DNA of 64,000 bases from a virus, in IMG/VR virus record IMGVR_UViG_3300027741_000025, positions 64,001 to 128,000 of that record, one strand, 5' to 3'. Under the pieces are notes generated by a model. That model worked only from the letters and a program-made list of their open reading frames with translations, was not told where the DNA came from and did not search any database. Positions 1 through 64,000 of the stretch are shown here, piece by piece. Every line of letters starts with the position of its first letter. The stretch's first letter is position 1. The translations under genes and the position numbers were made by a program.

Positions 1-2916
1 TATACCCATTCCAAAATTATAAAACATCTCAATAAAAGGAGATATCAAATAAGAAACTATACTAAAGGCTGTGCCTACTACACGAATAGCGTAAGCCAAA
101 GGTTCTATTACAACACTTATTAATCCCCCTATTAATCTTCCAACTGTTCTTAAAACAAATCTTATCACTTTGCCTAATGATCCAACTATATCTGCAGTCA
201 TTTTAAATAAACTGCCTGTTTCACTTAGGGATGATTTGAAATCAAAAAATGGATCAAGTATTGCAAAAACAACGTCTCCTATTGCACTAAAAAGTGATCC
301 AAATGGTTCAAAAATATAATATATCATTTCACCAATTCCCATTATCGTATCGCTGATGGTTGTAACAACTCCCCAAATTGCTCCCCCTATCACATCTATT
401 ATGCCCATAACGATTGACAGTAAAGGAATAACTCTATTAAAGTGAGCAAGAGCTTTCGTGATAGATCCAGCAGCACCAAGCCAATGATCAAATATTCCAA
501 ATGTTATTGTGTTTAAAAATCCTGTGACAAATCCAGCACCTTTAGCTGCATAAAATTCAGCAGTAGTTACTTCTTCCATGCTTTTCCCAAAAATCTCCGC
601 AGCTTTTTCTCCACTTCTTACACTTTGAATTAACCCTCCAACTGTTCCTGCAACTACGGCAGCAGCAACACCAATACTTGCAAGAGAAACATTCATGCTT
701 GATGCAAAAGATGTTATTGATTGCCCAACACTTGAATTCATGAATGTTCTGAAATTTCCCCCGAGAGTTTCCAAGGAATTTTGAAATGCTCCATAATCAA
801 CAACTGCACCGTAAGCAAAGCCAGCAAACCGACCACCAACATCAGCCAAGGTTGTCAGAATTCCTAAAGACCTACCAAACACACTACTTAACATAGAGCT
901 AATAGCACCTTGAGTTGTTCCTCTTAAAGTTTCGTTTAATGTAATCATACTCTGATTAAGCTCAGTGGTAACATCAAGCTGAGTCTTTTGACCAACACCA
1001 GCCTCTGCATTAGCCTTGTTTATTTGGCTGACCATTTCTCTATATGCTTCTGGGTCATTTAAAGCTTTGCCTATGTCTTTTTCACTTATTTGTAATTGTT
1101 TTTTACCAGCCTTCTTTAAGTTTTCATTTATCCCTGCAACAGATGCCTTCATTGCTTCTTTCATTGCGACTTTTGAATCTGTTGTTTTTATTCCCATTGC
1201 GTTTAAATCATCTGCCAATTCACCCATTTTTAAATTAGAAAAAGCCTCGCCCATGTTTTTCGCACCCTTTGAGGCTGCATCTAATTTTGTTAAAGCTTCA
1301 AGAGCAGTGTTTGTTTTTAAGCTTCTTTCTTGTTCAAGAAGATTTGCCTTTTCCTCAAGAGTCAATGTCTTTTCTCTATCTTTATTTATTTTAGTTAACT
1401 TATCTCCTAAGGATGCTCCTTGTTCGTTGTAACTATCAATTAAACCTAATACTTCACCCGCACTCTTCTTGATAGGAGATAGTTGCAGTCTTGTGTTTAA
1501 TTCTTGTTTTTCGTAGTCGCTTAATTTTTCAAAATCTTCCCTAGTTCTGACCATTCCTCCGGAGAACTCGGCAAGCAGATCTCCCATGCCTGTTGCCATT
1601 TGTTTGATTCCCTTTTTTGTATTCATTAAAGTTGCATCATAAATCTTTGTCATATCTCCACCAGCAGCTCTGGACAGAATAAGTTTCATTCCTGCGTCTG
1701 CTTGCATAAAACCTGCCATGCCCTTAGAAAGAGTGGCTGTTATTTCTTGACCCGCTTCTGAAACTCCAAACTTTTTGAAACTTGCCATTAATCCAACAAC
1801 ATTACTCGCAGCCTCAGCATTCAGACTGCCAGCGTTGCGCATGTTTTTTATTATGTCTTCACTGGATCTAACAGCATCTGCTAAATTCTCTCCCGTTACA
1901 CCAGTATTTCTTGCAACCTCTTGTATTCCTCTGCCGAACTCTGACATTTCATTGTTGCTCATTTTCATTTGCAACGACATATTTAAGAAGGTGTCGCCCA
2001 AAGCTCCTGCTTCCACACCTATCATTTTTTCAGTATTGAGCTGCTTCTTTGTTATAGCTTCAGAAAGCTTTTTATCTTTTAATCCTTTTCTATAATTAGA
2101 AAGATATGCTTTTGAATAAGTTGTTCTATCAAACCCTGTTTCAGATGCTGCCTTGCCTATGTCTTCAAATGCTCTTTGCAAACCTCTTGATTCTTTTGTG
2201 ATACCGGCAACTTCAAAAGCTGCCTGTCTGGCGTCAATAGTAAATTTCCTCTCCTCTGCAAACAAATCTTTAAAAACAGTGTCTGTTCCTCTAAATCCAA
2301 ATAATGTTTGCTGTAGATCAGCAGCACTATTACCAAGATCTTGCATCAATCTAAGAGGGATGAAACTATCTCTTATTTCTTTCATTCGTTTTTCTGTTGC
2401 TTCAAGTCTCTCTGCTTCTGCTGCTTCCGGGGATGAATCCCTCTTATTCTCATATTTCTCAAGCTCCCCAACCAGATTCTTTATTTCAAGCTCTAAGTCT
2501 GCTAGTCCTGTGCCACTTGTCATGGCAATTCTCAGAGCTTTTGTTTCCAGCCAATTAAGTCTTGCTATTTTTTCCAAATAAACATCATGGGTGTATATGC
2601 TTCCTTTTTTAAGACCATGCTCAGCCATTTTGAGCATCATCTTTTCAGATTTTATAGAAGTTGGGTTTTTTAAAGTAGGTTTGTCACCACTTTTACCTTT
2701 AAAGTTTTTTACAAAGTCTTTGAGAAGCTTCACCATATTATCAAACTTTTTTGACATCTCTGGTGGCATGGCGCTTTGGCTTGGTTCACTACCTGCCGTT
2801 TTGTTGAAAGGTACCGCTTTTCCAACATTTCCTTTTGCTAAGGATGCAACGGTTCCCCTGAGTTCCTGGGAATTCATGCCGCCGCCAACATCTCGTCCTA
2901 TATTGTCTATTGCCAT
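1..2916 (-). CDS. Tape measure protein, 5' part (continues past the left edge)
   Basis: Not in the ORF track because it has no stop in the window. ATG at 2916 (MAIDNIGRDVGGG...KKGSIYTHDVY); the same frame reads helical/hydrophobic text at the edge (IVSYLISPFIEMFYNFGMGI). I checked the two ends, not every codon. Length >970 aa, Ala/Gly/Lys-rich; the + strand ORFs here are shadows. Confidence 0.8.
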   Translation of the reverse strand, partial: MAIDNIGRDVGGGMNSQELRGTVASLAKGNVGKAVPFNKTAGSEPSQSAMPPEMSKKFDNMVKLLKDFVKNFKGKSGDKPTLKNPTSIKSEKMMLKMAEHGLKKGSIYTHDVYLEKIARLNWLETKALRIAMTSGTGLADLELEIKNLVGELEKYENKRDSSPEAAEAERLEATEKRMKEIRDSFIPLRLMQDLGNSAADLQQTLFGFRGTDTVFKDLFAEERKFTIDARQAAFEVAGITKESRGLQRAFEDIGKAASETGFDRTTYSKAYLSNYRKGLKDKKLSEAITKKQLNTEKMIGVEAGALGDTFLNMSLQMKMSNNEMSEFGRGIQEVARNTGVTGENLADAVRSSEDIIKNMRNAGSLNAEAASNVVGLMASFKKFGVSEAGQEITATLSKGMAGFMQADAGMKLILSRAAGGDMTKIYDATLMNTKKGIKQMATGMGDLLAEFSGGMVRTREDFEKLSDYEKQELNTRLQLSPIKKSAGEVLGLIDSYNEQGASLGDKLTKINKDREKTLTLEEKANLLEQERSLKTNTALEALTKLDAASKGAKNMGEAFSNLKMGELADDLNAMGIKTTDSKVAMKEAMKASVAGINENLKKAGKKQLQISEKDIGKALNDPEAYREMVSQINKANAEAGVGQKTQLDVTTELNQSMITLNETLRGTTQGAISSMLSSVFGRSLGILTTLADVGGRFAGFAYGAVVDYGAFQNSLETLGGNFRTFMNSSVGQSITSFASSMNVSLASIGVAAAVVAGTVGGLIQSVRSGEKAAEIFGKSMEEVTTAEFYAAKGAGFVTGFLNTITFGIFDHWLGAAGSITKALAHFNRVIPLLSIVMGIIDVIGGAIWGVVTTISDTIMGIGEMIYYIFEPFGSLFSAIGDVVFAILDPFFDFKSSLSETGSLFKMTADIVGSLGKVIRFVLRTVGRLIGGLISVVIEPLAYAIRVVGTAFSIVSYLISPFIEMFYNFGMGI

Positions 2917-3071
2917 GGTTTAAAATATATATCTGAGAATTTTCTTTTTCAAAGAATATATAGTGTCTTTTTCTAAAATAGTGTTTGCTAAAATTGAAGT
3001 TTCTCAACAGAAGTTTCTTCGTGGTACGCTTTTGTGTTGACAACAGAAACCCATCCGCATAGAGTTCAGAT

Positions 3072-3644
3072 ATGTTCAACGATACAAAAGACCCCCCAGA
3101 TTATCCTTCTTTTCATAAAAAAAATATTTCTAAGAAAACTTCTGTAGAAAAACCGCTGGAGCCTCCAGAAATAGAAGAGAATACAGAAGACAAATTCGAT
3201 TATCCCTTCACTTGTCTATCTTGGCATTCCGGCAAAGATTACTATCCAGAATTGGACTCAGCAATAGAGTTCTACAATCAAAAAAGATACAAAACAGCTT
3301 TGGATCTTTTTGAAACTCGTCCAGCAGATCCAGCCCGAGGACTCAAAAATCTCGTTTGTACCTTTCGCGGACCAATTGGTTGGCTGCTTATGGCAAACAC
3401 CAAGGCTGCTAAGAATGAATTCTTGAACTTTTGCATAGCAAGTTGCCATTACCAACTGGGCTCTTATGCAAAAGCGTTGGATTCTTTGAAAAAAGATGCC
3501 AGCGAAAGAGCTTCTTATCTAAGGGCTTGGTGCCAATACAAGTTAAACAAGCATGATGAAGCAAAAGAAACTTTCAGAAAAGTCTTCTATTCAAACCCAA
3601 GGTTCTTAAGCTATTCCAATCCATACGGGGAAGATTACGAGTGA
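3072..3644 (+). CDS. TPR-repeat protein
   Basis: Helical repeats IASCHYQLGSYAKALDSL and LRAWCQYKLNKHDEAKETFRKV match the TPR consensus. Confidence 0.7.
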   Translation: MFNDTKDPPDYPSFHKKNISKKTSVEKPLEPPEIEENTEDKFDYPFTCLSWHSGKDYYPELDSAIEFYNQKRYKTALDLFETRPADPARGLKNLVCTFRGPIGWLLMANTKAAKNEFLNFCIASCHYQLGSYAKALDSLKKDASERASYLRAWCQYKLNKHDEAKETFRKVFYSNPRFLSYSNPYGEDYE

Positions 3645-4100
3645 TCACTTGATTATTTGATTTGTGATCTTTGCAAGCTGTTCGTTGACGGTTTTTCTTA
3701 TCGCTTCTACTTCATTTGGAGAAACAGCTCTTACACTGCCCATCAAATTCAATATAAAATCGCAGTCAAGCTGTTTTAATCTTCTTATTCCACTTCTTTT
3801 ATACTGTCTAAAGGATGACACAAGATATTTGTCTCCTTTTATTGTTCTATAACTGAAATTAGGATTGTTGCAGTTTGCTTTCAACAAATTTCTTATATAT
3901 GGAAATGTAAGATAATGTATATTCAATCCTCTTATATACAATTGATTCACATCTGTTACTATTACATTTGGAAGCGGATCATGCCCGGCTTTATGAAACA
4001 TATAGTTGAATGAAACTAGGCTTCCTTTTTTTACATTTTGTAAAAAAGTATCATTCTTTTGAGGAATATTTTTGAATACAAGGTTGAGATCCATAATCAA
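3645..4100 (-). CDS. T4 gp2-like DNA end protector family protein
   Basis: FNY...HDPLPNVIV...IRGLNIHYL...FRQYK resembles the gp2-family D.FPL...GLNLHYL signature. Confidence 0.55.
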   Translation of the reverse strand: MIMDLNLVFKNIPQKNDTFLQNVKKGSLVSFNYMFHKAGHDPLPNVIVTDVNQLYIRGLNIHYLTFPYIRNLLKANCNNPNFSYRTIKGDKYLVSSFRQYKRSGIRRLKQLDCDFILNLMGSVRAVSPNEVEAIRKTVNEQLAKITNQIIK

Positions 4101-4573
4101 AACTTAGAGTAAACACTGGAGCTATAATCGGTACCACTTGATCTGACCATCAGATTTTTATCGTTGCCTTTTTCTATTTTGTTTTGAGCGTCTGAGCTCA
4201 TTTTGAAAAACCTCTTGATTTCTTCGACAAGAGTATCTGCAACTTTCCCCCCAGCCTTTTCTTCATCTGCACCTTTTTCTGACATAAAAGTGTTGAATAT
4301 ATTTTCAAAATCTAAAAGATACGCTTTTCCATATGGATGTGTGTCTATTCTGTTTTGAATTTTGAAGGCTATGTTCCTTCCTATCGAATATATTCTTATT
4401 CCTTCAAAGTCACACTCTGGATCTGTTGAATAAACAAACAAAAACGGATCATCAACATCCAAAAATATTTTGTTTTGGATCTTGCTCAGCTTTAAAATAT
4501 GGTGAATTATTTTAAGCTTTCTTTTTGCTCCAAGTGCATTTCTGTTTACATAGTCAAAAAATTTGTGTCTCAT
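4097..4573 (-). CDS. Hypothetical phage protein
   Basis: 158-aa ORF with ATGA overlap into the next gene. Confidence 0.6.
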   Translation of the reverse strand: MRHKFFDYVNRNALGAKRKLKIIHHILKLSKIQNKIFLDVDDPFLFVYSTDPECDFEGIRIYSIGRNIAFKIQNRIDTHPYGKAYLLDFENIFNTFMSEKGADEEKAGGKVADTLVEEIKRFFKMSSDAQNKIEKGNDKNLMVRSSGTDYSSSVYSKF

Positions 4574-4577
4574 ATAA

Positions 4578-4934
4578 TTACATATTTAATGGTTTCGCCA
4601 TTCTTCCACCCACCGATGTAGTTGCTCCTGCAAGTGTGTTTATTAGCTCCCCAAATAATTGCATGGCTTCTGGATTTTTCTTAAGATGAGCAAACAAAGG
4701 CGTATACATGCCTCTGGTATCTTTGTTTATTCTCTCTATGTTTAGTAGAGCTTTACGCACCTCTTCTTTACCAAATGAGTGGGGGTTGAGCGATTCGTCA
4801 GATCCTGGCTTAACACTTCCGGTGTTACTGGCTCCATATCCTGCCAATTTAAGTCCCGAATCATTGGAGGGCTTTGCTCCCATTACTGGATTAACATCCG
4901 CTTCCATTATTCTATATAATTTACTGAATTCCAT
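4578..4934 (-). CDS. Hypothetical protein with capsid-targeting-like N-terminus
   Basis: Starts MEFSKLYRIMEAD; upstream GAAAGG SD and TATATA. Confidence 0.6.
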   Translation of the reverse strand: MEFSKLYRIMEADVNPVMGAKPSNDSGLKLAGYGASNTGSVKPGSDESLNPHSFGKEEVRKALLNIERINKDTRGMYTPLFAHLKKNPEAMQLFGELINTLAGATTSVGGRMAKPLNM

Positions 4935-4959
4935 AACTTAACCTTTCTTATAATTATAT

Positions 4960-6282
4960 TTAGCAAGTTCTGAGTAAAATTTCTTGTGCCGATGGAACAC
5001 ATCTCTGTAATACCAATAAATCACTGGGATTGCCGTTGTAAGGCGTTTCTTTTACAACAACACCAGGAAAGCTTCCAGCAGCTTCTTTTATGGTTTTCAT
5101 TTGAGCTGTTAAGAATAGCATTCCATCTATTCTTTCCAAAAAGTCGCTTTCTCCCTTTTTGGGAAATCCGTTTTCGTCAACCTCACCAGTTTCATAAAGA
5201 TACTTGACTTTAAGATCAACAAATGGAACTAAGTTTCCATCATCATCTATCATGGCTTCACTGTTGTCTGATTGAATGATTCTTACGCTAAGTTTTCCCT
5301 CAGAATAAGCTGCATCCAAACAACTAGCCAAATCCAAGCCCAAGGAGTATACTGTTCCGTCATTTCCAACAACGTTTATTAAAAAGCTTCTCTGCTTGAA
5401 ATAGTCAGATATACTCTCCATTATAACTCTTCTTCTCAGAACATCTTTTTCCTCTGGGCTTCCATCTTGAAGTCTCTTGAGCTCGGGATCTTCTAGAAAC
5501 TTCTCTGGGTCATCTTCTCTTAAAGCCCATTTTCCAAGATCAATTCTTCCCCATTTTTCATTGAATCTTGTTGATATTTTTATTGAGTATTTTCTTTCGT
5601 TGTAAATAAGATCTTCGCTGTTTGATCCATTGCCAACTTGAACAGCCCCCAGTAAAGCAGCCATATACTTTCTGTGAAGATCACCCTTCATTCCAAGAGT
5701 GCCCTTCAATTTTATGAAAACACTACTGAGTTCACTCATTGGTTGAAGAGCTGTGAAAACATGTTTTGTTAAAGATACCGAAGGATTGTTTTGATCCAAT
5801 TCTTGTCTGATTAGCCTTCGTATCTCTTTATTAGCTTTCTCAATATTGGAATTTTGCCTAAGAAATAAAATCTGTAGATTATCCTCTACAAACTTTCTTG
5901 GATAAGAGTCTAGCTCTGAATCTCTTATTCCATGAATACTATCCAAGAGTGTTTTAGTATCACCTTTTGCGCTATTTTTAAAATACTCCATCTTCCATGT
6001 TTCAAAATTTTCTTCTGGCTTGTTTTCTTCCTCAGGCATATCAGGAGTGACAGGTTCTTTAACTTCTTGTTCTGGAGGTTGTTGAGCTTGAGGTTGTTGA
6101 GCTTGAGGTTGTTGAGCTTGAGGTTGTTGTTCTGTTTGTTGGGGATCTTGTGGCTGTTCTGCTGGATCTGCAGCGGGAACCTGCATTCCAGAAGAAGCAT
6201 TAGTTGCAGGTTGATTTGCTGCAACTTCACCTGGATCGCCAAGATCCTCATTTAACCAGTAATTCATTGTGTTAAATCTCAT
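4960..6282 (-). CDS. Hypothetical protein with Q/P-rich N-terminal region, possibly virion-internal
   Basis: 440-aa ORF; N-terminus MNYWLNED, then QAQQP repeats and an acidic linker before a globular region. Confidence 0.7.
   Translation of the reverse strand: MRFNTMNYWLNEDLGDPGEVAANQPATNASSGMQVPAADPAEQPQDPQQTEQQPQAQQPQAQQPQAQQPPEQEVKEPVTPDMPEEENKPEENFETWKMEYFKNSAKGDTKTLLDSIHGIRDSELDSYPRKFVEDNLQILFLRQNSNIEKANKEIRRLIRQELDQNNPSVSLTKHVFTALQPMSELSSVFIKLKGTLGMKGDLHRKYMAALLGAVQVGNGSNSEDLIYNERKYSIKISTRFNEKWGRIDLGKWALREDDPEKFLEDPELKRLQDGSPEEKDVLRRRVIMESISDYFKQRSFLINVVGNDGTVYSLGLDLASCLDAAYSEGKLSVRIIQSDNSEAMIDDDGNLVPFVDLKVKYLYETGEVDENGFPKKGESDFLERIDGMLFLTAQMKTIKEAAGSFPGVVVKETPYNGNPSDLLVLQRCVPSAQEILLRTC
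6075..6129. repeat. 15-bp tandem repeat GAGGTTGTTGAGCTT x3+ (encodes QAQQP)
   Basis: Read directly from the sequence. Confidence 0.9.
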
Positions 6283-6757
6283 TTTGACCTTCCTCTTTTT
6301 TCTTATTTAGTGCCTCTAGAAATTGTCTTTTATTGTTCCCTGAATTAATATTTATTGTGTTATTTTGATTTGCTGCTAAGTATTTAGGGAAGGTATCTTT
6401 ATCTTTTAATTTAATTCTTGTCATTAAATCTGCTATTTTTGCCATTTTGTCAGAAGTATCATGCTTGAGCTTGAGTAAATTCACAAGAGCTTCTTTGCTT
6501 GCACTCGTAGAGTCTCCTTCGTTTATAACTAAATCAGCAAAGTTATTTATAAATTCATCTGTTTGTTTTCTATCTTGTCTTATGTTTTCGAGAACTTCCT
6601 GATAAACATCTACAAGTTGTTCATCACTTACTATGTTTGACAAACTATTCTCTGAGTCTTGCACGCTTAAAGAAGAAACATTCATGCTGGGGAGAACCTC
6701 GCCAGCTATAGCCAAATCTTCTTTTGCTTCATCTAAAATATTATCATTTTTACCCAT
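6272..6757 (-). CDS. Helical hypothetical protein (terminase small subunit-like architecture possible)
   Basis: Helical core followed by an NQNNTININ low-complexity stretch and a short C-terminal helix, a layout reminiscent of T4-like TerS; weak. Confidence 0.4.
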   Translation of the reverse strand: MGKNDNILDEAKEDLAIAGEVLPSMNVSSLSVQDSENSLSNIVSDEQLVDVYQEVLENIRQDRKQTDEFINNFADLVINEGDSTSASKEALVNLLKLKHDTSDKMAKIADLMTRIKLKDKDTFPKYLAANQNNTININSGNNKRQFLEALNKKKEEGQNEI

Positions 6758-6787
6758 ATACTCTATATAGCTTAATATTTATTATCT

Positions 6788-7129
6788 TTAGTCACCTTTT
6801 ATTATTCTAATTGAGTCTTCTTCAAAATGTTGTGTTGAAAATTCAAACAACTCACTTTCTTCCAATGCTATTATTTGATGTCTTGTTCCTCTTGGTATAT
6901 CAATTTTATCACCTGGATTTAATACTATATCTTTGGCTTCTTCCATGTTGTCCGTAGATCCAAGTTTCAATAAAATCCTTCCACTCTGTAGGTAGAATGT
7001 CTCCAATTTTAAAACATGGGTATGGTATGAGCATTTTTTATTTTTATTAAAATATAATATTTTCCCACAATACTCATTGTTGTTAACAATAATTTTTTCG
7101 TAACCCCAGCCCTTTTTTATAATTTCCAT
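6788..7129 (-). CDS. Cupin (mannose-6-phosphate isomerase / sugar isomerase-like)
   Basis: KGWGYE...CSYHTHVLKLETFY...IPRGTRHQI cupin motifs. Confidence 0.85.
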   Translation of the reverse strand: MEIIKKGWGYEKIIVNNNEYCGKILYFNKNKKCSYHTHVLKLETFYLQSGRILLKLGSTDNMEEAKDIVLNPGDKIDIPRGTRHQIIALEESELFEFSTQHFEEDSIRIIKGD

Positions 7130-7184
7130 ATTATCATTTTAGTGTTTTTCTTTAAATTTTCAAACGAAAAATGTAAATATTAAT

Positions 7185-7535
7185 ATGGATCAATTGACAA
7201 AAGAAAAATTAAACAATCTTGAAAAAAGCCAAGATAAAGTTTTGCAAAAAATAGATGAATTTAAAAAAGAAATTATTGAATTTGAAAAATCATTGAATTC
7301 AAAAGATTCTAAAATCAGCGTATTACAAAGTAAAATAAAAGATTTAAAAGAAGATGTAGATACTTTTTGTGAAAAAGTTCAAAATTTTGAGGTTAAAATA
7401 GAATCCATCCACATACGCACCACAAGCACAGAAAGTAAATGGTCAAGTATAATTGAATTTTTTGTTAAGATATTTTGGGTAATTATGGTGTCCTATCTAC
7501 TCTACAAACTAGGTATACAGGGACCACCAGCATAA
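7185..7535 (+). CDS. Coiled-coil protein with a C-terminal transmembrane helix
   Basis: Heptad-rich N-terminus; hydrophobic IIEFFVKIFWVIMVSYLLY segment. Confidence 0.7.
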   Translation: MDQLTKEKLNNLEKSQDKVLQKIDEFKKEIIEFEKSLNSKDSKISVLQSKIKDLKEDVDTFCEKVQNFEVKIESIHIRTTSTESKWSSIIEFFVKIFWVIMVSYLLYKLGIQGPPA

Positions 7536-7571
7536 TTAATTTTTAAAACACCCTAATATATAGTATACAAG

Positions 7572-8804
7572 ATGAAGGGAACAAATATGCCAGGCAAATT
7601 TAGTGATTACTTATCCATCAGAGAAAATAAAACCCCTGTATTATCAAAGGTTAAGCTGGCTAGGTCACCAGGACAAGAAGAGTTTCAGCCATTTGTTATT
7701 GATAAAGAAAATCACTCAAATTTACGAGAATTAGTAAAAGCTTTTGAAAATAGTACAGAAGTTGGCGTTGGTTACACGACAATAGACAAAGAAAAAGGTG
7801 AAGTTGAACCAAAATTAAAGAAGAAAACATTATATCTTACTGGTGGTGCTGTTAGAGATCATCTAAAAGGAAAAACTCCACGTAATTATGACCTGGCGAC
7901 TGATGCAACAGCCAGTGAAATAAAAATGATACTATCAGGCTCTGGTTTCGAGGAGATTCATTCTGAATTTTCTAAGGACAAAAATTTACCAACTAATCCA
8001 AAATCAAATAAATATTTCTTTGTAAGCAGGCTCAGCAAAAAAGGAAACGAGGCTGAATTCACAGCTGTAGTTGATAATGAAGATTTCTTTTTGGCTCCAA
8101 TGTCAAAAAGTCTAAAAAGCAGAAGACTATCGCCCGAAGATTTTTCTGCCTCAAGCCTGGAGGATGACGCTTCCTATAGAGACTTTACAATTAACTCAAT
8201 GTATATTCCTTTAAAAAATTCAGATGGAGATAACACAGAGCTGATAGATATTTTTGGTGGAGCTCATCATTTAAAAAATGGTCAAGTGGTCTCTGTTGGT
8301 GAGTTTGGCAAAAAGGTCAAAGATGACCCGATCACAGCCCACAGATATTTAAGAATGCAGGCAAGATATGGCAAAGGAGAAATGCCAGAAAAACTCACAA
8401 ATATCACAAGAGGAATAAATGGCTTGGACCCAGACTATAAAAAAGAATATGTCTTTGGTCTTGAGAACCCAGATATAGATTCGTCCAGATATCTCAAGAT
8501 GTATTCAAATTCTGGTCTTTTGAACACAGTTTATCCTATAGATGATTTGTCTGTTGAAGATATGCCAGAAAAAGCCTTGGGAGATAGGTTTTTAACAAGT
8601 GCTTGGTTGTTAAAAGATAAAGATATGGAGCAAACCAAGTTTGCTTTAATGTCTGCTGGTTGGGATAAACAAGAAGTAAATGATATTTTATACTTAATTA
8701 AGGCGTATCAATCTTTTAAAAACAGATACGACACTACAGACCAAACAAGCTCAATGTGCGGTTTGCCAGCGTATAAAATAAACAAATGGAAAAACCTATA
8801 CTAG
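7572..8804 (+). CDS. CCA-adding enzyme / poly(A) polymerase family nucleotidyltransferase with altered active site
   Basis: LYLTGGAVRDHL..PRNYDLATDA, EDDASYRDFTINSMY, LIDIFGG, DDP motifs of class II NTases; DxD reads NYD. Confidence 0.85.
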   Translation: MKGTNMPGKFSDYLSIRENKTPVLSKVKLARSPGQEEFQPFVIDKENHSNLRELVKAFENSTEVGVGYTTIDKEKGEVEPKLKKKTLYLTGGAVRDHLKGKTPRNYDLATDATASEIKMILSGSGFEEIHSEFSKDKNLPTNPKSNKYFFVSRLSKKGNEAEFTAVVDNEDFFLAPMSKSLKSRRLSPEDFSASSLEDDASYRDFTINSMYIPLKNSDGDNTELIDIFGGAHHLKNGQVVSVGEFGKKVKDDPITAHRYLRMQARYGKGEMPEKLTNITRGINGLDPDYKKEYVFGLENPDIDSSRYLKMYSNSGLLNTVYPIDDLSVEDMPEKALGDRFLTSAWLLKDKDMEQTKFALMSAGWDKQEVNDILYLIKAYQSFKNRYDTTDQTSSMCGLPAYKINKWKNLY

Positions 8805-9634
8805 TTCAAGCAATCGGATCTCCCTTCGATTTAAATGTAAGCTCTTGTGGAAAAAGAAAGCCAAAGCTTTTTTCTTGGACTAATAGTCCACAAGATATCA
8901 AAATAAGAATAGACCACGCTTTACATGATGGCTTAAGCGATAATAATAAGTCTGGCAAATTTGGCTGGACATGTGAATCTAAAGCTATAACTCGTGGACT
9001 CTTTGATGGATTGAGAAATAATTTTACAAGATACAAAGAATCTTACTCTAAAATTTTCACTTACGATGAACAGTTGATCGAGTTAGACCCAGACTTTTTC
9101 ATCTATTGTCCTGCAGGCAGTAACGCTCCATGGACACCTGATGAAGAATATGGAATTCATGAAAAAACAAAACTTGTTTCTTTTTTGTGCAGCAATAATT
9201 CAATGACAGATGGTCATCGTTATCGTTTGTCGTGGGCTGAGAGGCTACAAGATAAGGTAGATATGTATGGTGGAGCCTGTGGAAGCAAACAAATAGGCGG
9301 CTCGCATTGGTACCATCATCAAAGAAAAACTGAAGCAATGAACGAATATATGTTCAGCATAGCAATAGAGAATGTCAACATGGATTGCTACTACACAGAA
9401 AAAATAACAGATTGTTTTGCAAATGGGGTGATACCAGTTTATTATGGTTCAAAAAGTATCACAAAACACTTTAACAATGATGCTATAATATTCTTGGAAG
9501 AAGACTTTGATGTAAATCAATTATCGGAAGAATTATATTATTCCAAATTAGAAGCTGTTAAAGATAATTTGAACATAGTTAGAAACATGTGTATTTCTGA
9601 TGATTTATTGTTCAAAAAAATATCTTTATTGTGA
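8786..9634 (+). CDS. GT10-like (fucosyltransferase-fold) glycosyltransferase
   Basis: EYMFSIAIEN..DCYYTEKITDCFANGVIPVYYG motif. Confidence 0.8.
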   Translation: MEKPILVQAIGSPFDLNVSSCGKRKPKLFSWTNSPQDIKIRIDHALHDGLSDNNKSGKFGWTCESKAITRGLFDGLRNNFTRYKESYSKIFTYDEQLIELDPDFFIYCPAGSNAPWTPDEEYGIHEKTKLVSFLCSNNSMTDGHRYRLSWAERLQDKVDMYGGACGSKQIGGSHWYHHQRKTEAMNEYMFSIAIENVNMDCYYTEKITDCFANGVIPVYYGSKSITKHFNNDAIIFLEEDFDVNQLSEELYYSKLEAVKDNLNIVRNMCISDDLLFKKISLL

Positions 9635-9649
9635 AAGCGTAGATAGATT

Positions 9650-10375
9650 ATGAATAGAAAAATAACAATAGTCCACCCCTCCAGGCAAAGAAGCGATCTT
9701 TGCTATAGAATAGCTGATTTGTTTTATGGCAATTGTGTAAACAAGGACAATGTTTCTTATTATATATCTATTGATTCAAGTGATCCAACAAAAGATGAAT
9801 ACCTAGCTGGCAAGAAAGATTATGCCAAAATAATTGTTGGAGATGGAAACTCTTGTGTAGAGGCAGTAAATATTGGGGCTAAAGAATCAAATTTTGAAGA
9901 CATAATTGTGATAGTATCAGATGATTTTGTTTGCCAAAATGGATGGGATCAAAAAATACTGGATTTTGTAGGGGATAAGAAAAATTTTGTTTTAAAAACA
10001 AATGATGGAAGAGAGCCTTGGATTGTAACGTTTCCAGTTATGGACAAAGAATATTACAATAGATTTGGCTATGTTTACAACCCATTATATAAACATTTAT
10101 TCTGCGACACAGAAATGACACATGTTGCAGAGATTACTGATTCTCTTCTAATAGATATGTCTAATGTCATAGAGCATAAAGCAACAGAATTAACAAAAAA
10201 TGATTCTGTAAACATGAAAAACAACTCAACTTGGTGGCAGGGAGAATCTGTTTATCTACAAAGAATAAGAGAAAATTTTGGATTAAAAAAAGAAGAGATT
10301 GTTAAAACTCCATCTCATCCATCGCATATAGAATGGCTTAAGCAAAAAGGAATAAATATAAACGAACACTCATAG
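9650..10375 (+). CDS. GT-A fold glycosyltransferase (GT2-like)
   Basis: ITIVHPSR, IIVIVSDDF, GYVYNPLYKHLFCDTE motifs. Confidence 0.7.
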   Translation: MNRKITIVHPSRQRSDLCYRIADLFYGNCVNKDNVSYYISIDSSDPTKDEYLAGKKDYAKIIVGDGNSCVEAVNIGAKESNFEDIIVIVSDDFVCQNGWDQKILDFVGDKKNFVLKTNDGREPWIVTFPVMDKEYYNRFGYVYNPLYKHLFCDTEMTHVAEITDSLLIDMSNVIEHKATELTKNDSVNMKNNSTWWQGESVYLQRIRENFGLKKEEIVKTPSHPSHIEWLKQKGININEHS

Positions 10376-10381
10376 TTATAA

Positions 10382-10897
10382 TTATTTTATAACAGATGAG
10401 TGGATATAAAAATCATCTTGTCTATTTACTTCTTTTATAAGAATGTATCCTCTATCGGTCAAGTATTTTCTTGAGGCATCTTTTGTGCCACATTCTCTAT
10501 AGGCATCTGTTTCAAATGTAATTACATTAAAAGTATATTTATCAAAAGGAACCTTGTACAAAGCTTTGAGGCTTATGTGAGGGGGCTCTAAATCGATTGT
10601 GAGATAATCTATTGTTTTATTGTCTTTGAAAAACTCATTCATTTGTTTTTCATATTCAAAAGTTAAAGCATCATGACAACAAAACTTTGTGTTAGGTCTA
10701 TTATCGAAATAGCTATTTGTATGATCTTCAATATCAATACACATTCCACTCCAACCAAAACCCTTGTCTAGGGCATAAGTATTCGATATAGTCTCAGACG
10801 GTCCAGCTCCAATATCTAAGAATGTGCCTTTTTTTTTGAAATTCAATGTTTCCATTACAAATACATCTTGCCCTATTTGAGACCTATAGTAATTCAT
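10382..10897 (-). CDS. FkbM-like SAM-dependent methyltransferase
   Basis: SQIGQD, TFLDIGAG, SNTYALD..GWSG, IDYLTIDLE. Confidence 0.8.
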   Translation of the reverse strand: MNYYRSQIGQDVFVMETLNFKKKGTFLDIGAGPSETISNTYALDKGFGWSGMCIDIEDHTNSYFDNRPNTKFCCHDALTFEYEKQMNEFFKDNKTIDYLTIDLEPPHISLKALYKVPFDKYTFNVITFETDAYRECGTKDASRKYLTDRGYILIKEVNRQDDFYIHSSVIK

Positions 10898-10909
10898 ATT
10901 TATATTCTC

Positions 10910-11746
10910 CTAAAAAATAACAAATTGCCCATTATCCTTACATTGCGATAATTCTTTTAAATTTGCCCGATATAATACAGGTATTAAGCCGCAATTTCCT
11001 GAATGAGTTATCAAATATTTACAATTAGATATAATTCTAACTATTGACTCAAAGTTTATACTCCACTCTATTTTATTCTCAGTTGGTTTGACATAAGTGT
11101 TGTTAAATATCATTTCTTCAAAAAAGAATGCATTATCAAAATTTGACATAAATATATCTCTATTGCGAAGTTCATCTGTTTGTATAAGAAGTCTATATTT
11201 TTTGTTTCTTTTGTTGATATGGTCTAACCAATCATTTGGGTGCGCTAAATTAACCTCAACATGCTTATCAGTTCCTCTGTTAAAAATAGCCATAGTGTTA
11301 CTGTAATCTATGTTGTATTTTTGTTCTAAAAATTTTATTCTTTCCAAAACAAGATCAGAAGGACTAAAGTAAATGTCTTCGACCATTTTGATTTGCTTGA
11401 AATTTAATTTTTGAAATTCTGCATGATTCGACCAGTAACCATCATGATTTCTAAGAACTCCTGATTCAAAATCTTCAGACTTAAGTTGATCTAAAGTTTC
11501 TAAATTAACCTTGTATATAAAAGGATACAGGTCTTTATCATCACTGTAATTGTGCAGGTGTTTTAAAGTATCGTTAAAAGAAACATTCTCGGGATATATT
11601 TTCATTCGCGCCAATTCATATATGGCGAAACGTACCTCATTTATGCATGAATAAAAACCGCCTGTTTTATGAGTCCCGTAAACAGTTTTGTCTTCTTTAT
11701 TGTAATAAGCGTTTCTGAGAAAAATTAGTTGTTCCATCACCTTCAA
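10910..11746 (-). CDS. Fucosyltransferase-like glycosyltransferase (NodZ/GT23-like); true start probably 11740 or 11737
   Basis: GGFYS, RGTDK, LLIQTDE, ISNCKYLITHSGN motifs; GGAGGAGG SD just upstream. Confidence 0.6.
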   Translation of the reverse strand: MKVMEQLIFLRNAYYNKEDKTVYGTHKTGGFYSCINEVRFAIYELARMKIYPENVSFNDTLKHLHNYSDDKDLYPFIYKVNLETLDQLKSEDFESGVLRNHDGYWSNHAEFQKLNFKQIKMVEDIYFSPSDLVLERIKFLEQKYNIDYSNTMAIFNRGTDKHVEVNLAHPNDWLDHINKRNKKYRLLIQTDELRNRDIFMSNFDNAFFFEEMIFNNTYVKPTENKIEWSINFESIVRIISNCKYLITHSGNCGLIPVLYRANLKELSQCKDNGQFVIF

Positions 11747-11831
11747 CCTCCTCCTTGAGTTTGCGATTTCCTACAGTATATATTATTTTATATTTAAAAA
11801 TTAAATAAATATTTTTTTTATATATAATGAT

Positions 11832-12491
11832 ATGAAAACAACACTTCTTACATTTACTGATCCGAATTACGAACCAAGAAGATTAACAACTCTTTCTTTT
11901 AATAAAAAAATGGTTGATAAAGTTTGGAACGCAAACCCATCAGATTTTGATGATAATTTTAAAAAACAAAATGAATTTATATTAAATCAACGTAGAGGTT
12001 ATGGCTACTGGCTTTGGAAACCATACTTAATACTAAAATACATAGAAAACCTATGTAGTGAAGATGAAATGCTTATATATTGTGATGCCGGAGATTGGTT
12101 CTCAGAAAAAATGCTTGACTTGGCTAAACTGGAAACAAAAGATTGTCTTTTTATAAGAGGTCCTTTTTTAAATTATAAATATACAAAAAAAGATTGTTTT
12201 GTACTAATGAATTGTGATGAAGAAAAATACTGGAATTCTGGTCAAACGTATGGCGCTCTTTGTTTTTGGAGAAAAACAAAAACAACAATAGACTTCTTAA
12301 AAGAGTGGTTTGATTATTGCAAAAATCCTAATATTTTAACTGATGCTCCCAACATTCATGGAGAAAATATACCTGGATTTATAGATCACAGACACGATCA
12401 ATCTGTTTTGACTAATTTGACCATACAACGTGAAATGTTAAGAAAAGATCAAACAACAGACAATCCTTGGAATGTAATTTATAATGATTGA
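11832..12491 (+). CDS. Putative glycosyltransferase
   Basis: RGYGYWLWKPYLI, LIYCDAG, DHRHDQS motifs of a GT-A-like family common in viral glycosylation loci. Confidence 0.65.
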   Translation: MKTTLLTFTDPNYEPRRLTTLSFNKKMVDKVWNANPSDFDDNFKKQNEFILNQRRGYGYWLWKPYLILKYIENLCSEDEMLIYCDAGDWFSEKMLDLAKLETKDCLFIRGPFLNYKYTKKDCFVLMNCDEEKYWNSGQTYGALCFWRKTKTTIDFLKEWFDYCKNPNILTDAPNIHGENIPGFIDHRHDQSVLTNLTIQREMLRKDQTTDNPWNVIYND

Positions 12492-13371
12492 TATAAATGA
12501 TGTGGATAACCCTGAGTTATATTATAATTTAAAAAAAGGCTATGAGTTTTGCTCTTCGATAGCAGATGAGACTTTATCAAAACCAACTGAATATCATGTT
12601 GTTTGGAGCGGAAAATTTGATCGCAAGCAGTCTCTCCCAATAAAAAGTTTTTTTGCAACACAAAATTTCAAATTAGCCAAATTAAACTTGTGGTCCAACG
12701 AAGATCTGATCAACAATAATTATTTGAAACCCTTTAAAGATTTGATCAACTTTAGAAAATGGGATCCAATCGAAGAGGCTAAAGGAACGATCCTTGAGGA
12801 CTATAAAAGTTTAACAGCCACAGACGGAAAATTTTGGATCGATGGAGATATATTTAGATTGTTATGCTTGCATAAGTATGGAGGAGTCTATTTCGACATG
12901 GATGTTGTTCTGTTGAGAGATTTTTCTCCACTATTAAACCAAGAGTTTATGTACAAGTGGGCAGCAGAAAAAAACATGATTAACGGAGCTATAATGCATC
13001 TTTTTAAAGATAGCAAATTAACAAAAGATTTACTTAATCAACTATTGAATACAGCTCCAACACCAAATAGTCATTGTTACGGCAGAGATCTATATACTTA
13101 TGTAAGGGCTCAAAATAAAAATTGGACTATATTTCCAAGCACTTTTTTTAACACAGAGTGGCAAGCAACTCCGGAAGATACAAAAGACTATCCTGGCTTG
13201 GCTGAAGGGTTTAAACCATTTCAGAAATGCAATACAACCCATCTTTTTGAAAGGGCGTTTAGTTGGCACTGGCATAACCGATGGGGTGAATCAATAGAGA
13301 TGGGAAGTAAGTGGCAAATTATCGAAGAAATTATTGAAAAAAAGCTGTCCAGTATTGGATTCCATCTATAA
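12484..13371 (+). CDS. GT32 DXD-motif glycosyltransferase
   Basis: GDIFRLLCLHKYGGVYFDMDV signature. Confidence 0.85.
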   Translation: MIDINDVDNPELYYNLKKGYEFCSSIADETLSKPTEYHVVWSGKFDRKQSLPIKSFFATQNFKLAKLNLWSNEDLINNNYLKPFKDLINFRKWDPIEEAKGTILEDYKSLTATDGKFWIDGDIFRLLCLHKYGGVYFDMDVVLLRDFSPLLNQEFMYKWAAEKNMINGAIMHLFKDSKLTKDLLNQLLNTAPTPNSHCYGRDLYTYVRAQNKNWTIFPSTFFNTEWQATPEDTKDYPGLAEGFKPFQKCNTTHLFERAFSWHWHNRWGESIEMGSKWQIIEEIIEKKLSSIGFHL

Positions 13372-13387
13372 TTAGAAGAGGTGTTTT

Positions 13388-13987
13388 ATGAAACATATGA
13401 TAGATTGTGGCACTAATTTGTTTTATGGATTGAATGCGCTATCCAACAGATTTAATTTTGATGAAACTTGGAAAATAGATTGTTTTGAGGCAAATCCTTT
13501 TGTTTACGAACAAGCGATGAATCTAATTAAAAATGGAGACATTAAAAAATATTATCCAAGATATGATTCGAAAAACTTAAATTTATTCAACAAAGCCGTT
13601 TGGGTATATGATGGATTTATTGATATGAATATAGAGGCTGACAAACTCAGTAATGTGGCTAACATATTGAATAAACCCCCAGAAAAAGATACGGTCTATA
13701 ACAGAAATTTTAAATGGTCAAAAACAAAAATTCCTTGCATTAGATTATCTGAAATAATAAAGCAGTCAAATGCTGAAAAAATTGTTGTTAAGCTTGATGT
13801 TGAGGGAGCAGAATTTGAAATTATTCAAGATCTTATCAAAGAAAATTTATTGAACAAGATTAATTTCTTTTATGTTGAGTTTCATGAAAGATTCTTCGTA
13901 GAAGAATTAAACAAATATTCTGATATTAAAAATCAATTGATATCAGAGATTAATAAACAGGTAGAATTTTTCCAAGAATGGGATTAG
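13388..13987 (+). CDS. FkbM family methyltransferase
   Basis: IDCGTN, CFEANP, NKAVW, VVKLDVEGAEFEII, YVEFH. Confidence 0.85.
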   Translation: MKHMIDCGTNLFYGLNALSNRFNFDETWKIDCFEANPFVYEQAMNLIKNGDIKKYYPRYDSKNLNLFNKAVWVYDGFIDMNIEADKLSNVANILNKPPEKDTVYNRNFKWSKTKIPCIRLSEIIKQSNAEKIVVKLDVEGAEFEIIQDLIKENLLNKINFFYVEFHERFFVEELNKYSDIKNQLISEINKQVEFFQEWD

Positions 13988-13993
13988 TGAAAC

Positions 13994-14890
13994 CTACAAA
14001 TTTCTTTCATGTATCTTTGTGGAAGAATAAGATTGCTCACCCCTTCTTATTTTTTCTGTTATTCCTCCGTTACTCACAGAAGATCTTTTATTCAAAACTT
14101 CTTGGTTTAAAGCACTTCTCGATTTTCTGGTTGCTCCCTCTGACAGTATGGATCTAAACTCGATCGGAATATATCCACAAACCCATTGATTGTAAGTTTT
14201 TGCCCTTGTGTTTATGTCGTGATCATCATTCCCTAAGACAAAGTTAACCTCATCTAAGTAGTTCAGAGTCTTTAATTTTTCTCTGTCTATCATCCATGGT
14301 CCACGATTACATGTATCACCCACATAGAACTTATCGTATTGTTCGAACCTTAGATTCAAAGGAATCTCTACGTCTACTCCGAGTTTTCCTAAGCCTTGAG
14401 AATAATCAAACAATCCATGCACGCATCTCCCGGAAACAGAGAACACATCATTGTATTTTTCAAAAGGACGAGACATTATGTGGTCATAACCATATGTGAA
14501 AATTTGTATGTCTGCTTGTATTTCTATAACATAATTGGCGGTAGATAATTTAAAACCAATGTTATCACATGTTGTTTCAAATAAAGGATAGGCACTTTTT
14601 ACAAGTGTTATTTTTTTTAAATTTGAAAATGTGTTTTTATTTAAAAATTCTTTTACAACTTCCAAGCTTTTATCTTCGCAATTATCAAAGATCATTATTA
14701 ATTCAAAATCTTTTGAAATATTTTTTAAATTATGATTTAAATTTTTTATTATTACTCCTTCGTGGTTGTGAACAGGAGTAATAATGGAATAAATAAATTT
14801 ATCAGATTTTTTTTCAAAAAAATCAACTTTAACATTTTTATAACCTTCTGATGACAAAAAATTTTCTATTTCATTTGGGTCGTTCAACAT
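13994..14890 (-). CDS. GT2 family glycosyltransferase
   Basis: SIITPVHN, LIMIFDNCED, IQADI, DDHD. Confidence 0.8.
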   Translation of the reverse strand: MLNDPNEIENFLSSEGYKNVKVDFFEKKSDKFIYSIITPVHNHEGVIIKNLNHNLKNISKDFELIMIFDNCEDKSLEVVKEFLNKNTFSNLKKITLVKSAYPLFETTCDNIGFKLSTANYVIEIQADIQIFTYGYDHIMSRPFEKYNDVFSVSGRCVHGLFDYSQGLGKLGVDVEIPLNLRFEQYDKFYVGDTCNRGPWMIDREKLKTLNYLDEVNFVLGNDDHDINTRAKTYNQWVCGYIPIEFRSILSEGATRKSRSALNQEVLNKRSSVSNGGITEKIRRGEQSYSSTKIHERNL

Positions 14891-14931
14891 AAAACTCTAT
14901 TCTATTTTAATTGTTACTTATATATATTAGT

Positions 14932-15549
14932 ATGAAGAAAATAATATCATTTTCATTATGGGGAAGCAAACCGATATACAACATAGGTGCTATCAAAAAT
15001 GCAATATTGGCAAAAGATTTATATCCTGGTTTTGAGTGTTGGTTTTATTGTGATGAAAAAACAGTTCCTAAAGAAACATTTGATGGACTGTATTCTCTTG
15101 ATAACACAAAGATAATAATCAGGCAAGACGCGATAAAATCCTCTACCTGGAGATTTGAAGCTATCGACGACCCAAATGTTGAAATAATGCTATCAAGAGA
15201 CACAGACTCAAGAATATCTTTAAGAGAAAAAATAGCAGTTGATGAATGGTTATCCTCTGATAAACCATTCCACATAATGAGAGACCATCCGGACCACAGA
15301 ATGCCTATAATGGCTGGAATGTTTGGAACCAAGAAGATACCGGAAATAAATAGTTGGAGTGAATTATTGAATTCTGTTAATTCTTCTCATTATGGGAATG
15401 ATCAAGATTTTTTAATGAACCAAATCTATCCTGTAGTGAGAGATAAAAGTATAATACACGCTTCTTTTAATAAAATAGAAGGAGATGAGTGTAAAGATTT
15501 CTTATTTAAAGATGGTTCAAAATTTGTAGGAGAATATGTTTATGAATAA
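14932..15549 (+). CDS. Putative GT-A glycosyltransferase
   Basis: Start moved to MKKIISFSLWG (TATATA 5 nt upstream); WRF, SRDTDSR, FHIMRDHP, MAGMFG, DQDFL. Confidence 0.65.
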   Translation: MKKIISFSLWGSKPIYNIGAIKNAILAKDLYPGFECWFYCDEKTVPKETFDGLYSLDNTKIIIRQDAIKSSTWRFEAIDDPNVEIMLSRDTDSRISLREKIAVDEWLSSDKPFHIMRDHPDHRMPIMAGMFGTKKIPEINSWSELLNSVNSSHYGNDQDFLMNQIYPVVRDKSIIHASFNKIEGDECKDFLFKDGSKFVGEYVYE

Positions 15550-16398
15550 TCAATTGAATTTTTCTAATGCATAATTCAAAAATTCTTCTTCATTTAGATC
15601 TCTATATTCTTCTGGACAGTCAGTTTTTGTTACCCTCTTATTAAACATTTCTGCGAACGTTCCTTTGAATCCATCATCAAATGGCAGATGATAATTTTCA
15701 ATTATATCTATTCCATACATCATGCAGGCGGGTTTTATTTCAAAACAATCTCCATATCTTTGTAGATTTTTTGAATCAACAAATTTACCAATCTCATACC
15801 ATTTGTGACAAAATTTTACCATTGTATCAAAATCTATTTTATTAAAAAACAATTTATTCTCTATAGGGCATCTCATTTCTGCAAAATCTTTTTCCTGTAA
15901 ATCTGGCATGTAATGATTTACAATTGTTTTCAATTTATGGTTTATCATAATCTCTCCCGCAGCATTATACACCTGATGATAATCACCAGAGCACTTGACT
16001 ATGTTTGAGCAATACAAGCCTTTTTCAGTAAAAGAATCAAAGCAAGATTTGCCAAAGCTGCCAGTAGGTAAAACATCTGCATCTGTATGACAGATAGAGT
16101 TATTAGGTATAACCCTGGATGAGTAAGCGAGAGCTAAAGACTTCAAATAATATTTAAAGAATGTAGATTTACCATGACCAGGAAGAGTATATCCTGATGG
16201 CTTTACAATATTGTTTGATAAAATATTAAAATGACAAATAACTTTTTTTGAGTTTATTCTTTGACTAAAATCTCTATCTGTTGTTATGCAAAGATTTATT
16301 TTATCGTCATATATTGCATCTAATTTTTTAATAAAAAGTCTTGTGAAACTTTCATAAAGATCGCCCACAGACAACACGCTTAAAGTAATGTTTTCCAT
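15550..16398 (-). CDS. Putative glycosyltransferase (DxD)
   Basis: CITTD and ICHTDADV motifs; position inside the GT cluster. Confidence 0.5.
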   Translation of the reverse strand: MENITLSVLSVGDLYESFTRLFIKKLDAIYDDKINLCITTDRDFSQRINSKKVICHFNILSNNIVKPSGYTLPGHGKSTFFKYYLKSLALAYSSRVIPNNSICHTDADVLPTGSFGKSCFDSFTEKGLYCSNIVKCSGDYHQVYNAAGEIMINHKLKTIVNHYMPDLQEKDFAEMRCPIENKLFFNKIDFDTMVKFCHKWYEIGKFVDSKNLQRYGDCFEIKPACMMYGIDIIENYHLPFDDGFKGTFAEMFNKRVTKTDCPEEYRDLNEEEFLNYALEKFN

Positions 16399-16517
16399 AT
16401 GATTTCCAGGGTTTTATTAATTTAAAGAGCTGGGCATCCATGCCCAAAATTGATAATCCTAATCATCTCTACTTATATTTATCCTTCTCGTTTACATAAA
16501 TTTTTTGTTTGATAAAT

Positions 16518-17354
16518 TTAAAAAAAATTTTTATTATCAAGATAATTTTTTGCAACATCTGCGATAAAATTTGAACACCTTGTGTGTCTAATTTTAGATA
16601 AACACACCATTGGTTTGTCTGGATGCATGGAGAAATCATTTTTGCTGAACCAAACTTTATTGAAACTCGGTTGTATTCCATGATCATAATTTATAATATT
16701 TTTAACAACATTTTCTAACATATTGCTTTCAATTGAATACGGTCTGATTTCAATGTTTGATGTTTCTTCATCTTTAAAGAAAAGAGCATCCCAATTTTTC
16801 CAAACACTTAAATTTAATGCTGCTGTGTCAATTCCTAAAAATTCTTTTTTATCTAAAAAATATTTTATATATAACAAAACGTCTTCAAAAAAAGATACAG
16901 GCAGATTGTTGAAAGATATTGTGCTTCCAAATTTTATCCAATTGTTTTTAATTTTATCTTCTTCTGAGGCTAGTTCTTCATAGTAATCACTAATTATATT
17001 GTGTGTTAAAAAAGAATCTTCACTCGACACTATTTTATGATCACCAATAGAAATATCACTACAAAATACGCTACAGGGATTTAAAACTGTCACAGGAAAG
17101 ATTTCTTTTTCATCACCCGCAGTCTTCAAAAAAGACTGCCATTTATTGAGGCTTAAATTTGAATGTGTTTTTTTAAAATAAAATACTTTGACATGCTCGG
17201 CTAAATTTCTGCAATCATACATCGACATAGAATCATCAATGCCAACAGTCACATACAGATTATTTTCTATGCCTTTTTCTTTAAAGCTTTGTATCAAAAG
17301 CTCTATCTGCCAACTGTGTTGGTAGCTATTTTCAATTGATACAAAATAATTCAT
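16518..17354 (-). CDS. Glycosyltransferase-like protein resembling Hyp-O-arabinosyl/peptidyl-Ser-galactosyltransferases (GT95/GT96)
   Basis: N-terminus YFVSIENSYQHSWQIELLIQSF and downstream LNK resemble the S.E..Y..WQ....HSF...NKP motif; the DxD position appears degenerate (LNPC). Confidence 0.45.
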   Translation of the reverse strand: MNYFVSIENSYQHSWQIELLIQSFKEKGIENNLYVTVGIDDSMSMYDCRNLAEHVKVFYFKKTHSNLSLNKWQSFLKTAGDEKEIFPVTVLNPCSVFCSDISIGDHKIVSSEDSFLTHNIISDYYEELASEEDKIKNNWIKFGSTISFNNLPVSFFEDVLLYIKYFLDKKEFLGIDTAALNLSVWKNWDALFFKDEETSNIEIRPYSIESNMLENVVKNIINYDHGIQPSFNKVWFSKNDFSMHPDKPMVCLSKIRHTRCSNFIADVAKNYLDNKNFF

Positions 17355-17365
17355 AGTAGGCTAAT

Positions 17366-17776
17366 TTACTTTGGGATGCTAAATTTTCCACAAAGCTTCT
17401 CAGCTGATGCTGAGGAGCCGACTTTTTCTTTGTATGATTCATTAACAAGCTTCTGATATACTCTGTAAACTTCACTGTATGCAACACCCCATGTTGCGTC
17501 ATGTGAAAAATCATCGAACCTATCATCTGCTTCCATTGAATCCAACAGATGATTCCAGGCACGAGCATGAGCCCATTCATGAATTAATGTCTCTATGGCG
17601 AGATTTTCACTAAGATCTTTGTTTATTTTTATAAAGAATTTTTTCTTGTATTTAACACATTCTCCGTCGAGAGAACGGCTCATGATACACCTTCTGACAC
17701 TAACAGGATACGCAATTGGTAAGTTTTTCTTTAAAAAACTGACCAATCTTTTGTAGTTTTTGTATTTGTTATTCAT
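17366..17776 (-). CDS. HExxH metallopeptidase-like protein (SprT/ImmA-like)
   Basis: ETLIHEWAHA plus downstream HDATWG. Confidence 0.7.
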   Translation of the reverse strand: MNNKYKNYKRLVSFLKKNLPIAYPVSVRRCIMSRSLDGECVKYKKKFFIKINKDLSENLAIETLIHEWAHARAWNHLLDSMEADDRFDDFSHDATWGVAYSEVYRVYQKLVNESYKEKVGSSASAEKLCGKFSIPK

Positions 17777-17921
17777 GTTCGCCTCATTGTTAAAGTGTAT
17801 TCAAAATCAACATTCGAATCAACAATAGTATTTAGTGTTTCTGGATTTTGTTTTTAAGTTATATATTTTTTTGATATAAATCATTGAAAACAAAGGACTT
17901 ACGTCAAGCAGAAAATGGCTA

Positions 17922-17950
17922 TTGACCCAACATTCAATGTGTGTTAGTAT
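17922..17950 (+). promoter_or_regulatory. Sigma70-type promoter
   Basis: TTGACC-17 nt-TAGTAT, followed by an AAGGA SD before ATG 17975. Confidence 0.6.
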
Positions 17951-17974
17951 CCCGCCAACCCAAAGGATAAACAA

Positions 17975-18256
17975 ATGAAAATTAAAGTTTTAAAGTTAAT
18001 CACAGGTGAAGAAATCATCACTCAAGTTAAATCTGAGGATGAAAACACTGTTGTTCTTGTTGAACCACAGAAATTTATTATGAGCCAAGAGGGTGTCGGA
18101 TCAATGCCATTGATGCCCATGTCTAAGGATAAAGAGTATTCAATATTAAAAAGTCATGTTTTGATAATATCGGAGCCAGATGATGATATTAAAAATGTTT
18201 ATAATACAAAATTTGGTAGCGGCGTCGTAGTTCCAAGCGGTATCATCACAGGGTGA
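17975..18256 (+). CDS. Conserved T4-like phage Sm-like domain protein
   Basis: KVLKLITGEEII...YNTKFGSGVVVP pattern typical of T4-like aquatic phages. Confidence 0.65.
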   Translation: MKIKVLKLITGEEIITQVKSEDENTVVLVEPQKFIMSQEGVGSMPLMPMSKDKEYSILKSHVLIISEPDDDIKNVYNTKFGSGVVVPSGIITG

Positions 18257-18260
18257 ATAA

Positions 18261-18647
18261 ATGGCTTTTAAAATATGCCCAGAATGCAACGAGAAAAATC
18301 CAGCAAGAATAAGAAAATGTAAAAAATGCGAATCTATCTTTGGATTTAAGGCTAAGAAGAAAAAGCAAAAAAAAGAAACGGTAAGTGATTGGAAGATACT
18401 TATTCCTGGCGATCAAATAAAGGTCGCCAGCGGTGGTCCCGTATTTATTGATAAAGATAAAAACGAACTACCCATGGGATATCATGGTAATTTTTCCGTC
18501 ATATCTCTTGATAAAAATGGAATAATTGCCCATGGACTAGATAAGTGCTGTGGCTTTTGTCACATTTGGATGGGAGAAGAAAAAGAAAGCACTGCTGGCG
18601 TGTTTAAAAAACCACATAAAATTTACAAACTAGCTGCTAGGGTTTAA
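18261..18647 (+). CDS. Zinc-ribbon protein
   Basis: CPEC...CKKC at the N-terminus. Confidence 0.65.
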   Translation: MAFKICPECNEKNPARIRKCKKCESIFGFKAKKKKQKKETVSDWKILIPGDQIKVASGGPVFIDKDKNELPMGYHGNFSVISLDKNGIIAHGLDKCCGFCHIWMGEEKESTAGVFKKPHKIYKLAARV

Positions 18648-18649
18648 AT

Positions 18650-18826
18650 TCACTTTTGATTTAACTGGCAGTAATTGTACTTATCTCGACAGTTTTTACC
18701 CTCTTCATATCCTGCAATAAAAGCTTGTTCAAGTAGATCAAGGTTTTCTGCTTTAATTTTTTCGATTTTTAACCACTCGTTAAAAGATTCTGTTTTATTC
18801 TCAAAGCAGAAATCATCAACGCTCAT
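18650..18826 (-). CDS. Small hypothetical protein, 58 aa (not in ORF track)
   Basis: MSVDDFCFENKTESFNEWLKIE...QLNQK*; ATGA overlap with the patatin stop; fills the gap exactly. Confidence 0.6.
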   Translation of the reverse strand: MSVDDFCFENKTESFNEWLKIEKIKAENLDLLEQAFIAGYEEGKNCRDKYNYCQLNQK

Positions 18827-19662
18827 ATAATATTCCTTTTTTTGAACAAGCTCTTAATTGCTTTTTTGTTGTATTTATTGTATTCAGTTTTACCGTACTC
18901 AACACCCGATTTACATTTATTAAAGTAAACTGAGTCAAATAAAAGTTCCTTTGGCTCAATAAGATAAATATTTATCCCTTTATAATAAGGGTCATCTTCG
19001 TTCTTAATAGACTCATTTATATCTCTTGTCATTATTTCATATAAACTTATATCAAGGGCTCTAAAAGCCATCTCAGCAGGCTTTAAATAGCCTTTAGGCT
19101 TATCCCAGAAGCTTAGAGCTAAAGGTCTGCCCATAATAAGATATATTTCATTGCAACCAAAATCAATACATTGTTTTAAAGGAGCTAATTGGCGACTACC
19201 AGCATCAACCCAGCCATCTACATCTTGAACAAGCCCTGTTATAGCCACACTCCCCAGAACGCTTTTGACAAACTCTTCTTTTGAAACCTGCATATTGGAG
19301 ACATATTGCATCTCACCGGTGTGTATATTCATTTTAGATACAACACTCTCACATATTGGATCGTTTTTAACTGCGTTTTCTACTATTTTTTTCATCGGCT
19401 TTTGATTCATAACACCAGTCTTGTTCCAAAAAGTATAATTGATGCTAAAAACATCAAAAACATTGGATATATTTGACCACATATCTGCTAATCCTTGTGG
19501 ACCAAGATAAGAATAACTAGCGGCGCATATACTTCCGCTGGATATCCCTATTGTTAGATCTGGTTTGATTCCTTTTAAGCTCAAGGAAAGAGCAATCCCA
19601 GATTGAATGGAGCCGCGAGCACCCTCACCAGTAAAACAAAATCCTATTTTTTTATTCTTCAT
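18823..19662 (-). CDS. Patatin-like phospholipase
   Basis: GEGARG oxyanion motif, GISSG nucleophile motif, DAG catalytic Asp. Confidence 0.85.
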   Translation of the reverse strand: MKNKKIGFCFTGEGARGSIQSGIALSLSLKGIKPDLTIGISSGSICAASYSYLGPQGLADMWSNISNVFDVFSINYTFWNKTGVMNQKPMKKIVENAVKNDPICESVVSKMNIHTGEMQYVSNMQVSKEEFVKSVLGSVAITGLVQDVDGWVDAGSRQLAPLKQCIDFGCNEIYLIMGRPLALSFWDKPKGYLKPAEMAFRALDISLYEIMTRDINESIKNEDDPYYKGINIYLIEPKELLFDSVYFNKCKSGVEYGKTEYNKYNKKAIKSLFKKRNII

Positions 19663-20296
19663 TGTTTCTCTTTATAAATCTCGCTAAGGGTGATGGCTTG
19701 CTTATAATTGAACTACCAGTTTTGGGTTTTTCTTCTTGATCTTGATTTGATCCAAATATGTCTAAGGTTTGTTGATCTTGTTGTTTTTGCTTATCATCCT
19801 CTGCCTTAGCACTTGCAAACCAATTTCTCAAAAACTTAACTTGGTCATCATCTATTTGTGGTTCTTTTGGAACAACAGGAGTTACCTCGGGTTCCTTATA
19901 TTTTGACTTATACTTAGCATATTGTCTTGGGGTTAATTTGATCCATAAGTTTTTTGCTCCCATAGCAGCAAGATCTCGCTCTTCCCGTGGCTTTAGTCTA
20001 ACGCCTGTCAACTCTTGTTTTTCGTAAAGATGATCAATAGGTATTATGATTCTACTGCCATCATTTTTTGACAAATCTAGAGCTTCTACGTGGCTTCTCT
20101 TTATTTCTACAACCTTAGCCAGTCTGGTGACGTTAGCCCCTTTAAGCTTAGTTTCAGGTCCTAGTTCTATAATATCGTTCAAAGACACAGACATTTTTAC
20201 AGATTTTTTAACACTAATTTCAGGGCGATAAACCACATGCTTGGATTCAAATATTTCTTGCTTTTTTATCCATTCGAAAAAACTTTTTCGCTTCAT
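19652..20296 (-). CDS. Hypothetical protein with capsid-targeting-like N-terminus
   Basis: MKRKSFFEWIKKQEIFE; TATATA 7 nt upstream. Confidence 0.65.
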   Translation of the reverse strand: MKRKSFFEWIKKQEIFESKHVVYRPEISVKKSVKMSVSLNDIIELGPETKLKGANVTRLAKVVEIKRSHVEALDLSKNDGSRIIIPIDHLYEKQELTGVRLKPREERDLAAMGAKNLWIKLTPRQYAKYKSKYKEPEVTPVVPKEPQIDDDQVKFLRNWFASAKAEDDKQKQQDQQTLDIFGSNQDQEEKPKTGSSIISKPSPLARFIKRNNEE

Positions 20297-20343
20297 GATA
20301 AATTATATATTAATATTATACAATTTTTATCATAGTTAATAAT

Positions 20344-20703
20344 ATGGAAAAAGACTTTATAGATAAAAAAGTAGAAGAGGCTGTCAAACAAACTTTAAAA
20401 GAGTACAAAGAATTTGCATTTAAACAAGATTTAGAAAAAGTTTGTTTAGCTGTAATATTAGGTGGCACTTTCGACAGCCTCATTAGAAATATTTCTGCAA
20501 ACCTAATTATGCCATTTTTTGACTTTATAATAAACAAAACTCACGGTGGCTGGCGAGATTATAAATTGGTAATAGCAGACGGACTAGAACTGGGGATAGG
20601 CAAAATTGCCGGTGGTTTCTTGGATTTTGCCATAATAAGTGTTGTTTTGTTTATTGTTTTTCAAAAAATATTCAGAAACAAGATAGAGTCAACTAAAGAC
20701 TAA
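20344..20703 (+). CDS. mscL: MscL-family mechanosensitive channel-like protein
   Basis: LKEYKEFAFK...LAVILGGTF..LI..I..NLIMP...G.FLDFAIISVVLFIV: two-TM MscL layout. Confidence 0.7.
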   Translation: MEKDFIDKKVEEAVKQTLKEYKEFAFKQDLEKVCLAVILGGTFDSLIRNISANLIMPFFDFIINKTHGGWRDYKLVIADGLELGIGKIAGGFLDFAIISVVLFIVFQKIFRNKIESTKD

Positions 20704-20771
20704 GCATTATTCTTATTTTATTGCAAAACTATATCGAAGTGCTTTATGGTTTTGTTGCATATATAATTCAT

Positions 20772-23165
20772 ATGCCCACAAATGTAGTACTATATTCATC
20801 GGATGGAACAAACTGGAATTATGTTCCCACCAATTTCATAGATAATGCCACATCAGGACAAAACATATGGTGTTACGGTGATAATAAATACCTATATCTG
20901 GCATCGGATGGTGGAAGCGGAAATAAAATCTACTACTCTAGTGATTTGTCTACATGGACGAGAATATCTGCAAACAGTCAAGATAATTCAACCCTTGGTG
21001 TCGCAAGTGGAACATTGTGGTCGATCATATATGACGGAAGCAAGTTTATTTGTTTGCTAAGTAACCAAACACCAGCAAATTCTTCGGGTAGTCCTAGTGT
21101 TTTGTCAACCTCAACAGATGGTCTAAGTTGGACGCCAGTTCCTCCTATTATCGCCGGCAGCTCAAATGCACCAAATGGCAATCCATACTATGCTAAACAT
21201 TGTATGAATTTTCGTGGAGTTACCAACATATTGTATAATGGCAGTAGCACCTACATGATAGATGGATCTTTGCGAGAACAATATCAATCTGGCTCTAACT
21301 ATGTTGATGGATCAAACTATTGGAAATGCATAAGTATAGATGGAACTAATTGGACTACCGCTCCTTATGAAAGAGTAATAGTGGGGGCATCATGCTATGG
21401 TGATAATAAGTTCGTAGAAATAGCCTATGACTCAAGTAATGTCTTATCATGTTATATAATAACAGTCAATTATGACGCTACAATAAGCTATACTAAGTAT
21501 TCAAGCCCTTTTTCTTCTTACAATAATACTTGGAACGGCTTCAGCAAACAATACAGCATGGATTATGGAAATGGTAAATTTGTAGCAGTAAGACTATCAA
21601 ACCCAGCAATTATAGCTTATAGTAGTAATGCTATTAATTGGACTGAGGTTAGCATCCCCGTATCTGGTAGTAAAATCTGGAATGGTGTTAAGTTTGGTAA
21701 TGGTATTTTTATTATAAATCAATATGGTGCTGGTGACGACACATATTTATATTCATCGGATGGTATGAATTGGAATGTTGGTCATCACAGCTCACATTCT
21801 TCTTTTTCTCAAGAGGCATCATTTGCCAATGGTCAATTTGTGTTTTTTGCTGAGGACCCCAATACTACTCCTACACCAACGCCGACCAAGACATCTGCAC
21901 CAACACCAACACCAACACCAACCAAGACATCTACACCAACACCAACCAGGACATCTACACCAACACCAACCAGGACATCTACACCAACACCAACCAGGAC
22001 ATCTACACCAACACCAACCAGGACATCTACACCAACACCAACCAAGACATCTACACCAACACCAACACCAACACCAACACCAACACCAACACCAACACCA
22101 ACATCAACATCAACATCTACACCAGGACCGACAGCAACTGCAACTCTCACGCTTGGACCAACTACCCCAACTCTTACCAAGACACCAACTGCTACCCCAA
22201 CTCTTACTAAGACACCAACTGCTACCCCAACTCTTACTAAGACACCAACTACAACTCCAGGACCAACTACTACTCCAACTGCAACGCTAGGACCAACAGC
22301 AACTGCAACTCCTGCTACAACAGAATTTCCTGCAACTAAAATAAGATTTTATACCATGGAGTTGGTTTTAAAAGTTTTTGTAGACCCAAAAATTACATTT
22401 GGAAAGCTAGTTGATTTTAATGATCTTTCTAAAGATGTTGGTTTATATTTTTATAATGGCATAGGAAATAGAAATGTTGATCCAAGCACTTGTATGCCTA
22501 TAAGAGCAGTAGGACAATATTTACAATTTGTTCCAAAGGCTGGTCCTGGTAATACTGCGATGTCTCAGAATGATTACAACCAAATAGTTTTAAAGAGAGA
22601 AGAGACAGAAAAAGTTACTGTGTATTTAAACAAGGTAAAACAATTTGAGTTTTATGATTATGAAAAATACGCAGTAATAGACTCAAATTCTTTATGGTTT
22701 TTCAAAGATGATAATATTACAAATAATGAAGAGTTTAAATATAGAGTCTCTAAGATAGTAATATACCCTGATCCATTATCTGATGAAGAAATCGAGAGTT
22801 TGCCAATATTCCACGGAATTACATCTGATTGTGTGATAGGAACACCAGAACCAACAGCTTCTCCGCTACCAACACCCACACCAGAAGTTTGCATTGTAGA
22901 TATTAGCGATGTCCCAGAAAACCTATATACTTTCAAAGATTGCCCAGACCCAGCAGATTATTGCTATACCACAAGCTTTATTTCTCATTTAACAAATATT
23001 TATTCAACAAATTATTCAAGAGAATGCCGCTCCACAAGCACGGGCGTTGGATACAGAACAGAGTGCTTTTCAACAAGCTTTTCTACAAGCTGCTTTTGCA
23101 CATCCACATCCACATCCACATCAGCATCTCATGGCTTTATAGATATGGTTGATTTTATTCCATGA
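20772..23165 (+). CDS. Modular T/P-stalk protein: beta-propeller, Thr/Pro repeats, LamG-like domain, Cys-rich tail
   Basis: Start moved to MPTNV (TATATA 6 nt upstream). Repeats YGNGKFVAV..YSSDG.NW; C-terminal VTVYLN...VSKIVIYPDPLSDEEI is concanavalin/LamG-like. Confidence 0.7.
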   Translation: MPTNVVLYSSDGTNWNYVPTNFIDNATSGQNIWCYGDNKYLYLASDGGSGNKIYYSSDLSTWTRISANSQDNSTLGVASGTLWSIIYDGSKFICLLSNQTPANSSGSPSVLSTSTDGLSWTPVPPIIAGSSNAPNGNPYYAKHCMNFRGVTNILYNGSSTYMIDGSLREQYQSGSNYVDGSNYWKCISIDGTNWTTAPYERVIVGASCYGDNKFVEIAYDSSNVLSCYIITVNYDATISYTKYSSPFSSYNNTWNGFSKQYSMDYGNGKFVAVRLSNPAIIAYSSNAINWTEVSIPVSGSKIWNGVKFGNGIFIINQYGAGDDTYLYSSDGMNWNVGHHSSHSSFSQEASFANGQFVFFAEDPNTTPTPTPTKTSAPTPTPTPTKTSTPTPTRTSTPTPTRTSTPTPTRTSTPTPTRTSTPTPTKTSTPTPTPTPTPTPTPTPTSTSTSTPGPTATATLTLGPTTPTLTKTPTATPTLTKTPTATPTLTKTPTTTPGPTTTPTATLGPTATATPATTEFPATKIRFYTMELVLKVFVDPKITFGKLVDFNDLSKDVGLYFYNGIGNRNVDPSTCMPIRAVGQYLQFVPKAGPGNTAMSQNDYNQIVLKREETEKVTVYLNKVKQFEFYDYEKYAVIDSNSLWFFKDDNITNNEEFKYRVSKIVIYPDPLSDEEIESLPIFHGITSDCVIGTPEPTASPLPTPTPEVCIVDISDVPENLYTFKDCPDPADYCYTTSFISHLTNIYSTNYSRECRSTSTGVGYRTECFSTSFSTSCFCTSTSTSTSASHGFIDMVDFIP
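21865..22320 (+). repeat. In-frame Thr/Pro tandem repeats (24-bp TRTSTPTP, 6-bp TP, 30-bp [10 protein letters not shown] units)
   Basis: Read directly from the sequence. Confidence 0.9.
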
Positions 23166-23166
23166 T

Positions 23167-25509
23167 TCAAGAAGATAAAATTTTATCTATATAAAAGCCA
23201 GACACATAATCGATTAGTATGTATAAGTAGTCATTCACATAATTAAATTTTAAGTCTATTATTTCACCATCACCGTAGTACAATAACGAAGTATTGGTCA
23301 AAGAAGAATTTATTTTATATAAACTGTTTCCATGAGAAGTATTCCCTGGGGCTCCACAGATATAAACATAACCATTTTGTTCATCGATGTCCATGCTGAT
23401 ATGTTCCACGAAACTATTGGTCGGTTGATTATTCACTAAAGTGATAGAAGATCCAATAGTATTATTGGAATTCACCAGAGTTACTTTTAATGTAATGTGT
23501 CCTGAAGAACTCCAATCATCATTGACTGTAGCAACATATGTCAAATCGTTAGTTGTGTTAGACTTTATAGCTACGATATACTCACCAGAGGGTAGGGTCA
23601 ATGTTTCTATTGCAGAGTTGTTGGATGTATTTATAATATGCACAACATTTGAATAAAAATTGGCTACATACAATTTATTAGAATGGGTGTTGATCTCCAT
23701 AGAACCATTGGGATAAAAATCACCAGATATCGTGGTTAAAATAGAGGTTGTTGTGTAATTTCTAACTACTAATTGATTAAGACCTTCTGCTGTAAATATT
23801 TTATTGTTTACACTATCTAGCGCTGCATTAAATATAGCGTATGTGGGATCACCGTTTATTGTGGCGACAACAGAATCAGACGCTAAATCAATAATGCTGG
23901 CAGTTTTGCTTACATAATTTACAACTATTGCCTTTCTTTGAGTTCTATCCACACTAATAGTTGAGGGTTGAGCGCCAACAGTGATAACATTGCTGACAGA
24001 GTTGGTGTCATTATCAAAAACCCAAACAGTGTTGGTCTCTCCACCAGTACTGCCAGTGTTTAATATATAAAGTTTGTTCGAAGTTGTGTCTAGATCCATT
24101 GCGTCTGGAAATGTCATTCCCAATAAAGTCAGGGATATTGGCGTGGCTGCTGGTGTAGCAGTTGGTGTAGGCGTAACAGTTGGTGTTTTAGTAGGTGTAG
24201 CACTTGGTGTAAGCGTAGATATTGCTGTTGCTGTTAGTGTAAGCGTAGGTGTTGCTGTTTGTGTATGTGTAGGTGTTGGTGTTGCTGTTTGTGTAGGTGT
24301 TGCTGTTTGTGTAGGTGTTGCTGTTTGTGTAGGTGTTGCTGTTTGTGTAGGTGTGGCAGTTAGTGTAGGTGTGGCAGTTAGTGTAGGTGTAGGTGTTGGT
24401 GTTGGTCTCACATCATCACAATCTCTCCAATCAAAATAATTATCAGAATAATATTTGAAGTTTGTTACTAATTCTCCTGCTATACAAGCTGATTGATTTT
24501 TTAAAACATTAACTCTTTTGCCCAATATGGCCACCACAGATCCCCCAATATTGATCCAGTCGTACCCAGATTGCCGCATTACTCCGTCCTTGTAAGCAAC
24601 TAACTCCAAATCAACATTGCCAGATTGTCTTGTGTTATACCAAAATGCTTTCAAAGAGCCGCATATAGAAAAGCTATCACTATTAGAATCTCTTATATTT
24701 TTGATATACATAACAACGGATTCATAGCCAGTACCAACATTATCCCCGCCCCACTCATACCAGGGCAAAGCGGGTGCATCAGGGTATAAACGTTTTTTGC
24801 ACCAACCAACTTCATGTCCCTGTTCAGAACCATAAGAAATTGATGTTCTTGTGTCTAAATCTAATCCATCTAAGAACTTATATCTCACTACTATAAAATC
24901 GGCATCTATAAAACCTACATCTACTATTGGTGTGGCTGTTGGTGGTATAATTGTGGGCGATGGTGTTATCGGGCAGCAAGCACAATTGCATATAGGCTTA
25001 AGTTTTGTGCACTCCACCAGACTCTCAATTGCAAGCTTAAGTCCTGTGCCTTTTTCTACTCTTATAACAACAGCATTGTTGCCATCTACTATATCGCAAG
25101 CATAGTTGTAGTTTTCGTTGTATGGAACAAGATCTTTTGTTCTTTCGTTCCACTCTCTGAGATTATTCTGGAAGTAAAATCTGACGTCTTTGGATATCGG
25201 GCAAGATAATCCACAAAGATCAAAGTGCCCGAATTTATTTGGAATTTGATCGAGAGAGCCAGCACCATAACAATCTTCCCAAGATATAAATATTGTATTA
25301 ACACTAACGCCTTGTGTTGGCTCTGGTGTCGTGAGTGGACAACAAGACATATACTCCAGATTATTCCAGTGTTTAACTCCATCGCCAATTTTCAATTTTC
25401 CCGTGTTTATCTCAAACCCAGGTTCACCCAAAGCTAAAATCGGATTAGCATCATACCACTCTTGAAAAGTTCCATTTCTCAGATGTATTTGCGTGAATGG
25501 CGTTGTCAT
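23167..25509 (-). CDS. Modular fibre-like protein: Mtd_N, Cys-rich module, ADFIV module, T/P stalk, YVTN/YncE beta-propeller
   Basis: [37 protein letters not shown] (Mtd N-terminal-like); LYILN..NTVWVFD...ITVGAQP YVTN repeats. Confidence 0.75.
24965..25509. repeat. Direct repeat copy 1 (~550 bp; copy 2 at ~28872-29428)
   Basis: The first ~180 codons of two genes are near-identical in protein and largely in DNA. Confidence 0.9.
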
Positions 25510-25570
25510 AATTATAAATTATATAGTTTTTATCCGATTAATTGTCAAAAAGACTAGCCTCTGCCTGCTA

Positions 25571-26815
25571 TCATGATACATATCCAACAAACTGAAGGCT
25601 ATTAACTGATGATTTATTGTTTTTAATTTCCATCTTATAGTATCTATAAGATGCCGGGGATGTTATGTTATATTTATAAATCCCCGAATAGGATGTGTCC
25701 GACCCAGATCTATTATCAAGCGAATTCCATGTAGAATTATCATTTGATCCATATAAAGTCCATGCTGTGAGTCTGTAGCCCCTGTTGTAGTTATCCGCAT
25801 ATATTCCACTTGTAATGTTGTAATAGCTTAGAGTGACGGCAACTCCGAAATCAAGATATCCAACTCCTCCTGTTTCAAAAGGACCCCAAGCAGATCGGGA
25901 AAGATCATAATATTTGTTTAGAGAGCTTACGGAGCTACTTTGGTTAGGGAATAATCCAAAATCACTACTAATATTTGCGCAATATCTAAACCCGAGATTT
26001 GAAAAAACTCTAGCGAAACTTGACCTATGACCTGTCCCAGGTGTTTCAACAAGAACAGAGCCAAAACCATCAATACATTTGGCTGTTGGAAACAATGTAT
26101 ATCCTCCATGAAGTTCACAAGGAGTACTAGGACTTTCATACCCCAAAATTTGCATTTCCCCAATCTGAAAAGCTTGTTCATTACGCAGGTCAGACACACT
26201 TCGCCCGCCTTTAGTAACTATTAATCTATAGTTTTTATAAGCCGTAGCACCAGAAACAGAATACTCTGAGTAAGAACAATTTCGGGCGAGCTTGCTTGTT
26301 GCGTTCGGAAATTTACCTTGAGATGTTCTGGCATCTACAGTTGTCCAAGTAACACCATCGTTTGTTCCAGACAAATACCAGTCTTGGGGAGTTTGGTCAC
26401 TCATATCACCATATTGGTTTGTAATATCGTCAAATAGATTTCCAATAACCCCTGCTCCAAAAGCATTATACATCCTGTATTTTGTAATTACCACAGGAAG
26501 ACCAAAACTAAAATATGCCTTAGATCTTGATACATAACCAGTTGTTCCTCCTCTCATTGAGTTTTTATAAAATGAATCATAAATACTTTGGTACGGCAAA
26601 ATTCCTGTAAATAAATTATTAACATAATTTATACTTTTTGTAGTCCCATCAATTAAACTAGAGTTATTGTATCTATTTCCAGAATAAATTATTGCTTCTG
26701 TATTATTTACATAATTATCACTAACAGAAAATTTATAGTATGACTTATGAGTAGAACTTACGTGTGTGTTATCATACATTGTTCCTCCTCCTACTAAAAT
26801 TCTTTCGGTCGGCAT
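25571..26815 (-). CDS. Tandem F5/8 type C (discoidin)-like domain protein
   Basis: TPQDWYLSGTNDGVTWTTVD...AYKNYRL...QIGEMQILG and WTLYGSNDNSTWNSLD...SYRYYK. Confidence 0.75.
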   Translation of the reverse strand: MPTERILVGGGTMYDNTHVSSTHKSYYKFSVSDNYVNNTEAIIYSGNRYNNSSLIDGTTKSINYVNNLFTGILPYQSIYDSFYKNSMRGGTTGYVSRSKAYFSFGLPVVITKYRMYNAFGAGVIGNLFDDITNQYGDMSDQTPQDWYLSGTNDGVTWTTVDARTSQGKFPNATSKLARNCSYSEYSVSGATAYKNYRLIVTKGGRSVSDLRNEQAFQIGEMQILGYESPSTPCELHGGYTLFPTAKCIDGFGSVLVETPGTGHRSSFARVFSNLGFRYCANISSDFGLFPNQSSSVSSLNKYYDLSRSAWGPFETGGVGYLDFGVAVTLSYYNITSGIYADNYNRGYRLTAWTLYGSNDNSTWNSLDNRSGSDTSYSGIYKYNITSPASYRYYKMEIKNNKSSVNSLQFVGYVS

Positions 26816-26824
26816 AATTCACCT

Positions 26825-29428
26825 TTATGTTAAATAACCTTGTAATTGAATATCACTAATTTTTCCTAAGAAAAAAGTAGTAGAATTAACACCATCAGTA
26901 ACGCCATATCTATTTGAGCTATCTGTAACAGATATCTTATAGTAAAAATAAGAGTCTGGTGATGCTATGGCAAAAGTTGCCGAAGAACCAACTTCAACAA
27001 GGGTTCTGGTATCGAGCAGCGTCCATGAGTTAAATGTATTGGCTCCATATACTTTGAATGAATACTTTACCGGAGCGCCGGTAATGTTATCAAAATCAGC
27101 CCACATTTTATATGATGTTAATATTATTGGATAGTCAAATCCAAGATATCCATCTTTTGTTCTGTTTGTTGGCACCCCATTGGCACTACTTGCGACTTCA
27201 AAACTCCATTGACCTAGCTTAGCTAGATTTCCAGTTAAGCCAAGAATTGTTCCCATATTAAATACAGTACCAAAGGAATCAGAGTTTGTCAAAACACCAG
27301 AATTATTAAGATATTTAACTGTTGGTAATAATGTGTTGTATCCATGCAATGCACAAGGTGTTGTTGTGCTTTCATATCCCCAAAGCTGAATTTCACCAAT
27401 TTGAGTATCATAATTACAGAGACCGAGTGTTGCTGTTGGTGTTGGAGTTTTGGTTGGTGTTAGAGTTTTAGTTGGTGTTGAAGTTTTAGTTGGTGTCGGT
27501 CCAGGCAATCTAGTTGTTGTTGTTGGTGTTGTTGTTGGTGTTGTTGTTGGTGTTGTTGTTGGTGTTGGCGCAAGGGTTTCTGTTGGATCGGGTGTTGAAT
27601 CAGGTGGTGTTGGTCCCAAACATCTATAGCCATTTCTTCCCCCTGTAGAAATAACAAGTTTATATACTTTATAAGCTACAGGCGCCGGTATTGTGAATTC
27701 AGAGTAACTACTCAAACTTGGATCTGTTGATGTTGCATATGGCAATCTTGGTTGATTTGATCTGGTGTCAACTACATTCCAAGATATTTCATCGTTACTA
27801 CCATGCAGCGTCCAAGCTTGCGGAGTTTGATTACCAATATCTACATATCTGCCTTCAACACCATAATTAGCTAAAAATCCATTCCACATTCTATACTTTG
27901 TTACTACAGTTGGAATTCTAAAATCAAACAAAAATATTGGGAAAGAATTATTACTAAAGCTATATGAATCGCTTAACACATATTGAAGAGGAAGTTCACC
28001 ATTAAGAATACAGGCATTGGCGGGATTTACTACAGTATTAAAATACTGTCTGTAGTCAGGATTTATTAATATTGGTGGATTGTATTTTACTCCACCACCA
28101 ACCAACGCCCTAGGCGTGCCAGGCGCTGCTGTTAGCGTTGGTGTTGCTGTTGGACCAGGTGTTTTTGTTACTGTTGGTGTGGGCGTTACTGTTGGTCTGA
28201 GTGTTGCAGTCGGTCTAGGTGTTGCTGTTGGACCCGGCGTTTTGGTTGCCGTCACCGTTGGTGTTGGACCAGGTGTTTTAGTTAATGTTGGTGTTGGACC
28301 AGGTGTTTTAGTTAATGTTGGTGTTGGACCAGGTGTTTTAGTTAATGTTGGTGTTGGACCAGGTGTTTTAGTTAATGTTGGTGTTGCCGTGGGTGTTGCT
28401 GTTGGTCCAAGTGTAGCTGTGGGTGTTGCTGTTGGTCCAAGTGTAGCTGTGGGTGTTGCTGTTGGATAATAACAAACATCTATATTTGCTGTAAATGATC
28501 CGCTATTATCACCTCTTACATTATCGTTTGTTGCAAGGTAAAGTCTACCTGCTCCGACAGCAAAAGATTCAAAAGAAGACCCAGCACAAAACGGTTGACC
28601 GCTTAACCCTATTTTGGCAATAATTGCCTCATGTCTACATGGGCTTATAACATTGTCGATATTGTATAAAGAGTTTGGTAACTGGGCATCCGTTAGTCCA
28701 TCCGGATCAGAATTATAGTTCGGGCTGTTCATGAACGAATTTACTATTCCGGTTGCATTTATTTTTAAGTAACCAGAAACATCAATTTCACTATCTTGCC
28801 AGGGTATAGTAGGATCAATAATAAACGATTTTTGGCAATAAGGAGTTGATGTTGGTGTTGGTGATATTGTGGTAGGACAACAAGAACAATTGCATATAGG
28901 CTTGGGTTTTGTACACTCTACCAAACTATCAATTGCAAGCTTGAGCCCTGTACCTTTTTCTACTCTTATTACAACAGTATTGTTGCCATCTACTATATCG
29001 CAAGCATAGTTGTAGTTTTCGTTGTATGGAACAAGATCTTTTGATCTTTTGTTCCATTCTTCAAGGTTATTTTGGAAGTAAAATCTGACATCTTTTGATA
29101 CCGGGCAAGATAATCCACAAAGATCAAAGTGTCCGAATTTGTTTGGAATTTGATCGAGAGAACCAGCGCCATAGCAATCTTCCCAAGATATAAATATCGT
29201 ATTGACACCTGGTGTTGGCTCTGGCGTTGGCTCTGGCGTTGGCTCTGGCGTTGTGAGCGTACAACAAGACACGTAATCGAGATCGTTCCAACTTTTAGTT
29301 CCATTGCCGATTTTTAATCTTCCTGTGTTTATCTCAAACCCAGGTTCACCCAAAGCTAAAATCGGATTAGCATCATACCACTCTTGAGAAGTTCCATTTC
29401 TTAATTGTATTTGCTTGAATATTGTCAT
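26825..29428 (-). CDS. Modular fibre-like protein: Mtd_N, Cys-rich module, lectin-like module, T/P stalk, two discoidin-like domains
   Basis: N-terminus shared with 23167-25509; C-terminal half paralogous to 25571-26815; WQDSEID...DPDG...GRLYL..ND..DNSG module. Confidence 0.75.
28110..28465 (-). repeat. In-frame T/P repeats incl. 30-bp [10 protein letters not shown] x4
   Basis: Read directly from the sequence. Confidence 0.9.
28872..29428. repeat. Direct repeat copy 2
   Basis: Matches 24965-25509; carries three PEPT units where copy 1 has one. Confidence 0.9.
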
Positions 29429-29442
29429 TATAAATTGTTTGC

Positions 29443-30129
29443 TTAATTGTCAAAAGACTTAAGTTTAGCTTCTACTTGTTTGTGGGCTATTTCAATCTGT
29501 TTATACCTTGTTAATAATCTATCTTTGGCTATTCTATCGTTGGTGGCATCAATTTGAGTTTTAAGTAAGTTTAATTCACCCAACTTTTTATTTAAATCCT
29601 CCATCACATCGACATATTTTAAATCTCTTTCCGAAAGCCAATTGATGGAGAGTTTATCCTTTATTCCATCTTTTAATTCGATGTAAACGAAATCACCTTC
29701 TCTTTTTACAAAGAGTCCTTTTTTTTGTTCTGTTCCTTCTTTGTTTGTCCAAACATGATTCTTTTTTGGCTCAACGTATTTACCTCCACCAAGACTAGAT
29801 CCGGAATCATCAAAAGAAATCGGACCATTTTTATTTTTTTTCATTGCTTGTTTTAAAACTGCAGCAGCACCAAGACCCAAATTAGTCAATAGACCAAAAA
29901 CACTTTCTTCACATTTAAACTCGGGATGCTCAGCTTCTAAATATTCTTTGAATGTTTTTCTTTTTTTGTTTGGTAGCCCTTTATGCTTAGTAGAAGCAAA
30001 ATCTTTTGCATCTTTTTTGTTGATATTATCTGCAACTTTTTTAATTTTTGGACTCAAACATTCGCCTGTTTTTTGACATTTACGAACTAATCCGAAAAAT
30101 CTTTGTTGAGATTTACTTTTACTGGGCAT
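29443..30129 (-). CDS. DUF3008-like basic N-terminus plus SHD1 (SLA1 homology domain 1)-like domain
   Basis: [13 protein letters not shown]...[11 protein letters not shown]; internal [10 protein letters not shown]; [41 protein letters not shown]. Confidence 0.6.
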
Positions 30130-30198
30130 TTGATATCCTTTTATAAATTTAATTACTTAAATATATATAATAACAACACTATTAAATAATGGAACAGC

Positions 30199-30585
30199 AT
30201 GAAATCATTCAAATTATTCTCAGAGAAAAAAGACAACGATCTTGCAAAAAATGATATTCATAAAATAATAGAATATAGCAAAAAATTACAAGAAATCATC
30301 AAAACCAACATAGAATTAGAAGATTGGGTTAAAGCTAAATTAACCCATGCCGAAGACTATCTTAATACAGTATATGATTATTTGATGTTTTATAAGCAAG
30401 ATAATAAAAACGAAAACTCAAAAATGGCTGTGGGAGACCTAAAAAGTATATTGTATAAGGCTATAGAAATAGAAAAGCTTTTAAATAAAAAAGATATAAA
30501 AGATTGGGTTAAGGCTAAATTAAACTTGGCTGGTGAGTATATGGATGATATTTTCCACCACTTAGACTATAATAAAAACAAATGA
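30199..30585 (+). CDS. Hypothetical protein with two tandem DWVKAKL..A..Y repeats
   Basis: LEDWVKAKLTHAEDYL and IKDWVKAKLNLAGEYM; starts MKSFKLFSE. Confidence 0.7.
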   Translation: MKSFKLFSEKKDNDLAKNDIHKIIEYSKKLQEIIKTNIELEDWVKAKLTHAEDYLNTVYDYLMFYKQDNKNENSKMAVGDLKSILYKAIEIEKLLNKKDIKDWVKAKLNLAGEYMDDIFHHLDYNKNK

Positions 30586-31034
30586 AACCAGAAAAAGTAG
30601 TATTTCTTGATATTGACGGTGTTTTAAACACCGATAAGCATTTAAGAAAATTTGGTCGAGATTATATTGACCAAAAATTGACTTCGATACTAAGAACTAT
30701 AGTGCTTCAAACAAAAGCAGAAATAGTACTTAGTTCAACGTGGAGGTTAGATGAGTATGCAAAAAATTTAGTTAAAAAAGCTCTGGAGATCAAAGATTTA
30801 AAGTTTATATGCTGTACACCGCATATTGAAAGCACAACAAAAAAAAGAACACACAGATCAGAAGAAATCAAAAAATGGCTTGAAAAACACAAAAGTGTCA
30901 AAAAATACGCAGTGCTGGACGACAGAGATGACGCAGGCTATGGAATTGAAAAAAGTTTTTTTCAAACAGATCCCAGAGTAGGCTTAACTTATTCAATAGC
31001 AGAAAAAATAGTGAGTCATTTAAATGATGACTAA
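30582..31034 (+). CDS. HAD-family phosphatase (HAD_SAK_2 / RNA-repair type)
   Basis: FLDIDGVLN, IVLSSTWR, YAVLDD. Confidence 0.85.
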   Translation: MKPEKVVFLDIDGVLNTDKHLRKFGRDYIDQKLTSILRTIVLQTKAEIVLSSTWRLDEYAKNLVKKALEIKDLKFICCTPHIESTTKKRTHRSEEIKKWLEKHKSVKKYAVLDDRDDAGYGIEKSFFQTDPRVGLTYSIAEKIVSHLNDD

Positions 31035-32158
31035 AAGCCTATTTTAGGCTTTTCTTCTTTTTTGGAGTAATTTTCTTCTTCGTTGTATATCTCAGCCAAA
31101 GTCATAGGAACATCTGTTTTTCTCTTAGACTTCATGCTTTTAAATATTTTATTGCAATTTTCAGGAGACAGAACATCAAATTCATGCTCTATTAAAAGCC
31201 TGCCTTTTCTCACAAGAGCTGAATCTATTTTTTCTTTGTTTATATTGAACGTTGCGATTATTAAAATATTTAAACAATCTCCAAGAACACCATCAGTTAT
31301 GTTTAATATGTTGCTTATCGCATTGTTATCCTGATTCTCTCTGCTCCTTAAAGCTTTTTCGGCATCCTCCAACAAAAGTATGGAGTTTCTATAGCCCATT
31401 ATAAAGCTTAAAAAATCAGGATTAGTCAGTTGATCGGCAGAGCCAGAAGACAAATAGATTACTTTTCTATCTGTTTTGGTTGTCAAATATTTTATGAAAG
31501 TACTTTTACCAGTACCTGGCTTACCCGATAATAAAACCAAGCCATTTTTATTTTTCTTTGTATAATCAATTATTTTATCAAACTTATCAGAAGCAGATTT
31601 TCCATAATTTAATTCCAGGTCTATTTTTTTATCTGGAAGCTTCACTTCAAACTTTTGTGTTGTAAGCATTCCATCCAAGCTACAAAGCAAATAGACATTT
31701 TTTTTCTTTTTATCTTCTGCCAAGAACTCCATACATTCTTTGACTTTATTTAAGGTTTCTTCTTTTTGATAAAGTATCTTGCAATTATAATTTTTGAAAT
31801 CTTTTTTATTTATATTGACGTTTGATTCAACGTCATCAGCCTCCGACCCATCCAGAAAGAAATCTATTTTGTTAATTAAATCTTTTTTGCGAAAAAATTG
31901 AATTACCAAATCTTCGTATTCATAGCAAGACTCTATATTGTTTATTTTATTTTTTCCATTATCACTTTTTTCTAAATCAAAAGTGAACACCTTGACTGCA
32001 CCTAACTTCTCAAGATTTTTAAAAGTTGCCTCGCCTATATCTGCGATAATTTCAAAAACATAAGGCTGTGCTTGAAATTTTTCACAATAATTATAAAAGA
32101 TATTTAAATAAGTTCCATAATCGTGCGGTGGCGATTTTTTACAGTAACTGTTTTTCAT
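31031..32158 (-). CDS. AAA+ ATPase (BCS1-like)
   Basis: GKPGTGKST Walker A, LLLEDAE Walker B, NILNITDG, ALVRKGR; C-terminal KIGF. Confidence 0.85.
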   Translation of the reverse strand: MKNSYCKKSPPHDYGTYLNIFYNYCEKFQAQPYVFEIIADIGEATFKNLEKLGAVKVFTFDLEKSDNGKNKINNIESCYEYEDLVIQFFRKKDLINKIDFFLDGSEADDVESNVNINKKDFKNYNCKILYQKEETLNKVKECMEFLAEDKKKKNVYLLCSLDGMLTTQKFEVKLPDKKIDLELNYGKSASDKFDKIIDYTKKNKNGLVLLSGKPGTGKSTFIKYLTTKTDRKVIYLSSGSADQLTNPDFLSFIMGYRNSILLLEDAEKALRSRENQDNNAISNILNITDGVLGDCLNILIIATFNINKEKIDSALVRKGRLLIEHEFDVLSPENCNKIFKSMKSKRKTDVPMTLAEIYNEEENYSKKEEKPKIGF

Positions 32159-32182
32159 AATATCCTCGAAAGTTGATCCGAA

Positions 32183-32210
32183 TTATACCAGAAAAATTAT
32201 TCAAAATCCA
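32183..32210 (-). promoter_or_regulatory. Extended -10 promoter for the AAA ATPase
   Basis: Minus strand TGG-TATAAT with a weak -35, then a GAGGA SD before the ATG. Confidence 0.5.
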
Positions 32211-32224
32211 CTAATAATCTCATT

Positions 32225-32258
32225 AAAAAAAAAGTCTGCCTCTTTTAAGGAGGCAGAC
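32225..32258 (-). terminator. Rho-independent terminator
   Basis: Minus strand GTCTGCCTC-CTTAAAA-GAGGCAGAC followed by T9. Confidence 0.85.
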
Positions 32259-32402
32259 CTATTCATACACACAAAGAAAGAGGCAGATGTGTTATGAACT
32301 GCGGACGTTTAGCTCATGGTTAAAGCCGACTACCTTCCGCTGAGTCACCGTTTCTGCTGGACAGACGACAGCAGCAGCACATACACGGTAAGTTTTTATC
32401 AT
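32225..32402 (-). ncRNA. Candidate ~180-nt structured small RNA (alternatively a leaderless 36-aa ORF, 32292-32402)
   Basis: Bounded by a promoter and a terminator; 48% GC over 32292-32402; several stems and a 5-bp loop-loop complementarity. No known family recognised. Confidence 0.5.
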
Positions 32403-32408
32403 CCAACC

Positions 32409-32436
32409 AACATACCACAGAAAGCATCAATGTCAA
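32409..32436 (-). promoter_or_regulatory. Sigma70-type promoter
   Basis: Minus strand TTGACA-16 nt-TATGTT with TG extension. Confidence 0.7.
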
Positions 32437-32469
32437 GTTTCATCTTCGACGCTTGGTACATTTGTACTA

Positions 32470-35328
32470 TTAAATAAAAAATAAATCAAGGTATTCTTTG
32501 AAAGAGACATTTTCATCCATTGCTTTAGCGGCGGCGTTAGCTATAAGCCTGTTGATCTCACTATCAATTTCTTGCATTTTCTTTTGTGCATCAATGATCT
32601 TTTGTATTGTTTCTTCATCAACCTCTTTTTCTTGATATTCTTTTCTGTATCTTTGAATAAGCTCGGCTAACTTTCTCTTTTTCTGAACAATTACAAAAAG
32701 CTCTGTGTCTAAACCCTTAGCTATTGTGTAGGTTATATTTACTGGGTGCTCTGTGTTTATTCGGTAGATTCTTCCCTCGCTTTGTTCAGCAGACTCAGGA
32801 GTCCAGTCAAAATCGTTTATTATCATGTTTTGACTGGCGTTTGGAAAGCTTATTCCAGTTCCGCCCATCTTCATACTCATAACCAAAGCTTTGGCATTTG
32901 GGTCATTGGTAAAAACTTCTTTGACTTTATTTCTTTCCGCTTTTTTGGTTAAAGATAAATAAGTAATAACTTTGAATTTTGGATCAAGATCTTGTAATTT
33001 TTTAGATAGCTTTTCGAATATTTCACTTCCTGCTTTTACAAAGTTTGTAAAGATAACAACTTTGCTGGCTGCGTAATTGTTGGCGGGTTTGTCTAAATTT
33101 CTTTTTATTGTCTCAAAAGCCTTATTGACTGTGTAATCCACCTTCATATTAGCTAAAACTTCTCTACTGGCGATTAATTCACTTATAGCCAAATCTGGAT
33201 CTTTATATCCTTTGAGCTTTTCTTTTAACTTCTTATGAAAATCTTCTTCGTGTATATCAGTTGAAGCAGCATCTATGCTTAAATTTGGCATCTCTCTTAA
33301 ATCTTCTTTGGTGCGCCTCACATAAACGCCAGAGAGATTGAGCCACTTGTTTAGTTTTTCTGCAGCTCTTATTCTGTCCTCAAAACTTCCTTCTGTGTAA
33401 GCCCCTCTATAGCCACCAGGAACCATACCCGCAAAATCTCTTTTGAACTTGCCGTCTTGTATGTCTCCAAGAGGATGTCCGACAATCTTCAATTGATTTT
33501 TTACGTCAGAAGGTCTGTTTGCACTTATTGTTGCGCTTGCGCCCCATTTATACGGAATATTTTTTGTTGCTTCTTCAATGTTTTGACTTCTTTTTGCTGT
33601 TTGGTGTTTTAGCTTGTGTAGTTCATCAAATATAACTATTGAATAGTTAGCGTTCTTGGTTGAATTGATTACATTTTGAAGATTCTTGCCACTTGAGAAA
33701 TTGTCGTAATATAAAACAGTCCAGCGTTTTGGATTTGTGCCATCCTTGGATACGTCAGCGTTTTCTCCAACAACATCTTTGATTTCTTCTACCCATTGAT
33801 TTTGAACTGCCTTTAAAGTTATCACAAGTGTTTTTGAATTAGATCCAACATCTTGCATCCTCAACTCGGCAGCAGAAATCATCTGCACCGTTTTGCCCAC
33901 CCCAGTGGCATCACCAAGTATTGCATGATTTCTTCCATACAAAAAGGCTATGCCATCTTTTTGCTCTTTATAAAGCTCGAATTTAGATTCAGGCAATCTT
34001 GAGTCTATCTTTTCTTTAAAGTCTGCGTCTACTTTTCCTTCTTGATCAGCTCTCTTGACTCCACCATTTTTCAGCTTATTGTCTAATATTGCTCTAAGAT
34101 CTTCAACATGATAGCCAAACCTTTTTAATATTTGCCCAAACGTAGCATACTGTTTGAAATTACCAGAAACTACATAAGAAAAGTTTTTATCATCCCATCT
34201 ATAAGATGGAAATGTGTATTGAATCAACTCCTTTAGAAATGCTTTTTGATCCTGAGAAGCTTCTCTGTATGGAACGCTTATTGTCATAACATCATCAACG
34301 CCGCCTCTTCTATCTGCGAAAGATATTATCGGTTTACTGGTTTTTATTTGCTCTGATTTCTTTTCAAAAGAAATTTCTTTTTGACTCTCCCCAGAGAATA
34401 ATTCATTTTCATCTACAAATTTATCTAAATCGGTAACATCTATTCCGCCACCTACTAATTTACTTTTAACAGCATCGTATAAATCTTTGCTATCTGCTGC
34501 TATCAAAAACTTAGGAGGTCTTGTTGAACCATCAAAACTATACCCTCTTGGAACAAGGCTGGCGCTTCTTGCAGAATCTAATATTGACTTGCTTTGATCA
34601 AAAGAAACATTTAGTTGTATTGCTATTTTTTTACCAAACCTGGTGTCTTGTATTCCGACAACAACCAGCTGTTTCTTTTCAGAAATAGGAGTTTTTTCTT
34701 CAGAGCCAACAGGAGATCCCGAGACCTTGGTTGATATACTCATTTCTCCCGAAATCAGCTTTACAACATCGTCTATCACCTCTGGGTGAATGTAATATGT
34801 ATTTAATTGATTTCTATCTGTGTTAAAAAACTTAAACACAGGATACTTCATCGCACCATAGTTATCCCTCACCTTGACCAGCTTTTTCTTTTCAACAATA
34901 AGATCAGAAATTTTTGTCATTAGCTTTTTACTAATTCCACCTGGAACATAAACTTTAATTTTACCCCAGACTCTTTCTGCATCTGTGTGGATTACTATTT
35001 CTTGATGATCATCCATTTTTAAACTAGATTTGATATCATTTTCCACAGCCTTCTTTATATCTTCATAATTTGAAATTTGTGTATTTTTATAACGAGAAAG
35101 AATGGTAAGCATTCTGCTAGCTGTAGCCAATGGTATTGAATCATTGTGAAAATTAGGATCACCGACAATTGCTTTGTATGCTCCAAAATCTATTTTGTTG
35201 AACCCAGTGAAATCATCTACAACAGGAGCGCCTCTTTCAAACATATCGTGAAACGTAGTTTTTAGTAGATCTATTCCCGGACCCGACACAAGGTTTTCTT
35301 TATTTTCTAAGAATGATGTAAATTTCAT
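32470..35328 (-). CDS. SNF2/SWI2-family helicase with long N-terminal extension
   Basis: GDATGVGKT, IFDELH, SAT, KVVIFTNF, GGTGISF, DFDWTP..AEQSEGRIYRI. Confidence 0.9.
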   Translation of the reverse strand: MKFTSFLENKENLVSGPGIDLLKTTFHDMFERGAPVVDDFTGFNKIDFGAYKAIVGDPNFHNDSIPLATASRMLTILSRYKNTQISNYEDIKKAVENDIKSSLKMDDHQEIVIHTDAERVWGKIKVYVPGGISKKLMTKISDLIVEKKKLVKVRDNYGAMKYPVFKFFNTDRNQLNTYYIHPEVIDDVVKLISGEMSISTKVSGSPVGSEEKTPISEKKQLVVVGIQDTRFGKKIAIQLNVSFDQSKSILDSARSASLVPRGYSFDGSTRPPKFLIAADSKDLYDAVKSKLVGGGIDVTDLDKFVDENELFSGESQKEISFEKKSEQIKTSKPIISFADRRGGVDDVMTISVPYREASQDQKAFLKELIQYTFPSYRWDDKNFSYVVSGNFKQYATFGQILKRFGYHVEDLRAILDNKLKNGGVKRADQEGKVDADFKEKIDSRLPESKFELYKEQKDGIAFLYGRNHAILGDATGVGKTVQMISAAELRMQDVGSNSKTLVITLKAVQNQWVEEIKDVVGENADVSKDGTNPKRWTVLYYDNFSSGKNLQNVINSTKNANYSIVIFDELHKLKHQTAKRSQNIEEATKNIPYKWGASATISANRPSDVKNQLKIVGHPLGDIQDGKFKRDFAGMVPGGYRGAYTEGSFEDRIRAAEKLNKWLNLSGVYVRRTKEDLREMPNLSIDAASTDIHEEDFHKKLKEKLKGYKDPDLAISELIASREVLANMKVDYTVNKAFETIKRNLDKPANNYAASKVVIFTNFVKAGSEIFEKLSKKLQDLDPKFKVITYLSLTKKAERNKVKEVFTNDPNAKALVMSMKMGGTGISFPNASQNMIINDFDWTPESAEQSEGRIYRINTEHPVNITYTIAKGLDTELFVIVQKKRKLAELIQRYRKEYQEKEVDEETIQKIIDAQKKMQEIDSEINRLIANAAAKAMDENVSFKEYLDLFFI

Positions 35329-35374
35329 AAAATTATCTAGTTGAATATAGCTAATATTTTGTTAAAATATATCA

Positions 35375-35965
35375 ATGAACTTAAAAGATACAAAGATTGA
35401 AAAAATACTGATAAACGGTGTTTTTAAGAAGTTTTATCACATTTTGATAAGAAAAGATGAGTATAAAATCTGTGTGGATTGCGCCTGCAACATGTGGGCA
35501 AATGAAAAGGATGGATCAAAACTAAACAGAGGTCTGCTGAATTCAGCAAAAGACCCATATCGAACCGAAAGAATTGGTAGGCTTTGTGAAATGGGCTTTG
35601 GAAAGCTATTTGATATGTCGATAGACACAGAATACAAAAAATTCGGAGATACTATGGATTTTTTGTATAAAGAAAATAAAATAAATGTAAAAGGGGCGGC
35701 AAGATACCCCGATTGGGAAGCAGGTTTGGTCTTAGCTCGGGACAATAAAGGCAGAAAGTCTGAGTTGAAGCAGGACATCTATGTTTTCGGATACATGAAA
35801 AATGAAAACAAAGAACAAGAACAAGCAAATATGGTCTTAGTCGGATACCAGACCAGAGAGTTTATACTCAATCTGTTGCCAGTGCCAGCCAGAAGAGAAG
35901 ATCACTACAACTACGAAGTTCCTTACCATGATTTGCTTTCCATAGAAGCTCTAGAATCGATTTAG
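35375..35965 (+). CDS. Hypothetical protein, possible PD-(D/E)XK fold
   Basis: G..CE.GF...D..DF...INVK...DIYVF pattern. Confidence 0.45.
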   Translation: MNLKDTKIEKILINGVFKKFYHILIRKDEYKICVDCACNMWANEKDGSKLNRGLLNSAKDPYRTERIGRLCEMGFGKLFDMSIDTEYKKFGDTMDFLYKENKINVKGAARYPDWEAGLVLARDNKGRKSELKQDIYVFGYMKNENKEQEQANMVLVGYQTREFILNLLPVPARREDHYNYEVPYHDLLSIEALESI

Positions 35966-36303
35966 AAGTATGGATTTTTCGTAAAGCTCTTGAACATACT
36001 TTTAAATTCTTTTGCACATTCGCTTTTAACTCGTTCAAAGTCTTTTACGCATTCACTTTTAATTTTTTTGATATCTACGTCAAGATAACCAAGAATACCA
36101 AGCTTAACATCTGGGAATTCTTCTTCTGATTGATTCTCTTCTTCCCTAAGCCGAGCATAGTATTGCTTGCTTCCGTTTGGATAGTTTCTATACAAGGGAT
36201 AGAGTTTCTTTTCCTCGATCTTGAACTCTGAGAGAGCGCTGTTATCTCCCGCAAGAGCTTCAAGAACACCATCGAATTCAAAATCCATGATTTTTCTCCT
36301 CAA
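35962..36303 (-). CDS. Hypothetical protein (start likely 36288, MDFEF)
   Basis: Fills the gap; AGGAG upstream of the internal ATG. Confidence 0.55.
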   Translation of the reverse strand: MRRKIMDFEFDGVLEALAGDNSALSEFKIEEKKLYPLYRNYPNGSKQYYARLREEENQSEEEFPDVKLGILGYLDVDIKKIKSECVKDFERVKSECAKEFKSMFKSFTKNPYF

Positions 36304-36409
36304 GGAATACAGTATACGCTTTGCCTGACTTCAAAGAAATAGCGTACCACAAAGAAACTTCTTTCAATAAGTCTACATATAGTGGACACATATGTTGCAA
36401 GGAGCCGGG

Positions 36410-36865
36410 ATGAAAAACTTTCTATTCTTTTTATTGTCTGCTTCAATACTTGGATGTTCTGTAAGAGTCGATCAAAAACAAACATTCCCAAAACAAAATA
36501 TGGAGAAAAAAGAAGGTGAATTCTCTTTGATTCTTTTAAATCTTCATAACAAAACAAGAGAAGAAAGGGGTTTAAAGACACTTTCGATAGATGAGGGTTT
36601 GATGGTATACGCTCAAAATCACGCAGACAAAATGCTATCCAAAGACAGTTTGACGCACTCTAATATCTCATCCCTACTCTCCAACTATGATGGTTACGTT
36701 GGAGAAAATATAGCCTATGGTCAAAAAGACGAAGAGTCTGTTTTAAAAGCCTGGATGAACTCCTACACACATAGAGGCAACATATTGGGTTCTTATACTA
36801 AGGTAGGTTTTGGTGTTGCCAAAAAAGAAGATAAAGTATATTGGTGCGCCGTCTTTGCTAACTAG
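36410..36865 (+). CDS. CAP/SCP-domain lipoprotein
   Basis: AAGGAG SD before MKNFLFFLLSASILG-C lipobox; LHNKTR, AQNHA, GENIAYG, WMNSYTHRGNIL. Confidence 0.85.
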   Translation: MKNFLFFLLSASILGCSVRVDQKQTFPKQNMEKKEGEFSLILLNLHNKTREERGLKTLSIDEGLMVYAQNHADKMLSKDSLTHSNISSLLSNYDGYVGENIAYGQKDEESVLKAWMNSYTHRGNILGSYTKVGFGVAKKEDKVYWCAVFAN

Positions 36866-37584
36866 ATACCATACTCAGTTAGTTTTATATTCACGGCATA
36901 ATCACCGGGCTCTGTTATTGAAACATTCTTGTTAAACACTATGAAACCAGTTTGAGTTATTGTTATATTAAAAGAAAACGGAAGATTTAGCGTAGGATTA
37001 ATTCTAGGATCTAGTCCGGTGTTCACAACACCCTTTGTCGATTTGAATCCCGACAAAGAAACGTCAAACAAACTTCCGCTTGCGTTTTCTGTTCCCCACT
37101 TTTCTTCTGTAATCTCAAATTTTGGATCAATAATAGTATAAGAATTTGGGTTTGAATTAATCATATTGAACGTGAAAGTTGTAGATAAAGATTCATATCT
37201 ATTCAATATTATCTTTGGATAAACTTCTACCGCTTCACCAGTAGAAACAGTCAGAGGTGTATCAAAAACTTTGAACCATAAAAGCTTACCTGAAGAATCT
37301 TTCACATAATATCCCACAATAATCTCTGATAATGGTGGTTCGTTATTATTATTCCAAATTACCGGTTCTTTGTATTCTATTATTGCGTAGTCACTTTCAG
37401 CCAAAGATGGTCCCCAATTGTATTTTGACAAAGATATAGGCGCATAGCCTACAAACAAAGGATTTGTAAAAACGGGATTCTCGGTATTTTCACTAATATT
37501 ATTTGTGAAAAGCTCAGCAGAACTATCAAACCCAATCAGTTCGTCTAGTAGTTTCGGATTGTTTATTATATTAGCTGTTGGCAT
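36862..37584 (-). CDS. Probable virion structural (tail/baseplate-associated) protein
   Basis: Beta-rich; IVGYYVKDSSGKLLWFKVF..P pattern seen in phage tail proteins; TATATA upstream. Confidence 0.45.
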   Translation of the reverse strand: MPTANIINNPKLLDELIGFDSSAELFTNNISENTENPVFTNPLFVGYAPISLSKYNWGPSLAESDYAIIEYKEPVIWNNNNEPPLSEIIVGYYVKDSSGKLLWFKVFDTPLTVSTGEAVEVYPKIILNRYESLSTTFTFNMINSNPNSYTIIDPKFEITEEKWGTENASGSLFDVSLSGFKSTKGVVNTGLDPRINPTLNLPFSFNITITQTGFIVFNKNVSITEPGDYAVNIKLTEYGI

Positions 37585-37643
37585 ATTAAATATATATAAA
37601 ATAAATACAAAAAACCAAACACAAATTTGAATCTGTTTAAAAT

Positions 37644-38102
37644 ATGACTACAATATTCTATATGGTAGAAAAACTTTTTTATTCTTGGCAAGAATACGAT
37701 AAAGACATACTTTTAATAAACTCAAGAATTCACATGAGTTCTTGGTACCCAGAACACATAGTTGGAGTCAAAAGAGGTGGTCTTATCCCGGCAGTCTCCC
37801 TGAGTCATTTATTCAAAATTCCATTAAGCATAATAAGTTATCAATCGAGAGATGGCGAAGATAGGGACTTGGGAGGATTATTAAGTTTATCAAAAGATTC
37901 AAAAATATTGCTAATTGATGATATATGTGACACTGGGGATACATTCGAAGCAATTAAGAAAGAAATAAAACAAAATTATTTAAATATAAAATTTTGTTCA
38001 ATGTTTTATAATATAAGGCAAAATATAACAGTTGATTATTTTGCAAGAAAGATAGACAGGGAAAAAGATGCCAGTTGGATAGTTTTTCCTTGGGAGTTTT
38101 AA
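37644..38102 (+). CDS. Purine phosphoribosyltransferase (Gpt/Hpt-like)
   Basis: VGVKRGGLIPA, ILLIDDICDTGDT, WIVFPWE. Confidence 0.9.
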   Translation: MTTIFYMVEKLFYSWQEYDKDILLINSRIHMSSWYPEHIVGVKRGGLIPAVSLSHLFKIPLSIISYQSRDGEDRDLGGLLSLSKDSKILLIDDICDTGDTFEAIKKEIKQNYLNIKFCSMFYNIRQNITVDYFARKIDREKDASWIVFPWEF

Positions 38103-38103
38103 A

Positions 38104-40242
38104 ATGCAAAAAGTTTACAAAATAAATGAAAAGAATTACACCCTTCCTCAAGACTTTTGTTGGGAAGACTATATAGAAATTTATGATGATTTGAGAATAG
38201 CAGGTATCACCACAGAAAGACAAGCAATATATCATTATTTAATTTATGGAATCAATGAACAAAGAAAATACAAGATAGATGGAATCAAAGAAATAAAAAC
38301 CACAAACAATATTATTCAAATAAATAAAACAGCAGAAAAATTCTTTGATACAAAAAATTTAATGTATTTTTCTCCGGAGGCACCGGACTTCGATAGAAGC
38401 AGTGGAGGGAACAGACTCTTCCAAATACTAAGAATTTTAGTCCTTGATTTGAAATACAACACATACTTTTTGTGCAACAATCCTCTTGATAAAAAATATT
38501 TTGATGCCTTGAATTCTATGGGTGTTAAATGTTATACAATAAATCCAGAAAAAAACATTTACTTAAACAAACATATTCAAGACTTTAAATCTTCAAAAAT
38601 TAATTTTGATTATTGCATATTTTCTTGGTTTGATATAGCTCGACAATATTTTGATATTATAAAATCTTATTATCCCCAAATTAAAACAATAACAGACTCT
38701 GTTGATGTACATTGGATTAGAGAAGAAAGAGGTGTGAAAGAAGGTTTGTTCCACAAAACAGAAAAGCAATTGATCGCCAGCAAAGAAGCAGAAAAAAATA
38801 TTTATGAAAAATCAGATGTTGTCTTTGCTGTCACAAAAAACGATGCTCAAGAAATTCAAAAAGAGCTTCCAAATAAAAACGTTAAGATTTTATCAAATAT
38901 TCATGAGCCTCAAAAAAATAGAAATAAACTGGGTAATGATATAGTTTTTGTAGGAAGTTATCTTCATCTCCCCAATCAACAAGCAGCAATAGATTGTGTC
39001 GAAATTTATAATAAATTTATTTCACAATATGAATTTAATAAAAAAAATAAACCAAATCTTTTAATAGTTGGATCTCACCCTAACGAACAAATCAAATCCC
39101 TGGATAATGGCAAAAATATTAAAGTTCTGGGGCAAGTTGAAGACTTGGAACCAATATATGAACAAGCAAGAGTTCTACTGGCTCCGCTTAGATGGGGAGC
39201 TGGAATAAAAGGCAAGATATGCGAAGCCGCTATGCATAAAGTTCCCATAGTTACAACCAGAATTGGTAGTGAGGGTTTGTCGTTAACAGATAGAAGAGAC
39301 GTTTATTTAGGAGAATCAAACGATGACTTCGTAGAGTGTTTGTTCAAGATATATGGAAGTAAAGACTTAAATCTATTAGACATGTCTGATAGGGCTCAGA
39401 AAAAGATATTATCTTTAACAAGTAAGCAAGCTGCAATATCTGTTTTAAAACACACACTTGGTTTCAAGAAAGTTATAATAAGCATAGTCACATACAATAA
39501 CTTTAAAACATTGACCAAATGCGTAGAATCTATATTGAATAATACGGATTATTTAACCTATGAGATAGTTATTACCAACAACTTTCCAGAGCATAATAAA
39601 AAAATAACAGACTATTCAAACAAAATAAATAAAAAATATAAAAACAATAAAGTTTCTTGCATAAACAACGGAAAAAATGAGTTCTTCATAATTCCCAACA
39701 ACAGAGTAATAGAATCGCACCCAGACAGCGACATAGTTTTAGTGAACGACGATATAGAGATTGTATCCAAGTGTTGGCTGAGTAATTTGTATTCCGCTGC
39801 TTATTCTGAAGGAAGTGTAGCCTGTGCAGGTGGCAAGACAATATTTCCAAATGGTTTGTTGGCAGAAGCAGGGGCAGAGCTTTACAACGACGGTTTTGGA
39901 CGGAATATCGGCAGAAACGATAATCCAAACAAAGATATTTATAATCTACGACGGTATGTGGGATATGTAAGTGGATGTTTAATGTATATTCGTAGAGACG
40001 CAATAGAGGAAGTCGGTCTATTGGACCAAAATTTGTTTCCGATGTACTACGAGGATAGTGATTGGCAATATAGGGCTCACATAAAAGGCTTGAAAAGCAT
40101 ATATGAGCCAAGTTGCTTGGCTGTTCACTCAGAAGGCACAACAGTACGCAGGTCTAAATTCAATAAAATAAAAATTGTTGAAACAAATAGAGAGAAGTTC
40201 ATAAATAAATATAAAGACGAAAATATAGAACAATATAACTAG
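38104..40242 (+). CDS. GT4 + GT2 fused glycosyltransferase
   Basis: PDFDRSSGGNR; APLRWGAGIKGKICEA (GT4); ISIVTYN, VLVNDD, YVSGC, PMYYEDSDW (GT2); N-terminal F.WEDY...HYL.YG.NE.R repeat. Confidence 0.9.
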   Translation: MQKVYKINEKNYTLPQDFCWEDYIEIYDDLRIAGITTERQAIYHYLIYGINEQRKYKIDGIKEIKTTNNIIQINKTAEKFFDTKNLMYFSPEAPDFDRSSGGNRLFQILRILVLDLKYNTYFLCNNPLDKKYFDALNSMGVKCYTINPEKNIYLNKHIQDFKSSKINFDYCIFSWFDIARQYFDIIKSYYPQIKTITDSVDVHWIREERGVKEGLFHKTEKQLIASKEAEKNIYEKSDVVFAVTKNDAQEIQKELPNKNVKILSNIHEPQKNRNKLGNDIVFVGSYLHLPNQQAAIDCVEIYNKFISQYEFNKKNKPNLLIVGSHPNEQIKSLDNGKNIKVLGQVEDLEPIYEQARVLLAPLRWGAGIKGKICEAAMHKVPIVTTRIGSEGLSLTDRRDVYLGESNDDFVECLFKIYGSKDLNLLDMSDRAQKKILSLTSKQAAISVLKHTLGFKKVIISIVTYNNFKTLTKCVESILNNTDYLTYEIVITNNFPEHNKKITDYSNKINKKYKNNKVSCINNGKNEFFIIPNNRVIESHPDSDIVLVNDDIEIVSKCWLSNLYSAAYSEGSVACAGGKTIFPNGLLAEAGAELYNDGFGRNIGRNDNPNKDIYNLRRYVGYVSGCLMYIRRDAIEEVGLLDQNLFPMYYEDSDWQYRAHIKGLKSIYEPSCLAVHSEGTTVRRSKFNKIKIVETNREKFINKYKDENIEQYN

Positions 40243-40253
40243 AAGGATCACCG

Positions 40254-40439
40254 ATGTTAGATATTATCTTGTTAACAAGCCTCTTAATTTCAACAATAGC
40301 ATATTTCTTTATAAGACAAAAACAGAAAAACAAGTCTTTTATTATAACAACTGGGTGCTTGGGTGTTGTTATAACTGTGGTTTTAGTTGTGTCGGCTATA
40401 TGCACAATACTTAATTTTATTTTTAGGTATCTAATTTAG
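40254..40439 (+). CDS. Small two-TM membrane protein
   Basis: Two hydrophobic stretches; AAGGA SD. Confidence 0.6.
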   Translation: MLDIILLTSLLISTIAYFFIRQKQKNKSFIITTGCLGVVITVVLVVSAICTILNFIFRYLI

Positions 40440-40695
40440 TTACTTTAACGACTAAATTTCCATCACCTTTTATAACTCGGTGATATGTTTCTTTTGGCAC
40501 AAAGAGCTTTTCTTTTAAAAGCTTAGGTAATTCATTGTCCATTTGGAACATCCAATTATTATTTTGAAGAACTTCTACAATCCTGTCTTCTTTATCTTTG
40601 TGCCAAATAAGCTCACCAGAATCTACACTGCTGCTAAATTCTCTTATTGAGATATTGTTCTGTGTCTTTTTTTCTTTAAATGGGAATTCTGTCAC
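40423..40695 (-). CDS. Small cupin-like conserved phage protein
   Basis: ELIWHKD..DR...FVPKETYHRVIKG. Confidence 0.65.
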   Translation of the reverse strand: MTEFPFKEKKTQNNISIREFSSSVDSGELIWHKDKEDRIVEVLQNNNWMFQMDNELPKLLKEKLFVPKETYHRVIKGDGNLVVKVTKLDT

Positions 40696-41276
40696 CAGTA
40701 TTTACCTTTATCATGCGTTCCAAGAGATTTCATTCTGTGTGATCTGCAGCTCCAATAACCAGGAGTTGTTCTGTCTGTCTTTTCTGAGCATTTGTGTCTT
40801 GCAGCAAAGCTTTTTCTTCTTGCGGTATTGCTGGCTCTTATCTTCATATTAGGATCACCAAAACGAACTTTCTTAACTTTGCCTGAAGATGATTTTACGT
40901 AAACAGCAAACTTTTTCTTTTCTCCTGGTGTTCTGAACGGCTTTCCTGTTGTTACATTTTTGCCTTGATACTCAGCCTCGTTTATTTCTTCTTTCTCTAA
41001 AAATGGAGCATCTAAATAAACTGTTTGACCCTCGTATTCTGCTGTTTCTCCCAAATCACTTTCGAGCAGGTCTGCGTCTTCATCACAAACTTCAAGAAGA
41101 TTATTTTTATACAAGAGTCTGGATTCTTTTATTAGCAAAAAATAAGACTCACTGTAAGTTCTAAAGACATTATCAGAAAGTCTAATGTCATTGTCTATGT
41201 GATACTTTAGATTTTCACTAATTTTTTGATTACCCAATACAACCAAATTGGCTTTATAATAATTTTTGAAGTGCAT
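40692..41276 (-). CDS. Conserved large-phage protein with basic C-terminal domain
   Basis: AEYQGKNV...KKFAVYVK...VKKVRFGDP...RRKSFAARHKC...GYWSC motif common in T4-like aquatic phages. Confidence 0.65.
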   Translation of the reverse strand: MHFKNYYKANLVVLGNQKISENLKYHIDNDIRLSDNVFRTYSESYFLLIKESRLLYKNNLLEVCDEDADLLESDLGETAEYEGQTVYLDAPFLEKEEINEAEYQGKNVTTGKPFRTPGEKKKFAVYVKSSSGKVKKVRFGDPNMKIRASNTARRKSFAARHKCSEKTDRTTPGYWSCRSHRMKSLGTHDKGKYW

Positions 41277-41308
41277 GATAATTATTTATGCCTATGATAT
41301 ATAAAAAT

Positions 41309-42151
41309 ATGGATAATTTTAAGAATTTCATACTTAGCGAAATGCCTATTTCCAAGTTTCAACTACTAGGGCAATGGGGACCGGACGCAAAAAGAAAGTA
41401 TGGATATAGTGCTCAAGACACAGGAATATTAGAAAATCCCAAAGCTGTGGAGAAGATCCATAAGCATTGGAGCAACAGTAAGAATAATTTCGACTTGTAT
41501 TTTTTAAGAAATTATGCCGGAACGAAACATAGGGAAAAAGGTGAGGTTAAGTCATTATGGGTTTTAAATAATTTAGGAATAGATATTAAACCAAATGAAG
41601 ATGCAATAACGGTAATTTTTACCACCAATACTGGTGATGAAAAAATTCCTATGACATCCTGGGCGATTGGTCACAGGTTGGGACACGCCATCAGAATGGA
41701 TCATGTTTTTGAAAATTACTTTAGAAAAGAAATAAACAAAGACTTTGAAGAAATATTAAAGTATGTGTATGGTCTTGATATTAACAATAGAGATTTTTAT
41801 TATCAGAACGATTATTTTTCTAAATATGAAAAAAATATGAAAGCTATTTTTCTCGCAGTTGGAAAGATGAAAAGTGCAAGAGAAAATATTCTTAGGAATA
41901 GCAACGAATTCATATATGAGTTGGTGGCTCAATATATCATAACAGGAAAAATAACATTTAATGATCTGCCTAGGTCTTTAATCTTGTCGAGACAAGTTGC
42001 TTGGGGTAGACCTAACTATAGAACAAAAAATTATACCGACGAGACAGCATTTAGGGAATATAACGAAATGCTGCATAACAATGCTTTGAAATACGAGGAT
42101 TATCTTGACACTGTATTCAACGGATTAGAAGGTAAGATATTTGTTATGTAA
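41309..42151 (+). CDS. Hypothetical protein with capsid-targeting-like N-terminus and HxxxH motif
   Basis: Start moved to MDNFKNFILSE (TATATA 5 nt upstream); WAIGHRLGHA...EFIYELVAQY. Confidence 0.65.
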   Translation: MDNFKNFILSEMPISKFQLLGQWGPDAKRKYGYSAQDTGILENPKAVEKIHKHWSNSKNNFDLYFLRNYAGTKHREKGEVKSLWVLNNLGIDIKPNEDAITVIFTTNTGDEKIPMTSWAIGHRLGHAIRMDHVFENYFRKEINKDFEEILKYVYGLDINNRDFYYQNDYFSKYEKNMKAIFLAVGKMKSARENILRNSNEFIYELVAQYIITGKITFNDLPRSLILSRQVAWGRPNYRTKNYTDETAFREYNEMLHNNALKYEDYLDTVFNGLEGKIFVM

Positions 42152-42198
42152 AATGATACATAATATAGAAGAACAATCACTTAATTCAAGGAGGATTT

Positions 42199-42417
42199 GT
42201 GAAAAAAAAAGCAAAAAAAATAATAGAAAATAGATTTTTTTTAATCTTAGCAAGAACAATAGATCACAGAATTGGAAAAACAGATGAAGATCATCCTTCA
42301 ATTCCAATTCTTACTGTAAAAGAAGCGTTGATTAGCTTCTTCATAAGATTCATAATATTATTTGTAAACTTTGTAACTTGTGCTTTTGTAATAGCAAATA
42401 TAATCCATCACTGGTAG
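42199..42417 (+). CDS. Small membrane protein
   Basis: GGAGG SD before GTG; hydrophobic C-terminus ending IIHHW. Confidence 0.6.
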   Translation: MKKKAKKIIENRFFLILARTIDHRIGKTDEDHPSIPILTVKEALISFFIRFIILFVNFVTCAFVIANIIHHW

Positions 42418-42831
42418 TTAGTATTTGTAACCCCTTACAACTTCTTCTTTTTTAATATTTGCTTTTTTAAAGAATTTTAAACTGGATTTTGTGTGAGGAC
42501 ATACTTTAATGCCTTCGCAGTTCATTTTTTTTGAAATATCCCTAGCCTTATTTAGTATTTTTGTTCCGTAGCCTTTTCTTCTAAATTTAGTCTTAACGTA
42601 AATGTAAGTTCTTATATTTTTACTATTCTTAGAAAGAAAATAATCGAGCATTGCCCATCCTATTAATTCTTTTTCATCGAAAAGAGCTACTGCAATATAA
42701 TTGTCTTCTTTTCTTTTTTTGCTTAAAATAACAGCCTCCCTCATATAATCTTCGCCCAAAGGGGTTGCTGCTACGAATATTCTTCTTAGTTTGGGCGAGC
42801 ACTTTTTAACATCTCGAATTATCCATTTCAT
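42418..42831 (-). CDS. GNAT acetyltransferase
   Basis: YVKTKFRRKGYGTKIL motif A; SLKFFKK. Confidence 0.8.
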   Translation of the reverse strand: MKWIIRDVKKCSPKLRRIFVAATPLGEDYMREAVILSKKRKEDNYIAVALFDEKELIGWAMLDYFLSKNSKNIRTYIYVKTKFRRKGYGTKILNKARDISKKMNCEGIKVCPHTKSSLKFFKKANIKKEEVVRGYKY

Positions 42832-43238
42832 TTTATATTCCTTTTTTCAAGATGTCTTTTTATTTTTATCCTATCTTTCTTTTCAAGCAAGTCTCTGTCC
42901 ATCTCCCAATGATGATTTTTACAAAGTGCAATTAAATTTTTAATATCATTTATTTCACTTATTAAAATATCACCAGTGAATGAACATATGTCTTTTATGT
43001 GACAAACATCAAAGTGCTTAAAATAACCGCAAACAACGCAATCCTTAGAAAGACCGCTTGCCAAGTATTTTCGCCTGGCGTCTTCTCTGATTCTGTTTCC
43101 CCTGCTCTCTGATCTTTTTTTATTCTGAGTTGCTTCTGTTTTTTGTTTTATTCTAAAACACATTTTGCAATATGTGTATTTTGAAGCAATTGGATCAGAG
43201 CAAGTTTTACAGACTTTTTTTGATTTTATTTTCGGCAT
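42828..43238 (-). CDS. HNH endonuclease
   Basis: CVVCG...DVCHIK...NLIALCKNHH. Confidence 0.8.
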   Translation of the reverse strand: MPKIKSKKVCKTCSDPIASKYTYCKMCFRIKQKTEATQNKKRSESRGNRIREDARRKYLASGLSKDCVVCGYFKHFDVCHIKDICSFTGDILISEINDIKNLIALCKNHHWEMDRDLLEKKDRIKIKRHLEKRNIK

Positions 43239-43306
43239 AAAGATAGTTTATTCGAAAACAATTTTTGATTCAATATATATTATAGGTTCTCAAGGAGGAG
43301 AAAATT

Positions 43307-43390
43307 ATGAAAAAAACTAAGAATGTTTTTGCAAAATTTATTTATATAAGCAACAAAAAAACTAAAAAGAAAAAGAAACCGAATAGTTGA
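43307..43390 (+). CDS. 27-aa Lys-rich micropeptide (not in ORF track)
   Basis: AAGGAGGAG SD 6 nt before ATG; MKKTKNVFAKFIYISNKKTKKKKKPNS*. Confidence 0.45.
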   Translation: MKKTKNVFAKFIYISNKKTKKKKKPNS

Positions 43391-43411
43391 TGTTTTGGCT
43401 ATATATTCTGT

Positions 43412-46400
43412 ATGACATCAACAACTCCAATATCCGGTAATTTATTCGTTTGTGGGTATAATCGTACCCACCAACTTGGATTGCCCGATATTTGGAGCTC
43501 CTACTTTAGTTTATTAAAAACCAGTTCTGATCGATGGATAGATGCTGCTGCAGGCGGAACATATTCGATTGCAATCCAAGAAGATGGCACTCTATGGGGA
43601 ACCGGTGGTCTCCCAGGATACTCTGGGACGATTGGATTGGGAAGAACAACAACTGAAAGCTTTACCTTAATCAACACAAAAAAATGGGTTAGTGTGGCTG
43701 CCGGTGTAAACCACACTATTGCTATACATGATGATGGAACACTGTGGGGCACCGGCACTAATGTTAACGGTCAACTTGGCTTGGGAAACACTAATAATGT
43801 TGATGAATTTACAAAAATAAGTAGCGACTCATGGATAGGTGCTGCTTGTGGCGCCACACACACACTTGCTATACGCAGTGACGGAACATTGTGGGTAGCA
43901 GGAGTGGGTTTTGACGGTCAGCTTGGGCTTGGTAACAGTGTTTCTACAACCTTTGGATCATTTGTGCAAATAGGAACAAGCAAGTGGAAAAGTGTGACTG
44001 CAAATTATATGAGGACAGTTGCAATACGCAGTGATGGTACTTTGTGGATCACCGGAGCCGGATTCTCATCAAGGTCATATGACTTTATACAAATCAGTGA
44101 AAATACATGGGATAAAGTTCGTTGTAGCCTAGCTGTAAATCGTGTCGGGTGCGTTTTTGCAATTCGTACCGATGGAACATTGTGGTGTTTTGGAGAAGGC
44201 GGAACTCTAGGTCTGGGTGATTACAACCGCCGCGACTCATTGACGCAAGTTGGTAATAACACATGGAAAGATGTTAGTTGCCACAACAGTCACACCATGG
44301 CAATCAGAAGCGATGGAACACTATGGGCTACAGGAAATAGTTCGAACGGCAAGCTTGGTGCCGGGAGCGTATCTTTAAACCAATATTTAACTTTTATACA
44401 AGTGGGAACTTATCTTGATAATTATTGGTCAAAAGTAGTTACTGGTCCAAATCACACATTGGCGATTTCTCAACTGCCGCCGGCTCCAACACCTCCACCA
44501 ACACCTGAGCCTGATACAGGAACTCCAAAAAATGGTTATTTATTTTCTGTGGGTTTTAGCCGCACAAGCAAATCAATAACTAGTCCGTTTTCAGGACTAG
44601 GTAAAGATACAAACCAGTCTTATCTTTCGCAAATTGGAGCGGATGAGTGGGTAAGCATTTCTAGCGGTTTTGGACACACAGCAGCTATAAAAGCAGACCG
44701 AACACTTTGGACAACTGGTTATAATGAATTTGGACAATTGGGTCTTGGAGATAAAATAAACAGATCTTCTTTTGTTCAAGTTAGCGCAGAATCTTGGTTG
44801 AAAGTGGCGACAGGAAACGCAGCAACATTTGCAATAAGGAATGATGGGACGCTTTGGGCAACTGGCGACAACCGAAATTTTCAACTTGGACTTGGCGATA
44901 ATGAAAATAGGAAGAGTCTTACACAAGTCGGAACAGATTCTTGGGTTGATGTTTCATCTGGCGATGGTCATACAATTGCTATTAAAAGTGATGGAACGCT
45001 TTGGGGGGCAGGATGGAACCAAATGGGGGAATTAAGTCTCACCGACGCAGATGGCAATCCAAAATTATTTTTTCACGCAAGAGTTATGACTAAAATTGGC
45101 AATCAAACATGGAATTATATTTCAGCTGGTGGTAGGTTCATCATAGCAATCAGAAGCGATGGAACATTGTGGGGATCAGGAGCCAATTCTTCAGGACAGC
45201 TTGGGCTTGGATTTAAAGATTTTAGTAAGACGACTTTAACTCAAATCGACAACGGAGTTTGGTCGAAGGTAGCTGCGGGTTTTTACAACACCTTTGCTAT
45301 AAAAAACGATGGAACTCTATGGTGTGCTGGGGGTAATACATTTGGGCAACTCGGACTTGGCGATAAAACAGATCGTGCTCGTTTAACTAAAATTGGAGTT
45401 GATTATTGGAGAGAAGTATATAATTACTGGGTAAACACCTTCGCCATCAAAGCAAATAAAACTCTTTGGATTTCCGGAGACAATAGGCTGGATGCTGACG
45501 GCGACCCTTACGGACTAATTCTAAATGGTGTAGATCGATCTTCTTTCAACCAAGTTGGAGTTGGCTGGACGAAGGTTTCTGGGAACAATAGGTGCATGTT
45601 GGCATTAAAAGAAAACATACCAACACCAACTCCAACTAATACACCGGGACCAACAGCCACACCAACTGCAACAAAATTTAAGATAACACCTACACCAACA
45701 ACTACGCCCACCAAGACACCCGGACCAACAGCTACACCGACCGCTACAGCTACACCAACAAAGACACTTGGACCAACAGCTACACCAACAAAGACACTTG
45801 GACCAACAGCAACACCAACAAAGACACTTGGACCAACAGCTACACCAACAAAGACACTTGGACCAACTCCAACTCCTACTGTTAAAAATATTTCAAAAAC
45901 TGCTCCTCCAACAAGAATTATATTTAAAAATTACACACAATTAGAATGGTATGATTCCAATCCCATATTAGCTGTTGGAGAAGCTGGTTATGAAAATGAT
46001 GCTGGCGGTTTGAAATTTGGCGATGGAGCTAATCGTTGGAGAGAACTTCCTTACAGTTGCCAAAGAGGTGGATGTGTGGTTTCGACGCCAACTAACACTG
46101 CTACACCAACAGCTACACCAACAATAACAGCTACACCAACAATAACAGCTACACCAACAATAACAGCTACACCAACAATAACAGCTACACCAACAATAAC
46201 AGCTACACCAACAATAACAGCTACACCAACACTAACTGCTACACCAACACTAACTGCTACACCAACACTAACACCAACACCAACACTAACTGCTACACCA
46301 ACACTAACTGCTACACCAACACTAACTGCTACAGCCGCAAACGAATACTACTGTGTTAGGTTTAGAACAACACAAACACCTACACTAACCAATACGGCTA

Positions 46401-47290
46401 CTCCTACACCAACTAATACGGCTATAATAACTTCTACGCCTGCAATAACTTCTACGCCTGCAATAACTTCTACGCCTGCAATAACTTCTACTCCAGCACC
46501 AACTCCTGGACCACATGCTGCTGATTTTATAGTAATAAATTATAATTATCCATCTGAGCTAGATTTAAAAACTGATACAATTATCGATTATCCTGATGAA
46601 ATTGGAAGAATAACTGCAGGTTCTTGTCGTATTATATTTGGAGAACCGGATATTAAAAGAGGGCAAATGATCTGGGGTGGGGCACCTGATGATGGAATTG
46701 ATTCTTATCTTATAAATGTTAATAGCATATTTGTCCCCAGTTATACTACATTTACTTTATGTGTTTTCGCTAGGGCATTTTGGTACGCTAATCCGGATCC
46801 CGAAGGATCTTTGATCAGAATAGAACTAACTGCTTATAAGGGTGGAGAAATGAGTAAAGAAGGAACTCATTGGATAAATACTGGCGGAGAAATAATTTCA
46901 AGTGAAGATAAGACATATAAAGTTGACGGACCAGAACAACCCACATGTGATGGTGATTTCCAAAACTTAGTGCATATTAAATATCACGATAATGGTTTTG
47001 GTGCAGGTGCTGGCGTTGCTGACTGGATGGATCCAAAGGATCCACTTAAAACTTGCTATCCTCCTTGTTCCGGGACTTGTACTTATCACTGCGACACAGA
47101 TAATGGAGGAACTTGGCGTCTTTTAAATAGTAATTGTTCTCCTATCAGCTATTGTGATTGTCATCCAACATTAGTGCCTGAATGGGTAACAGAATGCGAT
47201 AATGGATATTGCGAAGCAGGGTACCATGATCTTTGTTATATACCATGTAGTGATGAGTTTGGTGGGCATAGTCCTTGGACAAAACCATAA
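43412..47290 (+). CDS. Modular fibre-like protein: two RCC1/BLIP-II propellers, T/P stalks, internal Mtd_N, ADFIV module, Cys-rich tail
   Basis: Many AI+.DGTLW.TG.N..GQLGLG repeats; [25 protein letters not shown] at ~45940. Confidence 0.85.
45620..46510 (+). repeat. In-frame T/P repeat blocks (30-bp [10 protein letters not shown], 18-bp [12 protein letters not shown], 18-bp AITSTP) flanking the internal Mtd_N
   Basis: Read directly from the sequence. Confidence 0.9.
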
Positions 47291-47388
47291 TTATTATCAC
47301 TGACGCCAGACACTGTGTCTAGGGATGAACATTACTTATTATTTTATTCTACACGAGTATATAATCTTTAGCTAAACATAGAGGGAAA

Positions 47389-49338
47389 ATGATGTCAGAA
47401 AGTTTTTGCATACCATCAAATGATTTTGATCCCAACATACACGAATTGATCGCCAAGCATTCAAATTCTCAAGATTGCAATGCAGGTTGCGGAGCCACAC
47501 CAACACCAACTGCAACAGCTGTACCTACTAATACTACCACACCAACTAATACTGCCACACCAACTAATACTGCCACACCAACTAATACTGCCACACCAAC
47601 TAATACTGCCACACCAACTAATACTGCCACACCAACACCAACTAATACTGCTACACCAACAGCTACACCAACTAATACTGCCACAACAACACTAACTGCT
47701 ACACCAACACCAACTAATACTGCTACGCCAACAGCTACACCAACTAATACTGCCACAACAACACTAACTGCTACACCAACACCAACTAATACTGCTACGC
47801 CAACAGCTACACCAACTAATACTGCCACAACAACACTAACTGCTACACCAACAGCTACACCAACACCAACTAATACTGCTACGCCAACAGCTACACCAAC
47901 ACCAACTAATACTGCTACGCCAACAGCTACACCAACCAATACTGCCACAACAACACTAACTGCTACACCTACTAAGACACCTGGATCAACAGCCACACCA
48001 AACTGTCCAGGCAGTAATTTGATACTAAATGGAGATTTTGAATTTGATGTCCCTCAATCTGATGGTGGTACCGCCCAACATTGGAATGTGCACAATGTGG
48101 ACGTAACATCAATAGAGCTAACGGGACCTAATAAAAATGTATGGATAGATTTAAATTCTTGCTCTCTAGGTTATATCGAACAGTCTTTTTCTACTATAAT
48201 TGGAGAGAGCTATGTAGTAAATTTTAATATGGCGGCTAATAATCGATGCACCCCTTCTAATCCTTGCGAAGAAGGAAGGCAAGATAATACACAATACAGA
48301 AAAGAATTTTTTGTTAATTTTGCAAATACCTACTGGGTCCTGGTGTTTGATATGACCGATACACCAAATTTAATTCCAGGTAGACAATACGATTATGCTG
48401 GGATGGGATGGATTCCACAATCCATGGTATTTACCGCAATAGATAATATTACAACTTTAAGATTTGTAAGCAATTGCACAAATTGTGGCTGCTTTGGTCC
48501 AGCAGTAGATTGCATTCAAGTTTGTGGTATTCCAGGACCAACCATGACACCAACACCTACTAATACATCAACTCCTACCGCCACACCCACTAAGACACCA
48601 ACGCCCACACCAACTCAATGCCCATGCCCAGGATTTCCAGCATTTGATGGATCTTCATCTACAAGTGGAACATATTACAAAACATGCACCATAGTTGACA
48701 ATGATACTTGTTCGCCAAATGGTAATAGAGTAGTAAGTTTTGTATGCGAACAAGGACAATCTGGAGTAGTAACTGCTGGCACAGGAAGCTATGTTGGTGA
48801 TGTGGGACAAATTATATCTGTTCCCTCTTCTTGGTTGCAATCAAATCCTCTAAATACTGCGACATGGAATTCTGCAACATATGATGGTAATTGCGGAAAT
48901 TCACTTGGAGATAAAATTTATTACGAACTTAGTGATTCTGTAATTGGTGTTTGCCCAACAGCTACGCCAACACCCACCAAGACACCAACAGCAACACCAA
49001 CACCAACACCTACACCAACTAAGACAGCAACACCCACACCAACTAAGACACCTACAGCTACACCGACAGCCACACCAACAGCTACACCGACAGCTACGCC
49101 GCCGCGAACAGCCACACCAACAGCAACACCAACAGCTACACCAACAGCTACACCACCGCCAACAGCCACACTAATGACAAGTACAGTTTGCTATGATGAC
49201 GAGTGCAGGTCGGCGTGCGAAGTTAATTACTATGATGGTTCTTGTTACCATGAAGGCTTCTGTGGACCATCCGGTGCCACCAAGGTAACATTTACACTTG
49301 GCGGACTTCTAACAGATTGTTGCTGCGCCACCACTTAA
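47389..49338 (+). CDS. Modular T/P-stalk protein with DUF642-like carbohydrate-binding domain and Cys-rich C-terminal modules
   Basis: NLILNGDFE...WIDLN...[15 protein letters not shown]...TTLRF...GPAVD; long TNTATP repeats. Confidence 0.75.
49151..49338. repeat. Inverted repeat, left arm (188 bp)
   Basis: Reverse complement of 49398-49585; one mismatch in the first 105 nt. Confidence 0.95.
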
Positions 49339-49397
49339 ATTATTATCAAATTCAATACTATATAAATTGTTAATGGATCCCATTTTTTTTATGTTTT

Positions 49398-49585
49398 TTA
49401 ATATGTGGCGCAGCAACAATCTGTTAGAAGTCCTCCAAGTGTAAATGTTACTTTAATAACGCCGGAGCCGCTGCAGGAGACTTCATGGTAACAAGAACCA
49501 TCATAGTAATTAACTTCGCACGCCGACTTGCACTCGTCATCATAGCAAACTGTACTTGTCATTAGTGTGGCTGTTGGCGGTGGTG
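49398..49585. repeat. Inverted repeat, right arm (188 bp)
   Basis: Reverse complement of 49151-49338. Confidence 0.95.
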
Positions 49586-52500
49586 TATTAGTCGGTATAG
49601 CAGTTGGTGTAGCAGTTGGTGTCTTAGCAGGCGTGGCAGCAGGAGTCTTAGTTAGCGTTGGTGTTGGTGTTGGAGTAAATGTTGGTGTTGGAGTAAATGT
49701 TGGTGTTGGTGTTGGTGTTGGTGTTGGTGTCTTAGTTAGTGTGGATGTTGGCGTGGATGTTGGTGTGGATGTTGGTGTGGATGTAGCTGTTGGTGTTGGT
49801 GTTTTGGTAAGTGTTGGAGTTGGTGTCTTGGTAGGTGTGGCTGTTGGTCCTGGTGTAGCTGTTGGGCAAGGCCCACCAACTACCGGATTGCTGAGCGACC
49901 AATAAACTTTATCTCCAAGTGCATTTCCACAACTACCGTCATATGTTGCAGAATTCCACGTTGCAGTATTTAGTGGGTTTGATGTTACCCAGGAAGAAGG
50001 AACAGATATTGTTTGACCTACAAGTCCGTTATAGCTTCCTGTGCCAGCAGTGACTGATCCCAATTGTCCTTGTCCACACACATAACTTATTGTAATGGTG
50101 CCATTCGGCGTACAAAGATCATTATCAATTATAGTGCATGTCTTGTAGTATGTTCCACTTGTAGATGAAGATCCATCAAATGCCGAAAATCCTGGGCATA
50201 CACATCCAGTAGCTGTTGGTGTTGGAGTTTCTGGTCCTGGTGTGGCTGTTGGAGTAGCTGTTGGCGGGGGCGTAACTGTTGGTGTTGGTGTTATTGCACC
50301 TCCACAGCAAAAAGTTATTCCGTCTATTTCATTTGCCAAATTTCCTCTTCCTAAGCAGACATTGGTATCTGAGAGGACTATGTATTCAGTCACATCTGTG
50401 TGGCAGCGACTTATTGGAGGACCAATTAAACACTTTAATTTAGATGCCATTGTCACACAATTTTGCTCAGACGGTATTAAATTAAGCCCAGCTATAGTTT
50501 CTTCTGGTATTGTCACCACTTGTACAGACAAAATTGCGCCGCAGTCCGGAACACAACAATAATCGGCTTCACAAGAATATGGAGATGTTGCAACAATGTT
50601 AGGCGCATCTCCAAAAGAATTTAGATTTATTTCTTCTACAAAAATTTCTTTAGATTCATCCCATGTGCCACCAACTAAGCCTCCAACATAAAAATCATAT
50701 TTTGCCAAATCACATGCATGACAAGCAGAAAAAACAAACTTCAAATTACTAATGCATCCTGGTGTGGACGTTGGTCCAGGTGTTAGTGTTGGAGTAGCTG
50801 TTGGTTCAAGTGTTTCCGTAGGGGTGGCTGTTAGTGTTGGGGTAGCTGTTGGTCCAGGTGTTTCCGTAGGGGTGACTGTTAGTGTTGGAGTTGGAGTTGG
50901 TCCAAGTGTAACTGTGGCTGTTGGAGTTGGAGTTGGAGTTGGAGTCTTGGTTGGTGTAGCTGTTGGCGTCTTAGTTGGTGTGGGTGTAGATGTAGGTGTT
51001 GCTGTTGGTGTAGCAGTTAGTGTTGGTGTTGGTGTAGCAGTTAGTGTTGGTGTTGGTGTAGCTGTTAGTGTTGGTGTAGCTGTTAGTGTTGGTGTAGGCG
51101 TTGGAGTTGGGGTGGCTGGATTTGGCTCACACCAAACTTGACAAGTACAACTGCTTGTGCAGTGCTTAGATGAGTCATAAGATAGATTAGGACATCTGCA
51201 TCCTGGATTGCAGCCATCTTTATCTACTGTATACACATCATCTATATCCCAATAATAATCACACACTCCACACGGACCTGTGGTTGGTGTAGGCGTTGGT
51301 GTTGGAGTAACATAATATCCCATACAAAACTCATTGCTGTAGCACAAATATTTTGGCAAAATTGTGGCAGTTGGAGCTGGGGTGGTGGTGGGAGTAGCAG
51401 TTGGGGTTGGTGTTGGCAGTAATGGACAATAGGTAATAGAAGAATAATAATAACCGCTATTATCTAGTACATATATGTCATTTGGTCTTAAATAAAGTCT
51501 GCCTGCGCCTGGACTTCCTGTGTAACTTGAACCTACTGAAAAAGGAGATCCAGATCCTATTCTTCCAATAAGTTTCATATGACACTCAGAAGGCATTGGA
51601 GAAACACCGCCAAAGTTAAAACATCTAAGACCTATAGGGGTAGTATCTCTATCTATTCCATCTGGATCTGCTATATCTCCGGCTTCGTCCCAAACTGCTG
51701 TTCCTGTAGAAGATATTGCTATCGTACATTCGGGGAGTACATCCACACCAGTATCTTGCCAATCTCTGGCACAATCCACAGTGAAGTTTGTTGTTATTGT
51801 CCCAATATCCATTTTTTCAAAATTAATATAAGAAACAGGGGGAATAATGCTCGAAGAAAGTTTATTTTCAATGTTTTCACATACCAATTCAGATTCGGAA
51901 ACTGACAAAGAAGCCGGATTAGGAACTATCAATTGTGTCTCAGAGTCAAGATCTACAGATATAATTTTACAACTACCATTTGCCCATTTCCACATATCAT
52001 AACCCTTGGTTGGATCCATACCAAATCTTTTACTTGGTGGAAAAGTAGCATTCAATCCAGGCTCCCACTCCTTGGTCATGTCATCTAAAATTGTGTGAAT
52101 TCCATCTGCTTTTAGCCCTGTGTTTATACCTACGGTATAGTATTTATTCCATATCAGAGCAGGACCTATTACATCCAGAACAACTGTGCCCGTAAAGTTT
52201 TTTCCAGAATAAATAGTGAGTCTTGAACCAGAATATATGGCAATTGAGTCAAATGTTGTGTTGGCAGCATGATTAAAAGCTAAATTATTATCAGGATATT
52301 CTCCTATAGAAACATAATCATCTGCATCCAATTTACAATTTGTAGTATGATCATCAGCAAATTGAGGTCTTTCGTACCAGGTGCATAAAATATGATCGTT
52401 AAACAATGCCCCAGTAAAGTGAACATCTCTTGCCCCCAATTCAGGCTTAGGTGTCGGAGGTATTACTATGCACTTTTGAGGACAAGCCATTCTAAAACAA

Positions 52501-53939
52501 ACTTGACAATTAACATCAGATGTTACAGAAGGTGTGGATGTTGGCGTTGAGGTAGATGTTGGCGTTGAGGTAGATGTTGGCGTTGAGGTAGATGTTGGCG
52601 TTGAGGTAGATGTTGGCGTTGAGGTAGATGTTGGCGTTGAGGTAGATGTTGGCGTTGAGGTAGATGTTGGCGTTGAGGTAGATGTTGGCGTTGAGGTAGA
52701 TGTTGGCGTTGAGGTAGATGTTGGCGTTGAGGTAGATGTTGGCGTTGGTATTGGCGTTGAGACGGGTATTAAAGATTTTATCGCCATTGTAAAAGCAGAA
52801 CCAGGACCCACTAAAACCCATGTATCAGATCCTATCTGAACTGGGTCATATCGATCAGAGGTTGTATTGTCTCCAACTTGTCCGCTGGAGTTATATCCCC
52901 ATGCCCATAGTGTACCATCACTCTTTATGGCAGTTCCGTGGTTCCAACCTACTCTTGCTGATATCCAAGCATCGGATCCTATTTGTACAGGATGATCAAC
53001 ATAATAAGGGCTACTTATTCCATTTCCTAGCTGCCCTGATATATTAACTCCCCACACCCACATTGTGCCATTATTTTTTAACGCCACACTATGTTCACCA
53101 ACATGAGCATAAGCCGATTGCCAGTCGGAATCAGATCCTATTTGAACAGGCGAATACCTATCTATGTTTGTTCCATCTCCAAGAGCCCGGGAACTATTTT
53201 TACCCCAAGCCCAGAGTGTACCATCACTTTTTATTGCAACGGTATAATTTCCCCCTGCACTCACCAAATTCCAAGCATCAGATCCTATTTGAACAGGTGA
53301 GTGTTTTCCAACAGTAGTTCCATCTCCAAGTTGTCCGTATGTGTTATCTCCCCAAGCCCATAGTGTACCATCAGTCTTTACTGCAAGAGTGTGTTTAGCT
53401 CCAGTGGTCACAAAATTCCAAGCATCAGATCCTATTTTAATAGGCACAAGACTACCGGTGACTGTTCCATTTCCAAGATTTCCATGTGTATTATCTCCCC
53501 AAGCCCATAATGTTCCGTCATTTTTTATAGCAAGAGTGTGATTGTTTAGAAATTCACCTTTTCCAGTACTTGCCAATTTCCAAGTGTCAGATCCTATTTG
53601 AATAGGCACAAGACTATCAGTGACTGTTCCATTTCCAAGCTTTCCATGTGTATTATCTCCCCAAGCCCATAATGTTCCGTCATTTTTTATAGCAACGGTA
53701 TAGCCATATCCTCCACTAACTGATGTCCAATGATATGATCCTATCTGAACAGGCGAATATCTTTCAGTAGTAGTTCCATCTCCAAGTTGTCCGTATGTGT
53801 TATCTCCCCAAGCCCACAACACTCCGGACGAATTGGTTTGTATTGATAAATCATTTTCAAGATTAATAAAAGGCTTAGGTGTTGATTTTGCAACACTTTG
53901 ATTTTTAGAAACTCTATGTATTTTCTTTATCTCAAACAT
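49398..53939 (-). CDS. Modular fibre-like protein: RCC1 propeller, T/P stalks, crystallin-like, lectin-like and Cys-rich modules
   Basis: [18 protein letters not shown] repeats; [22 protein letters not shown] (beta/gamma-crystallin-like); WQDTGVDV...DPDG...GRLYLRPND; C-terminus shared with 47389-49338. Confidence 0.85.
52537..52747. repeat. Perfect 18-bp tandem repeat GATGTTGGCGTTGAGGTA x11 plus a partial unit (encodes TSTPTS)
   Basis: Counted from the sequence. Confidence 0.95.
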
Positions 53940-53969
53940 ACTTTATATATCAGTTATTAAACAAATAAA

Positions 53970-54614
53970 TCAAGGAGATATAACTCTAATTAAACTTCCA
54001 TAAATAATTGCATAACCTGTATGAGAGTCAGCAGTGCTAGGTTTTGACACACTAAAACTAACTATAGTTCCCTCATAAATTGCATTTTGTGGAATTTCCA
54101 AAACATGCCTTGCTCCCGAACTGTTACTCTGAAGTATGGAGTCTTGGTAATAAGCCTGATAATCTTGATGATTTCCAAACCTTATCACAGGACTATCTCC
54201 AGGAGATTGTATTGTTTTGGTCACAATCTCCATGGAATCTATTAAAAACATAAAATCAGGGGGAACTTCAAATATATCCGTCTCTACGATAGTTTTAAAA
54301 TCTATTACCGAAGATCTGACTGAGGTCTTTTGAACAAAATCAGCATTATCACCTAAAATTAAAGGACTTGACGCTTGATTTGCATAGTTTAATTGTGACC
54401 AATAGTGTATTCCGTCGCCTATTTTGTACAAACCTGTGTCTATTTCAAAACCAGGCTCACCAGAATCCAACAAAGGATCTTTATTAATCCACTCTTGGGC
54501 GGTTCCTCTTCTGAATTGAATTAATGCTTTTAATTCTCTTTGATAACTCACCTCGCGTGGCGTGATAGAATTTGATACTCTTGGTCTTAATTCGCTCATT
54601 TTTTGCTCCATCAA
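53970..54614 (-). CDS. Mtd_N-domain virion protein
   Basis: [32 protein letters not shown]...W..L.Y. Confidence 0.75.
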   Translation of the reverse strand: MMEQKMSELRPRVSNSITPREVSYQRELKALIQFRRGTAQEWINKDPLLDSGEPGFEIDTGLYKIGDGIHYWSQLNYANQASSPLILGDNADFVQKTSVRSSVIDFKTIVETDIFEVPPDFMFLIDSMEIVTKTIQSPGDSPVIRFGNHQDYQAYYQDSILQSNSSGARHVLEIPQNAIYEGTIVSFSVSKPSTADSHTGYAIIYGSLIRVISP

Positions 54615-54657
54615 TTTTGATGTTTAATTTATATATGAAAAATTAATATATAAATAT

Positions 54658-55179
54658 ATGGACTATACATTTGTTGGTAATGGAAAATTAAGATTTTTTG
54701 GTTGTCCCATAATAAATGTTGAAAAACTTTACCCATCAAAGTTTTCAATAGGAGAAATTCTGTACCCAATAAGAAAAGCCAGATTGGGAATATTAGAAAA
54801 AGTGGCAATCAAAAAGGTCCTTTTGAATTTCAAAGACAGCCAACCAATTTTTATTTATAAAGACACATTCAATAGTCTTCATGAAGAAGAAGAGCTTTGT
54901 AGATACTTAGAAGCCCAACAAGAAGTCGAAAGCTTTAATTCTTATGTAGAAGCACTATTAATGAACAGTGGTGGATGTGGAGTAACAGAATACTTCACAA
55001 ATGTTACTGCTTCCTCAAGAACAACAATGGGAACAACAAGAACTTTAAGAAAGCTTAAGGCACTTATCAATAATCTACGCTCAGATAACTTTAAAACAGG
55101 ATATATTGATAATGATGTAAAGGCATCAGAAATAATTAAGGAAATAGACTCGCTACTGTTAGATGGAGGCTCACCCTGA
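54658..55179 (+). CDS. Hypothetical protein ending in DGGSP
   Basis: 173-aa ORF; TATATA 5 nt upstream. Confidence 0.65.
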   Translation: MDYTFVGNGKLRFFGCPIINVEKLYPSKFSIGEILYPIRKARLGILEKVAIKKVLLNFKDSQPIFIYKDTFNSLHEEEELCRYLEAQQEVESFNSYVEALLMNSGGCGVTEYFTNVTASSRTTMGTTRTLRKLKALINNLRSDNFKTGYIDNDVKASEIIKEIDSLLLDGGSP

Positions 55180-55197
55180 TATAGAAAGGATTCTATT

Positions 55198-55377
55198 GTG
55201 CGCAATTTACCAAAAAAAATAAAAGATTTAAATAATAATAAACAAGAAATAAAAAACGTTACAACCTATTGCACAAACAATAAAAACTGCAAGTATAAAC
55301 TATCTTCGCCAGTTGCATTAAGGGGTATAGAAGAAAAATATAGAAGAAACATCAAATTTGATGGTGGATCACCATAA
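55198..55377 (+). CDS. 59-aa protein ending in DGGSP (not in ORF track)
   Basis: GAAAGGA SD, GTG start, MRNLPKKIK...NIKFDGGSP*. Confidence 0.6.
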   Translation: MRNLPKKIKDLNNNKQEIKNVTTYCTNNKNCKYKLSSPVALRGIEEKYRRNIKFDGGSP

Positions 55378-55902
55378 TTATTCAGAAATGATTTCTATAT
55401 CGCCAGAAGGATTTTCTGTCAGAAGCTTTTCTTCTTGAACTTGAGTTTCTTCAGTCTCGATTTGCTCCAGTTTTCCAGCCTCGGTAACTACATCTGGCTG
55501 ATCTAGGATTAATTTTTCTTTCATTTTAGTTTTAGATCCTTTTTTTGCTTTTTTCTTTTTAGCTCTCTTAGCCTTTTTTTTATCTTTATTATTTATTAAA
55601 CCATCCTCTTTTTTTTCATGATTTATTTTAATTTCTTCAACAATTTCTTCTGTTTTGGCTTCTTCTTTGACTTCTTCAATCAATTTTAGTAAACATATTG
55701 GTGTTTTAACCAGTGTCATAAAATAGCTATCGCCCTTAAACCTTCTTCTTGGTCCAACCCTGGTAAATCCTTCAATCGAAGGCTTTGGAAGAGACAAGTC
55801 TGCGTCGGTATTGTTTTCATAAATAAAAACACCTTCTCCAGCCATCAACCTTGTCATTTTTTCTTTTTTCTTTTCAGCAGATAATTTTTTACCGTATTTC
55901 AT
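55378..55902 (-). CDS. Hypothetical charged protein
   Basis: 174-aa ORF with GAGG SD; Lys-rich and acidic tracts. Confidence 0.65.
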   Translation of the reverse strand: MKYGKKLSAEKKKEKMTRLMAGEGVFIYENNTDADLSLPKPSIEGFTRVGPRRRFKGDSYFMTLVKTPICLLKLIEEVKEEAKTEEIVEEIKINHEKKEDGLINNKDKKKAKRAKKKKAKKGSKTKMKEKLILDQPDVVTEAGKLEQIETEETQVQEEKLLTENPSGDIEIISE

Positions 55903-55941
55903 TTTTTTCCTCTATGTCTTTAGATGAGTATAAAATACTAA

Positions 55942-56370
55942 TTAATCTTGAATTTTAAATATTCCAGATCTTATTCTTTTGATTTCTTTTCCATCTTTTT
56001 TATATAACTTTTTAATATTATTCAAATAATTATATAAATTTGCTGTTGTTACATCATAATCTTTAAATTTGTTTTTAAGATTATTGAAATTCAAAAAACT
56101 ATCTTTTTCAAAAGACTTCATAATATATGATTTTATATCATTGGAAAGATTGTCGTTTTTCTTTGAAATTTTCTTATCATTAAAAGTGTGATCAGATATA
56201 GCAGCTGATAAATTCTTTAAAGAAAGCGTTTTCTGTCCTTTAAAAACAACTTTTGCAATTTCTTTAAAAAGAATCTTTTTAAATTTTGAAATTTTTGAGT
56301 AATTATTAAAATTCAAATAAAGATTTCTTTCATCAAACGTTTTTATTCTTAAGCAATATTTTTTGTTCAT
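55942..56370 (-). CDS. Hypothetical basic protein, possible C-terminal winged helix
   Basis: C-terminal helices followed by IKRIRSGIFKI hairpin. Confidence 0.5.
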   Translation of the reverse strand: MNKKYCLRIKTFDERNLYLNFNNYSKISKFKKILFKEIAKVVFKGQKTLSLKNLSAAISDHTFNDKKISKKNDNLSNDIKSYIMKSFEKDSFLNFNNLKNKFKDYDVTTANLYNYLNNIKKLYKKDGKEIKRIRSGIFKIQD

Positions 56371-56419
56371 TGAATTTTCCTAATTTAGGATTATAATATA
56401 TATAAATTCCGAAATCAAG

Positions 56420-56887
56420 ATGGATAAATATAGTATGGCTAATAAAGTTGAAGAAGCAATCAGTAGAATGAAAAAAATAGCACAAATGCTAATTCCAAAA
56501 ACATTCCCAAATGTTTCTATGGACTATGATCAAGATCTGCTTGTATTAAAATCTTCTGAGCTAGTTGTTGATGGGTATACCGTTGTTTTATTTCATTCGA
56601 TTTCTGATTTTACAGATCATAAAATAAAATCATTACAAATACATTCAAAAAATCATCAATTTTTACCTTTCAATGTTGCTTGTAAAATAGCAAAAAAGTT
56701 TCTTGGAAATAAATACATATCCTTAATAGAAATTTTTTCAAATAACAGAAAAATTTATTGCTGGACCCAGGTTTGTGATGAAAAAGAAAATCCAATAATG
56801 AATCCATATAGTGGAGAATATGAACATAAAGAGTTTGGGGACTTTGATTACTATTTATTAGAACCAAACAATGTAAATTTCTATTAG
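56420..56887 (+). CDS. Hypothetical protein
   Basis: 155-aa ORF with normal composition. Confidence 0.65.
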   Translation: MDKYSMANKVEEAISRMKKIAQMLIPKTFPNVSMDYDQDLLVLKSSELVVDGYTVVLFHSISDFTDHKIKSLQIHSKNHQFLPFNVACKIAKKFLGNKYISLIEIFSNNRKIYCWTQVCDEKENPIMNPYSGEYEHKEFGDFDYYLLEPNNVNFY

Positions 56888-56966
56888 TCTATTGAACAAA
56901 TAAAATAACTTTGCTAAACTACATTTGAGTGTTCTTTTTTTGTTTGTTACTTTTTAAGGAAAATTT

Positions 56967-57224
56967 ATGAAGAATCCAGATAATTTTATAAAAGAATATG
57001 TTATTAATTTAAATGAAGAAGATATAAAATTCTTATATTTGAGACTATCCGAAAGACTCTTGGGTGATATAAGCGAAGCTGTAAATTTTTTAGACAAAAA
57101 TAATGATTTTTCGAAGTGGTTTTATGGTGCTAAATCTTCTAACGACCTATACGATATGGTTGACAAAGTGTTCAAGTTTGTAGAAAAAGAACATAATAAA
57201 AGATTCCAGTTAATCAAAAATTGA
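56967..57224 (+). CDS. Hypothetical protein
   Basis: AAGGA SD; 85 aa, helical. Confidence 0.65.
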   Translation: MKNPDNFIKEYVINLNEEDIKFLYLRLSERLLGDISEAVNFLDKNNDFSKWFYGAKSSNDLYDMVDKVFKFVEKEHNKRFQLIKN

Positions 57225-57274
57225 TTTGTCCAACTGTTGTTTGTTGGACTGTTACTCTTATTGGAATCTTGAAA

Positions 57275-59317
57275 ATGGGCGAATTAATAGAAATTTCAGA
57301 CAGTGATACTATCTACCCAACCAAAAAGTATCCTCACGCAACTTGGGATTTTGAAAACTTTAATTGTGTCCAATCAAGACTATTAGAATATTATGAAAAA
57401 GATATAAATGGAATTGTCGCAGCAAATACAAGTGCAGGCAAAACTGTTTGTTCTGAACTCTTTTTAGCTGATGAGATCAGGAGAAGAGGTGGCAAAGGAA
57501 TGATGCTGGTGCCTATCAAGGCGCTGGCTCAAGAGCGATATGACGATTGGACAAGCAAAGAGCATCATTTTTCTGATTTAAAAACAGCAATATGTACAGG
57601 AGACTATAAGCTAGGAAAGGAAGATTCGTTAGATGATGCAGATCTAATCATAATGACTTCTGAGATGCTTAATAGCAAAAGCAGAAATAAAAATAATGAA
57701 TTCATTAAATCTGTCAAGACATTGATAATTGATGAAAGTCATTTGATTACAACTCCAGGCAGAGGAGACCACATAGAAGTTGGTTTGATAAACTTCTCAG
57801 AATTAAATCCAGACGCAAGAATTATTCTGCTATCTGCGACAATGCCAAATGTAAATGAAATAGCAAATTGGCTTCGTCAACTGATGCCGAATAAAGATTG
57901 TTTTATATTGAATTCAAAATATCGTCCTTGTCCACTAAACGTTCATTATGAAATATATGATGACGACAATAAAACCTATGATCGGAATGAACAAGAAAAA
58001 GTATTTAAAGCAATCGAGATAGTAAAATACTATCCAGAAGATAAATTCATTATATTTGTACACACAAAGAAAACAGGCGAAAGCATAAAAAACAATCTGT
58101 TGAAAGATAAAATTGAAACAGAATTCCATAATGCAAATCTCGAAAAAGCTAAACGAGTTGCACTAGAAGATAAATTCAAAAACGATCCAAAATTCAGAGT
58201 AATAATTGCAACATCTACACTTGCATGTGGTCTTAATCTTCCTGCTAGGCGGGTGGTCATAGCTGGTGTTCATAGGGGATTGGAAGAGGTGGAGACCTAC
58301 AATATCATTCAAATGTGTGGTAGAGCAGGGCGACCAAGATTCGACAAAGCAGGTGATGCTTACATACTACTTCCAGAATCTACTTTTGATAAACACAAAG
58401 AAAGACTGCGTAGAAAAGAAAAAATTGAATCTCAGTTGCTTAAAAACGACTTTGGACACTACAAAGTATTAGCGTTTCATCTGGTGAATGAAATCAACAA
58501 CAAATCTATCAAAACAACTGAAGACATACATGCTTGGTATGAAAAGACACTGTGTAACTTTCAATCAAAAAGTCTAAACACATCTATTTTAGATAAAACA
58601 ATAGAATCTCTCGTCAAAAGAGGAATCATATACAAATATGAAGATCAGTGGAAAACAACAATAGTTGGAAAAATATCCAGCATGTACTATTATGCTCCGT
58701 TTGATGTTGCCGATTTAAAATCTAATTTACAAACAATAACACAATACAACCTTTTTAATAATGACTATCTACTTTCATTTTTCTTAGGAAATATAGATTC
58801 AAATAAATCTGGCATCTTGTCTAGGGCGGAGAAAGATGAAATTTCTCTTTATAACTCAAGATTAGAAGGACACTTAAAACAGCTTGGGATAAAAGTATTT
58901 AAAACAGACAGTAGCATAAAATATGCTGCGTGTTATTATAATTTATTGATGGGTTTGCCCAGTCCAAACATGAGCAATGTTTTAAGAGGACTTCAAATGG
59001 ACTTCCCCAGAACTCTTGAAGTATTAAAACAAATCAACAACATGGATCTTAAAGAAAATATAAGAGAAGATCTTGAAGTTGTTGGATTAAGAATTCAAAA
59101 TGGAGTTCCAAGACATCTTGTGAATCTTTGTAGAATTAAGAATATTGGCAAGCAAAGAGCCAAAAAGCTTTATGAATCAAACATTAAAGATATAGCAGGA
59201 ATTATAGAAGCCCCTGTTGCTAAGCTGAAGACGTTATTGAATATGAAGGAAGATAAAATCAAAGAAATAATAGAAGATGCCAAAAAACTATCCGCATCCA
59301 CAGCTATTTTTGCCTAA
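57275..59317 (+). CDS. Ski2-like SF2 helicase (Hel308/Hjm-like)
   Basis: ANTSAGKT, VPIKALA, IIDESH, LSAT, ATSTLACGLNLPA, QMCGRAGRP; C-terminal HhH IKNIGKQRAKKLY. Start moved to MGELIE. Confidence 0.9.
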   Translation: MGELIEISDSDTIYPTKKYPHATWDFENFNCVQSRLLEYYEKDINGIVAANTSAGKTVCSELFLADEIRRRGGKGMMLVPIKALAQERYDDWTSKEHHFSDLKTAICTGDYKLGKEDSLDDADLIIMTSEMLNSKSRNKNNEFIKSVKTLIIDESHLITTPGRGDHIEVGLINFSELNPDARIILLSATMPNVNEIANWLRQLMPNKDCFILNSKYRPCPLNVHYEIYDDDNKTYDRNEQEKVFKAIEIVKYYPEDKFIIFVHTKKTGESIKNNLLKDKIETEFHNANLEKAKRVALEDKFKNDPKFRVIIATSTLACGLNLPARRVVIAGVHRGLEEVETYNIIQMCGRAGRPRFDKAGDAYILLPESTFDKHKERLRRKEKIESQLLKNDFGHYKVLAFHLVNEINNKSIKTTEDIHAWYEKTLCNFQSKSLNTSILDKTIESLVKRGIIYKYEDQWKTTIVGKISSMYYYAPFDVADLKSNLQTITQYNLFNNDYLLSFFLGNIDSNKSGILSRAEKDEISLYNSRLEGHLKQLGIKVFKTDSSIKYAACYYNLLMGLPSPNMSNVLRGLQMDFPRTLEVLKQINNMDLKENIREDLEVVGLRIQNGVPRHLVNLCRIKNIGKQRAKKLYESNIKDIAGIIEAPVAKLKTLLNMKEDKIKEIIEDAKKLSASTAIFA

Positions 59318-60565
59318 ATTAGGATTTATTTCTATTTGATAAACACCTGTTTCGATATTTTTTAATAGTCTATAAGGTTGTAGGAAACCTTTGTAACATG
59401 GTCCTGGTTGAAATCCTCCGGGGGTAGTGTTTGTTTTGGTACATTTACATTTCCCTTGTGGATAAATGATTAAATATTCTCCATCTGAAACGAAAGCTGT
59501 GCTTACCTGATTATTTATAACCAAGGCAAAGCTGCTACAAGAACTACAGAATCCACTTATAACACCTGCGAATATAACACCATCGCCTACGGCATACATT
59601 CTTCCAGTTGATGACTCAAATTCTAAGCAGCAGCCTGTGGTCCTAATTTGTGCAGTTATATTACAACTTGTTGCTTGAGTAGATAAAATAGGCTCTGATT
59701 GTATTTTAGTATTTTCTGTCGCCAAGATTGATTTATAAGAATCTGTTTGTATAAAACTTTTGCTCAAACACGGAAGTGTTTTAAGTACCCAACTACCTCC
59801 AACTTCTCCACCATATCCATTATCTTTTCCGCCAAAAGTTACAGAATTTCCAGGCTGCAAAAGTTTTTCATAGCTATATCCGTGGCTACCGTTGTCTCCA
59901 TCTACACTACCACAAACGCCATAGCCGCTCCAATTAAATGGAAACTCGCCAGGTTGATATATATCGCCATTAATTATAACTTCATCATTAGCCCCACCAA
60001 AAACCGTCAATAAAGCAGGGACTCTAAAGTTATTAGTTACAACATACACATTATCAATACGCTGACAATCTGCTAATCCTGCACTAAAAGATCCGCTCTC
60101 GGTTAAACAATCACCTGGGCAGTTATTATCAGGCACTGGGCAGGATATTGAGTAATCCCATCGAGTTCCTCCATCAGGATTAGCTTTAACGCTAACGCTA
60201 ATTGCTGTTACTCCTGCTTCTTTACAAAACCTGATCTCTTTACCACCAGATACTGGTCCTGTGTCTACGTATACTTTTCCGTTACTACCTTGTACTTTAA
60301 AACTGTCTGGCACCGCATATGCATTATAGATAAAAGTAACAATACCGGCATATGATGGGAATGTATAGATGTCAAATGCATCTTTGTTTTCACCAGATGA
60401 TGTGGATGTTCCGCATGGCTTTTGATCTTGAGTAACACAATTAAAATCAAAATTTATATAATCATAACAATCTTGTTTTAATACACCAGGAAATTCGCAC
60501 TTATCCCAATGCCCAGTTACACCTCTTGCATATGGTGGATTACACGTCATCATTCTCCTTGCCAA
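59288..60565 (-). CDS. Cys-rich beta-sandwich protein, probable virion/surface protein
   Basis: Many Cys/Gly; FIYNAYAVPDSF...DTGPVSG...GTRWDYSISCP module; no signal peptide. Confidence 0.6.
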   Translation of the reverse strand: MARRMMTCNPPYARGVTGHWDKCEFPGVLKQDCYDYINFDFNCVTQDQKPCGTSTSSGENKDAFDIYTFPSYAGIVTFIYNAYAVPDSFKVQGSNGKVYVDTGPVSGGKEIRFCKEAGVTAISVSVKANPDGGTRWDYSISCPVPDNNCPGDCLTESGSFSAGLADCQRIDNVYVVTNNFRVPALLTVFGGANDEVIINGDIYQPGEFPFNWSGYGVCGSVDGDNGSHGYSYEKLLQPGNSVTFGGKDNGYGGEVGGSWVLKTLPCLSKSFIQTDSYKSILATENTKIQSEPILSTQATSCNITAQIRTTGCCLEFESSTGRMYAVGDGVIFAGVISGFCSSCSSFALVINNQVSTAFVSDGEYLIIYPQGKCKCTKTNTTPGGFQPGPCYKGFLQPYRLLKNIETGVYQIEINPNLGKNSCGCG

Positions 60566-60809
60566 AGAAACCTTCTGGGTATTCTATTTTGACTTTATTT
60601 TTATCTTCTTTATCTTCAAACCATCTAACTTGATCTACTTGTATTTGCAACTCCTCTAGATGGCAATTATCTTCGGGAAACACAGGTAAATTTCTATGCG
60701 TCCCATCAATTAATATAGCTACTTTACACTCCATTTTTTTTCTGTTAAAAAGAAAACAGTTTTTACATTTGTGTTCCATAATGCTTTTTGCTAAAATAGC
60801 CCCTCGCAC
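60540..60809 (-). CDS. Small Cys-containing hypothetical protein (start likely 60779)
   Basis: CKNC...C...C pattern. Confidence 0.55.
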   Translation of the reverse strand: MRGAILAKSIMEHKCKNCFLFNRKKMECKVAILIDGTHRNLPVFPEDNCHLEELQIQVDQVRWFEDKEDKNKVKIEYPEGFFGKENDDV

Positions 60810-60827
60810 ACTTAATAGAGTAAAAAC

Positions 60828-61790
60828 ATGATAATATCCATCTCTGGGCGTAAGCTGAGCGGGAAAACAACACTTGCAAATGAAGCTATTAAAAAAGGCT
60901 TCATAAAAATCAGTTTTGCAGACAAATTAAAAAGAATAACATCAGAATTGATAAAATGCCCAGTAGAAGATCTTAGCGATCCCATCAAAAAAGAAGAAAA
61001 ATTCAAGACACCATTACATTGGTTAGATTTAAAAGATAAATTGGAAAAAATTCTAAATTTATCTTTGACTAATGGTATTAAAAACGAATTGCTTGAAAGT
61101 AAAAGAGATGTATTGCAATTTGTTGGAACAGAAGTTCTTAGAAGAGTAGATTCAGAGTATCATGTAAATTCTTTAAGAGAGCAAATAGAACCAAATAAAA
61201 ATTACGTGACTGATGACTGCCGTTTCTTAAACGAATTTCAACTTTTATCAAGTCTTGGCGCTGTTAGCATATTAGTGATTCGTCCATCTCATATGGTTTA
61301 TAGTAATCATGAAAGTGAAACGGCATTAAACAGAAAATATTTCAAAAAAATAATCAAAAACAATCAATCAAAAGAAAAATTTGTGGAGATGTTTAATAGA
61401 TTTCTTGACAACAAAACTGACCTTGAAGGAACTATTTCGAGCCGAACAGGCGGACCACTTGATGAATTTTTCTTAAATGAAACGCAAGAGTCTTGCTATG
61501 CAAGTGGTGTTCTTTACTCATGTAGCAGCTTGATCGCTCAGAATGGGAGTAATTTAATTGCATTTAATACAAAAATAAATATTCCAAAACCAATAGATCT
61601 GTTTAGTTTTGACGGAGATCAAAAAATCATTGATCATGAAATATATTTAGATGATTTTAAGAGATGGAATATATTAAAAGAAAATAAGGATATGAACTTG
61701 TATCCAGAAATACTTGAAAATAAAGAAAAATTAAAAGAATACTGGCGGAAGGGAATTCAAGATGGCTTAGCTTCTAAAACAAGTCGTTAA
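60828..61790 (+). CDS. Deoxynucleoside monophosphate kinase with a C-terminal degenerate LAGLIDADG-like region
   Basis: ISGRKLSGKTT, SFADKLK, RDVLQFVGTEVLR, VTDDCRFLNE, HESE. Confidence 0.85.
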   Translation: MIISISGRKLSGKTTLANEAIKKGFIKISFADKLKRITSELIKCPVEDLSDPIKKEEKFKTPLHWLDLKDKLEKILNLSLTNGIKNELLESKRDVLQFVGTEVLRRVDSEYHVNSLREQIEPNKNYVTDDCRFLNEFQLLSSLGAVSILVIRPSHMVYSNHESETALNRKYFKKIIKNNQSKEKFVEMFNRFLDNKTDLEGTISSRTGGPLDEFFLNETQESCYASGVLYSCSSLIAQNGSNLIAFNTKINIPKPIDLFSFDGDQKIIDHEIYLDDFKRWNILKENKDMNLYPEILENKEKLKEYWRKGIQDGLASKTSR

Positions 61791-62454
61791 AGCTGCCTTT
61801 ATTTCTTGCTGCTTGCTTTAGTTTGCCAATACCTTTTTCTGTCATTACGACAAACTTCCATCCTCTATTTTTACAAAAAACATCACAGCTATTCCATTTA
61901 GCGTGATTTTTGGGTAGATCTGTTTGGTTGCTTGGCTTTATCTCCCAAACCTCTGTGTGACCGTCTGTGAAGTTTACAACAAGGTCTGGGTTGTAGTCGT
62001 GCTTTTCTCCTTCAAATAAATAAGGAACCTTAAAAGGCTCTACATCATAAGACAAAACTTCTTCTATATGTTCAAGGGCTTCATATACTTCGCACTCATA
62101 CCCACTTCTATAGTGCATTTCTCGCCCATCATTTTTTAGGCTAACCATATAGCCTTCTCTAAAATTGGGTCTTCTAGTTTTCTTTTCTCCCTTGCCATTA
62201 AAGTCTCTCCAAATAGTAGCCTTGGTTTGCATAACCTTTGGCATAACTTCATTTGGGTGATGAACCTTAAAATGAGTTCTCACACATCTAACTGGAAAGC
62301 TGCATCTCTGAAGTGGGCAAACAACATAATCTCTGCCCATTTCATGCTTGTCTATTATATGTGTTCTATACTCTTGCATATCTTCTGTGGATACTCCACA
62401 AACGAAACACACATATTTTCTCAGACTGTTATTCTTTGGAAAATCGAAAGTCAT
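61774..62454 (-). CDS. C2H2 zinc fingers fused to a TnsA-N / T4 gp4-like PD-(D/E)XK nuclease
   Basis: CFVC..H...H and CPLQRC..H...H; YRSGYE, EPFKVPY, YNPDLVV, WEIKP. Confidence 0.8.
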   Translation of the reverse strand: MTFDFPKNNSLRKYVCFVCGVSTEDMQEYRTHIIDKHEMGRDYVVCPLQRCSFPVRCVRTHFKVHHPNEVMPKVMQTKATIWRDFNGKGEKKTRRPNFREGYMVSLKNDGREMHYRSGYECEVYEALEHIEEVLSYDVEPFKVPYLFEGEKHDYNPDLVVNFTDGHTEVWEIKPSNQTDLPKNHAKWNSCDVFCKNRGWKFVVMTEKGIGKLKQAARNKGSFNDLF

Positions 62455-62806
62455 TGTAATTCTTGTCTTTTATTATTTTTTTAATAATTTCATCTCTGTC
62501 CACAAAACTTATATCCTTTAAATCTTTGTGTGAGAATAAGTGAGTAGAATTTTGTCCTTTTAAAGAAGGAATTAATTTAACAGCCATAAACTTGATATCT
62601 TCCTTCCAATTTTTTGGAAGATCTTCATCAGAATTTTTAATTTTGGCAAAGACTACTCTGCTATCTTCATCAGAAGCATATAATTCTTTTTTATACTCAA
62701 AAAAAAGAGTATATTTATTCTCATCTAAGTATGAACTTACCTTAGTTTGCTTTTCTTGATCTTCAAGAAAAAAAGAAAAACTCATATTATTAGTATTGTT
62801 TGGCAT
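62429..62806 (-). CDS. Hypothetical protein
   Basis: Start at MPNN (62806) or MSFSFFLED avoids overlap with the divergent gene. Confidence 0.55.
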   Translation of the reverse strand: MPNNTNNMSFSFFLEDQEKQTKVSSYLDENKYTLFFEYKKELYASDEDSRVVFAKIKNSDEDLPKNWKEDIKFMAVKLIPSLKGQNSTHLFSHKDLKDISFVDRDEIIKKIIKDKNYNDFRFSKE

Positions 62807-62817
62807 ATATATTATAA

Positions 62818-63183
62818 ATGTATTTATCAAACTTTAAAAACTTTTTTGAAGAAAATAAACCTGATTATCTCCAAACTGGCTTAGGTACAGAATTGGAAAT
62901 GGATTGGGATGACATAGTTAAAGCTCTGGAGAAAGAGAATTGGTTCACAGCGAATATGCCACTAGGTGATCTAAACTACAAACTTGGTAAATGGAAAATA
63001 GTAAAAGGCACCTTGTCTCCAGAAGGATGCAACATAGTGGCAAAAAACAACAAAAGATCTTATGTAGATGGAAGACTGAACAAATCCAAAGAACAAGATG
63101 GAGAAATATACCACCTCAACAGAGAACAACTAATTAGTTTTCTTACCCAAGGTTGGAGTGGTGCAGCACCAGCGCCATCTTGA
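62818..63183 (+). CDS. Hypothetical protein with capsid-targeting-like N-terminus
   Basis: MYLSNFKNFFEE. Confidence 0.65.
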   Translation: MYLSNFKNFFEENKPDYLQTGLGTELEMDWDDIVKALEKENWFTANMPLGDLNYKLGKWKIVKGTLSPEGCNIVAKNNKRSYVDGRLNKSKEQDGEIYHLNREQLISFLTQGWSGAAPAPS

Positions 63184-63203
63184 CATCCCTGAAAGGGGGC
63201 AAA

Positions 63204-63782
63204 ATGAGCAATTTTTACGAGGAATCCGATGATCAATTTGTGGATGACATATTATCAAACAGACAAACTAAAAAAATCAATTCAAAGAAAAAAGGAAATA
63301 GAAACGAATTGGAATTTGCAAAAATACTAACTAAACGTTTTAACAAAGGCTTCTCAAGAAGCGTAGGCAGCGGCAACAGATGGTCGCAAACAGCATTTCT
63401 ACCGAAGCACGCACAAAAAGTGTTTTCTTCTGACCTAGTAGTGCCTAAGAATTTCAAGTTCGCCCTTGAAGTAAAAGGCGGATATAACGGAATAGATTTA
63501 AATTCAATATTTATAAGAGGAAATAGTGATTTAGATAAATTTCTTGTACAGGCATTCAAGGATGCAAAAAGAGCTGGGAAGAAGCCTTTATTGGCTTGGA
63601 AAAAGGATAGAAAACCTTGGTTGGTTTTTATCTTAAGCAAAGACGCTCAAAACCTAGATTTCAAATACATGCTCACATACAACAAGTGGACAGCAGTAGC
63701 TCTTGATGAATTTTTGAAATTAAATGACAGTTTTTTCTTTAATTCTACGGAGAAAAAAGAAGAGAAGAAATCAGACGAATAA
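63204..63782 (+). CDS. Holliday junction resolvase (PD-(D/E)XK, Hjc/D14-like)
   Basis: INSKKKGNRNELE, SRSVGSG, SDL, LEVK, KPLLAWKKDR; GGGGG SD before ATG 63204. Confidence 0.8.
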   Translation: MSNFYEESDDQFVDDILSNRQTKKINSKKKGNRNELEFAKILTKRFNKGFSRSVGSGNRWSQTAFLPKHAQKVFSSDLVVPKNFKFALEVKGGYNGIDLNSIFIRGNSDLDKFLVQAFKDAKRAGKKPLLAWKKDRKPWLVFILSKDAQNLDFKYMLTYNKWTAVALDEFLKLNDSFFFNSTEKKEEKKSDE

Positions 63783-64000
63783 TTTTTCTTCCAATCTCTT
63801 CAAAGAATCTGCTTTTCTACCCTTTTCAGAAACAATCAAAAGATTGTCTTCTATTCCCCAATTTATGTTTATCTCAGGAGAGCTATAAATTAGAGACGGT
63901 TCTATTGATGGGTCATAAAAAGCATCCTGCATATAAACAACACTAGTGTTTTCTTCCAAACTCAAAAAGGCGTGCCCACAAAATTCAGGAATTAATAATT
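63771..64000 (-). CDS. rmlC: dTDP-4-dehydrorhamnose 3,5-epimerase, 3' part
   Basis: Frame continues to the edge: LLIPEFCGHAFLSLEENTSVVY...YDP..E..L.Y..P.ININW...IVSEK. Confidence 0.85.
   Translation of the reverse strand, partial: LLIPEFCGHAFLSLEENTSVVYMQDAFYDPSIEPSLIYSSPEININWGIEDNLLIVSEKGRKADSLKRLEEKLFV

Follow-up and report, generated by a model that had tools for sequence, protein, structure and literature searches.

Evidence for a new, sporadically carried family of structured non-coding RNAs in megaphages

Among the stand-alone small RNAs of phages and prophages, those which we take to be closest to the RNA described here are the stable RNAs C and D of phage T4, encoded in its tRNA region, and the prophage sRNAs DicF and IpeX. 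Like them, the megaphage RNA is short, non-coding and, by prediction, independently transcribed, with a host-type promoter and an intrinsic terminator, and its copy in one genome (G001 below) lies, as in T4, within a part of the genome with scattered tRNA genes; however, it has no sequence or Rfam relation to any of the four. Huge phages are known for their tRNAs, translation factors and CRISPR systems, and to our knowledge almost nothing has been described of their regulatory RNAs. RsaE/RoxS and the RNAIII hairpins represent the C-rich-loop regulatory RNAs of Gram-positive bacteria, and the megaphage RNA shares with them a C/U-rich hairpin loop, resembling an anti-Shine-Dalgarno sequence, just before the terminator. 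The C-rich motif of RsaE/RoxS and RNAIII is conserved, whereas the loop of the megaphage RNA is variable and its pairing tests were negative. The pRNA of phage phi29 (RF00044) is of similar size, and a loop-loop complementarity is possible in the megaphage RNA too, but the latter gave no Rfam match at E up to 10, belongs to a genome of ~0.5 Mb, and carries complementary 5-mers that can pair intramolecularly in a nested helix.

The window, that is, the whole stretch of 64,000 nucleotides that was analysed, comprises bases 64001-128000 of a 144-kb IMG/VR viral record (G000; 35% GC). The record is a fragment of a megaphage genome of ~0.5 Mb: it was estimated by CheckV as 29% complete, implying a genome of about that size, and its capsid-like protein has a counterpart of 51% identity in the 595-kb 'huge phage' genome LR756511.1. 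A preliminary description, made from the sequence of the window, had proposed on the minus strand a self-contained, undescribed small RNA gene with a promoter, a GC-rich core and an intrinsic terminator, all of which are present there, and the two signals recur in all three homologous copies. The features of the locus are as follows.

32409..32436, minus strand: promoter, with the -35 hexamer TTGACA at 32436-32431, a 16-nt spacer and the TG-extended -10 hexamer TATGTT at 32414-32409
32225..32402, minus strand: predicted non-coding transcript of ~178 nt, scored by the covariance models R1 and R2 at 211 and 182 bits, respectively
32345..32391, minus strand: hairpin 1, in which P1 (32391-32385 with 32351-32345) encloses P2 (32379-32371 with 32362-32355)
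32301..32340, minus strand: hairpin 2, with P3 formed by 32340-32332 (GCGGA..GU) and 32308-32301 (AC.G.UCCGC)
32261..32299, minus strand: hairpin 3 (P5), with arms 32299-32288 and 32273-32261 and the apical loop L5 at 32287-32274
32223..32260, minus strand: intrinsic terminator of 11 pairs (32260-32250 with 32242-32232), a 7-nt loop and a T run of nine T
32294..32317, minus strand: alternative helix, 32317-32311 with 32300-32294, holding UCCGC in its loop
32292..32402, minus strand: 36-codon open reading frame (MIKTYRV...) that opens at the predicted +1 and is not considered a gene

Homologues of the RNA were found by an exact-word pattern scan of viral contigs in the 381-kb record G001 (277535-277771, locus L007) and in G002, whose copy is identical to that of G001 at the RNA locus. 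The third, much more diverged copy lies on the minus strand of G015 (122 kb, 48% GC; L225:1501-1673) and was found with the covariance model R1, built from two sequences, those of the window and G001 (90 bits, E 2e-27). The distinct sequences of the RNA are thereby three only, from the window, G001 and G015. The genomes G000 and G001 have 72 of 157 open reading frames in common, with a median amino-acid identity of 44%, and their best protein-coding DNA alignments reach ~72% identity. The longest non-repeat exact matches between them (38, 28 and 26 nt) all fall inside the RNA, as does another of 20 nt, and matches exceeding these come only from an ACACCA hexamer repeat; in a tblastx comparison of 10.7 kb around the G001 copy with the whole 144-kb G000, the RNA was the sole match. 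The RNA is, therefore, the most conserved unique sequence common to the genome of the window and G001. The ACACCA repeat itself, a long coding repeat of the Pro/Thr type, is located in the window at ~21985-22144 (G000 85985-86144) and in the first 120 bases of G001.

The distribution of the RNA is narrow. The pattern scans of viral, metagenome and genome contigs gave, apart from G001 and G002, chance matches only; no RNA homologue was obtained by blastn of the INPHARED phages and of E. coli genomes, and no match by a protein search with the antisense pseudo-ORF. The covariance-model scans of 15 related fragments detected the RNA in G015 and in none of the other 14 (a weak match in G014 was rejected as a bare terminator), and neither the 595-kb relative LR756511.1 nor 17 loci surrounding homologues of the G001 gene upstream of the RNA yielded it. 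The window, G000, G001 and G002 contain no paralogue or second copy. Since the RNA was undetected in most of the related fragments and loci scanned, it is a rare, sporadically carried gene within the megaphage clade. The flanking genes differ from copy to copy, being SNF2 and AAA in the window, those of a 167-aa protein and a 51-aa ORF in G001, and HD_4 and the gene of a 147-aa protein in G015, so that no neighbour gene is conserved across the three copies; a homologue of the AAA gene exists in G001, 104 kb away from the RNA and with no RNA upstream of it. A close relative, L002, whose helicase is 69% identical, has the SNF2 helicase gene followed directly by a DUF3008-like gene. When window 29443-32470 is compared with L002:6865-7320, the same two genes are seen to be separated in the window by four others, namely those of the RNA and the AAA ATPase and a plus-strand pair, of which one has a HAD_SAK_2 domain of the RNA-repair type, and this region looks like a variable insertion hotspot.

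The window promoter is of the sigma-70 type and is the top promoter-like site in the scanned region 31000-33500, with 10 of 12 matches and the TG present; the transcription start near 32402 is a prediction from it. Early expression, as proposed in the preliminary description, would be suggested by the host-type character of this promoter. Neither promoter-like nor terminator-like sites are enriched over shuffles across the scanned region; the case for function rests, therefore, on conservation, all three homologues possessing both signals. The G001 copy is preceded by TTGACA-N16-TATACT and the G015 copy by TTGACG-N17/18-TATGAA, the promoter overlapping in both genomes the stop codon of the upstream gene, and each of the three copies has its own sigma-70-like promoter and its own terminator. 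The similarity between the window and G001 starts at the -35 hexamer and stops in the T run. Thus, the locus has the layout of a generic trans-acting sRNA gene, a short non-coding unit bounded by a promoter and a Rho-independent terminator. The GC content over 32250-32399 is 0.48-0.50 versus 0.27-0.35 in the flanks, and the 180-nt stretch folds better than its shuffles, with z = -3.1 in the window and z = -4.5 for the G001 copy.

The consensus fold, which is supported by the three sequences, consists of four successive hairpins, P1(P2), P3(P4), P5 and the terminator. Standard pairs occupy 98.6% of the cells of the alignment versus 32-41% with the partners slid by 1-3 columns, the alignment behind these counts being fitted to the model, which favours it, and including three distinct sequences only. 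Both sides have changed in 12 pairs: six of these belong to P5 and three to the terminator, while P1, P2 and P3 have a single one apiece. The stems TTACCGT/ACGGTGA and CTGCTG/CAGCAG of the preliminary description correspond to P1 and P2 and were confirmed; P1 has 7 pairs, 100% of its cells paired and one A:U to G:C compensatory change, whereas the P2 stem is invariant or nearly so, with one compensatory pair counted and a loop that differs in length and sequence in all three copies. P3, which also contains an A:U to G:C compensatory change, closes the invariant internal loops AG/G and AGUC/AA together with P4 (32327-32324 with 32314-32311), the GACT/AGTC stem being invariant in all three copies; P4 is maintained via one-sided changes, its distal part is variable, and in the G001 copy an additional 7-bp hairpin is nested exactly inside it. 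P5 carries compensatory changes in 6 of 12 pairs and has a wholly different sequence in G015, where the layout of lower stem, bulge and upper stem is nevertheless retained, and the terminator shows three compensatory and three one-sided changes across the homologues. Folded alone, the G015 sequence adopts the same architecture as its minimum-energy structure. The G:U pairs in P1, P4, P5 and the terminator fit the minus strand only, since A-C mismatches would take their place on the opposite one, and they point, therefore, to an RNA and not to a DNA element.

The complementarity of GCGGA and TCCGC, noticed earlier as a potential kissing contact, is backed by the compensatory change to GCGGG/CCCGC in G015. 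The covariation thus upholds the pairing; however, it is explained more simply and more stably by the nested helix P3 closing P4, and the data from three sequences fit both the nested and the loop-loop form. The hairpin ATGAGCT/AGTTCAT, proposed at the same time, was likewise upheld as an alternative helix, with 90.5% of its cells paired (29-43% in slid controls) and three compensatory changes, though it takes the 3' strand of P4 and the 5' strand of the lower P5 and is mutually exclusive with both. P4 and the lower P5 stem are present in the minimum-energy fold of all three sequences, and forcing the alternative helix costs 11-20 kcal/mol relative to the nested fold, the 5-bp loop-loop helix not being counted. 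A two-state fold is possible, because the alternative helix covaries yet excludes P4 and the lower P5; two exclusive helices that both covary in the three sequences suggest a conformational switch or a co-transcriptional intermediate.

The conservation is distributed unevenly along the RNA. The first ~100 nt (P1-P4 with the junctions CUCA, GGUAGUC and AAAC) show almost no variation among phages of 35-48% GC, the near-invariant elements being P1, P2, the CUCA junction, P3, the internal loops AG/G and AGUC/AA, the base of P4 and AAAC, whereas in P5 and the terminator the shape is kept and the sequence is not, and the loops of P2, P4 and P5 are free to vary. In a typical base-pairing sRNA the seed is the most conserved part and the remainder drifts. 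The conservation pattern of the megaphage RNA, with its ~100-nt domain invariant where the proteins are only ~45% identical, is the reverse of that and resembles the pattern of RNAs recognised over a whole domain. Conservation of this kind amid ~44% protein identity implies strong selection on nearly every base of the 100-nt domain, a constraint commonly seen in RNAs which bind to a specific protein, a ligand or a cellular machine.

No described family accounts for the RNA. Rfam 15 gave no match over the whole window at gathering thresholds, and local scans of the window and G001 copies at E up to 10 returned only terminator-driven or chance matches of at most 21 bits and no family. ARAGORN finds no tRNA or tmRNA in the window, in agreement with the preliminary description, and lists 11 ordinary tRNAs in G001, with the RNA locus not among them. 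The resemblances to 5S rRNA, SRP RNA and the tRNA D-arm were rejected as shared 6-mers only, expected by chance and accompanied by no model match. The searches of G000, G001, G015 and LR756511.1 for the partners of diversity-generating retroelement (DGR) or retron RNAs (RVT_1) and of Y RNA/YrlA (Ro60, TROVE) gave no match, while the positive controls were detected. Mtd_N, the N-terminal domain of the major tropism determinant, is a hallmark of DGR targets and occurs in three large fibre-like proteins of the window (26825-29428 and 23167-25509 on the minus strand, 43412-47290 on the plus strand); a DGR template was nevertheless rejected, there being no template or variable-repeat copy of the RNA sequence in the window and no reverse transcriptase in the four genomes.

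It is close to certain that the locus is a free-standing RNA gene whose product is a folded RNA of ~180 nt and which encodes no protein. The assignment of the gene to a new non-coding RNA family, carried sporadically among megaphages and without a match in the known families, is well supported, and the original proposal of a self-contained structured phage sRNA gene is borne out by the homologues, the covariation, the lack of an Rfam family and the conservation bounded by promoter and terminator. We consider it probable that this is a free-standing accessory, 'moron'-like gene for a non-coding RNA of ~175-195 nt, which would act in trans via its invariant recognition domain. A more detailed picture, in which a 5' recognition module is combined with the display of L5, is put forward tentatively. 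The RNA would act in trans as RNA; its invariant 5' domain (P1-P4), which by its very invariance suggests a specific binding partner, would serve to recognise a conserved partner, which could be a protein or a part of the host translation/RNA machinery; a variable loop would be exposed on the P5 hairpin, and its conserved, anti-Shine-Dalgarno-like C/U-rich core (CCUC or CUCC) could pair with purine-rich RNA; and the 5' domain may switch between the nested and the loop-loop form. The search by phylogenetic profile for a protein uniquely co-distributed with the RNA yielded none, as the candidates were too many, and no long antisense targets were found in the phage genomes.

It is rather doubtful that P1-P4 forms a new aptamer-like sensor or protein-docking module toggling between the nested and loop-loop folds, within a trans ribo-regulator or decoy directed against conserved host machinery. 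Translation initiation would be the most plausible target of such a decoy, because the P5 loop is anti-Shine-Dalgarno-like. If true, the toggling module would be an RNA-based device of a new class, serving host takeover or counter-defence, and even an ordinary sRNA would still be a well-supported new family for the catalogue. The RNA is short, modular and easily synthesised.

The main rival to the trans-acting RNA is a riboswitch-like role in cis, in which P1-P4 would be the aptamer of a leader (riboswitch or attenuator), the competing helix would belong to its expression platform and the terminator would gate the read-through to the next gene. The RNA has in common with transcriptional riboswitches an invariant multi-helix 5' domain, conserved junctions and internal loops, variable peripheral loops, two competing helices that both covary, and a 3' terminator, and in all three phages a same-strand gene starts 25-70 nt past the T run. 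However, these downstream genes (AAA ATPase, the 51-aa ORF and the gene of the 147-aa protein) are unrelated and form no coherent class, and at least two of them appear to have promoters of their own: the AAA gene in the window is preceded by an extended -10 promoter, as had been noted earlier, though judged by eye, and the G001 gene by a repeated promoter-like phage motif. No known aptamer or Rfam riboswitch is matched either, and no conserved antiterminator was found. The pairing of the P3 domain with the 5' arm of the terminator is not above shuffles (p 0.06-0.2), cross-phage pairs score equally and covariation is lacking; the duplicated TCTGCCTC, tried as an alternative terminator partner, was rejected as window-specific, being kept neither in G001 nor in G015. 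A cis-acting leader is, on this balance, unlikely.

The trans-acting reading may also take a narrower form, in which only the C/U-rich L5 is the working part of a classical base-pairing sRNA, an anti-Shine-Dalgarno mimic that would block host or phage Shine-Dalgarno regions and redirect translation. L5 is a variable loop of 13-20 nt, with the sequences CUGCCUCUUUCUU in the window, UCACCCUCCGUCCUUUCUA in G001 and AAGACUCCUGCAAAAAAAAG in G015, pyrimidine-rich in the first two and C/U-rich, then A-rich, in the third; all three hold at least four bases of CCUCCU (CCUC, CCUCC and CUCCU), for which the chance estimate of ~0.004 is rough and refers to a motif picked after the data were seen. [quoted passage not shown] Yet L5 is no more complementary to phage start regions than to gene interiors, it shows no enrichment over shuffled loops at ribosome-binding regions (own-genome p = 0.63, 0.04 and 0.88 at k=6), and L5 is the most variable part of an RNA whose remainder is invariant, the opposite of the usual conserved seed. 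Such an L5-only mechanism is quite unlikely.

The comparison with the bridge RNAs of IS110 elements is suggested by a length of ~180 nt, several stem-loops, a constant scaffold with variable loops, and the position of one copy beside an IS110-like gene. The latter, 220 nt downstream of the G001 copy (L007:5461-6372), encodes a 303-aa protein with a match to phrog_4285 ('transposase', E 2e-34) and a weak one to Transposase_20 as its sole Pfam domain, DEDD being absent, and this may be a domesticated or truncated IS110-like protein. A scaffold-plus-guide RNA of such a mobile-element enzyme is, however, very improbable: the 144-kb G000 fragment contains no homologue of the G001 protein, none was called within ~1.5 kb on either side of the G015 copy, and the conserved island stops at the terminator. 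Bridge RNAs come from the non-coding end of an element, next to a DEDD/Tnp recombinase, and have programmable, variable internal loops, whereas the adjacency of the megaphage RNA is not conserved, its internal loops are invariant, its variation is in the apical loops, and a comparison of these variable loops with their respective genomes gave nothing notable.

The remaining alternative is a small protein gene, for either a leaderless 36-aa peptide or a dual-function RNA, as proposed in the preliminary description from the ATG at the predicted +1 which opens the 36-codon frame at 32402-32292; both are present in the window and neither is conserved. No ribosome-binding site precedes the frame, and no ATG, GTG or TTG occurs at the corresponding position in G001 and G015. 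From the window to G001 the variable segments, three in number, change in length by -5, +18 and +7 nt, which are not all multiples of three, and such indels break all frames; accordingly, the six-frame comparison revealed no conserved frame on either strand and no coding potential. A 13-codon stretch, PAETVTQRKVVG, is readable in all three copies from different, doubtful starts; its only changes in G015 are V to A and K to A, both non-synonymous and each including one side of a compensatory pair of the RNA, with zero synonymous changes, which indicates selection on bases, not codons. With neither a frame, nor a start, nor codon-like substitutions conserved, and with the pairing conserved instead, a peptide is scarcely credible.

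Several minor observations concern the surroundings of the RNA copies. At 34181-34195 of the window, 1.8 kb upstream and within the SNF2 helicase gene, there is an exact, same-sense copy of the 15 nt with which the predicted RNA begins (GGATGATAAAAACTT; E about 0.03); it could be due to chance or to a small duplication. The repeated motif of G001, TTTGTACCCTAT(AGT), looks like a phage-specific promoter or regulatory motif; it occurs at least nine times at 192-322 kb, on both strands (e.g., L007:5240-5258), one of its sites being right after the RNA terminator, ahead of the next gene. Two related metagenome contigs carry a TnpB-like gene (OrfB_IS605/Cas12f1-like TNB; L250:6526-7695 and L251:6724-7893), placed two genes ahead of their homologue of the gene that lies upstream of the RNA in G001. 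The HD_4 phosphohydrolase, with an HD domain of the RelA/SpoT type, is encoded immediately upstream of the RNA in G015, and several of the scattered tRNA genes of G001 are found in the region around its RNA copy. A WGR-domain ATP-dependent ligase (RNA/DNA ligase) recurs near the RNA region in several relatives; the ligase and HD_4 observations come from L225:3-1040 and 1692-2174 and from L239, L241 and L248.
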